Shown here: piece after piece, positions 1 through 64,000 of the stretch
How the letters are laid out: the number at the start of each line of letters is the position of its first letter
Position numbering within the stretch: position 1 is the stretch's first letter
Source of the DNA: Minisyncoccota bacterium
GTDB lineage: Bacteria; Patescibacteriota; Minisyncoccia; Phycocordibacterales; UBA9973
DNA: 64,000 nt
Direction: 5' to 3'
Assembly (NCBI GenBank): GCA_017991895.1
Contig: JAGOPR010000001.1
Coordinates: 13,089 to 77,088 of the forward strand
Position numbers and translations under genes: made by a program
Notes under the pieces: generated by a model
The model's input: the letters and a program-made list of their open reading frames with translations, nothing else
Databases searched by the model: none
Told to the model about the DNA's origin: nothing

Positions 1-2
1 TT

Positions 3-986
3 CTCGTAATTGGTCACCAGTCTTTCCTTTGTGTTATGCGTGCCGTCATGAATGGCGTCACAACTGAAGAAAAACTCTATCAATACAGAAACAAATGGCG
101 AATGGGCAATGCGACTACTCGCGAATACACTCTTTCAATTGACCCAGAGGGTGCGGATCTCACTCAGGACGAAGATACACTCGATACATGGTTCTCTTCC
201 GGACTTTGGACATTTTCTACGCTCGGTTGGCCAAATCTTACTAGTCCAGACTTCAAAACCTATCATCCGACAACGATACTCGAAACAGGACACGACACTC
301 TGTTCTTCTGGGTGGCTCGCATGATTCTTATGTCTCAATATCTTGTAGGAGATGTTCCATTTAAAACTGTATATCTACACGGACTCGTTCGAGACGAAAA
401 AGGTAGAAAAATGAGTAAGTCGCTTGGAAATATCGTTGACCCTATCATGCTAATCGACAAGTTCGGTACAGATGCCCTCCGCATGGCAATGATTGTAGGC
501 GTAGGTCCCGGCTCTGACTCAAACCTCGGCGAAGAAAAAATAAAAGCTTACTCAAAATTTGCAAACAAGCTTTGGAACATCGCTCGATTTGTGCACGAGA
601 ATACGAGTAATTTCGATGTAAAAAATATCGACACAAACTCCATCCTTCCTATCGATAAAGAATACATTGCCGAACTTGATGCTCTCGCATCTGAAATAAC
701 CAAAGAAATGAGCGAGTATAAATTTTATATCGTTGCAGAAAAGTTATATCACTATGTGTGGCACACTTTTGCCGATAAAATTATCGAGGAAACAAAAATC
801 AGACTTAGCGGAGAAGACGAGCAAGCTCGACGTTCTGCTCAATCTACTATCTACTATCTACTAGTTACTAACTTGAAATTATTGCATCCATTTATGCCGT
901 ACATCACAGAAGAGCTCTGGCACCTTACATCTCACAAAAAAGATAGTATGCTTATGGTAGAAAAATGGCCGACAGTTGCTAAATAA
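3..986 (+). CDS. valS: Valyl-tRNA synthetase, C-terminal part (gene starts upstream of the window)
   Basis: Open frame from window start; class I aaRS KMSKS motif (KMSKSLGN) and anticodon-binding region resembling ValRS. Confidence 0.8.
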   Translation, partial: LVIGHQSFLCVMRAVMNGVTTEEKLYQYRNKWRMGNATTREYTLSIDPEGADLTQDEDTLDTWFSSGLWTFSTLGWPNLTSPDFKTYHPTTILETGHDTLFFWVARMILMSQYLVGDVPFKTVYLHGLVRDEKGRKMSKSLGNIVDPIMLIDKFGTDALRMAMIVGVGPGSDSNLGEEKIKAYSKFANKLWNIARFVHENTSNFDVKNIDTNSILPIDKEYIAELDALASEITKEMSEYKFYIVAEKLYHYVWHTFADKIIEETKIRLSGEDEQARRSAQSTIYYLLVTNLKLLHPFMPYITEELWHLTSHKKDSMLMVEKWPTVAK

Positions 987-991
987 CAAAC

Positions 992-1750
992 ATGCAAAAT
1001 GTAACCGCAAGTGGATTTTCGCACGACCCTAAAGTAATTGCTCTTGCAATACTTTTTGGCTTGATTCCGTCAGTACTCTGGCTTATTTTTTGGCTTCGTG
1101 AGGATAAAGACGGAAACAAAGAACCTCTCGGTCTAATACTTTTTACTTTCATTGCGGGAATGCTCTCAGTTGTATGTGTACTTCCGGTTGAGCGAATACT
1201 CTCGGCGTTTACATCAAACAATACTCAACTAATAATTTTGTGGTCATTAGCTGAGGAGTTATTCAAGTACGGAGCCTTCGCTCTCATAATGAGTAGCAAT
1301 AGCCATCTCGATGAGCCAGTAGACTATCCTATATATCTTATGACCGCTGCGCTTGGATTCGCCGCACTTGAAAATATCATGTATCTCATCAAGCCACTGT
1401 CTGTAAGCACTGCGACCGTTTCTTTTCTAACTGGGCACTTACGTTTCCTTGGTTCGACACTACTTCACTCTGTTGCGAGTGGAATAATAGGAATATCAAT
1501 CGGACTTGCCTTCTTCAAGTCAAGCGGTACTAGAACTTTATACACTTTTATCGGAATAGTTGGTGCCGTTACCTTGCACAGTCTCTTCAATTTTTTTATA
1601 ATACAGAACAGCGGAAAGAATTTCCTACAGATCTTCGGATTCTTGTGGGTGATCACCATTATCATAATGCTTCTCTTTGAGAAGCTACGACGCATGAGCC
1701 GATATGTAAATCAAGAATCGGACGACACTGCGCTAAATTCACAAACATAA
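992..1750 (+). CDS. PrsW-like intramembrane protease (multi-TM)
   Basis: Multiple TM helices; EELFKYGAF (EExxK-like) and HS..SG motifs typical of the PrsW family. Confidence 0.45.
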   Translation: MQNVTASGFSHDPKVIALAILFGLIPSVLWLIFWLREDKDGNKEPLGLILFTFIAGMLSVVCVLPVERILSAFTSNNTQLIILWSLAEELFKYGAFALIMSSNSHLDEPVDYPIYLMTAALGFAALENIMYLIKPLSVSTATVSFLTGHLRFLGSTLLHSVASGIIGISIGLAFFKSSGTRTLYTFIGIVGAVTLHSLFNFFIIQNSGKNFLQIFGFLWVITIIIMLLFEKLRRMSRYVNQESDDTALNSQT

Positions 1751-1752
1751 TC

Positions 1753-2226
1753 ATGGCAAAAGAAAAAAAGAGATCATTTTTCGAACGACTCACAGGTGGA
1801 GTTCGTCTACATGATGAAGACGAAGCAGAAAAAGCCACTCGCATCAATCCAAAATCTGAAGATGGTGAAGACCTATGGAACAAAGACGAGGAAACGGATG
1901 GCGAGCTTGCTCTCGACGTCTATCAAACACCATCTGATATCATGGTACACACATTCGTGGCTGGAGTTCGTCCTGAAGATCTAGAAATCAACATCACTCG
2001 AGACATGCTCACTATCCGTGGCAAGCGCCAAGAAAGTCGTACCGTATCAGAAAATGATTACTTTAGTCGTGAACTTTACTGGGGTTCATTCTCTCGTACA
2101 GTTTCCCTTCCGCAAGAAGTTGAGCCCGAAGAAGCAGAAGCAATCGAACGTCATGGTCTTCTCACTATTCGTTTGCCGAAAATTGATAAGAACAAGAAGT
2201 CGAATTTGAAGGTTAAATCGGTATAA
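1753..2226 (+). CDS. Hsp20/alpha-crystallin small heat shock protein
   Basis: Alpha-crystallin domain signature (DVYQT..., GLLTIRLPK); 3-nt spacing after the previous gene, followed by a terminator. Confidence 0.85.
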   Translation: MAKEKKRSFFERLTGGVRLHDEDEAEKATRINPKSEDGEDLWNKDEETDGELALDVYQTPSDIMVHTFVAGVRPEDLEINITRDMLTIRGKRQESRTVSENDYFSRELYWGSFSRTVSLPQEVEPEEAEAIERHGLLTIRLPKIDKNKKSNLKVKSV

Positions 2227-2269
2227 TAACTAGCTTATAGTTAATAGCTGTTAGCCTGTAGCTTCATAC

Positions 2270-2305
2270 AAAATGCCCCGAGCTTATACGCGGGGCATTT
2301 TGTAT
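2270..2305 (+). terminator. Rho-independent terminator after the Hsp20 gene
   Basis: Stem aatgccccg / cggggcatt with a 10-nt loop and a T-run. Confidence 0.7.
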
Positions 2306-2338
2306 GTATACATTTCACTATAAGCTAAAAGCTGACAG

Positions 2339-2737
2339 CTATACGCTATTCCCGTTATGATGCTCATCGTACACGGCAGGATTTAGTGTTTCCATTTCCT
2401 CCATGCATCGGTAATACAAATCCCGATTACCTATAACCCCTGCAATATCAGAAATTTGTGACCAAAGCGTTATTGAAATATCGGGTGCTCCAAGCTCTCC
2501 GTATGTTTTTGCAATTTGAATAAGTTCTTCAACGGCACTTTTTCCTGAATCTCCGGGCATCCTAGCGCCACCTAGCAATCTATCAGTAAGAAGCTTTATT
2601 TTTTCTTCCTCCTTTATCGTACGACTCTCTTTCTGCAGCATTCCTATGATACGCTCGGCATCAGTCTTTCCGACGTCCTCGAGCTCATTTTCTTCCTCGT
2701 CGAGGTAGCTATCTTCAAATCGTTTTCTGTATCCCAT
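2339..2737 (-). CDS. Hypothetical acidic protein
   Basis: ORF 2339..2806 trimmed to the internal Met (MGYRK...) to avoid overlap with the dinB 3' end. Confidence 0.35.
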   Translation of the reverse strand: MGYRKRFEDSYLDEEENELEDVGKTDAERIIGMLQKESRTIKEEEKIKLLTDRLLGGARMPGDSGKSAVEELIQIAKTYGELGAPDISITLWSQISDIAGVIGNRDLYYRCMEEMETLNPAVYDEHHNGNSV

Positions 2738-2783
2738 GGTTACATAGTAAATACTAAATAGAAAATAGTAAATAGGTATAAAT

Positions 2784-3998
2784 CTAGCCAAAAAACGAAT
2801 TACCACGATTTTTTTTCGCTGTCTTTAAAGCTGACGCGTGCTTTATCGCATTCCTGCCATACTTTGCCCGCATTCTATCGGCAACTTCTTCAACTACAAG
2901 CTTCTCATTTGCTTTTTTTTGATTTCCAAATAAATCATCAGGTATTGTTTCGATTTTAGTTAGAGCGTGTAGTGTTATGCCTGTCGAGCGTATCATTTCA
3001 CCCTTCTTGAGAACTTTTTTAAATATCGGTTCAATTGCATTTAATATCACCCCTGCATCAGCCGAATAAAATGAAAGCTTTGCGCTTCCTTCACGATGAA
3101 TAAAATCCGTATTTTTAACAAAAAATGAAACCGATTTTGTAAGCAAGTGAAGCTCTCGTGCACGTTCACACGCCTCTTCTACATTGTCTGATAATTCCGC
3201 CCAAATATATTCCTTGTCCGAAGACGACGGTTTGAAGGTCGCAGTAGATTGTAAAGACTTCTGATCTCTCGGGTCTACATTCGACTCAACACTACTTCGT
3301 ACCTCGCCCATAAGTTCCTTTTGTAAATCAAGCAACGGCTCCGAAAAGTGCTTTTCAATTTGCTTGCTATCCATTTTTACAAAATCATACGCAGTCATAA
3401 TTGCTCTATTTAAAAGTCTCGGTACAGTTTTACGCCCAATACCCCAAACATCCTCTACTTTAGTTTTTTTAAGCGCCGACACCTCGTCCTTTTCATTCAA
3501 AAGCACAACAAGTCCATTTGGCTTATTAAGCTTTGAAGCAGTTTTCGCTAGCGTCTTTGTCCGCGCCAAGCCGAATGAATAAGTGACTCCGAGCTTATCT
3601 TGTATTTCGTTTTTTATTTCACGTACAAATTTTTCTGCGCCTTTTGCGTATTTAATATCTGCTGGCGTTGCGACTGCAAAACACTCATCGATACTATAAC
3701 GCTCAACCTCGCTCATATAAGACAACAAAATTTCATACACCTTATCTGAAATTTCTCGATACAACCCAAAACTGTGAGGAAGAATAATTACTTTAGGAAA
3801 TTTCTTTTTAATTTCAAATACGGGCATACCACGAGTGACTCCGAGTTTTTTTGCTTCGGCACTCATAGCTACAGCAATTCCACGGTCTTCGCCAACAACT
3901 ACGGGCTTACCTCGGAGCTCTGGACGGCTTACTAGCTCACACGCGACAAAAAATGAGTCGCCGTCTGCATGTAAGAATAGATCATTTTTCGTCGCCAT
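2784..3998 (-). CDS. dinB: Y-family DNA polymerase IV
   Basis: N-terminal HADGDSFFVACE (DxD..FF..VE) catalytic motif and overall ImpB/UmuC/DinB architecture. Confidence 0.85.
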   Translation of the reverse strand: MATKNDLFLHADGDSFFVACELVSRPELRGKPVVVGEDRGIAVAMSAEAKKLGVTRGMPVFEIKKKFPKVIILPHSFGLYREISDKVYEILLSYMSEVERYSIDECFAVATPADIKYAKGAEKFVREIKNEIQDKLGVTYSFGLARTKTLAKTASKLNKPNGLVVLLNEKDEVSALKKTKVEDVWGIGRKTVPRLLNRAIMTAYDFVKMDSKQIEKHFSEPLLDLQKELMGEVRSSVESNVDPRDQKSLQSTATFKPSSSDKEYIWAELSDNVEEACERARELHLLTKSVSFFVKNTDFIHREGSAKLSFYSADAGVILNAIEPIFKKVLKKGEMIRSTGITLHALTKIETIPDDLFGNQKKANEKLVVEEVADRMRAKYGRNAIKHASALKTAKKNRGNSFFG

Positions 3999-4026
3999 AA
4001 GCTTATTTTACAACATATTTTAGAGT

Positions 4027-4055
4027 TTGACAATACTACAAAAATATGCTATTAT
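4027..4055 (+). promoter_or_regulatory. Sigma70-type promoter TTGACA-N17-TATTAT
   Basis: Exact TTGACA (4027-4032), 17-nt spacer, TATTAT (4050-4055), 25 nt upstream of the small ORF at 4081. Confidence 0.5.
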
Positions 4056-4080
4056 ATAGTATAACCAATCTTTCAAAAAC

Positions 4081-4224
4081 ATGAGCTTGTATTACGAGGA
4101 AGGCGAAATAAAGAAGGACTTCATAGAACTTCCGCCCCAAATAAATTGCCCATCATATATCTGGTTCCTCGTGGACCAAGAGAAAATTACTGAAGAGGAA
4201 GCAAAGCGCATCCTCAACAATTAA
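4081..4224 (+). CDS. Small hypothetical protein (47 aa, MSLYYEEGEIKK...), not in the ORF track
   Basis: Read by hand; preceded by a canonical promoter and followed by two hairpin terminators (4242-4272, 4293-4324). Confidence 0.35.
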   Translation: MSLYYEEGEIKKDFIELPPQINCPSYIWFLVDQEKITEEEAKRILNN

Positions 4225-4292
4225 ATCTATTTCATCATCTTAATCCCCGCCACTTTATTGTGGCGGATTTTACTATCTACCCAAATAGAATA

Positions 4293-4324
4293 AGAGCGGC
4301 TGAATTTCAGCCGCTCTTTTTTGT
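4293..4324 (+). terminator. Rho-independent terminator
   Basis: agagcggctg / cagccgctct 10-bp stem followed by TTTTTT. Confidence 0.65.
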
Positions 4325-4504
4325 CTAAACCATAAAAACACAAACACACAAAACTATGATAAATCATAAGGAAGCCCGAGGGGGCAATATAACCATCCTT
4401 AACCAAAACAAAAAATCGCCCACGCTCGAGCCCCTTATGATAAATGTAAAATTACAATAGAATATAAAAATACACTATTATATCAATCTTGTCAACTCAT
4501 GTAC

Positions 4505-4537
4505 TCTCAGCCGGTAACCCGGTTACCGGCTGAGAGT
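4505..4537. repeat. REP-like perfect palindrome (copy 1), ctctcagccggtaacc-c-ggttaccggctgagag
   Basis: 16-bp perfect inverted repeat with core ccggtaacc/ggttaccgg; overlaps the last codons and stop of the RAYT gene. Confidence 0.85.
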
Positions 4538-5218
4538 AATCCACTCAATGATCTCCTTTCTGAAGTCGTTTTTGTTTGGAAAATAATCTGGAAACACATT
4601 CGTATCAAGTATCCTACTTTGCGGTCTTTTTTTATTATTAAAATCAGCAAAACTACTCCATTTATAATCCTTTAAATAATTTAGGGCTTCGTTCGTATCT
4701 CGAATACCCTTCTCCTTCCAGTCGCCCTGAATTAATTTTACAGGATTCAAATGAATATACGAAAACAGATATTTTGCGTAATTATCGTTATTAACATGAG
4801 TCGACTTGAATCGACCCTCAAAAAGTGATCCCGTGCGTTTGTGACGAGCATTAAAATATCGAGAGTAAGCCTTCTCAACTCTGTGCATATAATCTGAAAT
4901 AGGATTACTTAGCTCACCCCGCTTGCCGGTAACCGGGTTACCGGCTGGTATCGTTGCGTAAATATGAAAATGATTGGGCATCAATACCCAAGCTCCGATT
5001 GCAATAACTGTATTACCTCTTTCAAAATCAAAAGCACTTATTTTACTTTTAACAATATCATCTCTAAAATCAAACTTAGTGCTCGAATTACATAAGTATA
5101 GTAATTTTACAAATCTATCCCTATCAATATCATCAACAAAAATTAGTTGCTTACTATTCCCGCGATTATACAGGTGATAAAATTCACCCTCTACAAATGT
5201 GACAGTTCTCTGTGACAT
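4523..5218 (-). CDS. REP-associated tyrosine transposase (RAYT) / IS200-like Y1 HUH transposase
   Basis: HUH motif (MPNHFHIY) and catalytic Tyr region (AYSRYFNARH); flanked and interrupted by REP palindromes. Confidence 0.7.
   Translation of the reverse strand: MSQRTVTFVEGEFYHLYNRGNSKQLIFVDDIDRDRFVKLLYLCNSSTKFDFRDDIVKSKISAFDFERGNTVIAIGAWVLMPNHFHIYATIPAGNPVTGKRGELSNPISDYMHRVEKAYSRYFNARHKRTGSLFEGRFKSTHVNNDNYAKYLFSYIHLNPVKLIQGDWKEKGIRDTNEALNYLKDYKWSSFADFNNKKRPQSRILDTNVFPDYFPNKNDFRKEIIEWITLSR
4924..4944. repeat. REP-like palindrome (copy 2) inside the RAYT CDS
   Basis: gccggtaacc-g-ggttaccggc; in frame it encodes PAGNPVTGKR within the transposase. Confidence 0.8.
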
Positions 5219-5233
5219 ATGCCTAATTATATT

Positions 5234-5252
5234 CCGGTAACCGGGTTACCGG
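5234..5252. repeat. REP-like palindrome (copy 3), 15 bp upstream of the RAYT start
   Basis: ccggtaacc-g-ggttaccgg lies between the RAYT start (5218) and the helicase stop (5259). Confidence 0.8.
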
Positions 5253-5258
5253 CAAGCA

Positions 5259-7028
5259 TCATTTTGTCTTTTTTACATATGTTGTCTTGGAGGCCTTGGC
5301 AATTTTTTGACGTTCAAGAAAAGATTTTGTATCTTCATCAGGCTCAATTAAATTATGACTAACAAGACGCAAATTTATAGAACTCGGCCGTCGCCCAAGA
5401 ATTACAGCAATTTCCTCAATTGATTTCCCGTTCTTAAACTCGCGCACCAGCACAAAGTCTTCTTCATCCTTCCATGGCTTTCCTGCATTTGGATAAACAG
5501 AACGAATTTTTTCCATTTTTTCAATCCATTCTGGACTTGCTTTGGACTTTTTGATGCTTGATGTTTTGTATTTTTTCTCTTCGATTTTTCCTCCCATTTT
5601 TAATATGAAGCCATGCTCAAGTTTTTCGAGCTCTTCCTTTGAAAGCCTCGAAAACATTTTTTTATTTTCTTCACTTTCGCTTTGAAAATTTTCATCTAGT
5701 GCAAGCACTGCCGGATCCATTGATAACGCATTATCCGAATATCCCACTAGCCTAATACCAGATAGCGTACGTACACGTGAAAGCGCCACATACCCCATTC
5801 CGTATGTAAATGTCTTTGATAAATCTATTTCTGCGCTATCCATGCTCATTCCTTGGCTCTTGTGGATTGTAATAGCCCACGCAAGACGAAGCGGGTATTG
5901 AGTGATTGAGGCCTTAACTCGTCCATTTTCTTCTACCTCCCAGTCCATCGCTCCTACAGTAAGTTTTCTGCCAGTAGAATATATTTCGACGATCGGCTCG
6001 CCTCTGCTATCAAATCCAGAAACTTTTCCTCGCGTCCCATTAAAATATCCGAGTTCGTAGTTGTTTTTTATAAACATGACTTCTGCGCCAATCTTTAGCG
6101 CGAGTCGCTCCGGAGCAAGGCAGGCTTTTTTGAGTGCCTCAACTATAAATTCACTTCCCTTCCCCGCCATTACAAATTCTTTTGTATCTCCAGAAATCTT
6201 TGCGAGTTCCGCATGATTTATAGAATCAACATCAATATTATGTGTATACAACTTGGTCGGAAGTGTTCCGATATTCTCCGCGTTCATTCTGCCTTTTACG
6301 AGAGCCTTATGTGTATCATCCACAGTATTTGTCCGCATTGCATTTAGGATTTCCAGAAATACGTCGTCCTCCTGTCTGTGCTGTTCCGTAAGATAACAAA
6401 TAGCAGGCTTCATCGCGCGCCATGCTCGAGAATGCACCACCATGTCAGATTCAGGTATTTCTTCCTTGATTTCCCCACTATCGTAGTCAATGAATAACTC
6501 GCTTTGAGATTGTATTTTTGATTCACTATTTTCTATTTTCGATTTACTATTTACAGATTTTGTCACAGGCGGTAGCTGAAAAAAATCTCCAGACAAAATC
6601 ACCTGAAGCCCGCCAAACGGCAAATCGTTGCGCTTAAACCTGCGACATACCCGCTCCACCATGTCGAGCCGATGCGCGTGAAGCATAGAAACTTCATCAA
6701 TAATAAGTACTCTCGCTTTTTCAAATCGTTTCCAAAGATACTGCTTTTGCTCAAGTTGTTCGAGCGCAAAATCATCGAGTGTCTCACGTATGCCAATTCC
6801 AGACCATCCATGTATCGTCTGGCCGTTCATATGTGTCGCTGCGATGCCCGTAGACGCGGTTATGGCGACAGGAATCTCATGTTCATCTAGCCATCGTATA
6901 TACTCTCGTAAAGTATGTGTTTTACCGCTCCCAGCCGAACCAGTTAAGTATACGTTGAGGCCTGTCTTCATTATCGCTAGAGCTTCTGTTTGAGTCATAT
7001 ATTGAGTTTGTATTATACACGAGGACAA
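5259..7028 (-). CDS. PIF1/RecD-like ATP-dependent DNA helicase
   Basis: Walker A GSAGSGKT, Walker B LIIDEVSML, C-terminal HKSQGMS motif typical of RecD/Pif1 SF1B helicases. Confidence 0.75.
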   Translation of the reverse strand: MSSCIIQTQYMTQTEALAIMKTGLNVYLTGSAGSGKTHTLREYIRWLDEHEIPVAITASTGIAATHMNGQTIHGWSGIGIRETLDDFALEQLEQKQYLWKRFEKARVLIIDEVSMLHAHRLDMVERVCRRFKRNDLPFGGLQVILSGDFFQLPPVTKSVNSKSKIENSESKIQSQSELFIDYDSGEIKEEIPESDMVVHSRAWRAMKPAICYLTEQHRQEDDVFLEILNAMRTNTVDDTHKALVKGRMNAENIGTLPTKLYTHNIDVDSINHAELAKISGDTKEFVMAGKGSEFIVEALKKACLAPERLALKIGAEVMFIKNNYELGYFNGTRGKVSGFDSRGEPIVEIYSTGRKLTVGAMDWEVEENGRVKASITQYPLRLAWAITIHKSQGMSMDSAEIDLSKTFTYGMGYVALSRVRTLSGIRLVGYSDNALSMDPAVLALDENFQSESEENKKMFSRLSKEELEKLEHGFILKMGGKIEEKKYKTSSIKKSKASPEWIEKMEKIRSVYPNAGKPWKDEEDFVLVREFKNGKSIEEIAVILGRRPSSINLRLVSHNLIEPDEDTKSFLERQKIAKASKTTYVKKTK

Positions 7029-7086
7029 CGCATTCCATGGTAAGATAAGGAGGTCGCATTCCTACAGGTGATGTGTTCTAAAATAT

Positions 7087-7332
7087 ATGGACACACTTAT
7101 AAAAGCAGACATTTTCTTTTTTATCAGCTCTATCTCTGCTGTCGTTTTTCTCATACTCGGCTGTATAGTATTTTATTACGTTATCCGGATACTAGTGAAT
7201 TTCAAAGAAGTAACCGAGGTACTGAAATCTAAGATAGAAATTGTGGGCGACGACGTACACGCCTTGGCCCGTGATGTTCGTGAGAGTTTTGTTTTTGCAC
7301 TTCTCTTTGGCAAAAAGAAGAAAAAGAAATAA
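7087..7332 (+). CDS. Small membrane protein with poly-Lys tail
   Basis: Single N-terminal TM helix; ends in KKKKKK. Confidence 0.35.
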   Translation: MDTLIKADIFFFISSISAVVFLILGCIVFYYVIRILVNFKEVTEVLKSKIEIVGDDVHALARDVRESFVFALLFGKKKKKK

Positions 7333-7394
7333 CAAATCATGCCTGCTGTGTGTAGTAGATACACACGCCGTTATTCGATTAATACATTAAATCT

Positions 7395-7748
7395 ATGGTA
7401 AAAAAATCAGGCAGTAATGCAGGAAAAGTATTGGCAGTGAGCATTGGCATCGCAGCAGTTTCTGCTGCAGCATATCTTCTCATGGGTAAAAACGGAAAGA
7501 CAAATCGTAAAAATCTAAAAGGCTGGATGCTCAAAATGAAAGGCGAAGTCGTTGAAAAACTTGAAAAAATGAAAGAGGTCACGGAAGAAAAATTTGAAAA
7601 CGTTGTTAGTGATATTTCAGAAAAATATCGTGCGATGAGCCATGTTGATTCAGACGATTTAGAAAAAGAAGTAAAGTTACTACGAAGCGATTGGAAAGCC
7701 CTTGTTAAAAAACACAAAAGTGGAATAAGAAAGGTTGTTAAAAATTAA
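7395..7748 (+). CDS. YtxH-like (DUF948) membrane-anchored coiled-coil protein
   Basis: N-terminal TM followed by a Lys/Glu-rich coiled coil; terminator directly downstream. Confidence 0.4.
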   Translation: MVKKSGSNAGKVLAVSIGIAAVSAAAYLLMGKNGKTNRKNLKGWMLKMKGEVVEKLEKMKEVTEEKFENVVSDISEKYRAMSHVDSDDLEKEVKLLRSDWKALVKKHKSGIRKVVKN

Positions 7749-7767
7749 TTTAGACCAAACAACAATG

Positions 7768-7803
7768 TGAAAGCCGCCGGAATTTCCGGCGGCTTTTATT
7801 TCG
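7768..7803 (+). terminator. Rho-independent terminator
   Basis: aaagccgccggaa / ttccggcggcttt stem followed by a T-run. Confidence 0.75.
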
Positions 7804-7992
7804 ATAGGGACCCACAAATCAATGGCACGATAAAAGCAGGGCAACAAGCGAGGCTACAGCTAGTAGCCAGCTACGATTTTGTGAGCGCTTCTGATGAATA
7901 CGCTCAATTAGTCGATGCTTCATATGCACAATTTAATAAAGAGGAAACCTCCTTATCGAAAAGGATATCATTTGCCGATTTCGTGTCAATAA

Positions 7993-8745
7993 CTATTTTA
8001 AAATGTCGGATATTTTAGATAATGGAATCTTGGCCTCGAATGTTCCGGCAGCGTACGCAGATACTTGATATGGCGGAAAAATTAATACTAGATTTTCTCC
8101 ATTTACATAATAGAATTGCAGGGTTTCAGGAGTTGGCGCGGTCCCCATTCGAATCCAATCGATTTGATCATCATCGAGCGTAGACTCAAATCTTTTTGTT
8201 GCCTCCTTTGTTATAAAATTATATGAAAGATCAGAAAGTCTATCTAAATATCTTGCATCATTTTTAAATAAATCTGCGAGCTCTACTTTTTCTCCATTTT
8301 TATTAAAGTTAAGTGTAGCGTAGTAGCTATTTGGGTGCGCTCCGCCGGTATCTTCGTATATATTAAAAACATATGAAATATATTTTGTTGATGTATAAGC
8401 ATTGTAATCAATACCCATCGCGTATTTTCGATTTGATTCAAGAAGTCTCGCCTTCTCTTGTTCAGTTAGCATTTCTGTATATACCATATTCAAAAATGCG
8501 TCCGTCCTATCAACTATAAATTTTTTGATTGATTCCTTCGCGCGAATACCAGCTTCACCAGAAAGTGAGGTACTCGTTGGATAAGTTACATCAATATCAA
8601 CAAAATCTGTAGTTTTTGAAATTGTTTCTTCGGTCGAGTCCAAAATGTCTACTACATTCTCTGGGCTTTTTTTGAAATTAGTCAGCAAAAAATACATTGC
8701 AATCAAAAATATGAAAACCAATCCCACCGCTTTTTTTATATTCAT
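7993..8745 (-). CDS. Membrane-anchored DUF3298/DUF4163 (RsiV-like) domain protein
   Basis: N-terminal TM; TGGAHP motif and composition resembling the RsiV/PdaC C-terminal domain. Confidence 0.4.
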   Translation of the reverse strand: MNIKKAVGLVFIFLIAMYFLLTNFKKSPENVVDILDSTEETISKTTDFVDIDVTYPTSTSLSGEAGIRAKESIKKFIVDRTDAFLNMVYTEMLTEQEKARLLESNRKYAMGIDYNAYTSTKYISYVFNIYEDTGGAHPNSYYATLNFNKNGEKVELADLFKNDARYLDRLSDLSYNFITKEATKRFESTLDDDQIDWIRMGTAPTPETLQFYYVNGENLVLIFPPYQVSAYAAGTFEAKIPLSKISDILK

Positions 8746-8767
8746 ATTTAGATTATATCACCCATCA

Positions 8768-8800
8768 AACAAAAATGACCCTCTCGGGTCATTTTTGTTT
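8768..8800 (-). terminator. Terminator downstream of dnaK
   Basis: aaaaatgaccc tctc gggtcattttt hairpin between the dnaK stop and the next gene. Confidence 0.6.
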
Positions 8801-8803
8801 TCC

Positions 8804-10711
8804 TTATTTACCTTCTGTATCCTTTTTAACCTCTGCATCTTGAACAGGATCATCATTTTTTATTTCCTCTGGCTGAGGCTCGGCTGTTGTTCCAGTTTCA
8901 GTAGCTTGGCCTGCTTTCTGCATTGCCTCCCCTATCTTCATCATTTCATTTGAGAGGGCTTCAGTAGCTTTCTTGATAGCATCCATGTCGCTTCCATCTT
9001 TTGCTGTCTTAAGCTCAGCAATCTTTGCCTCAACAGCGGTCTTTACATCAGCTGGTACTTTGTCACCAGCATCCTTGAGACCTTTTTCTGCAGTAAAGAG
9101 AATCATGTCGGCTGTGTTCTTCACATCGGCAACTTCCTTCTTCTTCGCATCTTCATCTGCATGAAGCTCGGCGTCTTTTTGCATCTTTTCAATTTCTTCT
9201 TTTGAAAGACCTGAAGATGCTTCGATGCGAATAGATTGAGATTTTCCTGAAGCCTTGTCTTTTGCTGTTACTGAAAGGATTCCGTTCGCGTCCACATCAA
9301 ATGAAACTTCAACCTGTGGCATTCCGCGTGGTGCGGGTGGAATTCCATCAAGAATAAATTTTCCAAGAGATTTGTTGTCAGCAGCCATTGGACGTTCACC
9401 TTGAGAAATATGAATTTCTACGCTTGTCTGATTGTCTGCCGCAGTTGAGAATACTTGCGATTTCTGTGCAGGAATCGTGGTGTTCTTCTCAATGAGCTTC
9501 GTCGACACACCTCCCAATGTTTCTATTCCAAGAGAAAGCGGGATCACATCAAGAAGAAGAACGTCGCGTACTTCACCCTTAAGGACTCCACCTTGCACAG
9601 CCGCACCGAGAGCTACAACTTCATCAGGATTTACACCCATGTGAGGTTTCTTTCCGAAGAATTTTTCTACTTCAGCAATAATCGCAGGCATACGAGTCTG
9701 TCCTCCTACAAGAATTACTTCATTGATTTCAGAAACTTTAAATGGTGATGCTTCCACAGCGCGCTTGGTGATCATCATTGCACGGTCGATGTATTCACGA
9801 GTAAGATCTTCGAGTTCTGCACGCTTCATGGTGCGAACCAAGTGCATTGGACCAGCCTCGCCTGATGTGACGAATGGAATATTGATTTCAGTTTCAATTG
9901 CAGTTGAAAGCTCAATCTTTGCTTTTTCGGCAGCATCATCGAGACGCTGACGAGCGAGCGGGTCTTTTCGCAAATCAATTCCATTTTCTTTTTGGAATCC
10001 TTCTGCAAGCCAGTTCATGATTTTCTGGTCGACATCTTTTCCTCCGAGGTGTGAGTCACCGTCTGTAGATTTTACTTCGATGACATCATCGCCCACTTCG
10101 AGCACTGATACGTCGAATGTTCCTCCTCCGAAGTCGAAGACAGCGATCTTTTCATTTTTGTTTTTATTAAATCCGTATGCAAGCGCCGCAGCCGTTGGCT
10201 CGTTGATTATGCGCTTCACGTCAAGACCGGCAATCTTACCTGCGTCTTTTGTAGCCTGACGTTGTGCGTCGTTGAAGTATGCTGGCACAGTGATGACAGC
10301 TTCTGTAACAGTCTCGCCAAGTCGAGCTTCTACATCAGCTTTGATCTTTTGCAAAATCATCGCAGAGAGTTCTTCTGGACGGTAGAATTTGTCGCCCATT
10401 TTCACTTCCACTCCGCCATTGTCTGCCTTTCGCATTTCGAAAGGAATCATACTCAAATCTTTCTGCACTTCCGGATCGTTGAAATTGTGACCAATAAAGC
10501 GCTTGATTTGATAGATCGTATTTTTAGGATTTGTTATGCTCTGGCGTTTTGCGGTAACTCCCACCATTCGGTCGCCATTTTTTGCGAGCGCGATGATAGA
10601 AGGAGTAGTGCGCATACCCTCTGCATTTTCTATGATTTTTGGTGCACCTCCTTCAATGATTGCAACTGCACTGTTTGTTGTACCCAAGTCAATTCCGATG
10701 ATTTTTGACAT
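8804..10711 (-). CDS. dnaK: Chaperone DnaK (Hsp70)
   Basis: [18 protein letters not shown] and the full Hsp70 architecture. Confidence 0.97.
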
Positions 10712-10778
10712 ATGATTTATGTGTAATTACTAATAATTTTATACCGTGCGCTGATTATATACTTCAACTTATTTTTTG

Positions 10779-10808
10779 ACAAGTTTTTAGCGGTCGCAAA
10801 AAACTTGT
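10779..10808. promoter_or_regulatory. 10-bp perfect inverted repeat ACAAGTTTTT-N10-AAAAACTTGT between divergent dnaK and the PaaX-like gene
   Basis: Overlaps the -35 regions of both divergent promoters (TTGTCA-N17-TATAAT for dnaK; TTGAAA-N17-TAAAAT for 10842). Confidence 0.4.
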
Positions 10809-10841
10809 TGAAATTATATTCAGGTATGCTAAAATGTCAAC

Positions 10842-11363
10842 ATGCAAAAAAAGCCCGATTTTACCAAGAAAATCCTCAATTCTCTTTCTGGGAAGAAGGC
10901 CGTTAGCGTACCTGAAATTAAGGCAAATTTTGAGCTACCCGAACAAAAATATGCAGTTACTCGTAGTATCAAAAATCTCGCTGATTCAGGGCTTGTAGAG
11001 CTTCTAGAGGGTGGTCAGGGTGAATATGCCCGCCTCACAAAGTCAGGTAGAATGAAGGCTACAAGTCATAAACTAGACTCTACAAGCTCCCTTGTTAACC
11101 CGGCATGGGACGGCAAATGGCGTATTATCCTCCTCGATCTACCAGAAGCCAGAAAAGCAGAACGCGAAGCGCTCCGCTACCTCCTCAAAAAAGCAGGATT
11201 CATAATGCTCAAAAACAGCGCTTGGATCTCCCCTTTTCCATTCGAATTCCTTTTCCAAAATCTGAAAAAAGATTTTGGTCTTTCAACTGAACTCATGATT
11301 ATAGTTACTGACTCCCTCGACCCCGAAACAGAGCTCGAGCTACGCAAATCATACAGCATGTAA
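10842..11363 (+). CDS. PaaX-family-like winged-helix transcriptional regulator
   Basis: N-terminal wHTH; C-terminal WDGKWRIILLDLPE...GF..L.NS.WISP resembles PaaX_C. Confidence 0.5.
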   Translation: MQKKPDFTKKILNSLSGKKAVSVPEIKANFELPEQKYAVTRSIKNLADSGLVELLEGGQGEYARLTKSGRMKATSHKLDSTSSLVNPAWDGKWRIILLDLPEARKAEREALRYLLKKAGFIMLKNSAWISPFPFEFLFQNLKKDFGLSTELMIIVTDSLDPETELELRKSYSM

Positions 11364-11370
11364 TTTCTTC

Positions 11371-11395
11371 TAGCCGGTAACCGGGTTACCGGCTA
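11371..11395. repeat. REP-like palindrome (copy 4), tagccggtaacc-g-ggttaccggcta
   Basis: Same core as the copies around the RAYT gene, 8 bp after the stop of the PaaX-like gene. Confidence 0.8.
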
Positions 11396-11446
11396 CTTGT
11401 AATCTGTCTTTTTTTGAAAAATGTGGTACAGTTTTGAAAAATAAAA

Positions 11447-11818
11447 TTGTACACTATGTGCGATTTCAACAAGCCCAGCTTCACGATTAATTCTGACAAG
11501 GGAAAAGTAAAATTGGTTCACTATCATCAGGAAGAGCATCAGCTCTTCGGTCTAGCAATACTTGAAGATGAAATATCTATCCGTCAGTTTGAAGGTAAAA
11601 TTTCAGACAAACGAATTGAACTATTTATTCAAGCATCAATGTACGACTCAGATAATAATGGCCAAACTTGTACCTTGTACGAATTTCCGGGTGAAGCATG
11701 GAAGGAAGGAGCTATAACAGAAGGAACATTTGTTCGTTCTGAAAAATCTTCTTCGAGAAACAAGACAGCGTGCAAACTCACAACGCACGCGACAAATTTA
11801 GTTCCATATCAGGAATAA
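11447..11818 (+). CDS. Hypothetical protein
   Basis: ORF only. Confidence 0.35.
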   Translation: MYTMCDFNKPSFTINSDKGKVKLVHYHQEEHQLFGLAILEDEISIRQFEGKISDKRIELFIQASMYDSDNNGQTCTLYEFPGEAWKEGAITEGTFVRSEKSSSRNKTACKLTTHATNLVPYQE

Positions 11819-11862
11819 CAGAGCCGGCAACACAAGTGTTGCCGGCTCAAAAACTATCTACA

Positions 11863-12468
11863 CTAAAAGTTTTGTCTGTTACCTTTGACTGTAAGCATGA
11901 ACAAGATAGCTCCAAACACGGCACCAATTGTATCCATAAGAATATCTTTTTGTGCATCCCAAATATCCCCTTGCGCCCCAAGTATTGCTATACCAGCAGA
12001 TGGATCAGAGAGCACTGCATATTGCCATTCAAATATTTCATATGCACCCGCTATTGCCATAATTACAAAAAGTCCGTAACTCCATGCTATTGCACGAGTT
12101 TTAACTAAACCTTTCATATAAAGAATCTCTGCAATTCCAAGCGAGTAAAATCCCACGCTCATATGAGCCACGCGGTCATACATGTTTCGAGTAAATCCAA
12201 ACAAATCGTTAAACCAGTCAAAAGGCACGTTTGCAAATGTATAGTGTGAACCAATAATGTGCATTACTGGGAACACTGCCATTAAAATATATGCGAGTGC
12301 TGAAACTCGTGTGCCCCGAATATACATTATAAAAAGGATGAGAACAGGAACTAGTGAAGTAAGAGCTTCCGCAAACCAAACACCTTTATCGAAAGGGTTG
12401 ATACCCGACCAAATAAAAAGCACAACATAAATAGTAAGCAAAATCGCCGGCACTAGATTTTTTCTCAT
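11863..12468 (-). CDS. Integral membrane protein (possibly YjdF/DUF2238-like)
   Basis: About 6 TM segments. Confidence 0.4.
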   Translation of the reverse strand: MRKNLVPAILLTIYVVLFIWSGINPFDKGVWFAEALTSLVPVLILFIMYIRGTRVSALAYILMAVFPVMHIIGSHYTFANVPFDWFNDLFGFTRNMYDRVAHMSVGFYSLGIAEILYMKGLVKTRAIAWSYGLFVIMAIAGAYEIFEWQYAVLSDPSAGIAILGAQGDIWDAQKDILMDTIGAVFGAILFMLTVKGNRQNF

Positions 12469-12504
12469 ACATAAATTATATCAAACATATAAAGCAAAAG
12501 CCTG

Positions 12505-12756
12505 CTATTCTGCAGGCTCTTCGCTACTATCATCTTTGGACCATGTCCACGAGTGAAAAAATGTACCCTTGATAAACATTACTGATATGCTAGCTATTAA
12601 TAGCACTGAGAAGAAAATAAATACTTCAATATTGTCATTGAGGCTATCAGTAAAGTACATATAAGGAATAAATATGATGCCGGAAGAAATCCCAGCGATT
12701 GCGAGTATATAAAGACAAACTCGCAAAACTGTTGGTTCGTGAGTTTGGTCTTTCAT
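12505..12756 (-). CDS. Small membrane protein
   Basis: Two TM helices; hairpin terminator at 12489-12512. Confidence 0.35.
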   Translation of the reverse strand: MKDQTHEPTVLRVCLYILAIAGISSGIIFIPYMYFTDSLNDNIEVFIFFSVLLIASISVMFIKGTFFHSWTWSKDDSSEEPAE

Positions 12757-12827
12757 AGCCGTAATATTTTGATTTAACCTATACTCACAAAAATCCGCTG
12801 TTTGGTCAACAACGGATTTTTTATGCT

Positions 12828-13436
12828 CTAGCTCTTTAACTCGTACACCTTCACCCGTGCTGGGCGGATAATGCGGTCGCCGTTTTTATATCCCTTCTGC
12901 ATTACTACTGCGATTGTGTGTTCTTTTGATTCGTCATCAGTCGGAATTGTATCTACACCCTCATGCAACGTTGCATCAAGTGCATCTCCTTCTTTGGGTG
13001 CGATTTCATCCACACCATTTTCGGACAAGACCTTGAGAAGCTGGGAATGAATATATTCAACACCCGTACTCCAAGCCTTATCTACTTTGCTCCAAGCCTC
13101 CTTGTTGGCAGACATCATGTCGTAGGCATCAAGCACAGGAAGAAGCTCCTCCACAAACTGTTCACGGGCGAAAGAAAGTGTTTGCTTTTTCCGTTCGTCT
13201 TCTCCTTTTTTGTAGTTTATAAAGTCTGCACGCTCTTTCTGCCAATTTGTAAGATAGTCAGCTTTCTCTGTCTGAGCAGTTTTAAGATCTTCGCGAAGTT
13301 TTTTTATCTTATCCTTAGATAAAGCCTCACCTTCCCCTTCAGCGGTTTCCTCAAAAACGACATCGTCGTTTGATACTTCATTTATTTCATTCTCGTTATT
13401 GTCTGACATCCCGTTAGAGATAGGTCGCGATCGCAT
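12828..13436 (-). CDS. grpE: Nucleotide exchange factor GrpE
   Basis: Coiled-coil N-terminus and the conserved C-terminal beta domain (IRPARVKV). Confidence 0.88.
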   Translation of the reverse strand: MRSRPISNGMSDNNENEINEVSNDDVVFEETAEGEGEALSKDKIKKLREDLKTAQTEKADYLTNWQKERADFINYKKGEDERKKQTLSFAREQFVEELLPVLDAYDMMSANKEAWSKVDKAWSTGVEYIHSQLLKVLSENGVDEIAPKEGDALDATLHEGVDTIPTDDESKEHTIAVVMQKGYKNGDRIIRPARVKVYELKS

Positions 13437-13657
13437 AATTGCAAATACTAACTATCAAATTATTGACTTATAAGACTTCCATTTATTACTACCCGCATAT
13501 CGTGACCGCGATCTCTAACGGGAACATGCGTCTATTCTAGCTACATTAGATTTTTTATCAAGAGCCATAAATTTGAATCATATACCTCAATTGACAAAAT
13601 TACGCCGAGAAGTAAAGTTAAAATCAAGTACTATCTCTAACAAATAAAACATATCGT

Positions 13658-14026
13658 ATGCAACTGCACAATGGAGTAACTCGTCTAGCTTTTGAAGAGC
13701 ATTCATTTTTTTCACAGATTATCTGTATGTCATTACCTGAAATAGAAAAAATTATTGAGGGCCTAATTGACACTGATACATTTGAAGGTCACGAAAAACA
13801 CGAAACCTTACTCGACGAAGCCGAAAGAGCTGTTATCGCTTACAGCTTAAAAATTGAAGAAGAAGCAGGTAATGATGCAAATTTACTCGTTAAGGCCAGA
13901 ACAATAAGAGCATTTGGCCACACCATGATTAAACACGCACGCGAAATTGAGCAGACTCGCGAAATCAAAGTTACGCGTGGTGGTGCAATTTTTGTGCAAC
14001 ACAAACCAATATTAATGCTTGAGTAG
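13658..14026 (+). CDS. Hypothetical protein
   Basis: ORF; terminator at 14049-14082. Confidence 0.35.
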   Translation: MQLHNGVTRLAFEEHSFFSQIICMSLPEIEKIIEGLIDTDTFEGHEKHETLLDEAERAVIAYSLKIEEEAGNDANLLVKARTIRAFGHTMIKHAREIEQTREIKVTRGGAIFVQHKPILMLE

Positions 14027-14087
14027 ACCTATCTTTCCCTATCTCTACCGCCCCAGAACAACGGGGCGGTAAAATTTTGTCCATTTT

Positions 14088-14459
14088 TTGTTTGACAAAA
14101 CAGGTATTTTAGGTTATAAATATACAAACTTAAAAAATAGCCAAATGCAACCAAACCATCAAAAAGTACTCGGAAGTTACCTAGACACAAAGCAAGACGT
14201 TGCTTTAAGCAAGATGCTGGTGTCTAAACTAGGCATTAAAGATGAGCAAGAAATACTTGTTTGTATGCTCTTTGGAAAACTCGGCAAGCACAAAACAGTC
14301 GATTTCCTTAATGAACATGAAACAAGCATCGTCCAAAGTATCTGCGACGAGCTAGAAATCACGCTCAACGAAGCAGAAACCATTACCGATATGGCCGGTG
14401 TTATGGGTATTCTTCTAACAAGAGAAAGCCTTCTTAAAAATGCGGTTAAAATGCAGTAG
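14088..14459 (+). CDS. Hypothetical protein
   Basis: ORF; terminator at 14474-14505. Confidence 0.35.
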   Translation: MFDKTGILGYKYTNLKNSQMQPNHQKVLGSYLDTKQDVALSKMLVSKLGIKDEQEILVCMLFGKLGKHKTVDFLNEHETSIVQSICDELEITLNEAETITDMAGVMGILLTRESLLKNAVKMQ

Positions 14460-14473
14460 AAGAAATTATGGCT

Positions 14474-14505
14474 AAAATGCCACCCGCCAACGGGTGGCAT
14501 TTTCT
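14474..14505 (+). terminator. Rho-independent terminator
   Basis: aaaatgccacccg / cgggtggcatttt. Confidence 0.7.
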
Positions 14506-14582
14506 ATGGTTGACCCAGTAGTAGGTTTTGGCTAGGTTCGAAGAACGCGCCCTCGGCGCATAACCAAAATTCACTACTGGGT

Positions 14583-14612
14583 TGACTTTTTCAACTGGAG
14601 ATGATATAATGG
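14583..14612 (+). promoter_or_regulatory. Promoter TTGACT-N17-TATAAT for the cold-shock gene, about 75-nt 5'UTR
   Basis: Hexamers read directly; long leader is typical for csp genes. Confidence 0.5.
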
Positions 14613-14692
14613 ATGTACAGAGAAGTTGGGTTCGAAAAGAGTCGATTTGAAGAGCAGATTTCAATGTATTTAGAAGACTAATCAAAAAATCA

Positions 14693-14890
14693 ATGACTGG
14701 AACAATCAAAAAGCTCACAGACAAAGGTTTCGGATTCATCGCGGCAGAAGGTCTTGAAAAAGATCTTTTCTTCCACTCAAAGAATCTCGTCGGCGTTATG
14801 TTCGACGAACTTCGAGAAGGTGAAGCTGTTTCTTTCGAAACAGAAGACTCTCCGAAAGGTATGAACGCTGTAAACGTACAGCGCGCATAG
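14693..14890 (+). CDS. cspA: Cold-shock protein (CspA family)
   Basis: KGFGFI RNP1 motif; 65 aa. Confidence 0.95.
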   Translation: MTGTIKKLTDKGFGFIAAEGLEKDLFFHSKNLVGVMFDELREGEAVSFETEDSPKGMNAVNVQRA

Positions 14891-14905
14891 TCACTCGTGA
14901 CTAAA

Positions 14906-14936
14906 AAATCCCCTTAGTTGGGGATTTTTTAGTACA
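14906..14936 (+). terminator. Rho-independent terminator after csp
   Basis: aaaaaatccccttagttggggattttttag. Confidence 0.75.
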
Positions 14937-15052
14937 CGGTGAAGCCACAGCGATGTCGGCTCGCCGACCGCGAGGCGGGGTCGAGAACACTTAGTCCGCA
15001 CAGGATGTAATCATCCGAGCAGACTTAGTGATTCGTGACTCTAAGAGCTAAC

Positions 15053-15088
15053 AAAAGCCCCGCCACGAAAGTGGCGGGGCTTTTGTAT
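15053..15088. terminator. Hairpin terminator (bidirectional)
   Basis: aaagccccgccac gaaa gtggcggggcttt, T-runs on both sides. Confidence 0.65.
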
Positions 15089-15290
15089 TGTGTTTCGAAA
15101 AAAAATTATTTTTTCTTATCCTTCTTTGGCTTTTTTGCCTCCTTCTTATGTGATACTCCTTTTGCCATATGATTAGTAAGTAGGTAGTAGAAAGTAGTTA
15201 GTAGTAAAAATGCGAATGAATTCCTACTATCTACTAATTACTTACTACTAACTTTAAAAGTTAATAATTATGAACATTTAAAGTATATCA

Positions 15291-15833
15291 CTAATTTCCC
15301 AAAAAATTAGCAACAAAGTCAGCAGGGAAATTTGCGATAAATATTACCAAGTACAAAACAATAAATATAACTGGTATAACCTTTTCAATATGAGACATCG
15401 GGCGGTATTTTTTCTTGTCAGTACCACCACCAAGTATTCTCCACTCTGTCTTATACAGTGTGGCAGGTAGCTTTGATTCTAACGCGTGAATCACTTTAAA
15501 TTTGGCACGGTTGAGCTGAGTGTAGGAATTTATTATAAGATACCAAGAATAACAAAGTGCGATACCGATAAGCGGTACGAGCGTAAAAATACTTGGAATA
15601 TTTGCACCGGAGCTACCTTCGCTAGCATCAATGTAGCCCAAGAAAGCCATGATTGCCGTATTTAAACCGAGGAAGAATTCGTTCGCTTTTTGTCTGCGCT
15701 CCACTGTGTGATTGAAAATATGCAAATACAAACGATACTGCTCGATGTAGTGATCGATGTATTCTTTTGGATGTTCGCTTTTGTGATGCGAAGGATCCGG
15801 AACAAGCATTTTGTCTATCTCTTGATCGTCCAT
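15291..15833 (-). CDS. Hypothetical membrane protein
   Basis: ORF with TM segments. Confidence 0.4.
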   Translation of the reverse strand: MDDQEIDKMLVPDPSHHKSEHPKEYIDHYIEQYRLYLHIFNHTVERRQKANEFFLGLNTAIMAFLGYIDASEGSSGANIPSIFTLVPLIGIALCYSWYLIINSYTQLNRAKFKVIHALESKLPATLYKTEWRILGGGTDKKKYRPMSHIEKVIPVIFIVLYLVIFIANFPADFVANFLGN

Positions 15834-15973
15834 CCTGTAGTGAAAAATGACATAACCTTGCGGTTTAAATGTTCATAATTTTGCTAATTTGATAAATATC
15901 GACGATGAAATCTCCTCTTCAATTTCTACACACCCGCAATGTCATTTTCTACTACGGGATCCATATTTTAATT

Positions 15974-16747
15974 CTATATTAGAAATATAAAAAATACGAT
16001 AGCAAGCAATATTCGATAAACCCCAAACGGTATAAATGTACTAGTCTGTACAAATTTCAGCAACAATTTAATTGAGATAATTGCCGACACAAATGCTGTA
16101 AGTAATCCGATTCCGAGTAAAACTGTCTCGCTCGAACTGAATGAAAATCCACTTTTAAGCAGGTCGAGCCCTGTCGCTCCAATCATTGTAGGAATCGCAA
16201 GTAAAAACGAAAACTCGACAATAGTTACTCTCGAAATCCCGAGAAACAAACCTCCAACAATAGTTGAGGCTGATCGAGAAACCCCCGGAACAATGGCGAG
16301 CGTTTGCCATAGCCCTATTATAAATGCCTGCTTGTACGTAATCGATTCGATTTCTGAGACCGTATCACCTTTCCCCTTTTTCCAGATCTCGAAAGCAATC
16401 AAAGCTACTCCCCCTATTGCAAGCGACCAAAGTACGACGTTTGAATTACCGAGTAAATATTGCTTGATGTACCGATAGAATATGAGCCCTACGATAACAG
16501 TTGGAATAAACGCCACGGCAACCCTTTTAAAAATTTTAAAATTAAGAAATATTTTTTTGAAATATAGTACAACGACCGCTAGTATTGCGCCGAGCTGAAT
16601 TATTATCTCAAAGCTTTTTACAAAATCTGTAGACTGTATACCAAGCGCTTTTGTAGTAAGTATCAAATGCCCAGTTGATGAAATAGGGAGAAATTCAGTA
16701 ACTCCTTCTATGAGGCCGAGAACAATTGCGTGAAAAAAATTAAACAT
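15974..16747 (-). CDS. uppP: Undecaprenyl-diphosphatase
   Basis: N-terminal LGLIEGVTEFLPISSTGHL signature of BacA/UppP. Confidence 0.9.
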   Translation of the reverse strand: MFNFFHAIVLGLIEGVTEFLPISSTGHLILTTKALGIQSTDFVKSFEIIIQLGAILAVVVLYFKKIFLNFKIFKRVAVAFIPTVIVGLIFYRYIKQYLLGNSNVVLWSLAIGGVALIAFEIWKKGKGDTVSEIESITYKQAFIIGLWQTLAIVPGVSRSASTIVGGLFLGISRVTIVEFSFLLAIPTMIGATGLDLLKSGFSFSSSETVLLGIGLLTAFVSAIISIKLLLKFVQTSTFIPFGVYRILLAIVFFIFLI

Positions 16748-16765
16748 TTGTTGATTGATTATATA

Positions 16766-17275
16766 TTAGGCACGCCTTGTATCATAAGCCCAATGTAGTA
16801 GTGCCTGCTTTTGCTTTGGGCGACATAGCGCATCCCCTGTTTTGCAGTTCTGTTTTATCTGAGCAATATGCCGTCTCATAGCCTTCCAGCGCTTTATCTG
16901 CCTCGTGTCCTCGTCCTGTATACGCCTGCCCATATAATACCGGCAATACCACTGAAACCAGCCTCTAGGATCGTCTTTGTATATCCAGCCCTTCCTTCGC
17001 CATTCAGACAAAGTCTGCGATGCATTGACCTTAAAATAGTTCAAATTTGGATCATGTTTATGCGGAGAAAGCTTGGCTTTCGTAAACCAGCTTTTCGGAA
17101 ACTCATTTTTCCCGTCTGTCATATATTCTCCACCAAATACTCCAAGTTCAAGCATTTGCTTCGGCGTAAGTTCTGGACGAAACTCCGGATGAAAATTCTT
17201 ACCCTCTTTTTCGATGAGTTCGTACTTATAGCCCTTCTGCATTCTGTCATTAACGTGGATAATTTTTGGCTTCAT
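16766..17275 (-). CDS. Conserved hypothetical protein (Trp/Arg-rich)
   Basis: ORF; no family recognised with confidence. Confidence 0.35.
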   Translation of the reverse strand: MKPKIIHVNDRMQKGYKYELIEKEGKNFHPEFRPELTPKQMLELGVFGGEYMTDGKNEFPKSWFTKAKLSPHKHDPNLNYFKVNASQTLSEWRRKGWIYKDDPRGWFQWYCRYYMGRRIQDEDTRQIKRWKAMRRHIAQIKQNCKTGDALCRPKQKQALLHWAYDTRRA

Positions 17276-17818
17276 TTACTTGCTTGCGAGATAATTTTCT
17301 GCCTCCTTTTGCTTCCTGCGTTTCCTATAGTCATGAATAAGTATGCCAAGAAACACAATAAGCAGGAGAGAGTAGTTGATGATCATAAACCATTTGTTTG
17401 CCCACGAAACACCGTACGGAAATCTATATTCGGAGATTGGAAATAAAAACGGTGTTGGGTAAAAATTTATCGAATGCGACGGGATATCAATTAAAATATG
17501 AAGTGCCCATCCAAATAAAAACAACGCGGGGCGTCTAAATACTATCCACAGGAATATAAAAACTAGAGCCCAAACTACAATTGAATGACTATATTGATAA
17601 AGTATCGGCGAAAGATCGTGGTGAGAGTGTCTAAAAAAACTTACTCCATCTCTTATCATACTCGGAGCAGAAAGTAGCAGTGGAATTCCAAACGCAAAAA
17701 AATCTGGGAATACCCCAAAAAAGGCCGTCCAGCCGACGTTAAACTTATGCTTGGTAGATTTAGCATTCAATCCCCTCGCTCCTGCAGCTGCCCATAATGT
17801 GTGTGCAAAAATATCCAT
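17276..17818 (-). CDS. Membrane-bound metal-dependent hydrolase, YdjM/DUF457-like
   Basis: TM helices and His clusters (HSHHD, HILIDIPSH). Confidence 0.45.
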   Translation of the reverse strand: MDIFAHTLWAAAGARGLNAKSTKHKFNVGWTAFFGVFPDFFAFGIPLLLSAPSMIRDGVSFFRHSHHDLSPILYQYSHSIVVWALVFIFLWIVFRRPALFLFGWALHILIDIPSHSINFYPTPFLFPISEYRFPYGVSWANKWFMIINYSLLLIVFLGILIHDYRKRRKQKEAENYLASK

Positions 17819-17830
17819 ACAGTAATGAAA

Positions 17831-18160
17831 TTATCTAATAGCTCCTTCTGCTTTTAACTTTATTAGTTTACCAGTATATCCTCCGCGATTATAATCTCCA
17901 ATTTTTCCGTCACTTCTTATTACTCTGTGACACGGGATATTTTCGTCATAATTAGACTTCATTATCGAACCCACAGCACGGGAGGCGTTGGGGCTTCCAG
18001 CCATCTTGGCGACCTCCTTATAGGTCATCGTACTGCCTTTTGGGATACTAGCTACAACTGATTTTACTCTCTCGGAAAATATCATTTTTTTCACGCAGAT
18101 ATTATACCTTTTCCCCACATTTAAAATTATTGACAAATACCCACTTAGTGGTAAATTCAC
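17831..18160 (-). CDS. Methylated-DNA-[protein]-cysteine S-methyltransferase family protein (DNA-binding domain only)
   Basis: Active-site PCHRV motif; 109 aa. Confidence 0.75.
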   Translation of the reverse strand: MNLPLSGYLSIILNVGKRYNICVKKMIFSERVKSVVASIPKGSTMTYKEVAKMAGSPNASRAVGSIMKSNYDENIPCHRVIRSDGKIGDYNRGGYTGKLIKLKAEGAIR

Positions 18161-18195
18161 GTCAAATCTAACGTAAACAATTAAATATTAGCGAT

Positions 18196-18768
18196 ATGCA
18201 AACACGTAAACATGTACCGGAAATTATTTTAACAGCAATACACATTGCTGAACAAAATGAAATTGAACAGCTCTTGGTAACAGCTTCCCAAATGGCTGGG
18301 GTTGATATTAGAAAAATGTCGAGCGAAATTGGGATTCATCCCGATAAAGTAATCAGGCACCTACTATCGATCGTAAGAAAATCCCAAAAAGGTATATCAT
18401 TTAATGACTTGAGAATTTCGAGTGTAAACGCAACAACGCTCGAGCCAACAGATGATAAGTTGGACAGCCGTTTTCTTGAATACTTTAAAGATGCAAGTAA
18501 TGCGAAACTTGCCTACCTACAGGAAGCATTTGAAACAAATGATCCAAGGGTAGCAATGCTTGAGAACGCATGCGACCTATTGCGTTCTGTCGCATCTGGA
18601 CCAAGACAAGTTTACTACGCGACAAAATATGCATTCAGTTTTGTCGAAACCATCTCAGAAGCAAGAAAAGTTTACGGCCTTATTTCCGAAAACTACCAAC
18701 TTTCTGAAAAGTACGCAATTAAATATATTGCAAAATATTTTTACTGCAAAACCAAAGCTGAAGCTTAA
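18196..18768 (+). CDS. Hypothetical protein
   Basis: ORF; terminator at 18793-18827. Confidence 0.35.
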   Translation: MQTRKHVPEIILTAIHIAEQNEIEQLLVTASQMAGVDIRKMSSEIGIHPDKVIRHLLSIVRKSQKGISFNDLRISSVNATTLEPTDDKLDSRFLEYFKDASNAKLAYLQEAFETNDPRVAMLENACDLLRSVASGPRQVYYATKYAFSFVETISEARKVYGLISENYQLSEKYAIKYIAKYFYCKTKAEA

Positions 18769-18869
18769 GAATTATTATCTGCATTATTTACACCAACCCC
18801 CGCTCGATGAGCGGGGGTAAGTTTTTGCCTGAATTCAATTCTTAATTTTTAATTCCTAATTCTTAATTA

Positions 18870-18929
18870 GAGTAAGCGTTAAAAAGAAAAAACACCCTTT
18901 CGGGTGTTTTTTCTTTTTAACGCTTACTC
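18870..18929. terminator. 28-bp perfect palindrome hairpin overlapping the rpsI stop (bidirectional terminator)
   Basis: gagtaagcgttaaaaagaaaaaacaccc tttc gggtgttttttctttttaacgcttactc. Confidence 0.7.
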
Positions 18930-19318
18930 CACTGTGGTGCCTTACGGGCCTTTTTGAGACCGAACTTGCGGCGTTCCTTAGATCGAGGATCGCGTTTGAG
19001 GTATCCTTCCTTCTTGAGTTTAAGTTTATTGTCTTCTGACTTTTCAGAAAAGAAACGTGATAGTCCATGACGGATTGCCTCGGCCTGAGAATGAATCCCG
19101 CCACCTGAAACAACTACAGTAATTTCATATTTCTCGTCTGGCTTAACAAGCGTCATCGCATCATTTACCACCTTTGCGAGTGCTGGAGTTTTAAAATAGT
19201 CCTTTACATCGATTCCATTTACAGTAAATGAATTCTTGCTTGCAGGTGTTAGACGTACGCGACTTGTAGAAGTCTTACGGCGTCCAATTTTCTCTGTGTA
19301 TGTTTTCTTTTCTGACAT
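18917..19318 (-). CDS. rpsI: 30S ribosomal protein S9
   Basis: GGG..SQA.A...G...AL, C-terminal ...RKF.K.AR. Confidence 0.95.
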   Translation of the reverse strand: MSEKKTYTEKIGRRKTSTSRVRLTPASKNSFTVNGIDVKDYFKTPALAKVVNDAMTLVKPDEKYEITVVVSGGGIHSQAEAIRHGLSRFFSEKSEDNKLKLKKEGYLKRDPRSKERRKFGLKKARKAPQWSKR

Positions 19319-19331
19319 ATATTTATAAATA

Positions 19332-19700
19332 TTATTCTGTTACAGTAAGCTTTTTCATAATCTCTGGTCGGAGTTTGTTTGGAGGAAGCATTCCGTATAC
19401 TGCACGTCGAAGTACTTCTTCAATGCCCTTCTTCTCAAGTACCTGAGCTAGAGTTTCATAACGAAGACCACCTGGGTATCCAGAATACTGAGCATACTTT
19501 ACTGTATCTAGCTTTCTTGGATCAATCTTTATGTCTTTAGCATTCTCGATGATTACCTTACCACCAGTTATTTTATGGCGCTCAAAAGTAGCTTCGTCCT
19601 TACCCATGAGCAATTTTGCAACTGCACTTGAGAGACGTCCAATAGTCATGCCCTTAGCATCGATTGTTGTTATTTTACTGTTGTTGTTTGTTGGTTTCAT
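19332..19700 (-). CDS. rplM: 50S ribosomal protein L13
   Basis: GRLSSAVAKLLMGK..., YSGYPGG, GMLP motifs. Confidence 0.9.
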   Translation of the reverse strand: MKPTNNNSKITTIDAKGMTIGRLSSAVAKLLMGKDEATFERHKITGGKVIIENAKDIKIDPRKLDTVKYAQYSGYPGGLRYETLAQVLEKKGIEEVLRRAVYGMLPPNKLRPEIMKKLTVTE

Positions 19701-19701
19701 A

Positions 19702-20064
19702 TTATTTTTCTTCTACAAACTCAATTACAGCCATACGACTTGCATCTGACTTTCGTACTGGAAGTTTAAGCACACGCGTATAGCCACCTCGTCGGCTCTT
19801 GTACAATGGTGCAATTTCTTCAAAAAGCTTCTTTGTCTCAGTCTTGCGATTGAGGAGTCTTGATACTGTAAGTCGGTGACTAGCTGTATCTCCCTTCTTT
19901 GCAAGAGTTACAAGAGGTTCAATATACTTGCGAAGCTCTTTAGCTCGTGCTTCTGTCGTAGTAATTTTTCCGTGACGAATAAGATCGAGCATGAGACCTT
20001 TCAAAAAGGTACTGCGTACTTTGCGTTCTCGTCCGAATTTTCTGTTTTTGTTTGAATGTCTCAT
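19702..20064 (-). CDS. rplQ: 50S ribosomal protein L17
   Basis: MRH..K.RKFGR...R. Confidence 0.95.
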   Translation of the reverse strand: MRHSNKNRKFGRERKVRSTFLKGLMLDLIRHGKITTTEARAKELRKYIEPLVTLAKKGDTASHRLTVSRLLNRKTETKKLFEEIAPLYKSRRGGYTRVLKLPVRKSDASRMAVIEFVEEK

Positions 20065-20086
20065 GGCTTAATAAATACTTAATTGA

Positions 20087-21052
20087 TTACTTTAGTGTAA
20101 TACCGTAGTTGGATAATATCTTTTTGATTTCCTGAATACCCTTTTCACCCATCCCTTCTATTTCAAGAAGATCTTCCTTTTTCTTGCGTGCAAGACCGCC
20201 AAGTGTGCGGATACCTGCTCCTGCAAGAGCGTTTAGGATGCGGGCTGAAAAGTCGAGAGTATCAATACGAGTTTTTAGAACTTCGCTCATGTCATCTTTA
20301 TCGCCTGATGAATCATCGTTTGATTCTACATCAGAAACAATTTCTGTTTCGTTCATTTCATCAGAAAATTCAAGTACGGCCTTAAGCTGATCGATCATGA
20401 TTTTGATTGAGCGCTCAAGTGCAACTCGTGGAGAGATTGTTCCATCAGTTTCAATTTGCATTCGAAGACGGTTGTGGTTTGTTTTGTCTCCGACACGCAT
20501 GTTTTCTACTTCGTAAGAAACACGACGAATAGGAGTAAAGATTGCATCAACTGCGATAGTACCGATATCTACTTTGCCTTTCTCGTGCATATCTCGAGGC
20601 ATAAATCCAAGACCTTTCTCTACACGAACCTCGATAGAAAGAGACGCGCTCTTGTCTGTGAGTTCTGCTATATAAAGCTCTGGGTTTAACACTTCAAGCT
20701 GACCAGAAACACTCATTTCACCAGCTGTAACTTTCTTTGCACCTTTTACTGAAAGTGTTGCTGTCTGAGGTTCATCAGATGTCATTTTAAATCGAACCTT
20801 CTTCAAATGTAGGAGAATAAGCACAACGTCTTCCTTGACGCCTGCGATGGTGGAGAATTCATGTGGCACACCGTCTATCTTAACGGATGTAATTGCAGCA
20901 CCCGGAAGTGAGGAGAGCACGATGCGACGGAGAGAGTTACCTAGAGTATGACCATACCCAGGGTAAAGACCGTCGATTTCATACACACCCTTCGTGTCGT
21001 TTTCTGAAACGACGCGAGGCTTCGATGGAAGAATGATGTTGTGTTCCGACAT
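20087..21052 (-). CDS. rpoA: DNA-directed RNA polymerase alpha subunit
   Basis: NTD/CTD architecture and conserved operon position. Confidence 0.93.
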   Translation of the reverse strand: MSEHNIILPSKPRVVSENDTKGVYEIDGLYPGYGHTLGNSLRRIVLSSLPGAAITSVKIDGVPHEFSTIAGVKEDVVLILLHLKKVRFKMTSDEPQTATLSVKGAKKVTAGEMSVSGQLEVLNPELYIAELTDKSASLSIEVRVEKGLGFMPRDMHEKGKVDIGTIAVDAIFTPIRRVSYEVENMRVGDKTNHNRLRMQIETDGTISPRVALERSIKIMIDQLKAVLEFSDEMNETEIVSDVESNDDSSGDKDDMSEVLKTRIDTLDFSARILNALAGAGIRTLGGLARKKKEDLLEIEGMGEKGIQEIKKILSNYGITLK

Positions 21053-21097
21053 AGTATATAAGTTAAGTAAATAATAATGCTTTGACGCAAAAAGATA

Positions 21098-21712
21098 TTA
21101 ACGACTGTAAAACTCGAACACTGCATTAAGATTGATAGCAGAACCAGATTCAAGAACGGGAGTACCTTCTACTGTTGCTTTGATGTTTTCTGCATCAAAC
21201 TTAAGCCATTTAGGAACTGAATAATTTTCTAGTTTCTTCGGGAGATTTGCAAAAAGGACACTTTTCTTTGAACCCTCGCGAGCAGTGATAACATCGCCGA
21301 TAGATACAGTGTGTGATGGAACCTTTGTACGCTTTCCGTTTACTACGAAGTGTCCGTGAGAAACCATCTGTCGTGCGAGTCTTCGTGTGTGTGCAATACC
21401 AAGTCGGTAGACTACGTTATCAAGACGTGACTCAAGTGAAGCAAAAAGTTTTTCTGCGGGATTGCCTCCTTTTGTATCAATAGACTTGTTTACATAGTTA
21501 CTTAGCTGACGCTCAGTAATTCCGTATGAAAAACGAACACGCTGTTTTTCGATAAGCTGTAGACCGAAATCAGAAAGTGCTTTACCGCGCTTGTCTTTTC
21601 GCTTACCTGCAGCGTGACGAGCCTCAGAAAGAGCAAACTTCTGTGTTTGTGTTTTCTCGAAGACCGCTGGGCCGAGACGTCGTGCAATTTTATATTTTGG
21701 ACCGATTTTCAT
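21098..21712 (-). CDS. rpsD: 30S ribosomal protein S4
   Basis: Conserved S4 N-terminus and operon position. Confidence 0.93.
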   Translation of the reverse strand: MKIGPKYKIARRLGPAVFEKTQTQKFALSEARHAAGKRKDKRGKALSDFGLQLIEKQRVRFSYGITERQLSNYVNKSIDTKGGNPAEKLFASLESRLDNVVYRLGIAHTRRLARQMVSHGHFVVNGKRTKVPSHTVSIGDVITAREGSKKSVLFANLPKKLENYSVPKWLKFDAENIKATVEGTPVLESGSAINLNAVFEFYSR

Positions 21713-21745
21713 AAATTAGTTAGAGATAGTAAGTGATTATTAGGA

Positions 21746-22183
21746 CTATACGCGACGAGGCTTCTTTGCCTTTGGACCATTGTGAGGTACTGGAGTAGCG
21801 TCCTTGATACCTGTGATGTCGATACCATGACTCATAAATCCTCGTATTGCTGGTTCGCGACCACTACCAACACCTTTAACAATAACGTCAGATTCTTTAA
21901 TTCCTAGAGCAATAACTTTTTCACCAACAGTTTCTCCGACTTTTGAAGCTGCAAAAGGAGTACCCTTTTTTGCACCTTTGAATCCAAGACTACCTGACGA
22001 TGACCAGAAAATAGTATTTCCTACTTTGTCAGAAAAACTTACTTTTGTATTATTGAAAGTTGCCTCAACATGAAGAGTACCTGATAGTAGTTTCTTTTTA
22101 GGTACTTTTACAGCCACCGGAGCTTGTACTGCTCCTTCTGCTTTTTCGGCGACGTCTTCAGTTGTAATTTTTTTCTTTGCCAT
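21746..22183 (-). CDS. rpsK: 30S ribosomal protein S11
   Basis: S11 signature and operon position. Confidence 0.93.
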   Translation of the reverse strand: MAKKKITTEDVAEKAEGAVQAPVAVKVPKKKLLSGTLHVEATFNNTKVSFSDKVGNTIFWSSSGSLGFKGAKKGTPFAASKVGETVGEKVIALGIKESDVIVKGVGSGREPAIRGFMSHGIDITGIKDATPVPHNGPKAKKPRRV

Positions 22184-22284
22184 AATGTTAGTTAGTAGAT
22201 AGTAGTTAGTAATTAGTAGTTTAGTTATTTTCGAATTCGGATTTTATTTCCTACTATCTACTAATTACTAACTACTTACTAGCT

Positions 22285-22665
22285 CTAAGTCTTTTCAAGT
22301 TTGCGCTTACCAGATCCCATAGTGTGACGAACGTTTCCACGAATTGTTCGTGAGTTTGTCTTTGTACGTTGTCCTCGTACTGGGAGACGTCGAGCATGGC
22401 GACTACCTCGGTATGATTTGATATCTTTCAATCGCTTAACGTTCGCAGAAACTTCGCGTTTAAGCGTACCTTCTGTTTTCATTGTTTCGATTGCCTTACG
22501 GATTGTATTTTCCTCTTCAGCAGAAATTTCTGTTGGCTTTTTTAGTGGAGAAACACCTGCGTCATTAAGAATACTTACAGCCATTGAACGACCAATACCA
22601 TAGATGGCAGTGAGGCCAAATTCAAGGCGCTTGTTGTCTGGAATTGTTATACCTGAGATACGCAT
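22285..22665 (-). CDS. rpsM: 30S ribosomal protein S13
   Basis: MRI.G..IP....E..LT.IYGIG. Confidence 0.95.
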   Translation of the reverse strand: MRISGITIPDNKRLEFGLTAIYGIGRSMAVSILNDAGVSPLKKPTEISAEEENTIRKAIETMKTEGTLKREVSANVKRLKDIKSYRGSRHARRLPVRGQRTKTNSRTIRGNVRHTMGSGKRKLEKT

Positions 22666-22721
22666 GAAATTAGTTAGTAGATAGTAGTTAGTAATTAGTA
22701 GTAATTAAATTTCAACTGGGC

Positions 22722-22832
22722 TTACTGTTTTTGCTTGTGTTTAGGATTCGAACAAATGACACGCAAATGGCGGTCACGACGGACCATTTTGCATTTATCG
22801 CACATTAGTTTTACCCGAGCTCGTACTTTCAT
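22722..22832 (-). CDS. rpmJ: 50S ribosomal protein L36 (36 aa), missed by the ORF track
   Basis: Hand translation [36 protein letters not shown] matches the L36 C-x2-C...C...H zinc ribbon; lies between infA and rpsM as expected. Confidence 0.85.
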
Positions 22833-22938
22833 AATAAAATTGATTACTGATATTTTATATAATTAAAATTGCACATTACGATAAAAAGATTCCAACAACT
22901 CAATATCCGTAGAGCAGTTGCTTCTCAATATTTAAATT

Positions 22939-23157
22939 TTACATTCGTCGGACTATCCGACCTCGTCCTCCGTCTGGAGCCATTACTAGCTCTACGGTAT
23001 CACCGACCAAAACTTTGATTCGATGAAGACGCATCTTGCCACCTAAGTACGCGAGTGTTTCCCGCTCGTCAGGAGATAGCTTCACTCTAAAGAGTAAATT
23101 AGGAAGTGTCTCAGTGACTGTTCCTACTACCGGTTTTTCATCTTGGTTTTTACCCAT
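22939..23157 (-). CDS. infA: Translation initiation factor IF-1
   Basis: S1-like fold; GKMR...I.VL.GD.V. Confidence 0.9.
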   Translation of the reverse strand: MGKNQDEKPVVGTVTETLPNLLFRVKLSPDERETLAYLGGKMRLHRIKVLVGDTVELVMAPDGGRGRIVRRM

Positions 23158-23222
23158 TGGCAGACAAAGCTTAGACTAACAAATATATCTAATAAGGTCA
23201 AGTACGACGGTGGATTGCCAGA

Positions 23223-24557
23223 TTAGACGGCGGGGTTTGTGATGGTTACTTTTATTCGATCTATGTTTTTCGGGAAAGATCTTTTCCAAAAAGGCTTGAG
23301 AACAACCTGCGCTTTATCTACCCCACTAAATGTAGCTATAAGTGCCTCGAAGTCCGATTTCTTTCTTGAAACCAAAAGACGCTGTATGTTTTCAGGACTT
23401 AAAATCCATAAGATATCAGCCTTTCCATTCAGGCTAAATTGAAAAGGAGCATTATCATCTTCGCTTAAAACTGATCCAGATTTTGGTAACAGAGAAAGTG
23501 ATGCAAGTTTTGGAATACTTACTGGCTCGTCTTTGTACTGGCTAATAGATTGAAGAGCGAGAGCTCGAATTAGTGTATCTTGTTTCAAAAGATACACAGT
23601 CAGCGAACCATTCAAAACCACAGGAACCTCTGATTCTTTTGAGTACGAGACCTGAACTGCTGGATCAGAAATAAATACAGTAGCGCCCTCATAAAAGAGG
23701 TAACCCTCCGGAACCTGTACTCGAGCCTTCGCGATTAGCGAGCCCTTTAGTTTTTCCAGCAATGTTGAGTGGGCTCCGTCCGCAGTACTTTTCTCAATCA
23801 TGTAAACTTTACCAGAAGCCCCTCCAACAAATGGACGTTTTATTTTAGCCGTTATTTTTTGACCTTGAGGCAATTTTGAAAGCTTCTGTATCGATAAATC
23901 TCCACTTTCAATATTCCCTTCCTCTCCAGCAAGTACAGCTTCGGCCCCAACTTCAATTGTACCAGCAGTTACCTTGCCCGCCTTGCTCGTAATATAACCA
24001 GGGATTTTTACAGTTTTTTCGGTTACGTATATTCGTCCGTCACTAGACACGAGAGCTGTGCCTTTTGTTACAGTGTACGTCCCCTTTGTGTAAGTATTTG
24101 AAAGAAGCACCGAGCCTTTAGCACGATCAGATAGTACTTTTGATTGCGACGAAGGCAACCGTAATGTTTCACTTCCTGAGAGCCTCATTACTGTATAAAC
24201 AATACCTGGATCTGTCGTATCCTTTAATGCTGTAAATGTGTCGCTTGTATCATAAACAATCGTCATGACCTTCGGTGTGACGTTTACCGAAGCAGATTCA
24301 AACAAGAAAGAGAGCGATAGGAGTAATCCCACCAAACAGATAACCGCAACATACCATAACGCGTAACGAGGCGAAGATTTTGATGGAACTGGCTCGAAAG
24401 GTATTTCCCGTGGAATCGAGCTTGCGCGAGAAGCATTCTCACGAATCTTCATGGGTGTAACCACGCGAGCGTCACGTGAAAGCGGTTTTATATCTTCAAT
24501 AATATTTTTTCTTATCATTATTTTATTTCTGCTTACGAGCACTAGCCAAAACTTCAA
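23223..24557 (-). CDS. Hypothetical membrane-anchored protein (single N-terminal TM, large extracytoplasmic domain)
   Basis: ORF downstream of the PilM/FtsA-like gene. Confidence 0.4.
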   Translation of the reverse strand: MKFWLVLVSRNKIMIRKNIIEDIKPLSRDARVVTPMKIRENASRASSIPREIPFEPVPSKSSPRYALWYVAVICLVGLLLSLSFLFESASVNVTPKVMTIVYDTSDTFTALKDTTDPGIVYTVMRLSGSETLRLPSSQSKVLSDRAKGSVLLSNTYTKGTYTVTKGTALVSSDGRIYVTEKTVKIPGYITSKAGKVTAGTIEVGAEAVLAGEEGNIESGDLSIQKLSKLPQGQKITAKIKRPFVGGASGKVYMIEKSTADGAHSTLLEKLKGSLIAKARVQVPEGYLFYEGATVFISDPAVQVSYSKESEVPVVLNGSLTVYLLKQDTLIRALALQSISQYKDEPVSIPKLASLSLLPKSGSVLSEDDNAPFQFSLNGKADILWILSPENIQRLLVSRKKSDFEALIATFSGVDKAQVVLKPFWKRSFPKNIDRIKVTITNPAV

Positions 24558-25701
24558 TCATGCTAAAAGGATTACGCGGTACTCCTTCCTCAAAATCTAG
24601 TGCTGTGTGAAAAAAAGTTGCGTCTAATGGGATTATCTTAAATTCTTTCTCGGTCAAAGCATACTGACCAAACTTTTCTGTTTTTATCGCATCAACAAAC
24701 CATGGCCCAACATAACTATCTACTGTAATAAGTATTGTATCAGGAAGTGAGAGTTCATTCGAGGTTGAAAACAAAGCTTTCTGAAAATGTTCCAACCATT
24801 CTTCTTTCGCCTTAGTCAAAATTTTTTCACATGTTTCCTTAATGGAATTTTCAACCTTATTTTCCATGTACAGCATACAAAGAGTTACGGACTCGGGAAT
24901 ACTACGCTTAAGCTCTATACTCAATCGTCTTAACATAAAATTTTTACCTTCAGGAAATGAAGTCGACTGAATAAGAGTACCGTCCTTTACGTATGACACG
25001 TCTGTTACTTCTCCTCCAATATCAACGAGTATGTAGGACTGCTGATGCGGAAAGAAGTCTCTAGAAACTACAAATGATGCGCCGATAAACGACGAAAAGA
25101 TTACTTTTCTGTGACCAAAGTTTACTGAAAGATGGTCTTCTATCTTTTTTAGAATATGCTCTGAGGAAATCGCTAGAAAGATTGAAAGCTCTAGTTCGTG
25201 GGCTATTACTGAAATTGGATCATTGTGTGCGTACCCGTTTAATTTTACCTGTAACGTATTTGACTCAATGACTCGTATAGCTTCATTAGTATGCATTTTC
25301 TTCGTTACTTCCTCATCTTCAAATGCTTTAAGCTCTTTCGCTATTATATCTCCTAGCATTACCTTTGTAACAACAAAAGGCGTGGGTCGAGAAACTTTAG
25401 CCACACGCACCTGCGATGCGTACCATGGTGAGGCAAGGTAAACTTGAATTCTATCCGGCGGTACTCTTTTTTTTCCATGCAGTCCCGATATAGAGTGTTG
25501 GAGGGCTCGCATCATCTCACTTTCAAATCGAGAAAAAGATAAATCTGAGAGGACTGAAATTTCAGAAGTTACCGAAGCAGAAATAATTGGAGTCGCGCCT
25601 CCGAAAACAACATAAGATGCTGTTACAGACGAGCTTCCAATATCAATAACAAGCACGTTCTCTGCCGTATTTTTCTTCTTTAAGAAAGAGAAAATTCCCA
25701 T
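24523..25701 (-). CDS. Actin-like ATPase, PilM/FtsA family
   Basis: N-terminal VLVIDIGSSSV phosphate-1 motif; start moved to the internal ATG (MGIFSF) that sits 6 nt after a TATAAT box. Confidence 0.5.
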   Translation of the reverse strand: MGIFSFLKKKNTAENVLVIDIGSSSVTASYVVFGGATPIISASVTSEISVLSDLSFSRFESEMMRALQHSISGLHGKKRVPPDRIQVYLASPWYASQVRVAKVSRPTPFVVTKVMLGDIIAKELKAFEDEEVTKKMHTNEAIRVIESNTLQVKLNGYAHNDPISVIAHELELSIFLAISSEHILKKIEDHLSVNFGHRKVIFSSFIGASFVVSRDFFPHQQSYILVDIGGEVTDVSYVKDGTLIQSTSFPEGKNFMLRRLSIELKRSIPESVTLCMLYMENKVENSIKETCEKILTKAKEEWLEHFQKALFSTSNELSLPDTILITVDSYVGPWFVDAIKTEKFGQYALTEKEFKIIPLDATFFHTALDFEEGVPRNPFSMIEVLASARKQK

Positions 25702-25744
25702 GCAGATATTATACCTGCACACTTACATTTTTGAAATAGCAAAA

Positions 25745-27481
25745 CTAGCTAAGAACAGCTTTAATACGGCGTACACCTTGAGATGAGGCTTCTTCTTTTT
25801 GTATTTTAAAAACTCCTAGCTCACTTGTATTGTTTACGTGTGGACCTCCGCAGAATTCTTTCGAAACAGCATTAGCATTTTTGTCTTCAATAAAGTAAAC
25901 GGAAACAGTGTCGGGATACTTCACCCCAAATTCCATTTCAGCACCGAGTTTTTCAGCTTCGGCACGAGGCATTTCACGGCGTATAACTGAAAGGCCATCA
26001 GAAATTCGTTTGTTCACGATATCTTCCACTTTCTTTTTTTCTTCGTCGGTCATTTTACGGTCAAATGCGAAATCGATACGGAGACGTTCTTCGGTGATAT
26101 TACTTCCCCGCTGTTTTACTTCTTTTCCGAGCACTTCTTGAAGTGCAGACAAGAGAAGATGGTGAGCGGTGTGGAGGCGAATTGTTTTTTCGTTATGATT
26201 TGCGAGTCCACCTTTGAACATTCCGGCAGATGATGTCTGAGAAAGCTTTTGGTGCTCAGCCATTTTTTTCTTAAAATCTTCCATATCAATTACCTGTCCT
26301 TTTTCCTGTGCGAGTTCAAGCGTAAGCTCAATTGGAAATCCAAATGTCGTTGCAAGAATAAAAGGATCCTCCCCTTTTTCAAATTCTTTCATTCCATCTT
26401 CAACTGTTTTTTTGAATTTAATTATTTCATCTGCTATTACCTTGATATTTTCCGGTGAAGCAACTTCAGGATACATCGTTTTGTATTTACCAACAAAAGC
26501 CTCAACTATTTCGATTGAGAGATTTCCGGAAAAACCGAGTTTCAACGAACGCACAATCGCGCGACGAAGAAGTCGACGAAGGATATACCCCCGATCTTTG
26601 TTTGAAGGCACGACACCGTCTGCAACCATAAAGAGAGAGGTGCGCAAATGATCTGTAACTACACGAGCGTATGATTCGTTATAATTACTCGAACCATTTT
26701 TAATCATCATCATTACATCTGACAATATATCCGTGTCATAAGCAGTTTGTTTTCCCTGCATAACAGCAGTAATGCGTTCAAGACCAGCGCCCGTGTCTAC
26801 GTTTCGTTGTGCAAGTTTTCCGACAACTTTATCATCCTTCTTTTCGTATTCCATGAATACGTCATTCCAGATTTCAATTATTGATTCGTCGTCGGTCGCT
26901 TTAACAAACTCCTCTTTAGTGAGATCTCCTTTATTTCCAGTCATGTCGTAAAACATTTCGCTTGATGGGCCACACGGGCCATTCGGCCCCGGACTCCACC
27001 AATTGTCTTTGCCGAGCGCATAAATGCGATGTTCAGGAATTCCCATACTCATCCACAAATCTTTTGATTCCTGATCGTACGGTGCATTTTCGTCACCTTC
27101 AAAAATCGTGAAGTAAAGACGATTCACATCGAGCCCAAGTCCTTCTTCTTTTGAAGTAAGGAATTCATAGCTCCACTTGATTGCGTCTTCTTTGAAGTAG
27201 TCACCAAGTGACCAATTGCCGAGCATTTCAAAAAATGAAAAATGGCGATTGTCGCCTATGTCTTCTAGGTCACCTGTACGAACGCATTTCTGCACATTAG
27301 CGATGCGCACACCTTGTGGATGCTTTTGTCCAAGAAGATACGGAACAAGCGGTTGCATACCTGCAGTATTAAATAGTACAGAGGGGTCGTTAAGTGGCAC
27401 AAGTGGCGCAGATGGAACAATCGCGTGTCCACGTTTTTCAAAAAAAGCTAGGAATCTTTTACGAATTTCTTCTGAAGTCAT
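25745..27481 (-). CDS. alaS: Alanyl-tRNA synthetase (short form, 578 aa)
   Basis: Class II AlaRS catalytic N-terminus; editing-site motifs HTAHHLL and CGGPHV; no C-Ala domain. Confidence 0.85.
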   Translation of the reverse strand: MTSEEIRKRFLAFFEKRGHAIVPSAPLVPLNDPSVLFNTAGMQPLVPYLLGQKHPQGVRIANVQKCVRTGDLEDIGDNRHFSFFEMLGNWSLGDYFKEDAIKWSYEFLTSKEEGLGLDVNRLYFTIFEGDENAPYDQESKDLWMSMGIPEHRIYALGKDNWWSPGPNGPCGPSSEMFYDMTGNKGDLTKEEFVKATDDESIIEIWNDVFMEYEKKDDKVVGKLAQRNVDTGAGLERITAVMQGKQTAYDTDILSDVMMMIKNGSSNYNESYARVVTDHLRTSLFMVADGVVPSNKDRGYILRRLLRRAIVRSLKLGFSGNLSIEIVEAFVGKYKTMYPEVASPENIKVIADEIIKFKKTVEDGMKEFEKGEDPFILATTFGFPIELTLELAQEKGQVIDMEDFKKKMAEHQKLSQTSSAGMFKGGLANHNEKTIRLHTAHHLLLSALQEVLGKEVKQRGSNITEERLRIDFAFDRKMTDEEKKKVEDIVNKRISDGLSVIRREMPRAEAEKLGAEMEFGVKYPDTVSVYFIEDKNANAVSKEFCGGPHVNNTSELGVFKIQKEEASSQGVRRIKAVLS

Positions 27482-27713
27482 ATAGAGTCAAACTAAAAAA
27501 TAATCGTTACTAATATATAAATGTAGACCTAAACTTGCCCGCCTGAACGCTATAATCTCGATTGCAAAACGAGTTTCGTCCGTCAACGATGCCTTAGCAT
27601 CGCCTCCATCCTCATCCTCGTTTTTCACTTCGAAATTCTACCCTTCATCTCGGGCATTATTTTTGAGGTTGACTCTCCGATAGTATCAAAAGTTTGCTCT
27701 ATCTCAAAATACA

Positions 27714-27752
27714 CAAAAAGACGCCCAGCCTAGGCTGGGCGTCTTTTATTTT
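27714..27752. terminator. Hairpin terminator
   Basis: aaaagacgcccagcc tag ggctgggcgtctttt. Confidence 0.65.
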
Positions 27753-27756
27753 GAAT

Positions 27757-28257
27757 TTAAAAATGCGTATTATCTGGATGCTTGTCGTCAGGTTTAAGCG
27801 CTATTTTCTTTATTCCTTGTTCAACTTGCCATAAAACGATAAAGACAAAAAGAGTTAGGATCGTCGCAAGAAATGCCGGCATAAAAAGTCCAACGCCACA
27901 CGCCATTCCAATACCCGCAGCCACCCATAGTCCTGATGCAGTCGTAAGTCCTGTGATATTGGTATCACGGAAAATAATAATCCCTGCACCCATAAATCCG
28001 ATACCGCTAATTATCATAGATGGAATTTGTAGAGGGTCTCCTACATTCATCCCGAGAAGTGTGTATTTCTGTATTATTAATTCACTAATAATCACAAAAA
28101 GTGCCGCTCCCATTGAAACAAGCGCGTACGTTCGCATTCCTGCAGCTTTATGAGAAATAATACGTTCAGTGCCGATAATAATTCCAAATAAAAGTGCAAA
28201 ACCTAGCTTGGTAAGAATGTCTAACGTAGATGCATCAAAAATAAAATGGCTTATCAT
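27757..28257 (-). CDS. MgtC/SapB family membrane protein
   Basis: Conserved MgtC N-terminal region; start set to the internal ATG (MISHFIF) 6 nt after a TATAAT box. Confidence 0.75.
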   Translation of the reverse strand: MISHFIFDASTLDILTKLGFALLFGIIIGTERIISHKAAGMRTYALVSMGAALFVIISELIIQKYTLLGMNVGDPLQIPSMIISGIGFMGAGIIIFRDTNITGLTTASGLWVAAGIGMACGVGLFMPAFLATILTLFVFIVLWQVEQGIKKIALKPDDKHPDNTHF

Positions 28258-28381
28258 GTCTAAATTATACCCGCACACCTACTTTTTTAAAAGGGTAACG
28301 AATGTGCATTAACCCCAACGAACCCTAGGACATGACCTCCGTGCAGAGTACTTTAAAAAAGTAGGTGTGCGGGGTATATCA

Positions 28382-29500
28382 CTAGACAATTCCACCTCCA
28401 AGACAAATATCCTTGTCATAAAGAACGATGGACTGACCAGAAGCAACCCTTGTTCCATTTTCAAATATCACGGTAGCTGTGTTTTCATCCAAAGTTATGA
28501 CTCTGCATAGCAAATATTCTCCATGGTATCTAATCTGTGCTGTATATTTTTTGTCCTTCTCTGGCGCAAGACCCACCCAACTGCAATTTTCTATTCTGTA
28601 ATTCTCTTCAGTTTTAGTATGACCTTCAGATGAATCATTTTTATTTGAAACCGTGATTGTATTTTTCTCAATATCTTTAGCAACGATATAATATCGTGAG
28701 TCGCTTGGAGTCTTCTTCGTAATAGTAAATCCATGGCGCTCACCGAGAGTAAGGAAAAGCACGCCGTCATGATACCCAACAATTTCCCCTTTTTCATTCA
28801 AAACGTCGCCACGCTGTGATGGAATATAGTGTTCAAGAAATTTTTTGAGGTCCAAATCTCCAAGCATACAAATTCCCTGACTATCCTTTTTTACTGCGTT
28901 AGGTAAGCCAAATTTTTCGGCGAGCTTTCGTACATCTGTTTTCTTCAAATGACCTATTGGAAAAATAACATGCTCCAAGTCCGTACTTGTAAGCCTGTAT
29001 AAAAAATATGCTTGATCTTTTGTAGTGTCTGCTCCTTTTTGAAGTTTGAAGTTTGGTGTTTGATGTTTTACCTGAGCGTAATGTCCCGTCGCAATAAAAT
29101 CTGCGCCATGAGCCTTTGCAAACTCCCAAAAAACTCCAAATTTTATCTCACGATTGCACATAACGTCAGGATTGGGTGTTCTTCCCTTTTTATATTCTTC
29201 AATCATGTATTCTGCTACTGCTTTTTTATATTTCTCCTCAGCATCACACTCGAGAAATGGAATATCAAGAAATGTTGCAACACGCATTGCATCCAAACGG
29301 TCTTCACGGAAAGTACACTCAATAAAATCTGGTTGCCACGTACGGATAAAAACACCGACTACGTTGTAGCCTTGTTGTTTCAAGAGCGCGGCGGAAACGG
29401 CAGAGTCTACCCCGCCTGAAAGCCCCACGAATACGGTTTTGTACGATTCTTTTTTCACTTTCTTGATACTACAGTTGCATGAGCTTTTTGAAAAGCTCAA
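28382..29500 (-). CDS. mnmA: tRNA-specific 2-thiouridylase
   Basis: PP-loop SGGVDS and the conserved MnmA core. Confidence 0.9.
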   Translation of the reverse strand: MSFSKSSCNCSIKKVKKESYKTVFVGLSGGVDSAVSAALLKQQGYNVVGVFIRTWQPDFIECTFREDRLDAMRVATFLDIPFLECDAEEKYKKAVAEYMIEEYKKGRTPNPDVMCNREIKFGVFWEFAKAHGADFIATGHYAQVKHQTPNFKLQKGADTTKDQAYFLYRLTSTDLEHVIFPIGHLKKTDVRKLAEKFGLPNAVKKDSQGICMLGDLDLKKFLEHYIPSQRGDVLNEKGEIVGYHDGVLFLTLGERHGFTITKKTPSDSRYYIVAKDIEKNTITVSNKNDSSEGHTKTEENYRIENCSWVGLAPEKDKKYTAQIRYHGEYLLCRVITLDENTATVIFENGTRVASGQSIVLYDKDICLGGGIV

Positions 29501-30074
29501 AGTCGGCTTTGGTATCAGCGAGAGCAGAGTGTGCGTTTTCGTTTACTATCCCAAAATGTTTACAGAGTTCAGCCAATGAAAACCTTGTTACGAGGGGTGT
29601 GCTGTGCAATTTTGCATATGCCATTGAAACTGTATCGAGTCGGTGATAATGCATCTTGTTCTGTATTCCAAAAGCTGAAAAAGCGGAGTCGAGAAATCCG
29701 GCATCAAATGCGACATTATGAGCTACCATAATTGCACCTGCTGTTTTTTCAGAAAATTCTCGAAGTGCCTCTTCCAAACGAACTGCGTCTTTCCATCCTG
29801 TAACTGTATATCCGTTTACTCGTAGCGATGCAGGGTCGGCCGTTTTAAGATTTTCAGGAAATATTTTTTTAGACCATTCCTCGCGCACCGTAAATGTTGG
29901 AGTTTCGCCTGAGCTCCAGTCCTGAGTGACTCGAATGAGTGCAATTTCAATAATCTCGTGAATTTTGCAATCAAGACCAGTGGTTTCAAGATCGACAAAA
30001 ACAAGGTCCGTGCCTTTCATGGCGCCTCCTACTCGACTCACTGTATCTACTTTAAGAATCTCGTTTCCATCCAT
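29469..30074 (-). CDS. DnaQ-like 3'-5' exonuclease (DEDDh)
   Basis: VFVDLETTG (Exo I), HNVAFD (Exo II), HSALADT (Exo III); true start may be the internal Met at 30017. Confidence 0.75.
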   Translation of the reverse strand: MDGNEILKVDTVSRVGGAMKGTDLVFVDLETTGLDCKIHEIIEIALIRVTQDWSSGETPTFTVREEWSKKIFPENLKTADPASLRVNGYTVTGWKDAVRLEEALREFSEKTAGAIMVAHNVAFDAGFLDSAFSAFGIQNKMHYHRLDTVSMAYAKLHSTPLVTRFSLAELCKHFGIVNENAHSALADTKADFELFKKLMQL

Positions 30075-30089
30075 ATGGAGACAAGTATA

Positions 30090-31085
30090 CTATTTTTTTA
30101 GGAATCTTAGGATCTCGTCGCCAAACGTCTTAATTGAAGAGTCATCGTAGAGTGAAATTGTATAAACAGTATTTCCAAGTTTTTGAAACTCCTTCAATTT
30201 TTTTACCACGATTTTTTCTTTCTCGTCGTCAGGCAACACATCAGTCTTAGTTAAAAGAATTATTTCTTCCTTTTCATTAAGTCCATTCCCGTATGATTCA
30301 AGTTCATTTCTTACCTCTTTATAGGCTTTCATCATTCCACCTGTAGCTGTCATTTCATTTTCAAATGAAACAAGATGAAGAAGAACTTTAGTGCGTTTTA
30401 TATGTCTCAAAAATTTTACGCCAAGTCCTTTTCCTTCCGATGCACCTTCAATAAGCCCCGGAATATCGGCAAGGGTGTATCCAAAAAGGTCTCCCAAGTT
30501 TGGGTCGAGCGTTGTGAAAGCATAATCTCCAACCTTTGCTTTTGCACGTGTAATAGAGTTTAGTAGTGACGACTTACCAGCGTTTGGAAGTCCGATGAGC
30601 CCAATATCAGCAATAATTTCTAGCTCGACATGGTAGTCGGCCTCCTGTCCTTCTCTTCCCGGAGTCCAATCGAGCGGAGAAACATTCGTTGAACTTTTAA
30701 AATGTTCATTTCCTTTTCCTCCACCTCCACCTTCGAGAATTTTTATTTTTTCACCCTCGTTTAAAAGCTGGATTTTTTCACCAGTTTCCGTGTTTGTTAG
30801 TATCGATCCGATAGGAAGCTTTATCGTAAAATCATCGCCGTTTGCTCCATGAAGACTTCGTGACCCTCCAGCAACACCATCTTTAGCTGTAAATTCAATA
30901 ATATGACGATATTGAGCCAAGAGCTGATTGTCACGCACAGCCATAATGTAGACGTCGCCTCCACGACCTCCGTTACCTCCAGCTGGTCCGCCTTTCTCGA
31001 TAAATTTTTCTCGGCGCCAACGAACAACCCCGTCGCCACCGCGACCGGCCTTTGCATGAAATTTAAATTCGTCGATTAGAGCCAT
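30090..31085 (-). CDS. obg: GTPase Obg
   Basis: Gly-rich Obg fold N-terminus plus G1-G4 GTPase motifs. Confidence 0.95.
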   Translation of the reverse strand: MALIDEFKFHAKAGRGGDGVVRWRREKFIEKGGPAGGNGGRGGDVYIMAVRDNQLLAQYRHIIEFTAKDGVAGGSRSLHGANGDDFTIKLPIGSILTNTETGEKIQLLNEGEKIKILEGGGGGKGNEHFKSSTNVSPLDWTPGREGQEADYHVELEIIADIGLIGLPNAGKSSLLNSITRAKAKVGDYAFTTLDPNLGDLFGYTLADIPGLIEGASEGKGLGVKFLRHIKRTKVLLHLVSFENEMTATGGMMKAYKEVRNELESYGNGLNEKEEIILLTKTDVLPDDEKEKIVVKKLKEFQKLGNTVYTISLYDDSSIKTFGDEILRFLKK

Positions 31086-31173
31086 ATAGCTAGTAAATAG
31101 TAAATAGATAGTAGAAAATAGTAAAATACCTATTACAATTACAGCTTACTCGATTTTTGGCTTTTTAGCTAGG

Positions 31174-32067
31174 TTACTCGAGAGCCAATTTGGCAAGAGC
31201 AATTGCAGATTCCTTTGTTTTTGCTACACAAAGAAAACAAGCATTGTGGCAAAAAGTTGCATCGGTAACGCCAGAGACTTTTGCGAGCTCTTGGTCGCGA
31301 AGACCTGCCCAAGCTTTTGGAAATGATTTTCTATTTTCAAAGCTGGAATGACTTACTCGCATTGTGGAAATATTCCATTTTGTATCACCGAATCTTGGGT
31401 GAACGACAAAAAGTGGCTCGGGATACTGCGCTAGAACCTCTTGGTATGGACATGCTGTATCTAGCACGATGAGGCGCTTATCTTCTGCATCGGCGTAGGC
31501 TTTTTCAACAATACTTTTTGCGAGAAGTACGTCGCGGGAAATGATGACCTCACGTGAAATTATCCGCTCAGCAATTTTTACAAGCTCATTAAAAGACTCA
31601 TCAAATTTCTTTGGATCTTCCCTCCATGTAGGACGATATGTTGAAAGAAAATTCTGAATGCTATACGGAGCAACGTCACCTGTAACAGTCGCAAGCGAAA
31701 TGCCATTATCATCTGCATCGATTGCTGCAACAAGATGTGAGTTGACACGTGATGCTATTTCGGACGATCCGGCGATTTTTTCTCCATACTCTTTCCATAC
31801 AAGCCCAAATGCTGCATATGGAATACCTTTCTCTCCTACACCAGCTCCGCCCGGCATATGATGATCAAAACGTTTATTTAATGGATCGTAAACACAACCA
31901 ACATCAACAACATAGTCTGCTTTATCAATAATAGCTTGATCACGAGTACGAACAATTTTTATATTTCCGTTATTTAAAAGACTAAGTGTCGCACATGCAA
32001 AAATATCGTCGGCATGAAATTTACCGTCATGAACTGCTATAATTTTTTTCTTTTTGAATAATTGCAT
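31174..32067 (-). CDS. MYG1/UPF0160 family metal-dependent hydrolase
   Basis: N-terminal HDGKFHADDIFACATL signature. Confidence 0.7.
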   Translation of the reverse strand: MQLFKKKKIIAVHDGKFHADDIFACATLSLLNNGNIKIVRTRDQAIIDKADYVVDVGCVYDPLNKRFDHHMPGGAGVGEKGIPYAAFGLVWKEYGEKIAGSSEIASRVNSHLVAAIDADDNGISLATVTGDVAPYSIQNFLSTYRPTWREDPKKFDESFNELVKIAERIISREVIISRDVLLAKSIVEKAYADAEDKRLIVLDTACPYQEVLAQYPEPLFVVHPRFGDTKWNISTMRVSHSSFENRKSFPKAWAGLRDQELAKVSGVTDATFCHNACFLCVAKTKESAIALAKLALE

Positions 32068-32091
32068 TTGGATTTTTTTATTTACTACTAT

Positions 32092-32721
32092 CTACTTACT
32101 CTTTCCCTGACTGCGTATTTCTTCAAATATTTCGATGATAATATTGATTGTTTTCTGCAGAATAACCACCCCAATCGTAAACAATAAAATTATAAAAATA
32201 AAATTGCGGACATTGTGACTGATAGAAAGAGCCTTCTGGCTGAATAGATTACCAAGTACAAACATACCTCCGAGCCAGATTATAGAGGAAACCCCTTCCG
32301 CAATGCAGTATATCTTAAAATTTGCCTTTACATATCCTGCAAATATTAATGCAGCATTATTTACTCCATATATAAATTTTGATAGAAATATTGACCAAAA
32401 TGGTCTTTCACGGAAACGAGGCAAGTAATAAAAAACTCTTCGTTCAAAATACTTTAGTATTTGACTATTCGGAAAAGTTTTTCCAAGAAAGCTACCAATA
32501 TAATATCCAAGCACTGTCTTAACTGCGGCCGCAGAGCTAGCAATCGCGAGAGTAGGAAATAGAGAAAATATTTTAAGATGGACCAATATTCCAGCCATAA
32601 TCAAAATAAATTCCCCTTCCCATAGAACACCTAGAAAAAGAATCGCGTAGGCAAGTTCGGGGTTTGTAGTAATAAACGTTGAAAATGGATCGAGAAATTG
32701 GTGCATCCCAGTTAGAAGCAA
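32092..32721 (-). CDS. DedA/VTT-family membrane protein
   Basis: TM topology and composition typical of DedA. Confidence 0.55.
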   Translation of the reverse strand: MLLTGMHQFLDPFSTFITTNPELAYAILFLGVLWEGEFILIMAGILVHLKIFSLFPTLAIASSAAAVKTVLGYYIGSFLGKTFPNSQILKYFERRVFYYLPRFRERPFWSIFLSKFIYGVNNAALIFAGYVKANFKIYCIAEGVSSIIWLGGMFVLGNLFSQKALSISHNVRNFIFIILLFTIGVVILQKTINIIIEIFEEIRSQGKSK

Positions 32722-32818
32722 ATCACGGTCACAAAACCGTTGTTCTTACTTTTTATTTTATTTTCGACTTTGTGCTTTTTCATATATTTTTGTAACCGTA
32801 GCTCTAACGGGACTTGTA

Positions 32819-33154
32819 TTAAAAAATCATCTCAAGAATCCAATTGACGAATGAAACAATAAGCGCGCCAATTATCGCCGCCGTAATACTCGCAATATGA
32901 AAACCACTAATCACATACGTTAGGGAGTAAAAAACTAGACCATTCATGACGATTGAAAATAGCCCGATTGTCAGAAAATTTATCGAAAATGTCAGAAACC
33001 CAATAATCGGCTTAATCGTTGCATTCACAAAGTACAGACACGCTCCGACAACAAGTACTACGTATGCATGTTCAAAAGTAATCTCATTCGGCATGAAGCG
33101 CGATGCTACATAAAGCGCAGCAGAAAAAATTAGCCAGTGCCAGATGATTTTCAT
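32819..33154 (-). CDS. Small 4-TM membrane protein (phage-holin-4-like/DUF360)
   Basis: 111 aa with four TM helices. Confidence 0.4.
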   Translation of the reverse strand: MKIIWHWLIFSAALYVASRFMPNEITFEHAYVVLVVGACLYFVNATIKPIIGFLTFSINFLTIGLFSIVMNGLVFYSLTYVISGFHIASITAAIIGALIVSFVNWILEMIF

Positions 33155-33194
33155 AAACTAGTAAGTAATTAGTAGGTAGTAGTAAGTAGAAATA

Positions 33195-33644
33195 CTAAAA
33201 CATGCTGTCGACGACTGCTTTTACAACCATGCCGTCAGCTTTTCCTTTCAAATCTTTCATGACAGCGGCCATAAGCATTCCCTTTTTTGATGGATCAATA
33301 ATACCGGTTTCAATCTGCTTAGCACGAGCTATTTTTTCAACCTCCTCTTTGCTCATTAGCTCAGGTAAAAATGTTTCGATAATCGCAAGCTGGGCTCTCT
33401 CCTCTACTGCCAAATCTTCACGCCCACCTGCAGTATATTGCTCTATAGAGTCTTTTCGTTGTTTTGAAAGGCGGGTTATAACAGCAAGTGCCTCTTCGTC
33501 GGAGAGCGTATCTTGAGGCTTTCGTCCTTTAGCAACAAGCTCGTTTGTAAAAGCAGAACTCATTCCTCGTAGTACCTCTAGGCGGACAGTATCACGAGCA
33601 AGCATAGCTTCTTTTATTTTTGATTTTATATCTTCATGTAACAT
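33195..33644 (-). CDS. GatB/YqeY domain protein
   Basis: Matches YqeY along its full length. Confidence 0.85.
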   Translation of the reverse strand: MLHEDIKSKIKEAMLARDTVRLEVLRGMSSAFTNELVAKGRKPQDTLSDEEALAVITRLSKQRKDSIEQYTAGGREDLAVEERAQLAIIETFLPELMSKEEVEKIARAKQIETGIIDPSKKGMLMAAVMKDLKGKADGMVVKAVVDSMF

Positions 33645-33680
33645 ATAGAAAAGTAATTTAGTATATTAGAAATTAGTATA

Positions 33681-34037
33681 TTAGACTTTCGACTCAATTA
33701 ACTTATTTAGCATCCTCAATATTTCCTGCATAAGCTCTTCTATTTCCAAATACTTATCAAGTTTACCAAATTCTAATCTTTTTGCTATTTTTAACTGTGT
33801 CTCAAGTTCTCCGGCTGAACCAAATGAAATAATAAGAAAGTGGGCAAAATCTTTCTTTGTTCCCCGCCTGCTACCCTCAGCAATATTTGATGGTATAGAA
33901 ACTGCACATCTCCGCATTTGAGAAATAATTCCGTACTGCTCCTCTTTGGGAAACTCATATGTTAATCGATAAACCTTCTCTACTAGGTCCATAGATTTTT
34001 GCCAAACGATGAGTTTTTCATAACTATGAACTAACAT
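33681..34037 (-). CDS. Four-helix-bundle protein (23S rRNA IVS-type family)
   Basis: Typical LVHSYEKLIVWQKS...IPSNIAEG signature. Confidence 0.75.
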   Translation of the reverse strand: MLVHSYEKLIVWQKSMDLVEKVYRLTYEFPKEEQYGIISQMRRCAVSIPSNIAEGSRRGTKKDFAHFLIISFGSAGELETQLKIAKRLEFGKLDKYLEIEELMQEILRMLNKLIESKV

Positions 34038-34801
34038 TGTTGTCTAATATACTAACATACTATATTCTATATTCTATGAGAACCATCGTCTTTTTTGATA
34101 CTGAAACAACAGGCAACGAGCCGAAAGATTATTTATGCCAAATAGCTTGGATGATCAAAGGCAAGGAAATGCGTGCAGGTCTTTTTAAGCCACCACTTCC
34201 TATTCCCGCCGAAACTTCTGCCATACACCATATCTCAAATAAAATGGTGGCCGACAAGCCAGCATTTAAAGATTCGCCGGAGTGGAAAGAGGTAAAACAA
34301 CTTTTTGAAAGTGACGATACTGTAGTTGTTGCACACAATGCAAAGTTTGATATCGCAATGCTCGCAAAAGAAGACATTGTTCCAAAGCATTTCATCTGCA
34401 CTCTACGTGTTGCCCGGGCAATGGATCCAGATAGCAAGCTCACAAACTACCGCCTACAATACTTGCGCTATGCGCTTGATTTAGAAGTAGACGAAAATGC
34501 AGCGGCGCATAGTGCCGACGGCGATGTACTTGTTTTAGAGAAACTATTCGAAAGACTAGTTAAAAAGCTCGCCGAACAGAAAAACGGTGATGAGCCAATA
34601 AAAGAAATGATTGAAATTTCGAGCTTACCTTCAATAATTAAAACTATTCCGTTTGGAAAACATATTGGAAAGGCCGTTGCTGAGATAGCAAGCACAGATC
34701 GTGGATATCTTGAATGGCTTCTTGACCAAAAATTAAAAAATCCAGCCGACGAGGAAGACTGGATTTTTACACTGAAAACTTATTTAGGAAAACTGATGTA
34801 A
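34037..34801 (+). CDS. ExoX-like 3'-5' exonuclease with a C-terminal PFGKHxGK...YLEWLL domain
   Basis: FFDTETTG, HNAKFD, HSADGD exonuclease motifs; C-terminal domain resembles the QSregVF_b-type domain; likely start at the internal Met 34076. Confidence 0.75.
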   Translation: MLSNILTYYILYSMRTIVFFDTETTGNEPKDYLCQIAWMIKGKEMRAGLFKPPLPIPAETSAIHHISNKMVADKPAFKDSPEWKEVKQLFESDDTVVVAHNAKFDIAMLAKEDIVPKHFICTLRVARAMDPDSKLTNYRLQYLRYALDLEVDENAAAHSADGDVLVLEKLFERLVKKLAEQKNGDEPIKEMIEISSLPSIIKTIPFGKHIGKAVAEIASTDRGYLEWLLDQKLKNPADEEDWIFTLKTYLGKLM

Positions 34802-34830
34802 AAAAGCCCCGCGATTGCGGGGCTTTAAAA
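34802..34830 (+). terminator. Rho-independent terminator
   Basis: aaagccccgc gatt gcggggcttt. Confidence 0.7.
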
Positions 34831-34855
34831 AGAAAGGATTGTGCTACCAACAGAC

Positions 34856-35086
34856 TTAATAATCTAAGCATAAATTTGATGGATGATACGCCATCTGTGC
34901 GTAGATTGAGCTACCGCCTAGATTTAAAATCTCGAGCGTTTGCTCTTTTTGCTCATCGTTACCTGTGTTAAAAACAGCACGGGCTAGAGAAGCGACACGG
35001 TTAACCTTAGCTGGCGTGTTACCGCCAAACATCATTGAGGCAAGACCCTGATTTAAAGGGTGTACCTGCGGAAAAGTGTTTTTCAT
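34856..35086 (-). CDS. Hypothetical small protein
   Basis: ORF only. Confidence 0.25.
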   Translation of the reverse strand: MKNTFPQVHPLNQGLASMMFGGNTPAKVNRVASLARAVFNTGNDEQKEQTLEILNLGGSSIYAQMAYHPSNLCLDY

Positions 35087-35199
35087 AACTGTAAATTTAC
35101 GGGTTAAACAATAGAATTGTGAAAGAAGCCTCTATTATAGCCATATTTATTGGCTTCTGTCAATTATTGCACGCCTTAAATTAAGCGTACAATATCCGT

Positions 35200-36030
35200 A
35201 TGTCTGAATACTATAAAGGTAAACGCACACGAAATATTTTTGATCCAGAGGATACGAAACCTTTCGCTCTTTCCCGCTCAAAAATTGATCTTTTTTTAGA
35301 ATGTCCAAAATGTTTTTATCTAGACAGAAGACTTGGTGTCGGACGTCCACCCGGCTTCCCTTTCAATCTAAACTCTGCAGTCGATACACTTCTAAAAAAA
35401 GAATTTGATACTCATCGTGCAAAAGGCAATCCACATCCTCTAATGAAGCACTACGGTATAAAAGCTGTTCCCTTCGCACACGATGACCTAGATACATGGA
35501 GAGAAAATTTTAAAGGTGTGCGCTTTACTCACACACCTACAAATATCACCGTCACTGGTGCAGTGGATGACATTTGGATAAATGACAACGACGAACTTCA
35601 TATCGTAGATTACAAATCGACGTCTAAGACAACAGAAGTGAATCTCGATGCCGACTGGCAGATAGGATACAAGCGCCAAATGGAAGTGTACCAGTGGCTT
35701 CTCCGCCACAATGGCTTTTCTGTATCTGACACGGGCTATTTCGTGTACTGCAATGGCAGAACAGACCTAGAAGCATTTGATGGAAAACTTGAGTTTGATA
35801 TAAAGGTCATTCCGTATGACGGCGATGACTCATGGATAGACAAAACTCTTTTTGATATTCAACGATGTTTAATTTCTGACACAATTCCTGAAGCCGGAGC
35901 CGACTGCGATTATTGTACTTATCGTGATGCAACAGAAGATGAAATAAAATCTCACACAAAATCTACAAAATCCCCTTCCGAGAAACCGCTAAAAATAAAA
36001 AGGCTAGACGAGCCTAAAACATTATTTTAA
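35200..36030 (+). CDS. PD-(D/E)XK nuclease with 4-Cys cluster (Cas4/RecB-nuclease-like)
   Basis: N-terminal CPKC, central IVDYK(S), C-terminal CDYCTY; same arrangement as Cas4/AddB nuclease domains. Confidence 0.65.
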   Translation: MSEYYKGKRTRNIFDPEDTKPFALSRSKIDLFLECPKCFYLDRRLGVGRPPGFPFNLNSAVDTLLKKEFDTHRAKGNPHPLMKHYGIKAVPFAHDDLDTWRENFKGVRFTHTPTNITVTGAVDDIWINDNDELHIVDYKSTSKTTEVNLDADWQIGYKRQMEVYQWLLRHNGFSVSDTGYFVYCNGRTDLEAFDGKLEFDIKVIPYDGDDSWIDKTLFDIQRCLISDTIPEAGADCDYCTYRDATEDEIKSHTKSTKSPSEKPLKIKRLDEPKTLF

Positions 36031-36039
36031 TTTATAAAA

Positions 36040-36070
36040 ATACACCGCGCGATTGCGCGGTGCTTTTTTA
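36040..36070 (+). terminator. Rho-independent terminator
   Basis: caccgcgc gatt gcgcggtg followed by TTTTTT. Confidence 0.7.
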
Positions 36071-36088
36071 ATTCGTTTGCAGTTTTTA

Positions 36089-36445
36089 TCACTCCTCTCC
36101 GATTGGGCCATCAAGGTCAATAAATTCCGGGGGTTTAGTGCCAGAATAAATATTACCTTCAGTATCGATAGCTAAGGTAGTACGCCCTGATATTTTTTCG
36201 GGATACCTATTAATTGCAGAAACAAATGCTTCATTAAGAAAGAAAATGCCTTCTGTTTTATTACCAGCATTCAATCTTTCCTGACCGAGTGTCCAAAATA
36301 TTCTTTCTGCAGAATTAAGTTTACCAATATTTGTGATATTGAGTAGTTCATTTACTAAACAATATTTTTCGTCAAATATTTCGGGGATTTCTCCATTGAA
36401 ATTTGTCGCCTCGTTCCGTAGGCGCTCTTGTGTATCTTGATCCAT
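36089..36445 (-). CDS. Hypothetical protein
   Basis: ORF only. Confidence 0.35.
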   Translation of the reverse strand: MDQDTQERLRNEATNFNGEIPEIFDEKYCLVNELLNITNIGKLNSAERIFWTLGQERLNAGNKTEGIFFLNEAFVSAINRYPEKISGRTTLAIDTEGNIYSGTKPPEFIDLDGPIGEE

Positions 36446-36537
36446 TTTAATGAATTTTGTGGTGAATTAACAATTTAAAACAGAATTGATTTACTGTCAA
36501 CAGATTACTCTATGCGTTACTGTGATAGAATTTTCAC

Positions 36538-37587
36538 ATGCAAACGACACTTTTTTTAATCGGCGGTATTGTAGCTGGTATAGTAATCACAGCTTTTTTA
36601 CTTAAGAAAAGGAATATTGTCGAACCAAAAGATGATACTGCTCTCAAGCTATTGCTTGAGCAGATGAACAACCTCACACGCACTGTAGACCAAAAGCTTG
36701 GCGATTCTGCAAAAGAAATAAACCAAGCTATGCGTCATCAGGCAAGTGAGTCGACAAAAATTATTCAGGAAGTTACAGAAAAACTCACGCTTCTTGATGT
36801 GACCAACAAGCAGGTTGTCGGATTTACCGAACAACTCGAAGAGTTGCAAGACATCTTGAAAAACCCAAAACAGCGCGGGATTTTAGGCGAATACTATCTT
36901 GAAGCGCTTCTTAAAAATATTCTTCCATCAAATGGGTACCAAATGCAGTATGGATTTCCAGATGGAACAATCGTTGACGCCGCTGTTTTTATTAAGGATA
37001 AAATTATTCCAGTTGACTCAAAATTCTCACTCGATAATTACAATAGACTTGCTGGAGAAAAGGACCCGATCCGAAAATTGGAATATGAAAAAATGTTCGT
37101 AAATGATCTAAAGCTTCGTATTACTGAAACAAGTAAATATATCCAGCCAGAGAACGGCACCATGGACTTTGCATTCATGTTTATTCCGCATGAAGCTATA
37201 TATTACGACCTACTCGTAAATAACGTTGGTTCCACAGATGAAAATGCTGAAAATTTAATTCAACGCGCCGGCTCAAAGTATAAAGTTATCATTGTATCCC
37301 CTACATCTTTCTTGGCGTACCTGCAGACAGTAATGCAAGGTCTTCGTGCGCTCCAGATTGAGGAAACTGCAAAAGATATCATCAAACGCGTAGGAGAACT
37401 TGGAAAACACCTAAAAGCCTACGACGAGTACCATCTAAAGCTTGGTAATGCCCTCGGTACTGCTGTAAGCCACTACAACAATTCTGGAAAAGAATTTAAA
37501 AAACTCGACAAAGACGTCATGAGAATTTCTGAAGTTTCTCCAGAGCTGGAAACTTTATCGCTCGAGAAGCCAAATCTTGAAGACTAA
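36538..37587 (+). CDS. rmuC: DNA recombination protein RmuC
   Basis: N-terminal TM, coiled coils and the conserved RmuC C-terminal region (FMFIPHEAIYYDLL). Confidence 0.8.
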   Translation: MQTTLFLIGGIVAGIVITAFLLKKRNIVEPKDDTALKLLLEQMNNLTRTVDQKLGDSAKEINQAMRHQASESTKIIQEVTEKLTLLDVTNKQVVGFTEQLEELQDILKNPKQRGILGEYYLEALLKNILPSNGYQMQYGFPDGTIVDAAVFIKDKIIPVDSKFSLDNYNRLAGEKDPIRKLEYEKMFVNDLKLRITETSKYIQPENGTMDFAFMFIPHEAIYYDLLVNNVGSTDENAENLIQRAGSKYKVIIVSPTSFLAYLQTVMQGLRALQIEETAKDIIKRVGELGKHLKAYDEYHLKLGNALGTAVSHYNNSGKEFKKLDKDVMRISEVSPELETLSLEKPNLED

Positions 37588-37986
37588 TTAATTTTTCTTA
37601 ACAAGATTTTTTAGAAAATCAAAAAAACCACTTTTTTTGTTTGCATTTTCAATCGCTTGATTCACTTCTATTTGAGTTGGTTCATCATCAGTAATTACTA
37701 CAACGCGTTCACCTTCTTTTACTACAGGAAACTGCTCACGTAGAGCCGTTTCCTGACCCTCCATAGTATTTAGTGCATCGATTTTTTTAGTAAGCTCAAT
37801 TTGTCTTTGCGTAAGCGATAGTGCTTGATCCTCTGCTATCTTTCTATTTTTCGAGGCCTGCATGCTCTTTTGAGCCATCGATACCAGCCCAAATCCAACC
37901 AAAACAACAAGTACGATAACAAACAAGGCAAAACCTCTTGAGAAAATTACTTTATGAAAAAAATTGGTTTTTTTGTAATAAGACAT
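37588..37986 (-). CDS. FtsB/DivIC-like septum formation initiator
   Basis: N-terminal TM, then a coiled coil and a short beta region. Confidence 0.5.
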   Translation of the reverse strand: MSYYKKTNFFHKVIFSRGFALFVIVLVVLVGFGLVSMAQKSMQASKNRKIAEDQALSLTQRQIELTKKIDALNTMEGQETALREQFPVVKEGERVVVITDDEPTQIEVNQAIENANKKSGFFDFLKNLVKKN

Positions 37987-38120
37987 ACAAGCTAGGTTTT
38001 AGGTGCTAGGTTTTAGGTGCTAGCTTGAAATACAAACCCAAACACGGTAAACTTTAGTCGCCTCTTATTGTATTACTATACGCTGTTAGCTACAAGCTGA
38101 CAGCAATATCCTATTAACCT

Positions 38121-38234
38121 ATGTCTATATTTTCACACAAACACAAGAAGAAGGTACGAATCGTCTGGGGTATACTTTCTGTAATCATGATTGTACTCAT
38201 GGTGGTTATGTACATGCCGATTCTTTTTAGCTAG
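38121..38234 (+). CDS. Putative 37-aa membrane peptide (MSIFSHKHKKKVRIVWGILSVIMIVLMVVMYMPILFS), not in the ORF track
   Basis: Read by hand; preceded by the AGCTACAAGCTGACAGC motif shared with the 55856 gene leader; followed by the terminator at 38255-38290. Confidence 0.3.
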   Translation: MSIFSHKHKKKVRIVWGILSVIMIVLMVVMYMPILFS

Positions 38235-38254
38235 AAAGAACACTCTAAAAATAT

Positions 38255-38290
38255 CAAAAAAGCCTGAATTACTCAGGCTTTTTTGATATT
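38255..38290. terminator. Bidirectional hairpin terminator (also ends lepA)
   Basis: aagcctga attac tcaggctt with flanking A/T runs. Confidence 0.7.
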
Positions 38291-38310
38291 TGCTATTTGA
38301 AGTTTTAAAT

Positions 38311-40134
38311 TTAGTTATCATTCCCACCTCGCATCATTTTGAGGAATACTTCATGAGGAATGTTTACTTTTGCGTACTCGCGCTGGCGAGCCTTACCCTT
38401 CTTTTGTTTTTCGAGCACCTTTTTCTTACGACTTACGTCGCCACCTCCCACCATCTTACTGCCGAACATAAGCACATCTTTGCGAAAAGCTTTGATTGTT
38501 TTTGATGACAAGATTTTTCCGAGCGCGACGCCCTGCACTTTCATTTCATATTGCTGTCGTGGTAATACTGATTGCAATTTCTCAGTAGAAAAATCGGCTT
38601 CCTCCTGTGCGCGACGACGAGCAATAACCCGAGTAAATGCAGGTACAACTTCGTCAGCGAGAACAATATCCATTCGAGTTACTGAAGCTGGACGAAGTCC
38701 AGCGATAGTATAAGTAATAGAAGCATAGCCACTTGTTATACTTTTAAGCTCATCAAAAAATCCACGCATCATTTCTCGAAGTGGCATCACGACAGTAACA
38801 GCTGAGCGTCCTTCTCCGAAGGTTTCCGTCTCTCCCACTTCTGCTTCATGCTCATACAAAAATGGCATAAGAATACCGATGTACCGCTCGGGTGTGATAA
38901 TCCGAACGTTTGCCCACGGTTCTTCAACAGAAATTATCTCACTGTCGTTTGGAAATAGATGTGGCGAATAGATGGTCTCTACTTTTCCGTTTCTCTTCGT
39001 CACCATGTATGTAATCGAAGGAGTTGTGACCACAAGTTCCAAATTGTACTCACGACGCAATCGCTCGGTAATAATTTCTAGGTGAAGCATTCCAAGAAAT
39101 CCAGCACGAAAACCACGACCGAGTGCACCGCTTGATTCCTCTTCGAAAGTAAAGGCTGAGTCAGAAAGTTTTAGTCGTGAAAGCGCCGTACGAAGTGTCG
39201 GAAAATCGTCCTGACTTTCTGGATATATTGATGCCCACACGACTGGTCGAGGATTGTCATAGCCAGCAAGTGCCGGTAGTGGATTTTTTTCTGTAGTAAT
39301 CGTATCTCCGACAGAAGCGATACCTGGTTGCTTAACTCCGGTCACGATATAGCCAATCTCTCCTGCGCCGATACTATCGCGAGCCTCTTCTCCGGGCGCG
39401 AAAATTCCCACCTCGAGTGCGATAAATTTTTCTTTGGCGATTGAAAAAAGCAATCTATCATTTCTTTTTACAGAACCCTGAAATATACGAACGTAAACGA
39501 TAACCCCTCGGTGGTCGTCGTATTTAAAATCAAAAACTAGTGCCTTGAGCCCGCCTGTTGATGGCAGGTCCTCTTCTAGTGTGGGTGACGGAACGCGCTC
39601 AATCACGGCCTTAAGAAGCTCGGGTACACCTTCACCTGTTCGCCCTGAAACGGCAAGAACCGTATCTGGATCTATGTCTAGCAATGCACCAATTTCCAGT
39701 TTTACTTCATCGACACGAGCAAGTGGCGAATCAATTTTTGAAACGACAGGCACAATAACAAGCCCTTCTGCCCGTGCAGCCTCAAGGGTTGTTAGAGTTT
39801 GTGCTTGGACACCCTGAGTCGAGTCTACGAGCAAAATTGAGCCTTCTACGGCCTTTAGTGCACGCGATACCTCGTATGAAAAGTCGATGTGCCCAGGGGT
39901 GTCGATGAGATTCAGTTGGTAGTTTTCGTTACCGAGCTTATGTTCCATACGCACAGGTTGCATCTTGATTGTAATGCCACGCTCACGTTCAAGTTCCATG
40001 TTATCAAGGACCTGATCACGCATTTTTCGTGCTTCAATTGTTCCAGTTACCTCAAGCATTCTATCGGCAAGCGTAGACTTGCCGTGATCGATGTGCGCGA
40101 TAATACTAAAGTTTCGAATGTGTTTTAAATCCAT
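38311..40134 (-). CDS. lepA: Elongation factor 4
   Basis: N-terminal NFSIIAHIDHGKSTLADR and full LepA length. Confidence 0.97.
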   Translation of the reverse strand: MDLKHIRNFSIIAHIDHGKSTLADRMLEVTGTIEARKMRDQVLDNMELERERGITIKMQPVRMEHKLGNENYQLNLIDTPGHIDFSYEVSRALKAVEGSILLVDSTQGVQAQTLTTLEAARAEGLVIVPVVSKIDSPLARVDEVKLEIGALLDIDPDTVLAVSGRTGEGVPELLKAVIERVPSPTLEEDLPSTGGLKALVFDFKYDDHRGVIVYVRIFQGSVKRNDRLLFSIAKEKFIALEVGIFAPGEEARDSIGAGEIGYIVTGVKQPGIASVGDTITTEKNPLPALAGYDNPRPVVWASIYPESQDDFPTLRTALSRLKLSDSAFTFEEESSGALGRGFRAGFLGMLHLEIITERLRREYNLELVVTTPSITYMVTKRNGKVETIYSPHLFPNDSEIISVEEPWANVRIITPERYIGILMPFLYEHEAEVGETETFGEGRSAVTVVMPLREMMRGFFDELKSITSGYASITYTIAGLRPASVTRMDIVLADEVVPAFTRVIARRRAQEEADFSTEKLQSVLPRQQYEMKVQGVALGKILSSKTIKAFRKDVLMFGSKMVGGGDVSRKKKVLEKQKKGKARQREYAKVNIPHEVFLKMMRGGNDN

Positions 40135-40181
40135 ATTACGAATGCCACTCTACCATATGCTCTAAAAATTATGTACCTGTC

Positions 40182-41858
40182 TTATTCTTGACCGTCAACA
40201 ACTTTAAGTTTAACCTTCCAGAATTTCTGTCGGAGTACATTTACCAAATCGAGAAATTGCTCATTGCCCATAAAGTAAAGAATTATAATTCCAGCAAAAA
40301 TTCCGCCAATTCCAGCAAACAAACCTTGAAGAAAAACTCCGAGTGTCGTAGATATTGTGACGTAGTTTGTAAAAATATTTAATAGAAAATATGAAACCAA
40401 TCCTATCCCAAACGAAGCTGCGATGCTCTCAATAAACGCTCTTCTAAGTCCGTGTGAAGCAGTGAGATAATTCGCTCTTAGGTGTCTCCAGTGGAGCCAC
40501 GCATTTAAAATTACTCCGATTGAATAAGCAAATGGAAGCATGATGACTACCCCTCCCGACATATCATCTATACGAAGGAGAGATTCCATAAAATACCTGA
40601 AAGTCGGTACAGACTTGAAAAGATACACAAAAATAAATGCGAGTGCGATACTAAACAGTGAACAAAATGTATTTATTAGAAGTGGAGTTTTTGAATTGTG
40701 TGCGGAATAAAAACCTCTGACAATTACCAAAATCATATTTTGTGCAAATACCGATATAGAAAAAAGTGCGAGAGCGGCAGCGACAAGCTTAGTGTGTTCC
40801 CATGTAAAAACACCACTACCCAACACGACACGAACGATTTGCGCGCGTAGAACTATAAGGAGGGTTGAAAGTGGAAGCGACCAAAAAATAATCTGTCGAA
40901 TTGATGAAAGAATACAATCTGTCCATTTCGTCATGTCCCCTTTTGAAAAAGTTTCAGAAAGTATAGGAAACGATGCTACAGCAAATGAAACTCCTATAAT
41001 CATGATAGGTACAGTCTGTAAGTTGTACGATAGACTAAAAATTGAAATAGAACCAACGGTTAGTGTTGAACCAATTGCGATTAGGACCAAGACCAAAAGA
41101 CTGTTCATAGACAGCCCAAGCGTACGAGGAAGTGAAAGTTTTGCTACTTCAATAAGAGTTTTAAACTGAAGCCTTGGAAGAAATTTAGGAGTAAAACCAC
41201 CTGCAACGATAGTAGGAATTTGAACAAGTAAATGCAAAATTGCACCTAGCGCCACTCCTATACCCAAACCGTACACACCAAATTTTGGATAAAATAATAC
41301 TATTCCAAGAATGATACCTACATTGTAGAAAATCGGTGATAATGAAAAAATGAAAAACTTTCTAAGAAGCTGGGTTATGGTTCCAAGCATATTGGAAAAT
41401 CCCATAAAAATTGGAGATAGGAGCATTATCCGACTCGTTCCAACAAGCAACTTTAGCTGTTCTTCTGAGAATCCAGGAGCAATCTTTGTTGCGATAAATG
41501 GCATGAAGATAAATACGATAAGTGCTACAGCTACAAGTAGCAACAAAAATCCCGCGAGAACTTCACCTAGGAAAATTTTGGCTTTTTCTTTACCTTCTGC
41601 ATTTATCCGATCAACCAAAAATGGCATGAGCACCGTAATCGATGCGAGCGATGCAACTGAAATATACAAAAAATCTGGAATTCGAAATGCAGCATAATAG
41701 ACATCGAGCGTAGACGATGGTCCAATTAAATTTGCAAAAAGTCTGTCGCGTACAAGTCCTAGGAGTTGCGAGAGCAAAGAAAAGACGCCGAGAAGCAGTG
41801 CCGCCTCATGCATGCTTTCCCAGCGTCTGTTTACATTTTGCAGAAGACGACGAAACAT
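40182..41858 (-). CDS. murJ: Lipid II flippase MurJ/MviN
   Basis: Conserved N-terminus (LGLVRDRLFANLIG...DVYYAAFRIPDFLY) and 14-TM topology. Confidence 0.88.
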   Translation of the reverse strand: MFRRLLQNVNRRWESMHEAALLLGVFSLLSQLLGLVRDRLFANLIGPSSTLDVYYAAFRIPDFLYISVASLASITVLMPFLVDRINAEGKEKAKIFLGEVLAGFLLLLVAVALIVFIFMPFIATKIAPGFSEEQLKLLVGTSRIMLLSPIFMGFSNMLGTITQLLRKFFIFSLSPIFYNVGIILGIVLFYPKFGVYGLGIGVALGAILHLLVQIPTIVAGGFTPKFLPRLQFKTLIEVAKLSLPRTLGLSMNSLLVLVLIAIGSTLTVGSISIFSLSYNLQTVPIMIIGVSFAVASFPILSETFSKGDMTKWTDCILSSIRQIIFWSLPLSTLLIVLRAQIVRVVLGSGVFTWEHTKLVAAALALFSISVFAQNMILVIVRGFYSAHNSKTPLLINTFCSLFSIALAFIFVYLFKSVPTFRYFMESLLRIDDMSGGVVIMLPFAYSIGVILNAWLHWRHLRANYLTASHGLRRAFIESIAASFGIGLVSYFLLNIFTNYVTISTTLGVFLQGLFAGIGGIFAGIIILYFMGNEQFLDLVNVLRQKFWKVKLKVVDGQE

Positions 41859-41866
41859 TACTGTCC

Positions 41867-44221
41867 TTACTGAGAAACAGGCTTAGCTGAAGTATCTGTC
41901 GGTATTGGAAGTTTTTTAGCCTTATCCTTTTTTGTTGTAGTAGTATCTGGTTCTACTGTGTCACTATTTTTAGAATCATTTGAACTTAGGCTACTTAGTG
42001 CATTCGAAACCTCAACACTGTCTGGGAATCTTGTGCTTAACGCTTCAAGAATTTTAGTCGCCTCTTCAATTTCTCCGATCTTCTTATCGGCAAGTGCAAG
42101 GAAGTACCATGCATTCATGTATTGCGAGTTCAAATTAACAGCAGACCTAAGGGCAGAAACCGAATCACTGTACCTGCCATTTTGGTAATACAATAGTCCA
42201 AGTTCAAAATATGCATCTGGATTGTTCGGATCAACAAGTGTTGCATCTTGCAGGCGCTTTATAGCAGCACTCGTATTCCCTGTCGCAGTTTCAATTTGAG
42301 AAAGTAGGAAATATGCACCAGTATAATTTGCTTTCGCGGTTAGGGCCTTTTCTACATAAATACGAGCGTTTTTATAATCATTCGCATTGTAGTAAAGTTC
42401 GGCAATATTTAGATATGTTTTTGGATAATTTGGTGCTATCTCTATTGCTTTATTGTATGCATCGAGTGAGGATTGGAATACACCTTCGATTTTAAGTGGA
42501 GCAAGCATTCTAAACAAATCACCAAAAACTATGTAGTTTACTGGATCAGATGGATCTAGGCTTACTGCTTGTCTTGCAGCGCTTGTACCAACACTGACAG
42601 CAGATTGAAGAAGTGCCTTTGCTACGTCTTCAGAAATAGACTTCTCTGGAATCGCTAAGGTTTTCTGAATAGACTTTTCTGCAACGACTACTCGTGCACG
42701 CTGGAAAAGTGGCAAGTCTGCAAGCCCGATTGCTTGTGCTAAGCGTCTATCTGCCTTCTCGTAGTCTCCAACAGATGCACTTCTAAGCGCTTTTTGATAG
42801 AAGACAATTGAAGCAAATCTTTCCGTGACAAGATATGCAGTTCCAGCTGAGATCATAAGAAATCCTACAATCAACAGGATAGAGAAAAAGCTTGAACGCT
42901 GATCCCTGAGAAACATCACCGTACGTTCTGCGATCAATTTTTGTTCAACAAGAAATCCGAAAAATACTCCGACAAATGCGAGTGCCATGATCGTGACTGA
43001 AATTCCAGGAGAATACAAAACCAAGGCGAGCATGAAATACAGTGCAAGTATAAACAAGCTGAACATTAGACCAATATTTCGTTCAGGATTATTTTCTGTA
43101 TTAAATACCTTACGTACGCTCTCATAAAAAAATGACAGTACGAAAAATATCATCGCAAGAATTCCTACGATTCCACCTAGGAAACCAACGGTCATAAAGA
43201 GACTCGAACCTGAACTAAAAGGAATGTCCCAAAGTGTGTGCAAATTTACCCCAACTGGTCGGTAACGTAGCCATTCACCAAGGAATCTGTTTGGGCCGGC
43301 TCCAAATATTGGATTTTCCGAAAGCGACAAGCCGGAAACATGGATAGACGCCGATAGTGATGGGTGAACATCTACAAAAGAAGCATTGAGAGCGTTTGCT
43401 AAAGTACCGCCTACAAGATTGTTTGCAAGAATGAAGAACAGTGCGATAAGTGAAAGTATGAAAGCAACAAATGAAAAGTGTCTTTCTTCACTTTGGCGAT
43501 TAACGATTAACACATAAATCAAAATGAATACAGATGAAATCCCTACAAGTACCCAAACGGTCATAATGTTTGTGAGGGCTACAAAAAAGAGAGCAATAAG
43601 CGCGCCGATATATGACAAGACCTTTAGCATGCGTCCCTGATTCATAAATTGAATCATAAGGACAAATCCAATTAACGCCGCTCCAGAAATAAATCCAAAG
43701 TCACTCCATACACCGACTGGTGTGTCTACGACTGAATTAAATATATTGAAAGAAGTAACTGAAGGGAAAATTAAGTGAACAATCTGATACAGAGCCAAAA
43801 CACCATAAGTCAAAACGAGCATCTGAAGAAACTTAGACACTCTCTTCTTTGTATTAAATAGCATTGAGATAAGCGCGAGCCCAAGAAGCATCGAGCCAAA
43901 AACAGCAAATGTTCCTTGCTCGAAATTTTCGCCCAAGAGCGAAAGATACATAGTGTGAGAGAAAAGCCCAGAAAGGAAAAGCGCCAAAATGAAGAGTATC
44001 GTTCCTAAAAACATCGGCGTCCATGGAATACGGAAAGACCCCTCGAACAAACGTCCAAGAAGCCACGAGACAAACGCTACCAAAACCGAAACGATCAGGA
44101 AATACCCCTTTAGTACATTGCCGGACATAAATCCACCTGGAATGAAGGCCACGATTCCGAGAAAAACGGAAAGCGATAAGGCAACGACACTAACTCGGTC
44201 ACAGATCTCAAATTTTTTCAT
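41867..44221 (-). CDS. O-antigen ligase-like (Wzy_C) polytopic membrane protein fused to C-terminal TPR repeats
   Basis: N-terminal region of ~12 TM helices; C-terminal third is TPR-rich. Confidence 0.65.
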   Translation of the reverse strand: MKKFEICDRVSVVALSLSVFLGIVAFIPGGFMSGNVLKGYFLIVSVLVAFVSWLLGRLFEGSFRIPWTPMFLGTILFILALFLSGLFSHTMYLSLLGENFEQGTFAVFGSMLLGLALISMLFNTKKRVSKFLQMLVLTYGVLALYQIVHLIFPSVTSFNIFNSVVDTPVGVWSDFGFISGAALIGFVLMIQFMNQGRMLKVLSYIGALIALFFVALTNIMTVWVLVGISSVFILIYVLIVNRQSEERHFSFVAFILSLIALFFILANNLVGGTLANALNASFVDVHPSLSASIHVSGLSLSENPIFGAGPNRFLGEWLRYRPVGVNLHTLWDIPFSSGSSLFMTVGFLGGIVGILAMIFFVLSFFYESVRKVFNTENNPERNIGLMFSLFILALYFMLALVLYSPGISVTIMALAFVGVFFGFLVEQKLIAERTVMFLRDQRSSFFSILLIVGFLMISAGTAYLVTERFASIVFYQKALRSASVGDYEKADRRLAQAIGLADLPLFQRARVVVAEKSIQKTLAIPEKSISEDVAKALLQSAVSVGTSAARQAVSLDPSDPVNYIVFGDLFRMLAPLKIEGVFQSSLDAYNKAIEIAPNYPKTYLNIAELYYNANDYKNARIYVEKALTAKANYTGAYFLLSQIETATGNTSAAIKRLQDATLVDPNNPDAYFELGLLYYQNGRYSDSVSALRSAVNLNSQYMNAWYFLALADKKIGEIEEATKILEALSTRFPDSVEVSNALSSLSSNDSKNSDTVEPDTTTTKKDKAKKLPIPTDTSAKPVSQ

Positions 44222-44315
44222 AGGCTTTGATAGGTTAATCTACTAGTGTGATAATACTATTATATTTTTTTATTGTAGCACATCTTACCCTCATCAAACA
44301 CGCACATTTTGCCCC

Positions 44316-46691
44316 CTAAACAACAATGTTTAGGATCCTTCCTTGGACGTAAATTATCTTCTTCGGTACTTGCCCCGCAAGAGCTTTTTGAACACGATCA
44401 TCAAGCAAAGCGATCTTTTTCACCGCTTCCTCACTTTCATTGCGAGCCACTGTGATGTCACTCCTTATCTTGCCATTTACTTGAATCATTATCTTTACTG
44501 TATCAGAAACAAGTTTTGTCTCATCATATTTGGGCCATGGCGATATATGTACTGAATTCTTTTCACCAAACTCATGCCAAATTTCTTCAGCAACATGCGG
44601 AGCAAATGGTGCAAGTATTTGTATAAACTTTTTAAAGTCTTCAATAAGCACAACTTCCGATTTTTCCAACTCATTCAAACACATCATCATTCCTGATACT
44701 GCTGTATTAAATCCCATGGATTCAATATCCTCCCCAACTTTTTTAATCGTCTGATTTAGAATTATTTCGTACGTATTTTCTTTGCTATTTTCTTTTTGCC
44801 CGCCCGAACGTACCGATTCGGTACGGGCAGGCTCTTTTATTTTGCTTGCAAGCTTCCACACTCTCTCAATAAAGCGACGTGGTCCAATAATTCCATCGGA
44901 ATTCCAAACTACAGCTTGCTCAAAAGGACCCATAAACATCTGGTACATTCGAAGCGTATCCGCACCGTATGTTTTTACGATATCGTCGGGGTTTACTACA
45001 TTACCAAGCGACTTACTCATTTTTATTCCCCCTTCTGCAAGAATAAGCCCGTGACTCGTGCGTTTTGCATAGGGCTCGTGCGTCGGTACAAGCTTCATAT
45101 CATATAGAAATTTGTGCCAGAATCGTGAGTACAGCAAGTGGAGGGTCGTGTGCTCCATTCCGCCGTTGTACCAATCTACCGGAGTCCAATATTTCAATTT
45201 TTTAGCATCAGCAAAAGATTTTTTGTTTTTGGAGTCAGCGTAACGAAGATAATACCAAGAGCTTCCCGCCCAGTTTGGCATTGTATCTGTCTCGCGTTTT
45301 GCTGGACCTTTACAGGTGGGGCATTTCGTATTAACCCATTTAGTAATTATTGCGAGAGGGCTTTCTCCATTGTCTGTCGGAACATATGATTTAACTGGTG
45401 GAAGTACAACAGGAAGATCTTTCTCAGGTACAGCGACATAACCACATTTCTCACAATGGATAATCGGAATCGGCTCGCCCCAGTAACGCTGACGAGAAAA
45501 AACCCAGTCACGAAGTTTAAATTTAGTAACAATTTTACCGCCAAGTTTTTTAGTTATCTGTCCAGCATCTACTAAAGGTTTATCGATTATTGGGAGATTA
45601 TATTTTTCTGCAAATGCTCTATCGCGAGCGTCATGCTCAGGTACTGCCATAATTGCTCCGGTGCCGTAGTGAGGTAGCACATAATCTCCAACCCATACTG
45701 AGATAAGCTCATCGTTTGCGGGATTTATTGCCTTTATTCCCTCGAGTTCAACACCGGTTTTTTCTTTATCTTCAGCTGTTCTTGCTATGTCGTCTTTTTT
45801 CTTTGCTTCAACAATATACTTCTGAACTTCAGATTTATTTACAACAGTAGATAACAAGCTTTCAATAAGTGAATGCTCAGGAGCAAGTACAACATATGTT
45901 GCACCGAATATAGTATCTGCACGTGTCGTAAACACCGTAACAGATTCCTGAATGTTGTTTGAAGTTTGAAGTTTGAAGTTTATTTCACTTCCTTCACTTT
46001 TCCCTATCCAATTTCTCTGTTGAATTTTTACACGCTCTGGGTAGTCAACGTCATCCAAATCTTTATCAAGACGTTCGGCATATTTTGTAATCGCCATCAT
46101 CCACTGATCCTTTTCCTTTTTTTCTGTTGGTGTACCACAGCGCTCACAGGCGCCATCAACAACCTCTTCGTTTGCAAGACCAATCTTATCCTTTGGGCAC
46201 CAATTGATAGTCGTCTTCTTTTTGTATGCAAGCCCCTCTTTAAAAAATTGCAAAAAAATCCATTGTGTCCATTTATAGTACTCGGGATCTGTTGTGTTTA
46301 CTTCGCGAGACCAATCAAATGAAAGCCCTACAGCCTTGAGCTGTTTTCGAAACATATCAGTATTTTTCTTTGTAACAATCTTTGGCTGAACTCCAGTTTT
46401 AATTGCGTACTGTTCTGTAGGTAGCCCAAAAGCATCCCAGCCCATTGGATAAAGGACATTTTTCCCTTCCATTCTTCGTTTACGCGCAACAATATCTAAT
46501 GCCGTGTAGCTTCGAATGTGACCAGTGTGAAGACCGGCGCCAGAAGGAAACGGAAACTCTACAAGAATAAAGGATTTTTCTTGGTCGTTGTCTTTAGCGT
46601 TGTAGAGCTTTTTCTTTTCCCAGTCTTTCTGCCACTTTGATTCTATCTTCAAATGATCATATTCCTTCTGTTTTTTGGGCATTTTTTGCAT
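44316..46691 (-). CDS. leuS: Leucyl-tRNA synthetase
   Basis: HIGH motif (HTGH), KMSKS motif, CP1 editing domain. Confidence 0.97.
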   Translation of the reverse strand: MQKMPKKQKEYDHLKIESKWQKDWEKKKLYNAKDNDQEKSFILVEFPFPSGAGLHTGHIRSYTALDIVARKRRMEGKNVLYPMGWDAFGLPTEQYAIKTGVQPKIVTKKNTDMFRKQLKAVGLSFDWSREVNTTDPEYYKWTQWIFLQFFKEGLAYKKKTTINWCPKDKIGLANEEVVDGACERCGTPTEKKEKDQWMMAITKYAERLDKDLDDVDYPERVKIQQRNWIGKSEGSEINFKLQTSNNIQESVTVFTTRADTIFGATYVVLAPEHSLIESLLSTVVNKSEVQKYIVEAKKKDDIARTAEDKEKTGVELEGIKAINPANDELISVWVGDYVLPHYGTGAIMAVPEHDARDRAFAEKYNLPIIDKPLVDAGQITKKLGGKIVTKFKLRDWVFSRQRYWGEPIPIIHCEKCGYVAVPEKDLPVVLPPVKSYVPTDNGESPLAIITKWVNTKCPTCKGPAKRETDTMPNWAGSSWYYLRYADSKNKKSFADAKKLKYWTPVDWYNGGMEHTTLHLLYSRFWHKFLYDMKLVPTHEPYAKRTSHGLILAEGGIKMSKSLGNVVNPDDIVKTYGADTLRMYQMFMGPFEQAVVWNSDGIIGPRRFIERVWKLASKIKEPARTESVRSGGQKENSKENTYEIILNQTIKKVGEDIESMGFNTAVSGMMMCLNELEKSEVVLIEDFKKFIQILAPFAPHVAEEIWHEFGEKNSVHISPWPKYDETKLVSDTVKIMIQVNGKIRSDITVARNESEEAVKKIALLDDRVQKALAGQVPKKIIYVQGRILNIVV

Positions 46692-46726
46692 TTCTAATTC
46701 GCTATTTACTATTTTCTATTTAGTAT

Positions 46727-47758
46727 TTACTGCTTAAGTGGTTTTGGGTACGGAGGATATATGTCCTTATCAATTGTACGTGTAAAACATGTTCGTCCAG
46801 ATTGGTGATCCCACGATTCGTTTACTCCACCACTAGGATACGGATAAGACGAAACAGCAACGTCACCATTCATTACAGCAGGCATCGGCATAATATCACG
46901 CCCTCCTCCGTATTCTTGCCAACCTTTCGGCATAGGTTCTGCAAACGTACCACAAAGTTCGAATGACAATTTTCCAGTAGTTTTATATTCATAAACCATA
47001 CCCTTTTCAAACTCCGGATCAACTGGCAAGGAAAATCCGCTCATTGGGTTATTCATTTCAGTGAGAGTTTCAGGCAACTTCTCCTTTGTCTGCCAGAAAT
47101 TTATAACTTGGTATTGAATAGACTGCAAGTCTTGTACACGGCGTTCATCGAGACGAAGACTGCGTTGTTTAAATGGGCTCCCCATAACAACGAAACTCAT
47201 GACAAGCGCGAAAACAACAAGTAATGTGGCGACACTCGCCATGATAATTCTGTGACCCTTACACAATACTTTATCGACAAGCTCGTTGTAATAATAAAAT
47301 CCAGAAAGTCCCGCTGTTACGAATACGGCTAGAACTTTTAGAATAAAGCGAACCGTTATCTCACCAGAGACAAAATATCGCACAAGCGTGACAAGGTCGG
47401 TGATAATTACGATGCTCGCAAGAAAAAGTACCAAGTAAAGCATCCATTTTTTTATAACTGCATCAGTACTGCCGAGGCCATCGCTTACAATGCGTGTCCA
47501 AATTTTTGAAAGAATCAAAAATACAGGAAACACTATAATCAACGTCGCTAGTGCAGTACGCATAGATTCATAACTATATGTATTGTATCCGTATGTGTAA
47601 GTTCCATTTAATGCATCGGGAAAATTCTTCGCAAGGGTTTCAAATACAAGATTTAAAAAAGATGTAACTGTCGCGATGAGCGAGACTAGAACACCCAGTG
47701 ATATAAAGAAGAATTTGGGCGTCATTTTCTGTCCTGTTTGTGCGGGTGTGGTTTCCAT
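46727..47758 (-). CDS. Hypothetical polytopic membrane protein
   Basis: ORF with several TM helices. Confidence 0.4.
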   Translation of the reverse strand: METTPAQTGQKMTPKFFFISLGVLVSLIATVTSFLNLVFETLAKNFPDALNGTYTYGYNTYSYESMRTALATLIIVFPVFLILSKIWTRIVSDGLGSTDAVIKKWMLYLVLFLASIVIITDLVTLVRYFVSGEITVRFILKVLAVFVTAGLSGFYYYNELVDKVLCKGHRIIMASVATLLVVFALVMSFVVMGSPFKQRSLRLDERRVQDLQSIQYQVINFWQTKEKLPETLTEMNNPMSGFSLPVDPEFEKGMVYEYKTTGKLSFELCGTFAEPMPKGWQEYGGGRDIMPMPAVMNGDVAVSSYPYPSGGVNESWDHQSGRTCFTRTIDKDIYPPYPKPLKQ

Positions 47759-47888
47759 ATGTGTGTAAAGTAGGACTTACGCAATCGAGCGAGCAACACA
47801 GAAATGTGCCGGTTTCATAGGTCCTATAAAGTTAAATGTGAATAATAATGTTGGTTTCTATAATGCCTGTGTAGTATAATAGCACTAT

Positions 47889-48443
47889 ATGAGTCCCCGT
47901 AAAACTCCCCCTCCACGCCAAAAAGATGAGTCATTTCTTGACTACATGTCTTTTCGAGCTACACGATGGGTTGGTTCACCTGCGTCACTCGTTGTCCATA
48001 CAATACTTTTTATTTTATCCTTCCTGACATATTTCCTTGGTGCAGATATAAACAAAATATTGCTTGTTCTAACCACTATCATTTCCATGGAAGCAATATA
48101 TATTTCGATATTGATTCAACTCACAGTAAACCGTCATACAAAACAACTTCGTGAAGTTTCAAAAGACGTTGAGGACATTCAAGAAAACGTTGAAGACATT
48201 CAAGAAGACGTTGAAGAAATTCAAGAGGACATCGATGAAATCGCTGAGGACGTCGAAGACATTCAAGAAGACGTTGAAGAAATTCAAGAGGATGAAGAAA
48301 TTGAGGAAAAAGCTGAAGATGCAAAAGAAAAAGAAGTACTTGAACGTATCGAGCATTCACTAAAAGAGCTCGGACATGAAATCGCCGAAATGAAGCGTCG
48401 CGGACATACTCCGCCAAACAACCGCAGCATTTTAGGAGAGTAA
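47889..48443 (+). CDS. DUF1003-like membrane protein with an acidic tandem-repeat linker
   Basis: N-terminal RWVGSP...two-TM region; then eight repeats of (V/I)E(D/E)IQE(D/N) encoded by 21-nt DNA repeats. Confidence 0.5.
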   Translation: MSPRKTPPPRQKDESFLDYMSFRATRWVGSPASLVVHTILFILSFLTYFLGADINKILLVLTTIISMEAIYISILIQLTVNRHTKQLREVSKDVEDIQENVEDIQEDVEEIQEDIDEIAEDVEDIQEDVEEIQEDEEIEEKAEDAKEKEVLERIEHSLKELGHEIAEMKRRGHTPPNNRSILGE

Positions 48444-48472
48444 AAAAATCGAGGACATCAGTCCTCGATTTT

Positions 48473-49024
48473 TTACTTTCGCACAATTACTGGTTTTCCA
48501 GTGAGAAGCGAGATAACTCGCGATGGCTTCCCTACCTTTTTTCCACCAGATATATAAAAATCTACATGTTCTCCAAAATACTTCTTTGCCTCAAGAATCG
48601 TACTAGCAGGTTTCATTCCTTGAGGATTTGCCGATGGAGCTACTAGTGGGCCTGTTTTTTCGAGTAAAGTCCGCAACGCTTTTTTCTTGGGTACACGAAA
48701 AGCAAGCGACTTCGTTCCACGATGTAAATATTCAAATTTAGAAAGACTACACGGAACTATAATTGAAATTGAACCCTTGTATGATTGCTCAGCTTTAAGA
48801 ACGCTATCTGCTACTCCGTCATCATTTACGCCAAATTTCTTTAACCATGAAAATTTTGGAATAAGAATAATGAGTGGTTTGCTATGGCTACGGCTTTTTA
48901 TCTTATACAGACGAGTAACTGCTTTTTTCGAAAAAGCACTTCCAACAACGCCATAAAGTGTATCCGTAGGCAAAATGCCTATACCGCCCTTTTTTATTAT
49001 ATTTGCCACCTCCGGAGAATTCAT
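48473..49024 (-). CDS. tsaC: L-threonylcarbamoyladenylate synthase (YrdC/TsaC)
   Basis: ILPTDTLYG...KPLIIL YrdC signature. Confidence 0.85.
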   Translation of the reverse strand: MNSPEVANIIKKGGIGILPTDTLYGVVGSAFSKKAVTRLYKIKSRSHSKPLIILIPKFSWLKKFGVNDDGVADSVLKAEQSYKGSISIIVPCSLSKFEYLHRGTKSLAFRVPKKKALRTLLEKTGPLVAPSANPQGMKPASTILEAKKYFGEHVDFYISGGKKVGKPSRVISLLTGKPVIVRK

Positions 49025-49054
49025 GGTAAGAGTCTATCACAAGGTATAAAAATG

Positions 49055-49088
49055 AAAAATCCCGACCATTGTTAGGTCGGGATTTTCC
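49055..49088 (-). terminator. Terminator after the 49107 gene
   Basis: aaatcccgacc / ggtcgggattt. Confidence 0.6.
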
Positions 49089-49106
49089 CATTAATTGGGT
49101 ATTATT

Positions 49107-50924
49107 TTACTTCTTATAAATGATTATGACCGGTGGCGGTTTTAATTTTGCCTTTGGTTTATAAACATTTAAAGGTGGCGGTGCCGGATTATCTGAACCT
49201 CCTTCTGGTGGAATAATTTTTAATTTTCCATTCTCCAGAGTAACTTCAGGCAAATCAGATTTCGCATACTTTTCGTCCTCTTCATTTACATATTCCTTTT
49301 TGGTAACCTTACGAGCACCAATTTCTACATTATGTAGAGACTGGTTTACAAATGCTACGGAATCATACTTCCGCTTCAACTCATTAATCACAAAGGCAGT
49401 AGAATCTGCCGTGCGCTTTACCTGTGCGATAGAATCAGTTGTACGTTTAGAGCGTACAGAGTCTGCATAGGCGATTTCGCGAAGCGACTTATTTGTTGAA
49501 TCGGTAACTCGAACGAAAGCAAGTGAGTCAGCATACTTTTCATTTCGTATACTGTCAGCCATTCTTTGTTTAGCAATCTCATTCAAAAGTTGCTCGTTCT
49601 TTACTGCAAGTTGTCTATTAACTTCCGCTAACAATCTTGCATTAGCTTCAGCTTTTTTGGTGATAGAGTCATTCTTGCGTTTTTGCTCATACAACTGAGA
49701 CGCAAGTTGTTTTTCCCTATCTTTCTTTTCATTTACTTTCTGCAATGAATCCAAACGTTTTTGGTTCAACTGTGCAAGAGCTTCCGCTTTTGCATTTTTA
49801 ATTGAATCTAAACGAGCAGTTTTCAATAACTCAAGTAAATTTTTCTGTTTAGCTAATTCGTCCTTTTTCAAGGAGTCTCTAGTCTTAAATTGTTGATTAT
49901 ACCTTCGCGTTCTAGCGAGAGCCGAATCAACCTCGGCTAACAGATTCTGGTCATTTTGTTGCACTTCAGTTTTGTTCAACTCTAATGCTATTTTTTTAGC
50001 ATTTTTTATTGAATCAGCTACCCGCGCACGCTTTTCAGCATTCGCGATTTCCACGGCTAATGCATTCTTTGCGTTCTTTGTGGAGTCTGCAACAAATGCA
50101 ATGCGTGCCTGACGAACTGAATCGGCAGTTTTTACCTTTTGTGTAGAATCACGTACGAATGTGATCCTACGAACAACTGAATCTTTGTACTTAATTGAAT
50201 CGAATTGAGGTGCAAATGCTGGTTCTCCATCTTGAAGAATTTTTACAACAACCTTGCCATCTTTTTTCTTTTCCTCTGTGTACGCTAAAGCAGGAGTTGT
50301 AATTGTCTTTGCTGGGGTAACCAGCTTAGCAAGCTTTCTTCTGACTGATTCATAACCAATCATACTTTTGACTGTTACATCAAACGGGTCATCTTCAATT
50401 GTGGTGTTGTTCCCCTCAATTTTATAGCGACCAAAAAGCTTACTGTTTTTGATCTGATACCAGACCAACCCACCTGATACTTTTCCGTTATAGTACCCAA
50501 CTCGTAAATCGTAGTTGAATACATCCGGATTTTTTGTATTTAGGTAGATGACTTTTATCGAATCACCTGGGTTTGGCCTTGCACTTGGCGAGCACATCGT
50601 TATAAACATGCTATCCAAATGTTTTTGTCGTGTATCACCCATAAATCCATAGAATTTATAGGTGCTGTCGTATACTTCATACGTTTTAGATTCCTTGAGG
50701 TATTTTACGCACGGAAGCGTATCCTCAAAAAACCGTTTACACCATTCGGGCTCGTTGCCCAAATAAAAAGGCATGTTACGAACTTCTATATCCGGATCAT
50801 TAGACCGGCGTAAGTCGTAAGTGTAATAGAAGCCGTAATTTTGCTTCACTTGGCCAAATGAATTTTGGCAGAACACCAGGAACAACACTGGTATTAACGC
50901 GGATAATAAAAGTTGTTTTTTCAT
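49107..50924 (-). CDS. Secreted coiled-coil repeat protein
   Basis: Signal peptide; central tandem ADS(I/V)(K/R)NAK-type repeats; Pro-rich C-terminus. Confidence 0.45.
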   Translation of the reverse strand: MKKQLLLSALIPVLFLVFCQNSFGQVKQNYGFYYTYDLRRSNDPDIEVRNMPFYLGNEPEWCKRFFEDTLPCVKYLKESKTYEVYDSTYKFYGFMGDTRQKHLDSMFITMCSPSARPNPGDSIKVIYLNTKNPDVFNYDLRVGYYNGKVSGGLVWYQIKNSKLFGRYKIEGNNTTIEDDPFDVTVKSMIGYESVRRKLAKLVTPAKTITTPALAYTEEKKKDGKVVVKILQDGEPAFAPQFDSIKYKDSVVRRITFVRDSTQKVKTADSVRQARIAFVADSTKNAKNALAVEIANAEKRARVADSIKNAKKIALELNKTEVQQNDQNLLAEVDSALARTRRYNQQFKTRDSLKKDELAKQKNLLELLKTARLDSIKNAKAEALAQLNQKRLDSLQKVNEKKDREKQLASQLYEQKRKNDSITKKAEANARLLAEVNRQLAVKNEQLLNEIAKQRMADSIRNEKYADSLAFVRVTDSTNKSLREIAYADSVRSKRTTDSIAQVKRTADSTAFVINELKRKYDSVAFVNQSLHNVEIGARKVTKKEYVNEEDEKYAKSDLPEVTLENGKLKIIPPEGGSDNPAPPPLNVYKPKAKLKPPPVIIIYKK

Positions 50925-51097
50925 AACTCTATTTTGTTTTTAAACTGGTTTTTAAAGATGGTTATTCCAATTCCGGATCACTCCGGCACTAAAATAACCA
51001 CCCAAAAACTGTAAAAAACCTTTATTTCAAGGTACACTTATCTTTATAAGTATAGCATATTTTACATGCTATGTCAATGGAGATTTGACGTATATTT

Positions 51098-51538
51098 TTA
51101 CTGTGTTTTTGATGTTAAAACGAACTTTCCAGTGGGCTTTGTCCAGTCTGTATAACGCCACCATTTTGGCTCGAAGACGAAACAAACAAACTTTGGGTCC
51201 TTAGATTTTTCTTTCCGTTCCGGAAATTTTTGGAAATAAACACTATCGAAATGTTCTCGTTCATCATCTCGAAGCAGTCGTACTTCCCCATCAAGCTGAA
51301 AGGTTTTCATGACGCTTTCTCCAAAACCAATGACAAGCGAGGCGCGACTCGCATCACGCCCAAACAGCGCCTCTGCTTTTCGATATTCACGGTACGTTTC
51401 AAAGTAAAATAAAAATGGGTTTTCAGTATGTGTAAAATGAACTGTTGCAACGTGAGGAGAGCCATCAAGCATTTCTATGGCAAGCGCGCTTACGCGCTGT
51501 GTATTTAGAAAATCTAAAATTTCTGGGTTCATAAACAT
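51098..51538 (-). CDS. Pyridoxamine 5'-phosphate oxidase-like FMN-binding protein
   Basis: Split-barrel PNPOx-like N-terminus. Confidence 0.6.
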   Translation of the reverse strand: MFMNPEILDFLNTQRVSALAIEMLDGSPHVATVHFTHTENPFLFYFETYREYRKAEALFGRDASRASLVIGFGESVMKTFQLDGEVRLLRDDEREHFDSVYFQKFPERKEKSKDPKFVCFVFEPKWWRYTDWTKPTGKFVLTSKTQ

Positions 51539-51997
51539 TTATATATTTGATAGATCTGCGATTTGATATGTTACCCGATCACCTTCCTTTTGTATCGGAA
51601 CGAACCCGAACGACTCATACATTTTACCAGCAATTATATTTTTAGTAGATAGACGTATCGAACGAAAATTTTTCTTTGCCTCGGCAAGAATCATTTTTAA
51701 CAAAACTGTTGCCAAGCCCTGCCTTCGGTATGATTTTGTAACAAAAATATGACGTACGCGTGCAACTGTTTCATCGTCTGTGTATGGATCTTTATTTATT
51801 CCGCCCATCGCTATTGGCTCGTCATCAATAGTGAGAGCCCAAAATTTTTCACCTTTTTTCGAAAAAGTATTTCCTTCTTTCCACTCGTCTAGAAGCTTCT
51901 TTCCGAGCACATGACCCTCATCAATTGATTCATCAATAAGTTTCTGCAAAATAGCCAGATTTGAGTCGTTTATTTCGATAATTTTGTAGTCTTTCAT
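51539..51997 (-). CDS. GNAT family N-acetyltransferase
   Basis: Acetyl-CoA binding motif RRQGLATVLL. Confidence 0.8.
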   Translation of the reverse strand: MKDYKIIEINDSNLAILQKLIDESIDEGHVLGKKLLDEWKEGNTFSKKGEKFWALTIDDEPIAMGGINKDPYTDDETVARVRHIFVTKSYRRQGLATVLLKMILAEAKKNFRSIRLSTKNIIAGKMYESFGFVPIQKEGDRVTYQIADLSNI

Positions 51998-52212
51998 TTG
52001 TGTATAGAATTTTCATAGACGAATGCAGTTCTAGGTAACCGACTTCTTAGATTGTACACAATCTGTTGAAGTCGCAATGCCCGTGGGTACGCGAGTTCGT
52101 TTTGCGACCAAAACGTATAGGCATACGTTGCCGTCATACGACGACTGCTCGGCTTACGCGCGGTTGCGGGAACAAACGAACGAGCAACGCAGAAGTGCGC
52201 CGTATACGCAGG

Positions 52213-53325
52213 TTATATCTTGAATTCGATGACGTCCCCGTCTTTAACTATATACTCCTTCCCTTCCGTTCGTACTTTGCCCTTAGAACGTGCTTCTCCA
52301 TAACTTCCTGCCTCAAGTAGGTCCTTCCAAAAGACAACTTCTGCGCGGATGAATTTGTCTTTAAAATCAGTGTGTATTGCCATACCTGCAACTGGAGCCG
52401 TACTCCCTGTTTTAATAGTCCATGCACGTGTTTCTTCTACACCCGTCGTAAAATATGTATCAAGACCAAGAAGTTTGTACGCCTTTGTAATTAGGTTATT
52501 GATTCCATTTTCTCCACCGCCCATCTCGACACGAAACATTTCTTTCTCATCGCCCTCAAAATCTTTTAGCTCATCTTCAATTTTTGCATCGAGAACAACA
52601 TACTCTGCTCCAGTCGAAATAATATAATCACACAAATCCTTAAATAGCTCTGGATGAGATTCATCGAGATTTTTTGATCCGGCACGTTTGTTGAGTCCGT
52701 ATAAAATTGGCTTTGCAGTCAGAAGGCCGAGCTGTTGTACTTTTGGAAGTTCTTTCTCGTCAAACTTGATTGTATTCACCATTTTCTCTGCTTCGAGAGC
52801 TTCCATTATTTTTTTCAATGCACCCTCTTCAATTACAGCTTCTTTCTCGCCACGTTTTGCATCACGAGAGATATTTGAAAGACGTTTTGATACAGTTTCA
52901 AGATCGGCAAGAAGAAGCTCGAGATTTATCACACGAATATCTCGAAGTGGATCAATGTCGCCGTATACATGAAGAATATCGTTCCCATTTCCACCTTTAA
53001 GCGGAAAGATACGGACCATTTCGAAAATGGCATCTGTTTCGCGAATGTTTGCAAGGAATTTATTTCCGAGACCTTCGCCTTTTGATGCTCCAGCAACAAG
53101 TCCAGCAATATCTACGAATTCAATCGCCGCGGGAATTGTTTTATTTGTTTTAGAAAAATCTGCGAGCTTATACAAGCGGTCATCCGGAACCCCAACGATA
53201 CCGACTGATGGGTCGATAGTACAAAATGGATAGTTTTCTGCAGGTACGCCCTTTTTTGTAAGCGCGTTAAAAAGCGTCGATTTACCGACATTAGGCAGTC
53301 CAACAATTCCGATTGATAGTGACAT
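52213..53325 (-). CDS. ychF: Ribosome-binding ATPase YchF
   Basis: GIVGLPNVGKSTLFNALT G1 motif, TGS domain. Confidence 0.95.
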   Translation of the reverse strand: MSLSIGIVGLPNVGKSTLFNALTKKGVPAENYPFCTIDPSVGIVGVPDDRLYKLADFSKTNKTIPAAIEFVDIAGLVAGASKGEGLGNKFLANIRETDAIFEMVRIFPLKGGNGNDILHVYGDIDPLRDIRVINLELLLADLETVSKRLSNISRDAKRGEKEAVIEEGALKKIMEALEAEKMVNTIKFDEKELPKVQQLGLLTAKPILYGLNKRAGSKNLDESHPELFKDLCDYIISTGAEYVVLDAKIEDELKDFEGDEKEMFRVEMGGGENGINNLITKAYKLLGLDTYFTTGVEETRAWTIKTGSTAPVAGMAIHTDFKDKFIRAEVVFWKDLLEAGSYGEARSKGKVRTEGKEYIVKDGDVIEFKI

Positions 53326-53333
53326 ATAAAACT

Positions 53334-53648
53334 TTATTTACCCTGCATGCCTTGCATGAGTTCCATAAGTGGCGTCAAAGCCTCGCGGTGTTTTGCAATC
53401 TGGTCCTTATATTTAGACATAACGCCCATAGTGGCATACGCCTCAGGCATACCCGCCTTTGTTTTTGCTTCAATTTCTTTTTGGATGCTCTCAAAAAGAG
53501 TTTTAACTTCTTTATTCTCTTGAAGGACTTTTAGCTTTTCGGCAATAGATGGGTCGTTCGTGAGCTTTTCCGCCATCATCTCTGCCTGCTCCTTTGACGC
53601 GCCCTTTGCTTGTAATGTTTTCTTCAATAAAAATGATTTTAATCCCAT
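53334..53648 (-). CDS. Hypothetical protein
   Basis: ORF only. Confidence 0.35.
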   Translation of the reverse strand: MGLKSFLLKKTLQAKGASKEQAEMMAEKLTNDPSIAEKLKVLQENKEVKTLFESIQKEIEAKTKAGMPEAYATMGVMSKYKDQIAKHREALTPLMELMQGMQGK

Positions 53649-53756
53649 GCAGGCAATATATCACAAGAACAAGGAACATTAAAGCGCCGAGTATTTGATT
53701 TTTGGTGTTTGGTGTTTTTATGATTTACCTTTTGTTTGCTATAATAAAATGCATAT

Positions 53757-55052
53757 ATGCAGGAAACTTCACAACATGGTGTTCCACTACCACCAAAACG
53801 TATTTTGATTTTGGGAGGTGGGTTTGGTGGAGTCCGAACAGCGCTTGATCTCGCAGAATATGACCTACCGAATATAAAAATTACACTTATTTCGGACAAG
53901 CATCACTTCGAATACACTCCGTCACTATATAAAATTGCGACTGGCCACTCACCTGCCGAAACCTGTATTCCTCTTGGTGAAATTTTTTCTCACATGAAGA
54001 AGAAAAAGTTTGAATTCGTCGTAGACACTATTGTAGGAGGTTCTCTTTCAGAAAAGTATGTTACCGGAGCAAGCGGTTCACGCTACTCGTATGACTATGT
54101 CGTGCTTGGTCTCGGAGCAGAAACAGCATATTTTGGTATCTCTGGAATAAAAGAAAATTCATACGCTATAAAATCTGTCTCTTCCGCTCTCAAGCTTAAA
54201 AATCACCTTCATTACTTGTTCAACAATCATCATAAGTTAAGCAAAGGTGACTTAATGTCACAATTTCAATTTGTGATTGTGGGTGGAGGTCCCGCCGGAG
54301 TAGAGCTTGCTGGAGAAATTCGCCGATATGGAAGAAAGCTTGCAGGAGTACATGGTGTACCGAAGAAACTCGTAACTGTGGATATTATCCAAGCGGCGCC
54401 ACGTCTTCTTCCGACAATGCCTGAAGAAGTTTCTCGTCGAGCTCTAAATCGACTTAATGATCTTGGTGTAAATATTATATTAAACCGTTCGGTTTCTAGT
54501 GAGGATATGCAAGGCGTATATCTAAAAGATATTAAATTTAACGCTAAGACAATTGTATGGACTGCTGGAGTGCGTCCAAGTAGTATCTATGAAAAAATTT
54601 CAGGACTTACTCTCGAAAAAGGTGGTCGTATTGTAGTCGACGACAAAATGCGTGTACCGGAATTCCCCAATGCATTTGCTCTAGGTGACAGTGCTAGTAC
54701 TCCAAATGCCGGCACGGCGCAAACAGCAACTCACGATGGCGAATTTGTTGCTCATGCGATTGCTCGAACTATTCAAGGACACAGAGTGCCAAAATACACA
54801 TCCCACAAGTCTGCATACGTTGTACCTATCGGACAAGAATGGGCAGTATTTACAATCAACAAATTTGTTTTCTCCGGTGAAATTTTTTGGTGGCTACGAC
54901 GTTTTATTGATTTGAAATTCCTTTTTACGATACTACCTATAAGAAAAGCATTTACGGCTTGGCGATCTGGTGGAATTCTTAGTGAATCTTGCCCAACATG
55001 CCTGCAAGCACAAGATGAAAGCGAAGAAAAACCTCTATTCTTCAGGCACTAG
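53757..55052 (+). CDS. ndh: Type II NADH dehydrogenase / FAD-dependent pyridine nucleotide-disulfide oxidoreductase
   Basis: Two Rossmann GxGxxG motifs (ILGGGFGG, IVGGGPAG). Confidence 0.75.
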   Translation: MQETSQHGVPLPPKRILILGGGFGGVRTALDLAEYDLPNIKITLISDKHHFEYTPSLYKIATGHSPAETCIPLGEIFSHMKKKKFEFVVDTIVGGSLSEKYVTGASGSRYSYDYVVLGLGAETAYFGISGIKENSYAIKSVSSALKLKNHLHYLFNNHHKLSKGDLMSQFQFVIVGGGPAGVELAGEIRRYGRKLAGVHGVPKKLVTVDIIQAAPRLLPTMPEEVSRRALNRLNDLGVNIILNRSVSSEDMQGVYLKDIKFNAKTIVWTAGVRPSSIYEKISGLTLEKGGRIVVDDKMRVPEFPNAFALGDSASTPNAGTAQTATHDGEFVAHAIARTIQGHRVPKYTSHKSAYVVPIGQEWAVFTINKFVFSGEIFWWLRRFIDLKFLFTILPIRKAFTAWRSGGILSESCPTCLQAQDESEEKPLFFRH

Positions 55053-55082
55053 AATTTGTGGTTATTGATATTTGACGTTTTT

Positions 55083-55784
55083 TTACTTTATCTTTTTTAG
55101 TATTTTTGGAATCAGCGAGAAGTCTTTTTTTAAAGTATCTCTCATTCCCCCATTATAGAGTGCTGATGCCGGATGATATAGCGGCAAAAAATATTCTGTT
55201 TCTATAACTCCCGAAACTGAAGCATTTCTTTGTTGCTCACTCGTTTTCTCCTGCGGAGTAGGATTACTACACCTTAGTCGCAAGCCTCGCTCGCGCCTCG
55301 AACTGCATTCAGTTTCGGGGGTTATAGGAGTAGTTTTAAATTTTTTGTGAATAAGCTTGCCGTGCACTTCGGAAATTTTAAGCTCGGGAAAAAAATTATT
55401 CATTGAGTGCCTGCCTAGAAAAACTATTAACTTCGGTTTTATTAAATTAAGTTCTTCGTAGAGCCACGGGGCGCAAGCCTCTTTCTCGCTTGGCATAGGG
55501 TCGCGATTGTCTGGCGGACGATACTTCACAATATTTGTAATATAAACATCTTCCCTTTTCATTCCAATACCATCAAGCATCTCTGAAAGAAACTTACCCG
55601 CTGAGCCGATAAAAGGGACACCTTCCTCATCCTCTTTTTTTCCTGGGGCTTCGCCAATAAATACAATCGAAGCTGTAGCGGGTCCGTCTCCAAAAACCGG
55701 CTGAGTAGCCGTAGCCTTTAAAACACAGGAATTTTCGTTTGCCCATTTAGTATGAAGCTCTATTAGTTCTTCCTGCTTCGTCAT
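55083..55784 (-). CDS. Uracil-DNA glycosylase, family 4
   Basis: GEAPG motif and HPS-like C-terminal motif. Confidence 0.8.
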   Translation of the reverse strand: MTKQEELIELHTKWANENSCVLKATATQPVFGDGPATASIVFIGEAPGKKEDEEGVPFIGSAGKFLSEMLDGIGMKREDVYITNIVKYRPPDNRDPMPSEKEACAPWLYEELNLIKPKLIVFLGRHSMNNFFPELKISEVHGKLIHKKFKTTPITPETECSSRRERGLRLRCSNPTPQEKTSEQQRNASVSGVIETEYFLPLYHPASALYNGGMRDTLKKDFSLIPKILKKIK

Positions 55785-55855
55785 TTGGGTAGTATACTGT
55801 AACTGTATTACTTGTTAAAGCTCTAAGCTAAAAGCTGACAGCTATAAGCTATTTT

Positions 55856-56059
55856 ATGAATAAACACTATGTTTGTAACGGTGGGTGCAACGGAGTTTCA
55901 GATACAGAAGGAGTATGCGGTGCGGAAACTTGTGCAAAACACGGACAGCCACTTCTTGAATGCTCTTGCCAAGATGGCATGCATGAAGGAATTGTAACCC
56001 CATGTGTTGATTGCGGAAATTTGTGCAAGGAAAATAACAGCGAGGGTTGTAAGGCTTAG
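55856..56059 (+). CDS. Small cysteine-rich protein (67 aa, 10 Cys)
   Basis: ORF with a TATAAG box 6 nt upstream and a strong terminator at 56082-56118. Confidence 0.5.
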   Translation: MNKHYVCNGGCNGVSDTEGVCGAETCAKHGQPLLECSCQDGMHEGIVTPCVDCGNLCKENNSEGCKA

Positions 56060-56081
56060 AAGTAAACCAACGCGGAGTAAA

Positions 56082-56118
56082 AAAACCAGCAAGGTCCGAC
56101 CTTGCTGGTTTTTTTACT
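56082..56118. terminator. Bidirectional terminator
   Basis: aaaaaaccagcaaggtc cg accttgctggttttttt. Confidence 0.8.
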
Positions 56119-57634
56119 CTATTATTCTAATCTCATTTGCTATTTTTTCCGTTTCAGAAAAACCTGATTCATTTTTAGCATTTTTATTTATATAAACTTT
56201 GTACAGAACGTAAGAGGCCCCAAGCAAACCAGTAACACCAACAGCCAAAGATACATACAAAGGAATCTCGCTTTTCTCCACGGGTTTACTATTTTCCGCC
56301 GAAGCGACACTTGCCTGCATTTCTATTGGCATAATCGGAGCTGATACTTCTTTTACAGTAATCTTTGTCGAAGGCGAGGATACAGTGGGTGTACTAAAAG
56401 CGACTACTGATTTTTCGATTTTGGGTAACGTAGGATACGTAGAAACAATACTTCCTGATGGCAACACAAGCTGTAACCTAGCAAAGTCGCCGTCAGTGAA
56501 TCCTGTTAAGCTCTTTGATAAAAAAATTGACTTGCCCGAGATAATAAATGTTCCATACGGGATAATAAATTTTTTTGTTCCGCTCGAATTTATTATCCCC
56601 CAATCTGAGATATCTGCTTCACTGTCTGAAGGATTTTTTAATTCAATTGTACCGATATCACTCACTGATGAAATAAAAACATGTGGCTCCACGATTTCAA
56701 TAACTTGTCGTATTTTAATATCTGGTTCACGCAAATATGGGTTAGTTTTATATGTAAACATTGCCAAATATGTACCAGAAAATTCATACTCATGCTTAAA
56801 CGGCTCAAAATAATCCAATTTTTTTACTGTGCCATCTCCAAAAGAAAAATAGAATTCCCCACGCTGTCTAACTTCTCCGGCAAGTCCCGTAACTTTTACT
56901 GATACATCAAAAGGAATACCTGCTACTCCGGTTATAGGCATAGATAGCTCTGCCTTCATTTTTGGAGGCTCATATGCCTTTGGTGTAGTCACGGTCGTAG
57001 TAGACCCTGTCCCACCTCCTTCAGTCGTCGTACCTCCGCCGCCTCCACCGCCACTACCCGTATCCCCTCCACCTCCTCCAGATGATCCACCGCTGTTGCT
57101 AACTCCCGGGGTAGGAACTGCCCCTACCCAAGATGAGCCGACAAGCTGAAGTGAGTTGCCGTCGCCAGCACCTCCTACAGTATTTGTATATGAAACAGTG
57201 TCTACAATATTGCCTGCATCATCAATAATTTTTACATTACCACTCGTATTTCCTAGACTCATAGATGTATCTATAACTGTACCTGAATATCCTGAGTGAT
57301 CTGTCAGAAAAACGTCAGCATTGGAAGCTATAACTGCATACCCATTTACTGGTATTACCATTGTGCCTCGCGTTGCGGTATCTGCAAGTAAATGATTGCT
57401 TCCATCATTAAAACGCCATGTATCCCCGCTTCCGCCGGAAATTGTTACAGCTGTCGTTCCAGTATTCTGAATTTCTATCCACTCGTGATCAGAATCAGAT
57501 CCCGGCGCATCATAAAAAATCTCGCTGATGATGATACCGCCAGAAGCAAGCGTTGTTCCGCGTACGGAAAAAAATAATATGAGAATGAGTAGTAAACTGT
57601 AAACTATTCCGCGATTATTTATTCCACACCACAT
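56114..57634 (-). CDS. Secreted lamin-tail-domain (LTD) protein with Gly-rich linker and C-terminal TM anchor
   Basis: LTD signature IIISEIFYDAPGSDSDHEWIEIQNTG; poly-G/S/T linker; start trimmed to the Met that precedes the signal peptide (alternative start at 57766 would overlap the upstream ATPase). Confidence 0.6.
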   Translation of the reverse strand: MWCGINNRGIVYSLLLILILFFSVRGTTLASGGIIISEIFYDAPGSDSDHEWIEIQNTGTTAVTISGGSGDTWRFNDGSNHLLADTATRGTMVIPVNGYAVIASNADVFLTDHSGYSGTVIDTSMSLGNTSGNVKIIDDAGNIVDTVSYTNTVGGAGDGNSLQLVGSSWVGAVPTPGVSNSGGSSGGGGGDTGSGGGGGGGTTTEGGGTGSTTTVTTPKAYEPPKMKAELSMPITGVAGIPFDVSVKVTGLAGEVRQRGEFYFSFGDGTVKKLDYFEPFKHEYEFSGTYLAMFTYKTNPYLREPDIKIRQVIEIVEPHVFISSVSDIGTIELKNPSDSEADISDWGIINSSGTKKFIIPYGTFIISGKSIFLSKSLTGFTDGDFARLQLVLPSGSIVSTYPTLPKIEKSVVAFSTPTVSSPSTKITVKEVSAPIMPIEMQASVASAENSKPVEKSEIPLYVSLAVGVTGLLGASYVLYKVYINKNAKNESGFSETEKIANEIRIIE

Positions 57635-57644
57635 AGACAGTATA

Positions 57645-59990
57645 TTATTCTGACAATACGTTTCGTAGCACCTCTTCAGGAATTTCTCGTATTTTCTTTT
57701 CGCCAACTGGTTTCTCTTGTTCTGGTTTTTTTTCTTCTTGTATTGGAGGAACTGGTGTGGGTTCAATTTTTACCGGTTCAGGAATTTTTTTCTCTTCTAC
57801 TTTTTGTACATCTCCGACTTTGGGCGCACTATTTGTAGCTTTTGCAATTGCACTAGCGAGCGCTGACATACGTTCTTCTGAAGCCTGCTTTGATGCGAAC
57901 ACTTTTTGAGTAGGAACTACAGATGATTCTGCTTCTGGTTTTTTAAGTGAAGAAAGAGAAATTGTTTGCTTTTCTGGTTCTGGATTTCCGTTTTCTGGTT
58001 TCGTAACGTTAGAATTCTTTTCGTCTTTAATATTTGCACTTTGCATGTTTTTTGAGAGAGCATCTCCAAGAGCTGATTTCAAAATACTCTGAAGACCTTC
58101 GTGATCAGGAGTCGCACGCTCCTTTGCCGGTCGAATATTTTTTGGTCTTGGTTCAGAAACTGGCGTAGATGATGGAGCAGGTACTGGCGAAACAGGAGCT
58201 TGCTGAGTATGAGTCGCCATTGGTTTTGCCACTGACGCAACAGGTCGAACTTGTTGAGGTGGGACACTAGGGATCGAGACCGTAGGACTAGGTCGTGGAG
58301 TGGTAACCGGAGGCGGAACAGTTACGGGCCTCGACATTTGCGGTCGAGACACGAACGCTGGTGGAACTGGTTTCTTCAAAACAGCTGGACTTCGAGTCGG
58401 AGAAAGTTTTGCTGCGTCAGAATCTCCTTCAGGTAAATATTCGATACCGAGACCAGCAAGAGCTGAGTACGATTGTGGCTCGAGAGCCCGAGCACGTGAA
58501 GTACCTTTGACCGGTTTCATTTCCCCGCTCTTAATTTTCGCAATACAGTCCTTACAATACACAGGTCGGCCTTCTTCCGGCTCAAATGGAACAGTAGTTT
58601 CTTTTCCACAAGAAGAACATACGGCTTTAAATTTGCCTGTCTCTTCAAGACCAACAAGCATTCCACTCCAATCATTGATTTCTTTTTCAACAATTTCTTT
58701 CGGACGAGCGTATAGCTTTCGAGACATTTCTATAATCTCTTGAGCAACAGTACTTTCAACGGGGATTTTAAATGGTGTGAGTGTTTTTGCAGAAAAGGGT
58801 CGGCTTGTTACCCCATCTACCATAAGCTTTAGATAGATTGTGTAGTTTGGAAGGTTCACCATGTCTTGCGGTGTAAATTCCGGCTCAAATTCTTGCTCAA
58901 GATATTCGGCATCTGCGGCACCGATGCGGAAAATGATTATCGTTCCAACGTTACCGAAAACAGCATCACGAACTGCCTCAGAATCTTTTGTGACAAGCTG
59001 AGCAATGTATTGGTGAGCGAGAGTGAGGTTTAGGCGGTATTTACGAGCTTCAGAGAGAATACTCGCAAATGCGTCTGTAACGAAGTTTTGGAATTCGTCC
59101 ACATACAAATAGAAATCTTTACGGTCATCTTCAGGAATACGCACGCGCTCCATGGCGGCGAGCTGGAGCTTGGTAATAATCATACCTCCCAAGAGTGCTG
59201 AGTTGTCTTCACCGATACGTCCCTTTGAAACGTTCACGAGAAATATTTTTCCAGTGTTCATCAAACTAAAAAGATCGAGTGTGGATTTTGATTGTCCGAC
59301 AACATTACGCACGATAGAAGTTGATAGGAATTGTCCAACTTTGTTTTGAATCGGAGCGATAGCTTCGTTACGATATTGATCACGCCAGTTTTCATATTCA
59401 TGAACCCAGAAGGCTTTAATCACTGGATCTTTCAAATTATTGATGACTACCTGACGGTAGTCTTTGTCCACAAGAAGACGCGGAATACCAAGGAGTGTAG
59501 AGCCAGGCGTATCAACAAGCGCCAAGATCGCGTTGTTCAAAATATATTCCATACGAGCAGACCACGCGTTTGCCCAAATCTTTGTAAAAATTCCCATCAG
59601 ACCGGACGCCACAAGATGCTTGTAGCGTGGATCGTCGAGCTGAAGCACATTGAAACCGACGTGGTAATCCGCGTCAGCTGGGTTGAAATATATAACATCT
59701 TTTGCACGGTGAGCAGGGATTGTCGCAAGAATTGATTCGACAAGTTCTCCGTGAGGGTCGACAACGCAAACACCTTCGCCGTTCCAGACGTTTTGAACAA
59801 TCATATTTGCTAGAAGCGCAGATTTTCCGGAGCCGGATTTACCCAACAGGTACATGTGTTGCCGGCGATCTTTTCTTTTGATGCCGAAAACTTGTTCGTT
59901 GGCTCGGAAATTCGTCTTTGCCAAATACGTAAGATTTTTATTAAAGGCTATCCCGTCAGGGAGAAAGTCCATATGCCGTATATTATACAA
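57645..59990 (-). CDS. FtsK/HerA-superfamily ATPase (TraD/VirD4/AAA_10-like) with C-terminal zinc ribbon and Pro-rich disordered tail (paralog A)
   Basis: Walker A GKSGSGKS, VVDPHGE, Walker B YLYVDEFQNF; CSSCGKE...YCKDC; long P/S/T/V-rich tail. Confidence 0.6.
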   Translation of the reverse strand: MYNIRHMDFLPDGIAFNKNLTYLAKTNFRANEQVFGIKRKDRRQHMYLLGKSGSGKSALLANMIVQNVWNGEGVCVVDPHGELVESILATIPAHRAKDVIYFNPADADYHVGFNVLQLDDPRYKHLVASGLMGIFTKIWANAWSARMEYILNNAILALVDTPGSTLLGIPRLLVDKDYRQVVINNLKDPVIKAFWVHEYENWRDQYRNEAIAPIQNKVGQFLSTSIVRNVVGQSKSTLDLFSLMNTGKIFLVNVSKGRIGEDNSALLGGMIITKLQLAAMERVRIPEDDRKDFYLYVDEFQNFVTDAFASILSEARKYRLNLTLAHQYIAQLVTKDSEAVRDAVFGNVGTIIIFRIGAADAEYLEQEFEPEFTPQDMVNLPNYTIYLKLMVDGVTSRPFSAKTLTPFKIPVESTVAQEIIEMSRKLYARPKEIVEKEINDWSGMLVGLEETGKFKAVCSSCGKETTVPFEPEEGRPVYCKDCIAKIKSGEMKPVKGTSRARALEPQSYSALAGLGIEYLPEGDSDAAKLSPTRSPAVLKKPVPPAFVSRPQMSRPVTVPPPVTTPRPSPTVSIPSVPPQQVRPVASVAKPMATHTQQAPVSPVPAPSSTPVSEPRPKNIRPAKERATPDHEGLQSILKSALGDALSKNMQSANIKDEKNSNVTKPENGNPEPEKQTISLSSLKKPEAESSVVPTQKVFASKQASEERMSALASAIAKATNSAPKVGDVQKVEEKKIPEPVKIEPTPVPPIQEEKKPEQEKPVGEKKIREIPEEVLRNVLSE

Positions 59991-60026
59991 GCTTTAAAGC
60001 TGTAAAGCTATATAGCTGTTAAGCTT

Positions 60027-61727
60027 TTATAGTACCTCTTTTTGGTAACAGGATTCGCAGTAGACCACCTCAGGGCGTCCTTTTTCATATGGCGTTCTGA
60101 TATCTTTTTTGCAGTTATCACAAGTACGATCAAAGAGTTTAGTTGGCAAAAGCATTTTGTAGCGTTCTTTATGGCGCTCGGCTCCTGCTACTCGCGGAAT
60201 CGGCAAACCTGCTTGGCGATAGAAAGAAAGTTCAGCTGGCACAATACGATACGCTTTTCCAGAAACCTCACACTTTAAAATCATTTTTAGTATATCGTCG
60301 CCGACATCTTTGATATCGTCCGGAATCGTATAGTCAGAAAATTCGTAGTGAGTATCAGAAACATAGTCGCTCCATTTATATCCTTGTGCGAGCGCTTCTT
60401 CTTTTGAAAGCGGAAAAATATCGGGAGCAGTTGTTTCATTGTATCCATAGGAAGAAAATTCTGTTGGAAAAAATTCTCCATATTTATACACTCGCCCCAT
60501 CTTGTCCACATATGGCATATCCTGCATGTGTTTTTTAATTCTAGGTAAAAGCTCGTTATATTCTTCTTTCGTATATTTTTTATTAAGAATCGTATATTCT
60601 GCACCACGAACACAAACGCATCCAAAACAATTACTAACACTTCCTACCATTGTCGAATACTCGACAGTATTGATAGTCACTTTCTTAAGTGGGTCATTCG
60701 AAATGCAGAAAAGCAAAAATTTTGAATCATAGACTCCCCCACTGTGAGCACATTCATACGCGAGCTCGGCAGCGCCAAGGCAACTACAATCATACAAGTC
60801 ACGTGCCCACCCAGTAATAAAGAGATTTTTAGAATTTTCAATCTTTGTGCATTCCCAGACATTATGAGAATTCTTTGCTTCCGAAACTGCGTTACCCGTA
60901 GTGTCTACGGATTTAAAAATAGTATTTTCGCGGTGTGGAGAATTATTCCAAATAGGAACAATCTGCTCCTTCCACCATGAAAGTCCACGGTGAGATGATA
61001 TTGGATGTTCGGACAAAAATTTCTGATATTCCTCTTTTGTATACTGCTCGTTAAAAATACAGTATTGCTTGTTGCGCAGTCCGGCACAACCAATAACATT
61101 GCTACAATTGCGACAGTCATATGAGAGGACTGTATTTAAGGAATCGTGGCATTCATAGGAAAAGTGTGTGAAATAATCTCTCTCGCAGTGCACATTATTT
61201 GAAGAATGATCAGAGTTAAATATCCAATAATTATCGAAGCAGTTTTTGCACTGAACTCCGTATGTACAATATGCACAGTCTTCGTTGTACATCCCTCCTA
61301 CATTCATATAACAATTTTTACTATCATTCTCTTGATTTATCCATTCACTATTTATTGCATTTGAATTCAGTATTGATATTTGTGGAACAGCAAGGAAAAG
61401 CTCGAGCCATTGCTCGAAAAATGGTCGTAAAAAATCATACTCTTTACCGTATGAACACGGGTCCCATTTGTCGCTCCACCAGCATTTTGAACAATACATG
61501 GGGAAAGTCTTATCTGGAGATACACGAGAAACAACACTCGTGCCACACAAATCACAATCACGCTTGTAGAAATTACGTTCGTTACGAAAGGCAAGCCTGC
61601 GCTGAAAACGGCAGTCCGCACAAAACGTTGGAGGTGGAACATTTACCTTCTGGTAAAAGTCAAAGTCCTCTGGCTCAATCGTAAAGTCATTCTTACAGTT
61701 CTGGCAATTTCGGGTTTCGTTTTGCAT
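60027..61727 (-). CDS. Large cysteine-rich multi-zinc-ribbon protein (566 aa), paralog 1
   Basis: N- and C-terminal CxxC..FY..P..CxxCR..Y..CxxC double zinc ribbons; two internal Cys modules each ending in YCIxNxQYTKEEY. Confidence 0.55.
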   Translation of the reverse strand: MQNETRNCQNCKNDFTIEPEDFDFYQKVNVPPPTFCADCRFQRRLAFRNERNFYKRDCDLCGTSVVSRVSPDKTFPMYCSKCWWSDKWDPCSYGKEYDFLRPFFEQWLELFLAVPQISILNSNAINSEWINQENDSKNCYMNVGGMYNEDCAYCTYGVQCKNCFDNYWIFNSDHSSNNVHCERDYFTHFSYECHDSLNTVLSYDCRNCSNVIGCAGLRNKQYCIFNEQYTKEEYQKFLSEHPISSHRGLSWWKEQIVPIWNNSPHRENTIFKSVDTTGNAVSEAKNSHNVWECTKIENSKNLFITGWARDLYDCSCLGAAELAYECAHSGGVYDSKFLLFCISNDPLKKVTINTVEYSTMVGSVSNCFGCVCVRGAEYTILNKKYTKEEYNELLPRIKKHMQDMPYVDKMGRVYKYGEFFPTEFSSYGYNETTAPDIFPLSKEEALAQGYKWSDYVSDTHYEFSDYTIPDDIKDVGDDILKMILKCEVSGKAYRIVPAELSFYRQAGLPIPRVAGAERHKERYKMLLPTKLFDRTCDNCKKDIRTPYEKGRPEVVYCESCYQKEVL

Positions 61728-61764
61728 TTGGATTTTCTATTAACTACTATCTACTAATTACTAA

Positions 61765-63420
61765 CTAGTTAATATTCTGCTTATAACATGCCTCGCAGGC
61801 AATCTTCGTATATCCCCATTCCTTTGGGTAGTACGCACCCACCTCATTATTGCAGTAAATGCAATTATAAGATTCCGCTTTCCACGGAGCCATCGTGCGC
61901 ATACGGTTTTTTGTACGGACATCAAAATGGACACGAGGAAGCGCAATTCCCTTTCGTGAAAGGAATTTGAATTCTTCAGGTGCGATGTTGAATCGCCAGC
62001 CAGTTTCTGGACAAATAAGTGCCTGCTTAGAGATGGTTTCGTCTACTTCCGTAATACTATTTGGCAATTCGCTCGTTGGAATACCGTCTACTTGGCTCTC
62101 AACGTTGTCATTCCAGTACCCGCCTCTAGCAAGTACAAATTCCTTTGTGATTTCTGGCATATAAATCGAAGCCGTAGTGAGATTATAATCACAAAGCCCC
62201 ATGTTATACGGCAAAAACTGCCCATATTCACCATGTGCTTTCATGTCAGCGATTATCTTTTCACGAAGTGCCTCATATTCTTCTTTTGTATATTGCCTAT
62301 TTAAAATACAATATTTTTTCTTTCGAAGCCCAACACATCCAAAACAATATTCAACTTCAAGACACTCATCGAGATATTCTGAATAGCGCCCTTCGCTCCA
62401 TGAGGAATAATGAAGTCCGTACCCTCCAGTGCAACAACTGTCATTTCCGCACACCTCGACTTTCCATGAACCAAGAAGATCAATGCAGTCCTTTGCTTCA
62501 CGTCCACGAAGACAATTCACACAATTTTCTGATTCTTCCCATCCGAAAACGTTCTGGCAATTGTTGCAATCTGCAAGGTATGTTCCTTTCGATGCATAGG
62601 TGTTTAGTGTGAAATTCTCTCGATGCACTGTCTCTTCTCGCAAGATTTCAACATAGCGTGCCTTTAGCTTTTCAAGTCCTGCGTATGAACTCATGTCATA
62701 TTCTTTAAGCTTTTCAAAATATTCTTCTTTTGTGTACTGCACATTTTCGATACAATATTGCGCACCGCGGAGATTCCAACACATCGTACAATTGCTGCAG
62801 TTTCGGCAGTCGTACAAAAATCGTGAGTTCATACAGTCACGGCAATTTCTTGAAAAATAAAGTTCGAAGGAGTGAAAGGAATAGGTACACTCGTAGCAAT
62901 TGTCTAGGGTAAATGCATGGGAGATATCCATCGAATCTTTCGCATCAAAAGAACGATATCCATACAAAAGATTTTCGGAACGAGCAACTGAGCGCGTGAG
63001 GTAACAATTTTTAGAATCCCAGACATCGTCACACCAATCGCAAAGTAAGTTGTTTGTTCCTTGTTGGTGCGGACGTGGTACTTTTTCTTGCAATTCTTTT
63101 AGCTGGTCAAAAAACGGTCGTGACTCGTCATAGTCTTGCCCAAAATCCATGGCATCCCATGCATCGCTCCACCACTCTTTGGAATGGTAAATCGGATAGC
63201 GCACGCTCGCCGGAAGCATCGTTATAAGGCTTTCTCCTGAAAGTGACGATGTAGCTTTACGAAATTTACCGAATGGCCAAAATGCAAACTGCTGTGCCAT
63301 ACGGCAAGAAAAACAATTGAGTGGTATTTCAATTGCTACTTTTTCGTACAAAAGAAACTCAGGGGGTGTGATAGTAAAATCTTTCTTACAGCTCTGGCAT
63401 TGTTTCGTTTCTGTTTGCAT
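61765..63420 (-). CDS. Large cysteine-rich multi-zinc-ribbon protein (551 aa), paralog 2
   Basis: Same architecture and conserved YTKEEY modules as 60027..61727. Confidence 0.55.
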   Translation of the reverse strand: MQTETKQCQSCKKDFTITPPEFLLYEKVAIEIPLNCFSCRMAQQFAFWPFGKFRKATSSLSGESLITMLPASVRYPIYHSKEWWSDAWDAMDFGQDYDESRPFFDQLKELQEKVPRPHQQGTNNLLCDWCDDVWDSKNCYLTRSVARSENLLYGYRSFDAKDSMDISHAFTLDNCYECTYSFHSFELYFSRNCRDCMNSRFLYDCRNCSNCTMCWNLRGAQYCIENVQYTKEEYFEKLKEYDMSSYAGLEKLKARYVEILREETVHRENFTLNTYASKGTYLADCNNCQNVFGWEESENCVNCLRGREAKDCIDLLGSWKVEVCGNDSCCTGGYGLHYSSWSEGRYSEYLDECLEVEYCFGCVGLRKKKYCILNRQYTKEEYEALREKIIADMKAHGEYGQFLPYNMGLCDYNLTTASIYMPEITKEFVLARGGYWNDNVESQVDGIPTSELPNSITEVDETISKQALICPETGWRFNIAPEEFKFLSRKGIALPRVHFDVRTKNRMRTMAPWKAESYNCIYCNNEVGAYYPKEWGYTKIACEACYKQNIN

Positions 63421-63456
63421 AGTATTCTCTATTTACCATTTACTATTTAGTATTTA

Positions 63457-64000
63457 CTAAATAAGCGGTTCGGCGGTTTCTTCCACTTTCGCTGATGCAG
63501 GTGCTCCCCCACCTGACTCGTTTTTACCAGTACGCATAATTGCTGCTTTTTCTTGAGCGCTACGGATAATAGTAGACTCTTCCTCAGCAATCAAGCGCTT
63601 TGCTTCGTCTGCAGAAATTGCAAATTTTCTTCGAGATGCCTCAATTATTTTTTCCCTGTTTGATGGATATGGTGGAGTCATGACCTTCAAAGTCTCAGCA
63701 GAAAATGGGTCGTACGACTCGCCATCAATTGTCATTTTTATATAAAATTCTCCCACACCAAGGTTGATCATGTCTTTCACGTCAAAAATAGGTGCAAACT
63801 CTGGCTTTAGCTTAACTGCGTCATCGCCACCTACACGAAATGAAATCATAGACCCGACGTTTCCGAGCACGGCGGCTTCAACTTTTTCTGGAATCTGCCC
63901 CACGTACTGGTGCGCCATTGTGAGGTTGATAGCGTATTTACGAGCCTCGGAAAGAAGGTTTTCAAAAGTATCGGTCACGACGTTTTGGAACTCGTCTACG
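63457..64000 (-). CDS. FtsK/HerA-superfamily ATPase paralog B (C-terminal part; gene continues beyond the window end)
   Basis: Frame stays open to the window edge and the translation aligns with paralog A (YVDEFQNFVTD..., SEARKY.LNLT.AHQY); no zinc ribbon or Pro-rich tail. Confidence 0.6.
   Translation of the reverse strand, partial: VDEFQNVVTDTFENLLSEARKYAINLTMAHQYVGQIPEKVEAAVLGNVGSMISFRVGGDDAVKLKPEFAPIFDVKDMINLGVGEFYIKMTIDGESYDPFSAETLKVMTPPYPSNREKIIEASRRKFAISADEAKRLIAEEESTIIRSAQEKAAIMRTGKNESGGGAPASAKVEETAEPLI

What the first reader, a model, noticed from the sequence alone, without database searches (positions are those of the whole stretch)
57645..59990. ATPase paralog A carries a zinc ribbon and a long Pro-rich tail that paralog B lacks
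After the shared ATPase core, paralog A continues with ...GKFKAVCSSCGKETTVPFEPEEGRPVYCKDCIAKIK (CxxC-N17-CxxC). Then come ~250 residues of low-complexity P/S/T/V/A-rich sequence (PVPPAFVSRPQMSRPVTVPPPVTTPRPSPTV...), ending in an acidic/basic segment. Paralog B ends about 60 residues after the shared core, with a short Gly/Ala tail. This divergence within one locus suggests the two ATPases have different partners or localisation, e.g. one tethered through a disordered linker.
Basis: seen in the sequence. Interest (0 to 1): 0.5.

Follow-up and report, generated by a model that had tools for sequence, protein, structure and literature searches.

The report
Tailed coupling-protein-like ATPase of Paceibacteria
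One of two neighbouring ATPase genes in this candidate-phyla-radiation bacterium really does carry an extra zinc-binding module and a roughly 300-residue flexible tail; the tail holds short conserved motifs that look like docking sites, and the arrangement is conserved across a whole bacterial class as part of an uncharacterised four-gene module.

Summary
ORF A (57645-59972, minus strand, 775 aa from its ATG) is a soluble ATPase of the TrwB/VirD4 type IV coupling protein (T4CP) class. Its core is followed by a CxxC-x17-CxxC zinc ribbon (Pfam PF23477, E 4.5e-16) and a 299-aa tail with 15% proline.

Paralog B, recovered whole from the source contig, is 490 aa. It is colinear with A from the N-terminus (42% identity) and has no zinc ribbon, no long tail and no compensating N-terminal extension.

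A and B are old, separately conserved lineages in Paceibacteria. The zinc ribbon is present in 82/83 A orthologs and 0/55 B orthologs.

The tail is not featureless. Variable Pro-rich spacers separate six conserved islands, ending in ...REVPEDVLRKVLE-COOH. Three islands are predicted helices. B has its own short tail ending in EP(L/M)I-COOH.

A, B, a family of Cys-rich proteins with the same zinc ribbon at both ends, and a single-pass lamin-tail-domain (LTD) surface protein form a same-strand cluster. No virB4 or relaxase was identified nearby.

Best reading: the tail is a flexible scaffold or tether, as in DotL and TraD. This is inferred, not shown. I rate it a new variant of a known kind, of moderate interest.

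The parts
57645..59972 (-). ATPase paralog A: 775 aa from the ATG at 59972 (the maximal ORF starts at the TTG at 59990); the stop codon is 57645-57647
   Evidence: ORF. The ATG start is supported by the NCBI model P0001 and orthologs beginning MDFLPxG.
58653..59972 (-). Catalytic core, residues 1-440: P-loop nucleotide-binding domain with an inserted all-alpha region, and no transmembrane segment
   Evidence: PF10412 TrwB_AAD_bind (E 4.5e-13), PF02534, PF12696 and PF01935 are all above their cut-offs. The top Foldseek PDB hits are TrwB 1gl6/1e9r (probability 1.0, TM-score on target 0.60), then Cagbeta, DotL and HerA. The maximum 19-residue Kyte-Doolittle score is 1.36.
59820..59843 (-). Walker A motif GKSGSGKS (residues 44-51)
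   Evidence: Seen directly in the sequence. These residues are invariant in 117 orthologs and conserved in B.
59085..59111 (-). Walker B region YLYVDEFQN (residues 288-296)
   Evidence: Invariant or nearly invariant in orthologs and identical in B.
58530..58637 (-). Zinc ribbon / treble-clef domain, CxxC-x17-CxxC (Cys 452, 455, 473, 476)
   Evidence: PF23477 E 4.5e-16; TIGR04272 E 1.7e-16. The four Cys are invariant in 117 orthologs. AlphaFold2 pLDDT is about 86-95 across this domain.
58503..58544 (-). Tail island 1, IAKIKSGE(M/L)KPxKG, directly after the ribbon (residues 477-490)
   Evidence: Columns are at least 80% conserved. A motif pattern for it matches 67/73 species-level orthologs.
58437..58472 (-). 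Tail island 2, SxxxLAxLGIE(F/Y) (residues 501-512)
   Evidence: Nearly invariant L505, L508, G509, I510, E511. The motif pattern matches 69/73 orthologs.
58104..58430 (-). Pro-rich disordered spacer (residues 515-623), variable in sequence and length among orthologs
   Evidence: pLDDT is below 50 over almost all of it. There is no column conservation. Tail length after the ribbon ranges from 161 to 534 aa, median 264.5. No significant tandem DNA repeat is present.
58044..58115 (-). Tail island 3, (G)PDxxGLxxILxxALG; predicted helix 624-643
   Evidence: L627 and L631 are nearly invariant among the 117 closest orthologs. Helix with pLDDT 62-68. The strict pattern matches only 11/73 broader orthologs, so this island is clade-restricted.
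57939..57965 (-). Tail island 4, TISLSSLKK (residues 670-678)
   Evidence: S672, L673, L676 and K677 are nearly invariant. The pattern matches 50/73 orthologs.
57834..57890 (-). Tail island 5, KxASxExxSxLxxAIAxA; predicted helix 699-713
   Evidence: K695, A697, S698 and L705 are nearly invariant. Helix with pLDDT about 80. Clade-restricted by strict pattern, 11/73.
57648..57695 (-). Tail island 6, the C-terminal peptide KKIREIPEEVLRNVLSE-COOH (family consensus KxxREVPEDVLRKVLE); predicted helix 766-774
   Evidence: E763, P765, E766, L769 and L773 are nearly invariant. The motif lies within 3 residues of the C-terminus in 74/79 orthologs. pLDDT about 78.
63457..64000 (-). ATPase paralog B, the C-terminal 180 aa; the gene runs off the window end. 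The full protein is 490 aa (L001:8492-9964).
   Evidence: No zinc ribbon in 0/55 B orthologs. Conserved EP(L/M)I-COOH tip in 42/50.
61765..63420 (-). Cys-rich paralog 1 (551 aa), between B and A
   Evidence: 34% identical to paralog 2 over the full length. Member of a family with more than 7,800 homologs.
60027..61727 (-). Cys-rich paralog 2 (566 aa), with CxxC-x17-CxxC ribbons at both ends (Cys 58/61/79/82 and 536/539/557/560)
   Evidence: PF23477 hit at 531-564. An HMM built only from A's ribbon finds residues 54-82 (i-E 0.0055) and 532-563 (i-E 3e-5). In the family, 48/82 members hit PF23477.
56114..57634 (-). Lamin-tail-domain (LTD) membrane protein (506 aa). It has an N-terminal hydrophobic segment, an LTD ectodomain, a C-terminal transmembrane helix and a short cytoplasmic tail ending ...IANEIRIIE-COOH. 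Its ATG lies 10 nt after A's stop.
   Evidence: PF00932 E 4e-20. It is directly downstream of A in 47/73 species loci.
56075..56119 (.). Hairpin with a 20-bp stem flanked by A and T runs; likely a bidirectional terminator that closes the B-Cys-Cys-A-LTD unit
   Evidence: No comparable hairpin lies between 56120 and 64000.

Best explanation
A is the long form of a pair of soluble ATPases of the TrwB/VirD4 type IV coupling protein (T4CP) class, neither of which has a transmembrane domain. The pair is conserved across the class Paceibacteria of the Patescibacteria.

Its ATPase core (NBD plus all-alpha region, presumably ring-forming like TrwB) is followed by a Zn-binding CxxC-x17-CxxC ribbon. After that comes an intrinsically disordered tail of about 300 residues, in which variable Pro-rich spacers connect short conserved peptides and helices and which ends in a conserved C-terminal peptide.

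The most likely role of the tail is a flexible scaffold or tether that docks partners onto the motor. This is how the C-terminal extensions of the coupling proteins DotL (adaptors DotN, IcmSW) and TraD (TraM) work.

The most plausible partners are the products of the same transcription unit. One is the bitopic LTD surface protein, whose conserved cytoplasmic C-terminal peptide could link the soluble motor to the membrane, as TraI does for the TMD-less T4CP TraJ of pIP501. The others are the Cys-rich proteins that carry the same zinc ribbon at both ends. B, with a short tail and a different C-terminal tip, would serve a different partner or step.

Shown: the architecture, its conservation, the predicted disorder with conserved islands, the gene cluster, and the absence of nearby genes identified as T4SS components. 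Inferred: ring formation, zinc binding, the scaffold or tether function, partner identity, and the substrate (probably nucleic acid, by homology). By parsimony the ribbon and tail were gained in the A lineage, because B, TrwB-like structures and phage homologs all lack them.
For: - **Domains and fold:**
- **A and B are colinear, with no N-terminal extension in B:**
- **A and B are separate conserved lineages:** A-A identity 64-79%, B-B 73-81%, A-B 41-45%.
- **Ribbon and tail are retained:** ribbon plus a tail of 169-504 aa in 115 of 117 orthologs with an intact ribbon; ribbon in 82/83 A and 0/55 B orthologs.
- **Conserved islands separated by unconserved spacers:**. The islands coincide with the only confident helices in an otherwise low-pLDDT tail.
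- **C-terminal tips fixed relative to the carboxyl end:** A 74/79, B 42/50, LTD 38/48.
- **Same-strand cluster in 79/80 species-level loci:** B within 8 kb in 53/80, the LTD gene directly after A in 47/73, Cys-rich genes in 47/80. Only these families recur beyond housekeeping synteny.
- **Tight gene spacing:** a 10-nt A-LTD gap and a single strong terminator after the LTD gene.
- **The same ribbon type occurs in A and at both ends of the Cys-rich proteins:**
- **No transmembrane segment in A or B:**
- **Literature precedents:** DotL's long C-terminal tail binds DotN and IcmSW (PMC7280309). TraD's flexible C-terminal tail binds TraM (PMC3159463). T4CPs without a TMD can pair with a membrane protein, as TraJ/TraI of pIP501 do (PMC7431656). 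The CxxC-x17-CxxC domain binds zinc in Methanosarcina mazei small proteins (PMC12704099).
Against: - No interaction, localisation, oligomeric state, metal content or substrate was measured.
- Presence of the conserved islands does not correlate with whether the LTD gene is adjacent. The ribbon and islands 1, 2 and 6 are near-universal in both arrangements, so no island can be assigned to the LTD protein.
- In 26/73 loci the gene after A is a Cys-rich gene or B, not the LTD gene.
- The C-terminal helix is acidic. It could bind something encoded elsewhere in the genome, which I could not see.
- Islands 3 and 5 are restricted to the closer clade.
- The AlphaFold2 model is a monomer and says nothing about complexes.
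Confidence: 0.55

Rival explanations
1. A and B are ordinary coupling proteins of a conjugative or effector-secreting type IV secretion system encoded elsewhere in the genome. The tail recruits relaxosome or effector substrates to that channel.
For: T4CP-family Pfam domains and TrwB as the best structural match. T4CP genes can lie far from virB4, and Patescibacteria do encode monoderm-type T4SS (PMC12102498). The tail-as-recruiter idea matches TraD and DotL.
Against: No virB4, relaxase or other T4SS gene was identified in the 64-kb window. None recurs in 80 loci of +/-8 kb.

The published survey found 5,713 VirD4-like homologs in 2,918 Patescibacteria genomes. Only 148 were near virB4, and relaxases were rare (109). 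In that survey the homolog was non-essential in Ca. Southlakia while T4SS genes were essential, and the authors raise exaptation.

There is no transmembrane domain. Scores are far below all NCBIfam TraD/VirD4 equivalog cut-offs. The partners that are actually conserved are non-T4SS families.
Confidence: 0.15
2. The module is a DNA or nucleotide acquisition (or DNA export) machine independent of the T4SS. The LTD ectodomain captures extracellular DNA, and the tethered A/B motors translocate it.
For: By homology the core belongs to the DNA-translocase superfamily of TrwB, HerA and FtsK, with a weak NCBIfam hit to the archaeal DNA-translocating ATPase CedD.

Phage homologs (phrog_5156, E 6e-58) sit beside ParM-like and replication-relaxation genes. 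The LTD protein is bitopic with a conserved cytoplasmic tip.

From my own knowledge, not tested here: LTD domains occur in ComEC-type and extracellular-nuclease proteins, and Patescibacteria depend on scavenged nucleotides.
Against: No membrane channel component is part of the conserved cluster. DNA binding by this LTD protein, the ribbon or the motors is untested. The role of the Cys-rich proteins is unexplained.
Confidence: 0.2
3. The tail is a functionally neutral low-complexity extension (entropic spacer or expansion-prone filler) with no specific partners. The difference from B is incidental.
For: The spacers are unconserved and their length varies three-fold. Composition is biased.
Against: Six islands are conserved across orthologs down to 55% overall identity. 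The C-terminal peptide is fixed at the carboxyl end in 74/79 orthologs. Every one of 83 A orthologs over 600 aa keeps a tail. There are no tandem DNA repeats that would suggest slippage-driven expansion.
Confidence: 0.05
4. The cluster is an anti-phage or conflict system built on HerA-like ATPases, with the Cys-rich paralog arrays as diversifying sensors or effectors.
For: PADLOC mad8 (E 1e-13) and weak HerA hits. Cys-rich copy number varies from 0 to 6 per locus.
Against: The hits reflect generic ATPase-core similarity. The genes sit in a syntenic housekeeping context in 80 species. A, B and the Cys-rich proteins are strongly conserved in sequence and length: the top 120 Cys-rich homologs are 48-100% identical and mostly 560-630 aa. 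This is unlike the patchy, fast-evolving pattern of defence islands. No nuclease, Sir2 or TIR-type effector domain was detected.
Confidence: 0.05

Closest known systems
TrwB (plasmid R388) and the VirD4-type type IV coupling proteins
   Same: P-loop NBD with Walker A and B plus an all-alpha insertion. It is the best structural match (Foldseek probability 1.0, TM-score on target 0.60). Pfam TrwB_AAD_bind, T4SS-DNA_transf and TraG-D_C are all above their cut-offs.
   Different: No N-terminal transmembrane domain. Only about 14% sequence identity. Not linked to virB4 or a relaxase. It carries a zinc ribbon and a 300-aa tail that TrwB lacks.
DotL, the Legionella Dot/Icm coupling protein, with its C-terminal tail
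   Same: A T4CP whose long C-terminal extension acts as a scaffold that binds adaptor proteins, with the very C-terminal segment binding a specific module, IcmSW (PMC7280309). DotL is among the top structural hits (6sz9).
   Different: DotL is membrane-anchored and part of a T4BSS. There is no sequence similarity between the tails. DotL has no zinc ribbon. The partners here (LTD protein, Cys-rich proteins) are unrelated, and binding is not shown.
TraD of F-like plasmids (C-terminal tail binding TraM)
   Same: A flexible, acidic C-terminal tail whose extreme C-terminal peptide, carboxylate included, is the specific docking element (PMC3159463). PF12696, 'TraM recognition site of TraD and TraG', is detected in A.
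   Different: TraD is a membrane protein of a conjugative system. No TraM, relaxosome or oriT is evident here. Scores are far below the TraD equivalog cut-offs (28-51 bits against 366-648).
TraJ/TraI of pIP501 (a T4CP without a TMD, paired with a membrane protein)
   Same: A soluble T4CP thought to be brought to the membrane by a separately encoded membrane protein (PMC7431656). That parallels soluble A followed 10 nt later by a bitopic membrane protein.
   Different: TraI of pIP501 belongs to a plasmid T4SS. The LTD protein is a chromosomal surface protein with LTD/PKD-like ectodomains. The interaction here is hypothetical.
CxxC-x17-CxxC domain proteins (TIGR04272 / PF23477), e.g. Methanosarcina mazei small proteins
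   Same: Identical Cys spacing and a significant HMM match. The domain was shown to bind zinc by ICP-MS (PMC12704099).
   Different: Those are stand-alone small proteins, or tandem arrays of the domain with R/G-rich linkers. Here a single copy is fused to an ATPase. The domain's biochemical role is unknown in every context.

Membership tests
Type IV coupling protein (VirD4/TrwB/TraD) family | Nucleotide-binding domain with Walker A and B of the FtsK/HerA/VirD4 P-loop class. PMC7431656 names the NBD as the motif that defines the family. | tested here: met
   PF10412 at 49.3 bits (cut-off 20.5), PF02534 at 36.4 (20.1), PF12696 at 30.6 (22). Walker A GKSGSGKS and Walker B DEFQN are invariant. TrwB is the top Foldseek hit.
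Type IV coupling protein (VirD4/TrwB/TraD) family | All-alpha domain inserted in the cytosolic domain | tested here: inconclusive
   The AlphaFold2 model has a helical block (H115-133, 139-154, 162-177, 183-216, 219-225) between core strands. The PF10412 match spans residues 39-359, and the structural alignment to TrwB covers about 450 columns. I did not map domain boundaries residue by residue.
Type IV coupling protein (VirD4/TrwB/TraD) family | N-terminal transmembrane domain. Present in most T4CPs, but a recognised subclass lacks it. | tested here: not met
   Walker A begins at residue 44. The maximum 19-residue hydropathy is 1.36 for A and 1.02 for B. PMC7431656 lists 'T4CPs without TMD' as class iii.
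Type IV coupling protein (VirD4/TrwB/TraD) family | Genetic or functional association with a T4SS (virB4) and/or a relaxase | tested here: not met
   None was identified in the 64-kb window or recurs in 80 loci of +/-8 kb. The rest of the genome was not available. The literature reports only 148 of 5,713 Patescibacteria homologs near virB4.
NCBIfam TraD / VirD4 equivalogs (TIGR02759, TIGR03743, TIGR03754, NF045973) | Whole-protein score above the curated cut-off | tested here: not met
   Scores of 26.6-51.4 bits against cut-offs of 250-648.
zf_Tbcl_2 (PF23477) / TIGR04272 CxxC-x17-CxxC domain | Four Cys with 2-17-2 spacing and an HMM score above the gathering threshold | tested here: met
   C452, C455, C473 and C476. 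58.7 bits against 27, and 59.7 bits against 36. The Cys are invariant in 117 orthologs.
zf_Tbcl_2 (PF23477) / TIGR04272 CxxC-x17-CxxC domain | Zinc binding | not testable with these tools
   Shown experimentally only for M. mazei small proteins (PMC12704099).
HerA-type helicases (DUF87 core) | DUF87 ATPase core together with the HerA-specific N-terminal barrel and a NurA or effector partner | tested here: inconclusive
   PF01935 is above its cut-off (30.3 against 23.2), but it ranks below the T4CP models and the structural match is weaker (HerA TM-score on target 0.44-0.45 against 0.60 for TrwB). Only about 40 residues precede Walker A, which leaves no room for a HAS barrel. No NurA, Sir2 or nuclease neighbour was found.
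DotL/TraD-like 'scaffolding tail' coupling proteins (a functional class, not a sequence family) | The C-terminal extension binds adaptor or partner proteins through defined segments | not testable with these tools
   Only indirect support: conserved islands and a conserved C-terminal tip within a disordered tail.

The most novel reading that the evidence does not exclude
A, B, the double-zinc-ribbon Cys-rich proteins (whose confident AlphaFold2 model has no significant structural match in the PDB) and the bitopic LTD protein together form a previously unrecognised machine. It would be specific to Paceibacteria and related Parcubacteria, span the cell envelope and work independently of the T4SS. 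Two exapted coupling-protein motors would be wired to a surface receptor through A's motif-bearing tail. A plausible job is moving DNA or other macromolecules between the ultra-small cell and its host or environment.
Probability: 0.25. Interest if true: 0.8.

Novelty: new variant of a known kind. Interest (0 to 1): 0.5.

Why it matters
Patescibacteria genomes carry on average about two 'orphan' VirD4-like genes that are not linked to their T4SS. The only survey I found that covers them could say no more than that they may have been exapted (PMC12102498).

This analysis gives that puzzle some structure, at least in Paceibacteria:
- The two copies are distinct, anciently diverged forms.
- One form has a zinc ribbon and a tail with a modular set of conserved docking motifs.
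- Both forms are embedded in a conserved operon-like cluster with a surface LTD protein and a large, wholly uncharacterised Cys-rich family.

That turns an annotation label ('T4SS DNA-binding domain-containing protein') into concrete, testable hypotheses about interactions and localisation. These organisms depend on other cells, and how they exchange macromolecules with them is an open question.

Tried and rejected
- **Gene-call artefact or frameshift fusion producing the tail:** rejected. The same continuous ORF with ribbon and tail occurs in 117 database orthologs and in 82/83 A orthologs over 600 aa (80 GTDB species loci plus the exploratory loci).
- **N-terminal extension in B (domain swap):** rejected with the full B sequence.
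- **Tail generated by tandem DNA repeats:** only two marginal TRF rows, scores 34 and 43.
- **Tail module shared with other protein architectures:** I searched the ribbon plus tail against 1.84 billion representatives. Hits carrying islands 1, 2 or 6 are fragments of A-type proteins. The other hits share only the ribbon and are small multi-ribbon proteins. The tail is therefore specific to the A family.
- **Linking a tail island to the LTD protein by presence or absence:** no signal. The islands are universal whether or not the LTD gene is adjacent.
- **Known defence systems (PADLOC):** only generic mad8 and HerA ATPase similarity.
- **LTD protein against PDB sequences:** nothing significant.
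- **Literature:** searches linking lamin tail domains with Patescibacteria or CPR, or T4CP with competence in Parcubacteria, gave nothing relevant.
- **Promoter scan:** fewer hits than in shuffled sequence, so uninformative.
Full report
**1. What is there**

Orthologs and the NCBI gene model start six codons later, at the ATG at 59972, giving 775 aa. I use the 775-aa numbering below.

The window comes from contig JAHZTO010000157.1 of a 'Candidatus Pacebacteria' metagenome-assembled genome, GCA_020049755.1. Every other large ORF I scanned in the window that had a Pfam match is a housekeeping gene: LepA, MurJ, LeuRS, AlaRS, DnaK, RpoA, Obg, MnmA, DinB-like and RmuC. I identified no T4SS, pilus or relaxase gene. 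There are no tRNAs.

**2. The core**

Residues 1-440 match the coupling-protein models PF10412 (TrwB_AAD_bind), PF02534 and PF12696, and also DUF87/HerA, all above their curated cut-offs. Scores are far below every NCBIfam TraD/VirD4 equivalog cut-off.

An AlphaFold2 model built on 117 orthologs is confident for the core. Its best PDB matches are TrwB (TM-score on target 0.60), Cagbeta, DotL and then HerA. Sequence search of the PDB finds only TrwB, weakly.

Walker A (GKSGSGKS, residues 44-51) and Walker B (DEFQN) are invariant. Neither A nor B has a hydrophobic segment that could span a membrane. Both therefore fall in the recognised subclass of 'T4CP without TMD' (PMC7431656).

**3. The zinc ribbon**

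CSSCGKETTVPFEPEEGRPVYCKDC (C452, C455, C473, C476) matches PF23477 zf_Tbcl_2 (E 4.5e-16) and TIGR04272 'CxxC-x17-CxxC' (E 1.7e-16), both well above threshold. The four Cys are invariant in 117 orthologs and the domain is modelled confidently.

Zinc binding by this domain type has been shown for Methanosarcina mazei small proteins (PMC12704099). Its function is unknown in any context.

**4. The tail**

After the ribbon come 299 residues with P 15.1%, S 11%, K 10.4%, A 9.4%, E 9.4% and V 9%; proline is 3.9% in the cores. DNA tandem repeats do not explain this.

Across 117 orthologs the tail alternates unconserved spacers of variable length with six conserved islands:

| Island | Residues | Consensus |
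|---|---|---|
| 1 | 477-490 | IAKIKSGELKPxKG |
| 2 | 501-512 | SxAxLAxLGIEF |
| 3 | 620-643 | GPDxxGLxxILxxALG |
| 4 | 670-678 | TISLSSLKK |
| 5 | 695-713 | KxASxExxSxLxxAIAxA |
| 6 | 759-775 | KxxREVPEDVLRKVLE-COOH |

AlphaFold2 gives pLDDT below 50 for 515-623 and for the other spacers. It predicts helices exactly at islands 3, 5 and 6, with pLDDT 62-80.

In the 80 species-level loci, the tail after the ribbon is 161-534 aa long, median 264.5. The C-terminal motif lies within three residues of the carboxyl end in 74/79 orthologs. The ribbon and islands 1, 2 and 6 are near-universal. Islands 3 and 5 are restricted to the closer clade.

Searching the ribbon plus tail against 1.84 billion representative proteins showed that sequences carrying the islands are all A-type proteins or fragments of them. 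The remaining hits share only the ribbon and are small proteins with 2-5 tandem ribbons and R/G-rich linkers.

**5. Paralog B**

Only the last 180 residues of B are in the window. The source contig gives the full 490-aa protein, L001:8492-9964.

B aligns with A from the N-terminus to about A430 at 42% identity. It has no zinc ribbon and ends about 60 residues after the core.

A and B are separate, anciently diverged lineages: A-A identity is 64-79%, B-B 73-81% and A-B 41-45%. None of 55 B orthologs has the ribbon, against 82 of 83 A orthologs.

B is not tail-less, however. It has a conserved helix (LIAEEExTIIRSAQEKAAI), a short variable acidic/Lys-rich linker, and a conserved EP(L/M)I-COOH tip in 42/50 orthologs.

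Outgroup-like relatives lack the ribbon and long tail. These are TrwB-class structures and the phage family phrog_5156, for example the 906-aa CampHawk_129. By parsimony the ribbon and tail were gained in the A lineage. This is an inference; I built no rooted tree.

**6. The neighbourhood**

On the minus strand the order is B, Cys-rich 1 (551 aa), Cys-rich 2 (566 aa), A, then the LTD protein (506 aa). The gaps are 36, 37, 54 and 10 nt. The only strong hairpin terminator lies directly after the LTD gene.

In 80 species-representative loci from GTDB genomes:
- In 79/80 loci, all members of the four families lie on one strand.
- B is within 8 kb of A in 53/80 loci, and in 37/48 of those with at least 6 kb on both sides.
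- The LTD gene directly follows A in 47/73 loci.
- Cys-rich genes (up to 6 copies) are present in 47/80 loci.

Unsupervised clustering of all neighbouring ORFs found no other family recurring in more than 31 loci. The annotated ones among those lesser clusters are ordinary syntenic housekeeping genes: UDG, MurA-like, MurB, CutA1, DnaK and Nramp.

The LTD protein has an N-terminal hydrophobic segment, LTD and PKD-like ectodomains, a C-terminal transmembrane helix, and a cytoplasmic tail of 25-35 aa ending in a conserved ...D(M/I)x(I)(I/V)E-COOH, found in 38/48 orthologs.

The Cys-rich proteins carry CxxC-x17-CxxC ribbons at both ends. An HMM built only from A's ribbon detects the N-terminal ribbon in 47/82 members and the C-terminal ribbon in 31/82. 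Pfam PF23477 hits 48/82.

**7. How it most likely works**

The pattern of disordered, length-variable spacers, short conserved helices, and a peptide fixed at the very C-terminus is the signature of a tether or scaffold that presents linear motifs. Within this protein family there are direct precedents:
- DotL's C-terminal tail runs along and binds DotN, and its last segment binds IcmSW (PMC7280309).
- TraD's flexible C-terminal tail docks into TraM, with the carboxylate as part of the recognition (PMC3159463).
- The TMD-less TraJ of pIP501 is paired with the membrane protein TraI (PMC7431656).

I therefore favour a model in which A's tail docks co-encoded partners. These would be the cytoplasmic tip of the LTD protein (giving the soluble motor a membrane and surface connection) and/or the ribbon-bearing Cys-rich proteins. 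B, with a different tip, would serve another partner or step.

The substrate is probably nucleic acid, by homology to TrwB, HerA and FtsK, and because phage homologs sit beside ParM-like and replication-relaxation genes. That is inference only. The attempt to tie a specific island to the LTD protein by co-occurrence gave no signal.

**8. Comparison with what is known, and novelty**

Public annotation calls these proteins 'type IV secretion system DNA-binding domain-containing protein' or 'CxxC-x17-CxxC domain-containing protein'.

The only directly relevant paper I found reports 5,713 VirD4-like homologs in 2,918 Patescibacteria genomes. Only 148 were near virB4. That paper also reports non-essentiality in Ca. 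Southlakia and suggests possible exaptation (PMC12102498).

In the passages I searched, that paper does not mention zinc or lamin (LTD). None of my literature searches turned up a description of the two conserved paralog classes, the zinc ribbon with its motif-bearing tail, or the cluster with LTD and Cys-rich proteins.

A meets the defining NBD criterion of T4CPs. It fails the features of a TMD, T4SS linkage and equivalog score. It is best filed as a T4CP-like ATPase of a new architectural variant, not as a bona fide coupling protein.

**9. Verdict**

- This is a new variant of a known kind.
- Interest is moderate (0.5). The domain difference itself is a modest point, but it marks a lineage-wide, uncharacterised module that may explain the orphan T4CP homologs of Patescibacteria.

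Noticed in passing
[not shown]
   Followed up: partly
window 56114-57634 (- strand): The LTD membrane protein downstream of A has a short cytoplasmic tail whose extreme C-terminus is conserved: ...D(M/I)x(I)(I/V)E-COOH in 38/48 orthologs. That suggests a docking peptide for a cytoplasmic partner.
   Followed up: partly
window 63457-63640 (- strand), the end of paralog B: B's short tail carries a conserved helix (LIAEEExTIIRSAQEKAAI) and a conserved EP(L/M)I-COOH tip (42/50 orthologs). An acidic linker followed by a hydrophobic C-terminal tip is reminiscent in style of SSB-type C-terminal tips. That resemblance is from memory and was not tested.
   Followed up: partly
L088 (Bacillus phage CampHawk KF669649.1, CDS CampHawk_129, locus 2747-5467): SPO1-like Bacillus phages, phage G and deep-sea phage D6E encode homologs of the A/B core (phrog_5156, E 6e-58 to A). 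The CampHawk copy (906 aa) has an additional N-terminal region of roughly 400 aa, no zinc ribbon and no transmembrane segment. In CampHawk it sits between a ParM-like gene and a 'plasmid replication-relaxation' gene. Its function is unknown.
   Followed up: partly
window 56075-56119: A perfect hairpin with a 20-bp stem, flanked by A runs on one side and T runs on the other. It lies between the convergent LTD gene and the small + strand ORF at 55856-56059 and is a likely bidirectional terminator.
   Followed up: no
window 55856-56059 (+ strand): A 67-aa ORF with 13 Cys (MNKHYVCNGGCNGVSDTEGVCGAETCAKHG...). It is called as a gene in the NCBI record (L001:17362-17565). It may be a small metal-binding protein. 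It is not characterised.
   Followed up: no
window 55083-55784 (- strand): The family-4-type uracil-DNA glycosylase here is 233 aa, against 193-202 aa in orthologous loci (L005, L056). Its ORF translation contains a Ser/Arg/Glu-rich stretch (…TECSSRRERGLRLRCSNPTPQEKTSEQQRNAS…) that might account for the extra length. I did not align the orthologs.
   Followed up: no
window 59973-60026 (- strand), upstream of A's ATG: A TATAAT hexamer lies only about 9 nt upstream of A's ATG, within the 54-nt gap after Cys-rich 2. It could be an internal promoter giving a very short leader or a leaderless transcript. The consensus scan did not call it.
   Followed up: no

What the first reader, a model, noticed from the sequence alone, without database searches (positions are those of the whole stretch)
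60027..63420. Paralogous ~560-aa Cys-rich proteins with terminal double zinc ribbons and internal 'YCIxNxQYTKEEY' modules
Both proteins start with C-x2-C-(17-19)-C-x2-C followed by a second C-x2-C...C-x2-C. Paralog 1 reads MQNETRNCQNCKNDFTIEPEDFDFYQKVNVPPPTFCADCRFQRR...RDCDLCG...YCSKCW. Both end with the same pattern: ...CEVSGKAYRIVPAELSFYRQAGLPIPRV...RTCDNCKKDIRTPYEKGRPEVVYCESCY. The shape F-x-I/T-x-E-x-x-FY-x-K-x-x-P-x-x-C-x-x-CR is typical of the small bacterial 'probable zinc-ribbon' modules; here it is used twice per protein as bookends. In between, each protein has two modules of the form DCRNCSN..C....YCIxNxQYTKEEY (four in total across the pair, with near-identical YTKEEY cores), plus further CxxC/HC clusters. 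There is no signal peptide or TM helix. About 40 Cys per protein implies a heavily metal-loaded or disulfide-rich cytoplasmic scaffold. I cannot place the middle modules in any family I know.
Basis: seen in the sequence. Interest (0 to 1): 0.75.

Follow-up and report, generated by a model that had tools for sequence, protein, structure and literature searches.

The report
Zinc-capped cysteine-ladder solenoid protein pair
Two neighbouring genes encode members of a very large, unnamed protein family of ultra-small Patescibacteria: two narrow beta-solenoids with a cysteine/serine core, capped at each end by a pair of zinc-ribbon modules. The genes often sit in tandem arrays beside orphan secretion-type ATPases, and nobody knows what the proteins do.

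Summary
Two minus-strand ORFs, p1 (60027-61727, 566 aa, 33 Cys) and p2 (61765-63420, 551 aa, 34 Cys), are full-length paralogs (34% identity, E 1e-92).

- **Architecture:** [zf_Tbcl-like + CxxC-x17-CxxC ribbon] – solenoid – solenoid – [the same ribbon pair]. Profile comparison confirms both internal duplications.
- **Intact ribbons:** only three of four Cys4 ribbons are intact in p1 and two in p2.
- **Solenoid core:** Cys falls on every third residue of a 12-residue coil and exchanges freely with Ser. This is a Tenebrio-antifreeze-like tight core, not a set of fixed ligands.
- **Family size:** at least 5,300 clusters at 50% identity, one fixed ~550-600 aa architecture, essentially all Patescibacteria, none in viral contigs.
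- **Paralogs:** tandem arrays of up to 12 ancient copies.
- **Context:** the commonest neighbour is a soluble VirD4/HerA-like ATPase, one type of which carries the same ribbon. Two of these flank the pair here. dnaK/dnaJ/grpE also recur nearby.

My best guess for function is paralog-specific adaptor or scaffold subunits for these orphan ATPases. This is inferred, not shown.

The parts
60027..61727 (-). p1: 566-aa family member (MBP6884270.1, KBC17_00415, 'hypothetical protein', Candidatus Pacebacteria MAG)
   Evidence: ORF. 100% match in public data. AF2 pLDDT 89.8, pTM 0.89.
61765..63420 (-). p2: 551-aa paralog (MBP6884271.1, KBC17_00420). It belongs to a distinct subfamily that is often first in an array.
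   Evidence: ORF. 34% identity to p1. Subfamily assignment and position in arrays. AF2 pLDDT 83.9, pTM 0.83.
61587..61718 (-). p1 ribbon 1 (aa 4-47): zf_Tbcl-like, C8, C11, C36, C39, spacer 24
   Evidence: PF13451 E 0.0043, 17.4 bits, profile positions 3-44 of 48. These Cys are 95-97% conserved in 585 relatives.
61479..61568 (-). p1 ribbon 2 (aa 54-83): CxxC-x17-CxxC, C58, C61, C79, C82
   Evidence: PF23477 E 0.011. Spacing. Homologous to ribbon 4, hhalign E 9e-8. C61, C79 and C82 are present or absent together across the family (phi 0.99-1.0); C58 tracks them less tightly (phi 0.66-0.67).
61368..61478 (-). p1 conserved linker (aa 84-120): WSDxWDP..YG.EYDF.RPFFEQ
   Evidence: Most conserved segment, mean top-residue frequency 0.61. 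W83, D86, W88, D98, F103, Q106 and P115 are at least 93% identical.
61008..61367 (-). p1 solenoid module 1 plus YTKEEY helix (aa 121-240); YTKEEY at 61026-61043
   Evidence: All Cys columns 127-223 are congruent modulo 3, with a 12-residue period. Homologous to module 2.
60519..60920 (-). p1 solenoid module 2 plus YTKEEY helix (aa 270-403); YTKEEY at 60558-60575
   Evidence: hhalign module 1 vs module 2: probability 99.8%, E 9e-29. Long beta strands 274-360 in the AF2 model.
60288..60518 (-). p1 conserved acidic region (aa 404-480): PYVD..YGEFFP..GYNET
   Evidence: G417, P421, Y429, N430 and W452 are at least 93% identical. Net charge -10. pLDDT 89-97.
60162..60281 (-). p1 ribbon 3 (aa 483-522): degenerate zf_Tbcl-like, only C486 kept
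   Evidence: Homologous to ribbon 1, hhalign E 2.3e-13. Most relatives have CxCC or CCCC here.
60033..60137 (-). p1 ribbon 4 (aa 531-565): CxxC-x17-CxxC, C536, C539, C557, C560
   Evidence: PF23477 E 1.4e-5, 25.1 bits. TIGR04272 E 0.006. These Cys are 98-99% conserved.
63280..63411 (-). p2 ribbon 1 (aa 4-47): C8, C11, C36, C39
   Evidence: PF13451 E 0.0016.
63172..63261 (-). p2 relic of ribbon 2 (aa 54-83): all four Cys replaced (S58, S61, H79, E82)
   Evidence: Alignment columns show 0% Cys in p2-type orthologs. The AF2 model keeps the same strands.
62701..63060 (-). p2 solenoid module 1 plus YTKEEY helix (aa 121-240); contains CRNCSNCTMC, a full coil of four Cys; YTKEEY at 62719-62736
62236..62610 (-). 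p2 solenoid module 2 plus YTKEEY helix (aa 271-395); YTKEEY at 62275-62292
61900..62022 (-). p2 ribbon 3 (aa 467-507): degenerate, with C470 and H498
   Evidence: Column statistics: C470 is 100% Cys and H498 is 100% His in p2-type orthologs.
61774..61878 (-). p2 ribbon 4 (aa 515-549): C520, C523, C542, C545, spacer 18
63457..64000 (-). ATPase-A: C-terminal part of a soluble VirD4/HerA-like ATPase, cut by the window end; 36 nt upstream of p2
   Evidence: The frame stays open to the window end and starts at the Walker B-like VDEFQN. 50% identity to ATPase-B. Same C-terminus as the L001 ortholog. HerA hits.
57645..59990 (-). ATPase-B: 781-aa soluble VirD4/TrwB/HerA-like ATPase with its own CxxC-x17-CxxC ribbon (aa 454-486) and a Pro/Ser/Lys-rich tail; 36 nt downstream of p1
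   Evidence: PF10412 4.5e-13, PF23477 4.5e-16, PF12696, DUF87. TIGR04272 1.7e-16. Ribbon spacing 17.
56075..56119 (.). Strong hairpin terminator that probably ends the ATPase-A / p2 / p1 / ATPase-B / LTD-protein transcription unit
   Evidence: 20-bp stem followed by a T run. No comparable terminator lies between the five genes.

Best explanation
What it is (well supported): p1 and p2 are two anciently diverged paralogs of a large, undescribed, Patescibacteria-restricted family of soluble cytoplasmic proteins.

Each protein is built as A-B-B'-A':
- A and A' are a pair of small zinc modules, a zf_Tbcl-like treble clef followed by a CxxC-x17-CxxC ribbon.
- B and B' are narrow beta-solenoids of 12-residue coils. 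Every third residue points into the core and is usually Cys or Ser, as in the Tenebrio antifreeze beta-helix. Each solenoid ends in a conserved 'LRxKxYCIxNxxYTKEEY' coil-plus-helix cap.
- The outermost ribbons are nearly always intact. The inner ribbons are lost in particular subfamilies: p1 lacks ribbon 3, and p2 lacks ribbons 2 and 3.

How it most likely works (inferred): the proteins are non-enzymatic, zinc-stabilised scaffold or adaptor subunits. They work with the soluble, orphan VirD4/HerA-like hexameric ATPases encoded beside them.
- The terminal ribbon modules would provide a common docking or nucleic-acid-binding handle. One ATPase type carries the same ribbon type.
- The many stably retained paralogs would give different solenoid surfaces, either for different partners or as distinct subunits of one assembly.
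- Here the transcription unit would be ATPase-A, p2, p1, ATPase-B, then a surface LTD protein.
For: Structure:
- AF2 models are confident (pLDDT 89.8, pTM 0.89 for p1; 83.9, 0.83 for p2) with the same domain order.
- Both internal duplications are confirmed by profile comparison.
- Cys-Cys distances in residues 100-400 are almost only multiples of 3, with peaks at 3, 9 and 12.
- Core positions are Cys/Ser-dominated.

No enzyme signature:
- The positions that are at least 93% identical are mostly ribbon Cys and repeat-equivalent structural residues, such as N226/N382 and D165/D313.
- No catalytic family matches.

Family:
- 5,352 representative clusters at E<=1e-3, and the top 150 are all full length.
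- No domain fusions and no viral copies.
- 1-12 copies per ~20-kb locus, with many 4-nt overlaps between genes.
- 170 of 176 paralogs are closer to a gene in another genome than to any gene in their own array: 57.7% vs 43.7% identity. The paralogs are therefore old and specialised.

ATPase link:
- The ATPase is the commonest neighbour, present in 30 of 82 loci and directly adjacent on the same strand in 20.
- 29 ATPase genes abut a family gene, against 15.9 +/- 2.8 expected by within-locus permutation; 0 of 5,000 permutations reach 29.
- The ATPases make up 5.0% of neighbouring genes. A survey of CPR genomes reports about two per genome, mostly far from virB4 and possibly exapted.
- In the window, the only two ATPase copies flank the pair with 36-nt spacers and no internal terminator.
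- ATPase-B carries the same PF23477 ribbon.
Against: - No interaction, expression or metal data exist.
- 52 of 82 loci show no ATPase within 10 kb. The ATPases also occur across CPR lineages that may lack this family, so the link is not obligatory.
- Conservation is rather even along the protein (0.43-0.61). The idea of variable recognition surfaces on constant handles is therefore only weakly supported.
- Solenoid 1 is modelled with only moderate confidence (pLDDT 58-76).
- dnaK, dnaJ and grpE are also recurrent neighbours, so part of the signal may simply be a conserved syntenic block of one order.
Confidence: 0.4

Rival explanations
1. Stress or proteostasis factor. The proteins would be zinc-thiolate, possibly redox-sensitive, co-chaperones, holdases or obligate clients of the DnaK system, co-expressed with grpE, dnaK and dnaJ.
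For: - Recurrent gene orders are S9-GrpE-family-family-(PaaX-like regulator)-DnaK-ATPase and ATPase-DnaJ-family.
- DnaK is in 13 of 82 loci, DnaJ in 10, GrpE in 5.
- In L004 the p2-type gene overlaps the end of grpE by 20 nt.
- From general knowledge: Zn-Cys4 centres are used in DnaJ and Hsp33.
Against: - The window copy is not next to chaperone genes.
- No CIRCE element is present in the window or in any of the 85 loci.
- There is no DnaJ-type CxxCxGxG motif and no similarity to a known chaperone.
- The linkage is seen in a minority of loci and may be lineage-specific synteny.
Confidence: 0.15
2. Secreted or injected effectors. The paralog arrays would be substrates recognised by the adjacent VirD4-like coupling ATPases and delivered to the host cell of these episymbionts.
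For: - Adjacency to T4CP-like ATPases.
- No signal peptide, and a basic C-terminal region (net +7 in p1, +5 in p2), as in many type IV substrates (the comparison is from general knowledge).
- Large arrays in small genomes.
Against: - The ATPases lack the N-terminal membrane anchor of true coupling proteins (sequences).
- Most CPR T4CP homologs are not near virB4, and no VirB4 or channel genes were seen among recurrent neighbours.
- The paralogs are ancient and well conserved across genera, not fast-diversifying.
- The genes lie in core chromosome regions among ribosomal, tRNA-synthetase and Sec genes.
- Tightly folded zinc domains at both ends are awkward substrates.
Confidence: 0.1
3. Metal-cluster protein. 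The stacked CxxC coils would bind Fe-S clusters or a chain of metal ions for electron transfer or metal storage.
For: - About 6% Cys.
- The family consensus CxxCxxCxxC fills one whole coil (C205, C208, C211, C214, each 80-89% Cys) and recurs in other coils.
- Solenoid 1 is the least confidently modelled part, as might be expected if a cofactor is missing from the model.
Against: - Most solenoid Cys positions are only 12-66% Cys and are replaced by Ser, Asn or Val in orthologs. Fixed ligands would be invariant.
- p1 itself has Val at position 211.
- There is no ferredoxin-type CxxCxxCxxxCP motif and no match to an Fe-S family.
Confidence: 0.08
4. An enzyme whose active site is formed by the uniquely conserved non-repeat segments (WWSDxWD...FFEQ and YGEFFP...GYNET) on a solenoid scaffold.
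For: These two segments are the best-conserved non-Cys parts and contain invariant Asp, Gln, Asn and Glu residues. From general knowledge, solenoid scaffolds do carry enzymes, such as left-handed beta-helix acyltransferases and gamma-carbonic anhydrase.
Against: - No known catalytic motif or family hit.
- Up to 12 retained paralogs per locus is unusual for an enzyme in a ~1-Mb genome.
- Foldseek hits to left-handed beta-helix enzymes have TM-scores of about 0.1.
Confidence: 0.07

Closest known systems
Tenebrio molitor antifreeze protein beta-helix (PDB 1ezg)
   Different: - No sequence homology, no TxT ice-binding ladder and no signal peptide.
- This family is cytoplasmic and about seven times larger.
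- It has two solenoids plus zinc modules.
- The Cys pattern is i, i+3 rather than the i, i+6 disulfide pairs of the antifreeze protein (the antifreeze consensus is from memory).
Small bacterial treble-clef and ribbon modules: Pfam PF13451 (zf_Tbcl), PF23477 (zf_Tbcl_2) and NCBIfam TIGR04272 (CxxC-x17-CxxC)
   Same: The four end modules are the only parts that hit any library, with full-length alignment to the profiles and the defining Cys spacing. The neighbouring ATPase-B has a canonical PF23477 copy.
   Different: - Scores for p1 and p2 are below the gathering thresholds.
- Two of the eight modules keep a single Cys and one keeps none.
- These Pfam families describe about 40-residue modules of unknown function, not the 550-aa architecture.
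VirD4/TrwB type IV coupling proteins with their substrates or adaptors
   Same: The adjacent genes encode ATPases of this superfamily: PF10412, PF02534, PF12696. The family has no signal peptide and a basic C-terminal region.
   Different: - The ATPases are soluble, with no N-terminal transmembrane segment.
- No VirB4 or channel genes lie nearby.
- CPR T4CP homologs are mostly orphan.
- No relaxase or known effector domain is present.
Bactofilins and curli-type solenoid subunits that occur as several paralogs
   Different: - Both solenoid ends are capped by helices and zinc modules, and pTM 0.89 indicates a compact monomer.
- No bactofilin (DUF583) or curlin repeat hit was found.
- Polymerisation was not tested.

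Membership tests
Pfam PF13451 zf_Tbcl (probable treble-clef zinc domain) | Score at or above the gathering threshold (24 bits) with CxxC...CxxCR over the whole 48-position profile | tested here: inconclusive
   Ribbon 1 scored alone gives 17.4 bits (p1) and 18.8 bits (p2), E 0.0043 and 0.0016, covering profile positions 3-44 of 48. 5 of 75 relatives match at E<=1, best 1.3e-6. It is the best hit but sub-threshold.
Pfam PF23477 zf_Tbcl_2 / NCBIfam TIGR04272 (CxxC-x17-CxxC) | Two CxxC motifs 17 residues apart | tested here: met
   p1 ribbons 2 and 4 have spacer 17; p2 ribbon 4 has spacer 18.
Pfam PF23477 zf_Tbcl_2 / NCBIfam TIGR04272 (CxxC-x17-CxxC) | Score at or above the curated cut-off (27 bits for Pfam, 36 for NCBIfam) | tested here: not met
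   p1 ribbon 4 scores 25.1 bits alone, 17.3 bits in the whole protein, and 16.2 bits against TIGR04272. p2 gives no hit. 20 of 75 relatives match at E<=1.
Tenebrio-type 12-residue antifreeze beta-helix | 12-residue coils with every third residue in a Cys/Ser/Ala core | tested here: met
Tenebrio-type 12-residue antifreeze beta-helix | TxT ice-binding ladder, secretion signal, i/i+6 disulfides | tested here: not met
   There is no TCT repeat in either sequence. The N-terminus is a zinc ribbon with no hydrophobic leader. Disulfides cannot be tested here.
Left-handed beta-helix (hexapeptide-repeat) transferases and gamma-carbonic anhydrases | [LIV]-G-x4 hexapeptide repeats with 18 residues per turn, and a Pfam Hexapep match | tested here: not met
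   No Hexapep hit. The period is 12, not 18. Foldseek E>=7e-4 with TM-score about 0.1.
Ferredoxin-type Fe-S proteins | Invariant CxxCxxCxxxC(P) ligand sets | tested here: not met
   The spacing is 3-3-3, occupancy is variable with Cys/Ser exchange, and p1 has Val at position 211. No Fer4 family hit.
Type IV secretion system (substrate or component) | A membrane-anchored coupling protein together with VirB4 and channel genes in the neighbourhood | tested here: not met
   The neighbouring ATPases have no N-terminal hydrophobic segment (sequences). The window genes and recurrent neighbour clusters annotated here contain no VirB4 or channel proteins. The literature reports that most CPR T4CP homologs lie far from virB4.
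Known anti-phage defence systems (PADLOC) | A match of the proteins to a defence-system model | tested here: not met
   No hits for p1 or p2. Only weak mad8/HerA hits for the ATPases.

The most novel reading that the evidence does not exclude
The family and the interleaved soluble VirD4/HerA-like ATPase paralogs would form a previously unrecognised, Patescibacteria-specific cytoplasmic machine. In it, several distinct zinc-capped solenoid subunits act as substrate-specific adaptors or as a hetero-oligomeric track for an ATP-driven translocase. The solenoids themselves would represent a new structural principle: whole coils of four inward-facing Cys (CxxCxxCxxC) chelating metal ions on the solenoid axis.
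Probability: 0.15. Interest if true: 0.85.

Novelty: categorically new. Interest (0 to 1): 0.62.

Why it matters
Patescibacteria (CPR) make up a large share of bacterial diversity. They have genomes of about 1 Mb, and most of their lineage-specific genes have no known function.

- **Scale:** this family is one of the bigger unknowns. It has thousands of sequence clusters and a single rigid architecture. Up to 12 copies, about 21 kb, sit in one locus, which I estimate at roughly 2% of such a genome. The paralogs have been kept apart for a long time.
- **Link to orphan ATPases:** the family gives a first candidate partner for the orphan VirD4-like ATPases that a recent survey found in thousands of CPR genomes without a secretion channel nearby.
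- **Structure:** a cytoplasmic Cys/Ser-core 12-residue solenoid bracketed by zinc ribbons is an undescribed domain combination. It would merit a Pfam entry and a structure determination.

A defined, testable hypothesis of ATPase plus adaptor paralogs makes part of CPR 'dark matter' experimentally approachable.

Tried and rejected
- **Known family over the whole length:** Pfam, NCBIfam, PADLOC and PHROGs on p1 and p2 and Pfam on 75 relatives hit only the ribbon modules. One further weak hit was PHROG phrog_15341, of unknown function (E 1e-3).
- **Solved structures by sequence profile:** only LIM-like noise on the last ribbon, E>0.2.
- **Mobile or viral origin:** no relatives in IMG/VR. The neighbours are core housekeeping genes.
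- **Heat-shock regulation through CIRCE:** no match in the window with up to 3 mismatches, nor in any of the 85 loci.
- **Informative domain fusions:** none. One apparent 115-aa N-terminal extension looks like a miscalled start.
- **Recent arms-race expansion:** rejected, because the paralogs' best hits lie in other genomes.
- **Defining metal sites from correlated presence of Cys:** this works for ribbons 2 and 3. In the solenoids it is swamped by subfamily structure.
- **Literature:** searches for the family, its motifs, the Pfam accessions, or Cys-ladder solenoids in CPR found nothing relevant.
- **A third paralog in the window:** none. The 558-aa ORF at 40182-41858 is MurJ.

Full report
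**1. Observation**

- They align end to end at 34% identity, E 1e-92.
- tblastn finds no third copy in the 64 kb.
- p1 has 33 Cys (5.8%) and p2 has 34 (6.2%). 'YTKEEY' occurs twice in each (coordinates verified).
- Neither protein has a hydrophobic segment (maximum 19-residue Kyte-Doolittle mean 1.1), and both are acidic, pI 5.6 and 5.2.
- In public data they are MBP6884270.1 and MBP6884271.1, 'hypothetical proteins' of a Candidatus Pacebacteria MAG.

- Ribbon 1 is C-x2-C-x24-C-x2-C. The 17/18-residue spacer belongs to ribbons 2 and 4.
- p2 has lost all four Cys of ribbon 2.
- Both proteins keep only one Cys of ribbon 3.

**2. Anatomy**

I aligned p1, p2 and 112 relatives (alignment A1) and compared sub-profiles with hhalign.
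- The N-terminal ribbon pair (aa 7-82) is homologous to the C-terminal pair (aa 485-560): probability 98.8%, E 1.4e-16.
- Ribbon 1 matches ribbon 3 (E 2e-13), and ribbon 2 matches ribbon 4 (E 9e-8).
- Module 1 (aa 131-241) is homologous to module 2 (aa 279-397): probability 99.8%, E 9e-29.

The plan is therefore A-B-B'-A'. Scored alone, ribbon 1 best matches PF13451 (E 0.004 and 0.0016), and ribbons 2 and 4 of p1 best match PF23477 (E 0.011 and 1.4e-5). All fall below the gathering scores.

AlphaFold2 gives confident, compact models with the same order of elements: p1 pLDDT 89.8, pTM 0.89; p2 83.9, 0.83. The solenoid parts are the least confident, with pLDDT 55-76.

**3. The middle modules are Cys/Ser-core 12-residue solenoids**

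- Over 114 sequences, Cys-Cys distances within residues 100-400 are almost exclusively multiples of three, with peaks at 3, 9 and 12.
- In a 585-sequence alignment, every Cys column of module 1 (p1 positions 127 to 223) is congruent modulo 3.
- Those in-register columns are dominated by Cys and Ser, for example S65/C30, S45/C35, C66/S18, C59/S27.
- Every third residue pointing into a core of Cys, Ser or Ala is the geometry of the 12-residue coil of the Tenebrio antifreeze beta-helix. That description of the antifreeze protein is from my own knowledge.
- Foldseek against the PDB and BFVD gives only left-handed beta-helix enzymes at TM-scores of about 0.1.

The free Cys/Ser exchange argues that most solenoid Cys are packing residues rather than ligands. 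The exceptions are the last coils:
- C205, C208, C211 and C214 are each 80-89% Cys, a full turn of four inward positions.
- In module 2, C370 (96-97%), C379 (85-86%), C367 (57-58%) and C361 (64-65%) are the best-conserved Cys.

These are candidate extra metal sites. That is an inference I could not test, because no coordinates are returned.

**4. Not a known family**

- Pfam, NCBIfam, PADLOC and PHROGs give nothing on the core. The one exception is a weak PHROG of unknown function.
- Scanning 75 relatives individually against Pfam yields only PF23477 (20 members) and PF13451 (5 members).
- A profile search of PDB sequences hits only LIM-like noise.
- Literature searches found no description.

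**5. Family size, distribution and paralogy**

- Word-seeded searches returned 7,854 (p1) and 5,281 (p2) significant relatives, each from a pool capped at 8,000 scored candidates, so these are minimum counts. All are unnamed and from Patescibacteria MAGs.
- An exhaustive profile search of 1.84 billion cluster representatives found 5,352 at E<=1e-3 and 2,248 at E<=1e-30. The best 150 are all 527-602 aa and full length.
- There are no fusions and no copies in IMG/VR viral contigs.
- In GTDB species representatives, the 79 best loci are Paceibacteria-type lineages: Nomura-, Staskawicz-, Jorgensen-, Wolfe-, Kaiser-, Giovannoni-, Lipton-, Gribaldobacteria and others. Two contigs are probably mis-binned.
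- My ORF calling plus hmmsearch found 251 family genes in 86 loci (79 from the GTDB scan, six fetched earlier and the window), 1-12 per ~20 kb locus, typically with gaps of -25 to +60 nt and many 4-nt overlaps.
- For example, L001 carries eight or nine paralogs in a row, and L036 carries twelve.
- The paralogs are old. For 170 of 176 genes, the best match lies in another genome rather than in their own array (median 57.7% vs 43.7% identity).
- The p2 type is a separate subfamily that often leads an array. The order p2-type then p1-type recurs.
- In a census of the zinc sites, ribbons 1 and 4 are almost always intact. Ribbon 2 is intact in about half of the copies, and ribbon 3 mostly has three or four Cys. 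C61, C79 and C82 of ribbon 2 are gained and lost together (phi 0.99-1.0), with C58 less tightly linked (phi 0.66-0.67), as expected for one metal site.

**6. Context**

The window is ordinary Patescibacteria chromosome: LepA, MurJ, LeuRS, YchF, UDG, Sua5.

The pair lies in a tight co-oriented block:
- ATPase-A (cut by the window end);
- 36 nt, then p2;
- 37 nt, then p1;
- 36 nt, then ATPase-B;
- then a lamin-tail-domain surface protein.

There is no convincing internal terminator, and a strong hairpin at 56075-56119 follows the block.

Both ATPases belong to the VirD4/TrwB/HerA group (PF10412, PF02534, PF12696, DUF87) and lack an N-terminal membrane anchor. ATPase-B carries a canonical PF23477 ribbon (E 4.5e-16) followed by a ~290-aa Pro/Ser/Lys-rich tail.

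Across 82 non-redundant loci:
- This ATPase is by far the commonest neighbour, present in 30 loci and directly adjacent on the same strand in 20.
- 29 ATPase genes abut a family gene, against 15.9 +/- 2.8 under within-locus permutation; 0 of 5,000 permutations reach 29.
- ATPases and family genes are often interleaved, for example in L007 and L067.
- The ATPases make up 5.0% of the neighbouring genes.

A 2025 survey counted 5,713 VirD4-like homologs in 2,918 CPR genomes. Only 148 were near virB4, and the authors raised the possibility that they have been exapted.

Other recurrent neighbours are DnaK (13 loci), a PaaX-like regulator (11), DnaJ (10) and GrpE (5). Typical orders are S9-GrpE-family-family-regulator-DnaK-ATPase and ATPase-DnaJ-family. 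SecDF, CutA1, CysRS and ribosomal genes also recur. No CIRCE element is present.

**7. Interpretation**

Shown:
- the architecture, both duplications and the 12-residue Cys/Ser-core periodicity;
- the absence of any described relative;
- the size and restriction of the family;
- the ancient tandem paralogy;
- the statistical association with soluble VirD4/HerA-like ATPases.

Inferred:
- The proteins are non-enzymatic. The conserved positions are mostly structural or repeat-equivalent.
- The ribbons bind zinc.
- The proteins serve as paralog-specific adaptor or scaffold subunits for the adjacent ATPases, which share a ribbon type.

I put about 0.9 on the structural description and about 0.3-0.35 on the functional model, which gives the combined 0.4.

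Rivals, all without direct evidence:
- a DnaK-linked stress or redox role (0.15);
- exported effectors (0.10);
- a metal-cluster protein (0.08);
- an enzyme (0.07).

Weak points:
- 52 of 82 loci show no ATPase within 10 kb.
- Conservation is fairly even along the chain (0.43-0.61).

**8. Novelty and score**

The end modules are known small zinc domains, and the solenoid fold has a structural analogue. However, the core has no sequence family, and no solved structure comes closer than a generic solenoid. No characterised homolog exists, and the gene-neighbourhood 'system' matches nothing described.

I file it as categorically new at the level of protein family and system, with the caveat that its function is unknown. 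Interest is moderate to high (0.62): it is a large, clean, testable piece of CPR dark matter and a candidate partner for the orphan coupling-protein-like ATPases.

Noticed in passing
window 57645-59990 (-): ATPase-B is a soluble VirD4/HerA-like ATPase. It has a canonical CxxC-x17-CxxC ribbon at aa 454-486, followed by a ~290-aa Pro/Ser/Lys/Val-rich, probably disordered tail. It also matches phrog_5156 (unknown function) at E 6e-58.
   Followed up: partly
window 56114-57766 (-), hairpin at 56075-56119: This is a lamin-tail-domain (LTD) protein with a Gly-rich linker and a C-terminal hydrophobic anchor. The listed TTG start overlaps ATPase-B. The likely true start is the Met at 57634 (MWCG...), 10 nt after the ATPase-B stop. 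A 20-bp bidirectional terminator hairpin follows the gene.
   Followed up: partly
window 59991-60026, 61728-61764, 63421-63456: The three intergenic spacers in the block are all 36-37 nt and AT-rich. The two spacers flanking p2 contain repeated TAGTAAAT and AATAG-like words. There is no obvious Shine-Dalgarno sequence. This could be a shared translational or regulatory signal.
   Followed up: no
L001 40-561; L007 7114-7644; L067 2162-2674: A ~173-aa protein with an N-terminal hydrophobic segment sits between ATPase paralogs in several genomes. It ends in an R-x4-H-like motif (HRLRNELVH), reminiscent of HEPN domains. It has no Pfam hit.
   Followed up: partly
L007 5635-7107 and the gene running off the start of L001: A divergent ~470-490-aa paralog clusters with the ATPases by BLAST but gives no P-loop or T4CP Pfam hit here. 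Precomputed data label it DUF8128. It may be an inactive ATPase-like partner.
   Followed up: no
L036 1-21776: Twelve family genes fill essentially the whole 21.8-kb locus of Patescibacteria bacterium AH-259-L05 (pairwise identity 37-58%). The array may extend further on the 154-kb contig.
   Followed up: partly
window 49107-50924 (-): A 605-aa ORF with no Pfam match at E<=0.001. It is another unannotated large protein in the window.
   Followed up: no
window 62713-63042 (p2 aa 127-236): Solenoid module 1 of p2 weakly matches PHROG phrog_15341 (unknown function, E 1e-3). Phage proteins with a similar Cys-rich coil may exist, although IMG/VR held no family member.
   Followed up: partly
L076 (Burkholderiales MAG), L078 (Bacteroidales MAG), P0160 (Bacteroidia MAG): A few family genes are filed under non-Patescibacteria MAGs. 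The L076 neighbourhood shows the typical Paceibacteria gene order, so these look like mis-binned contigs rather than horizontal transfer.
   Followed up: no
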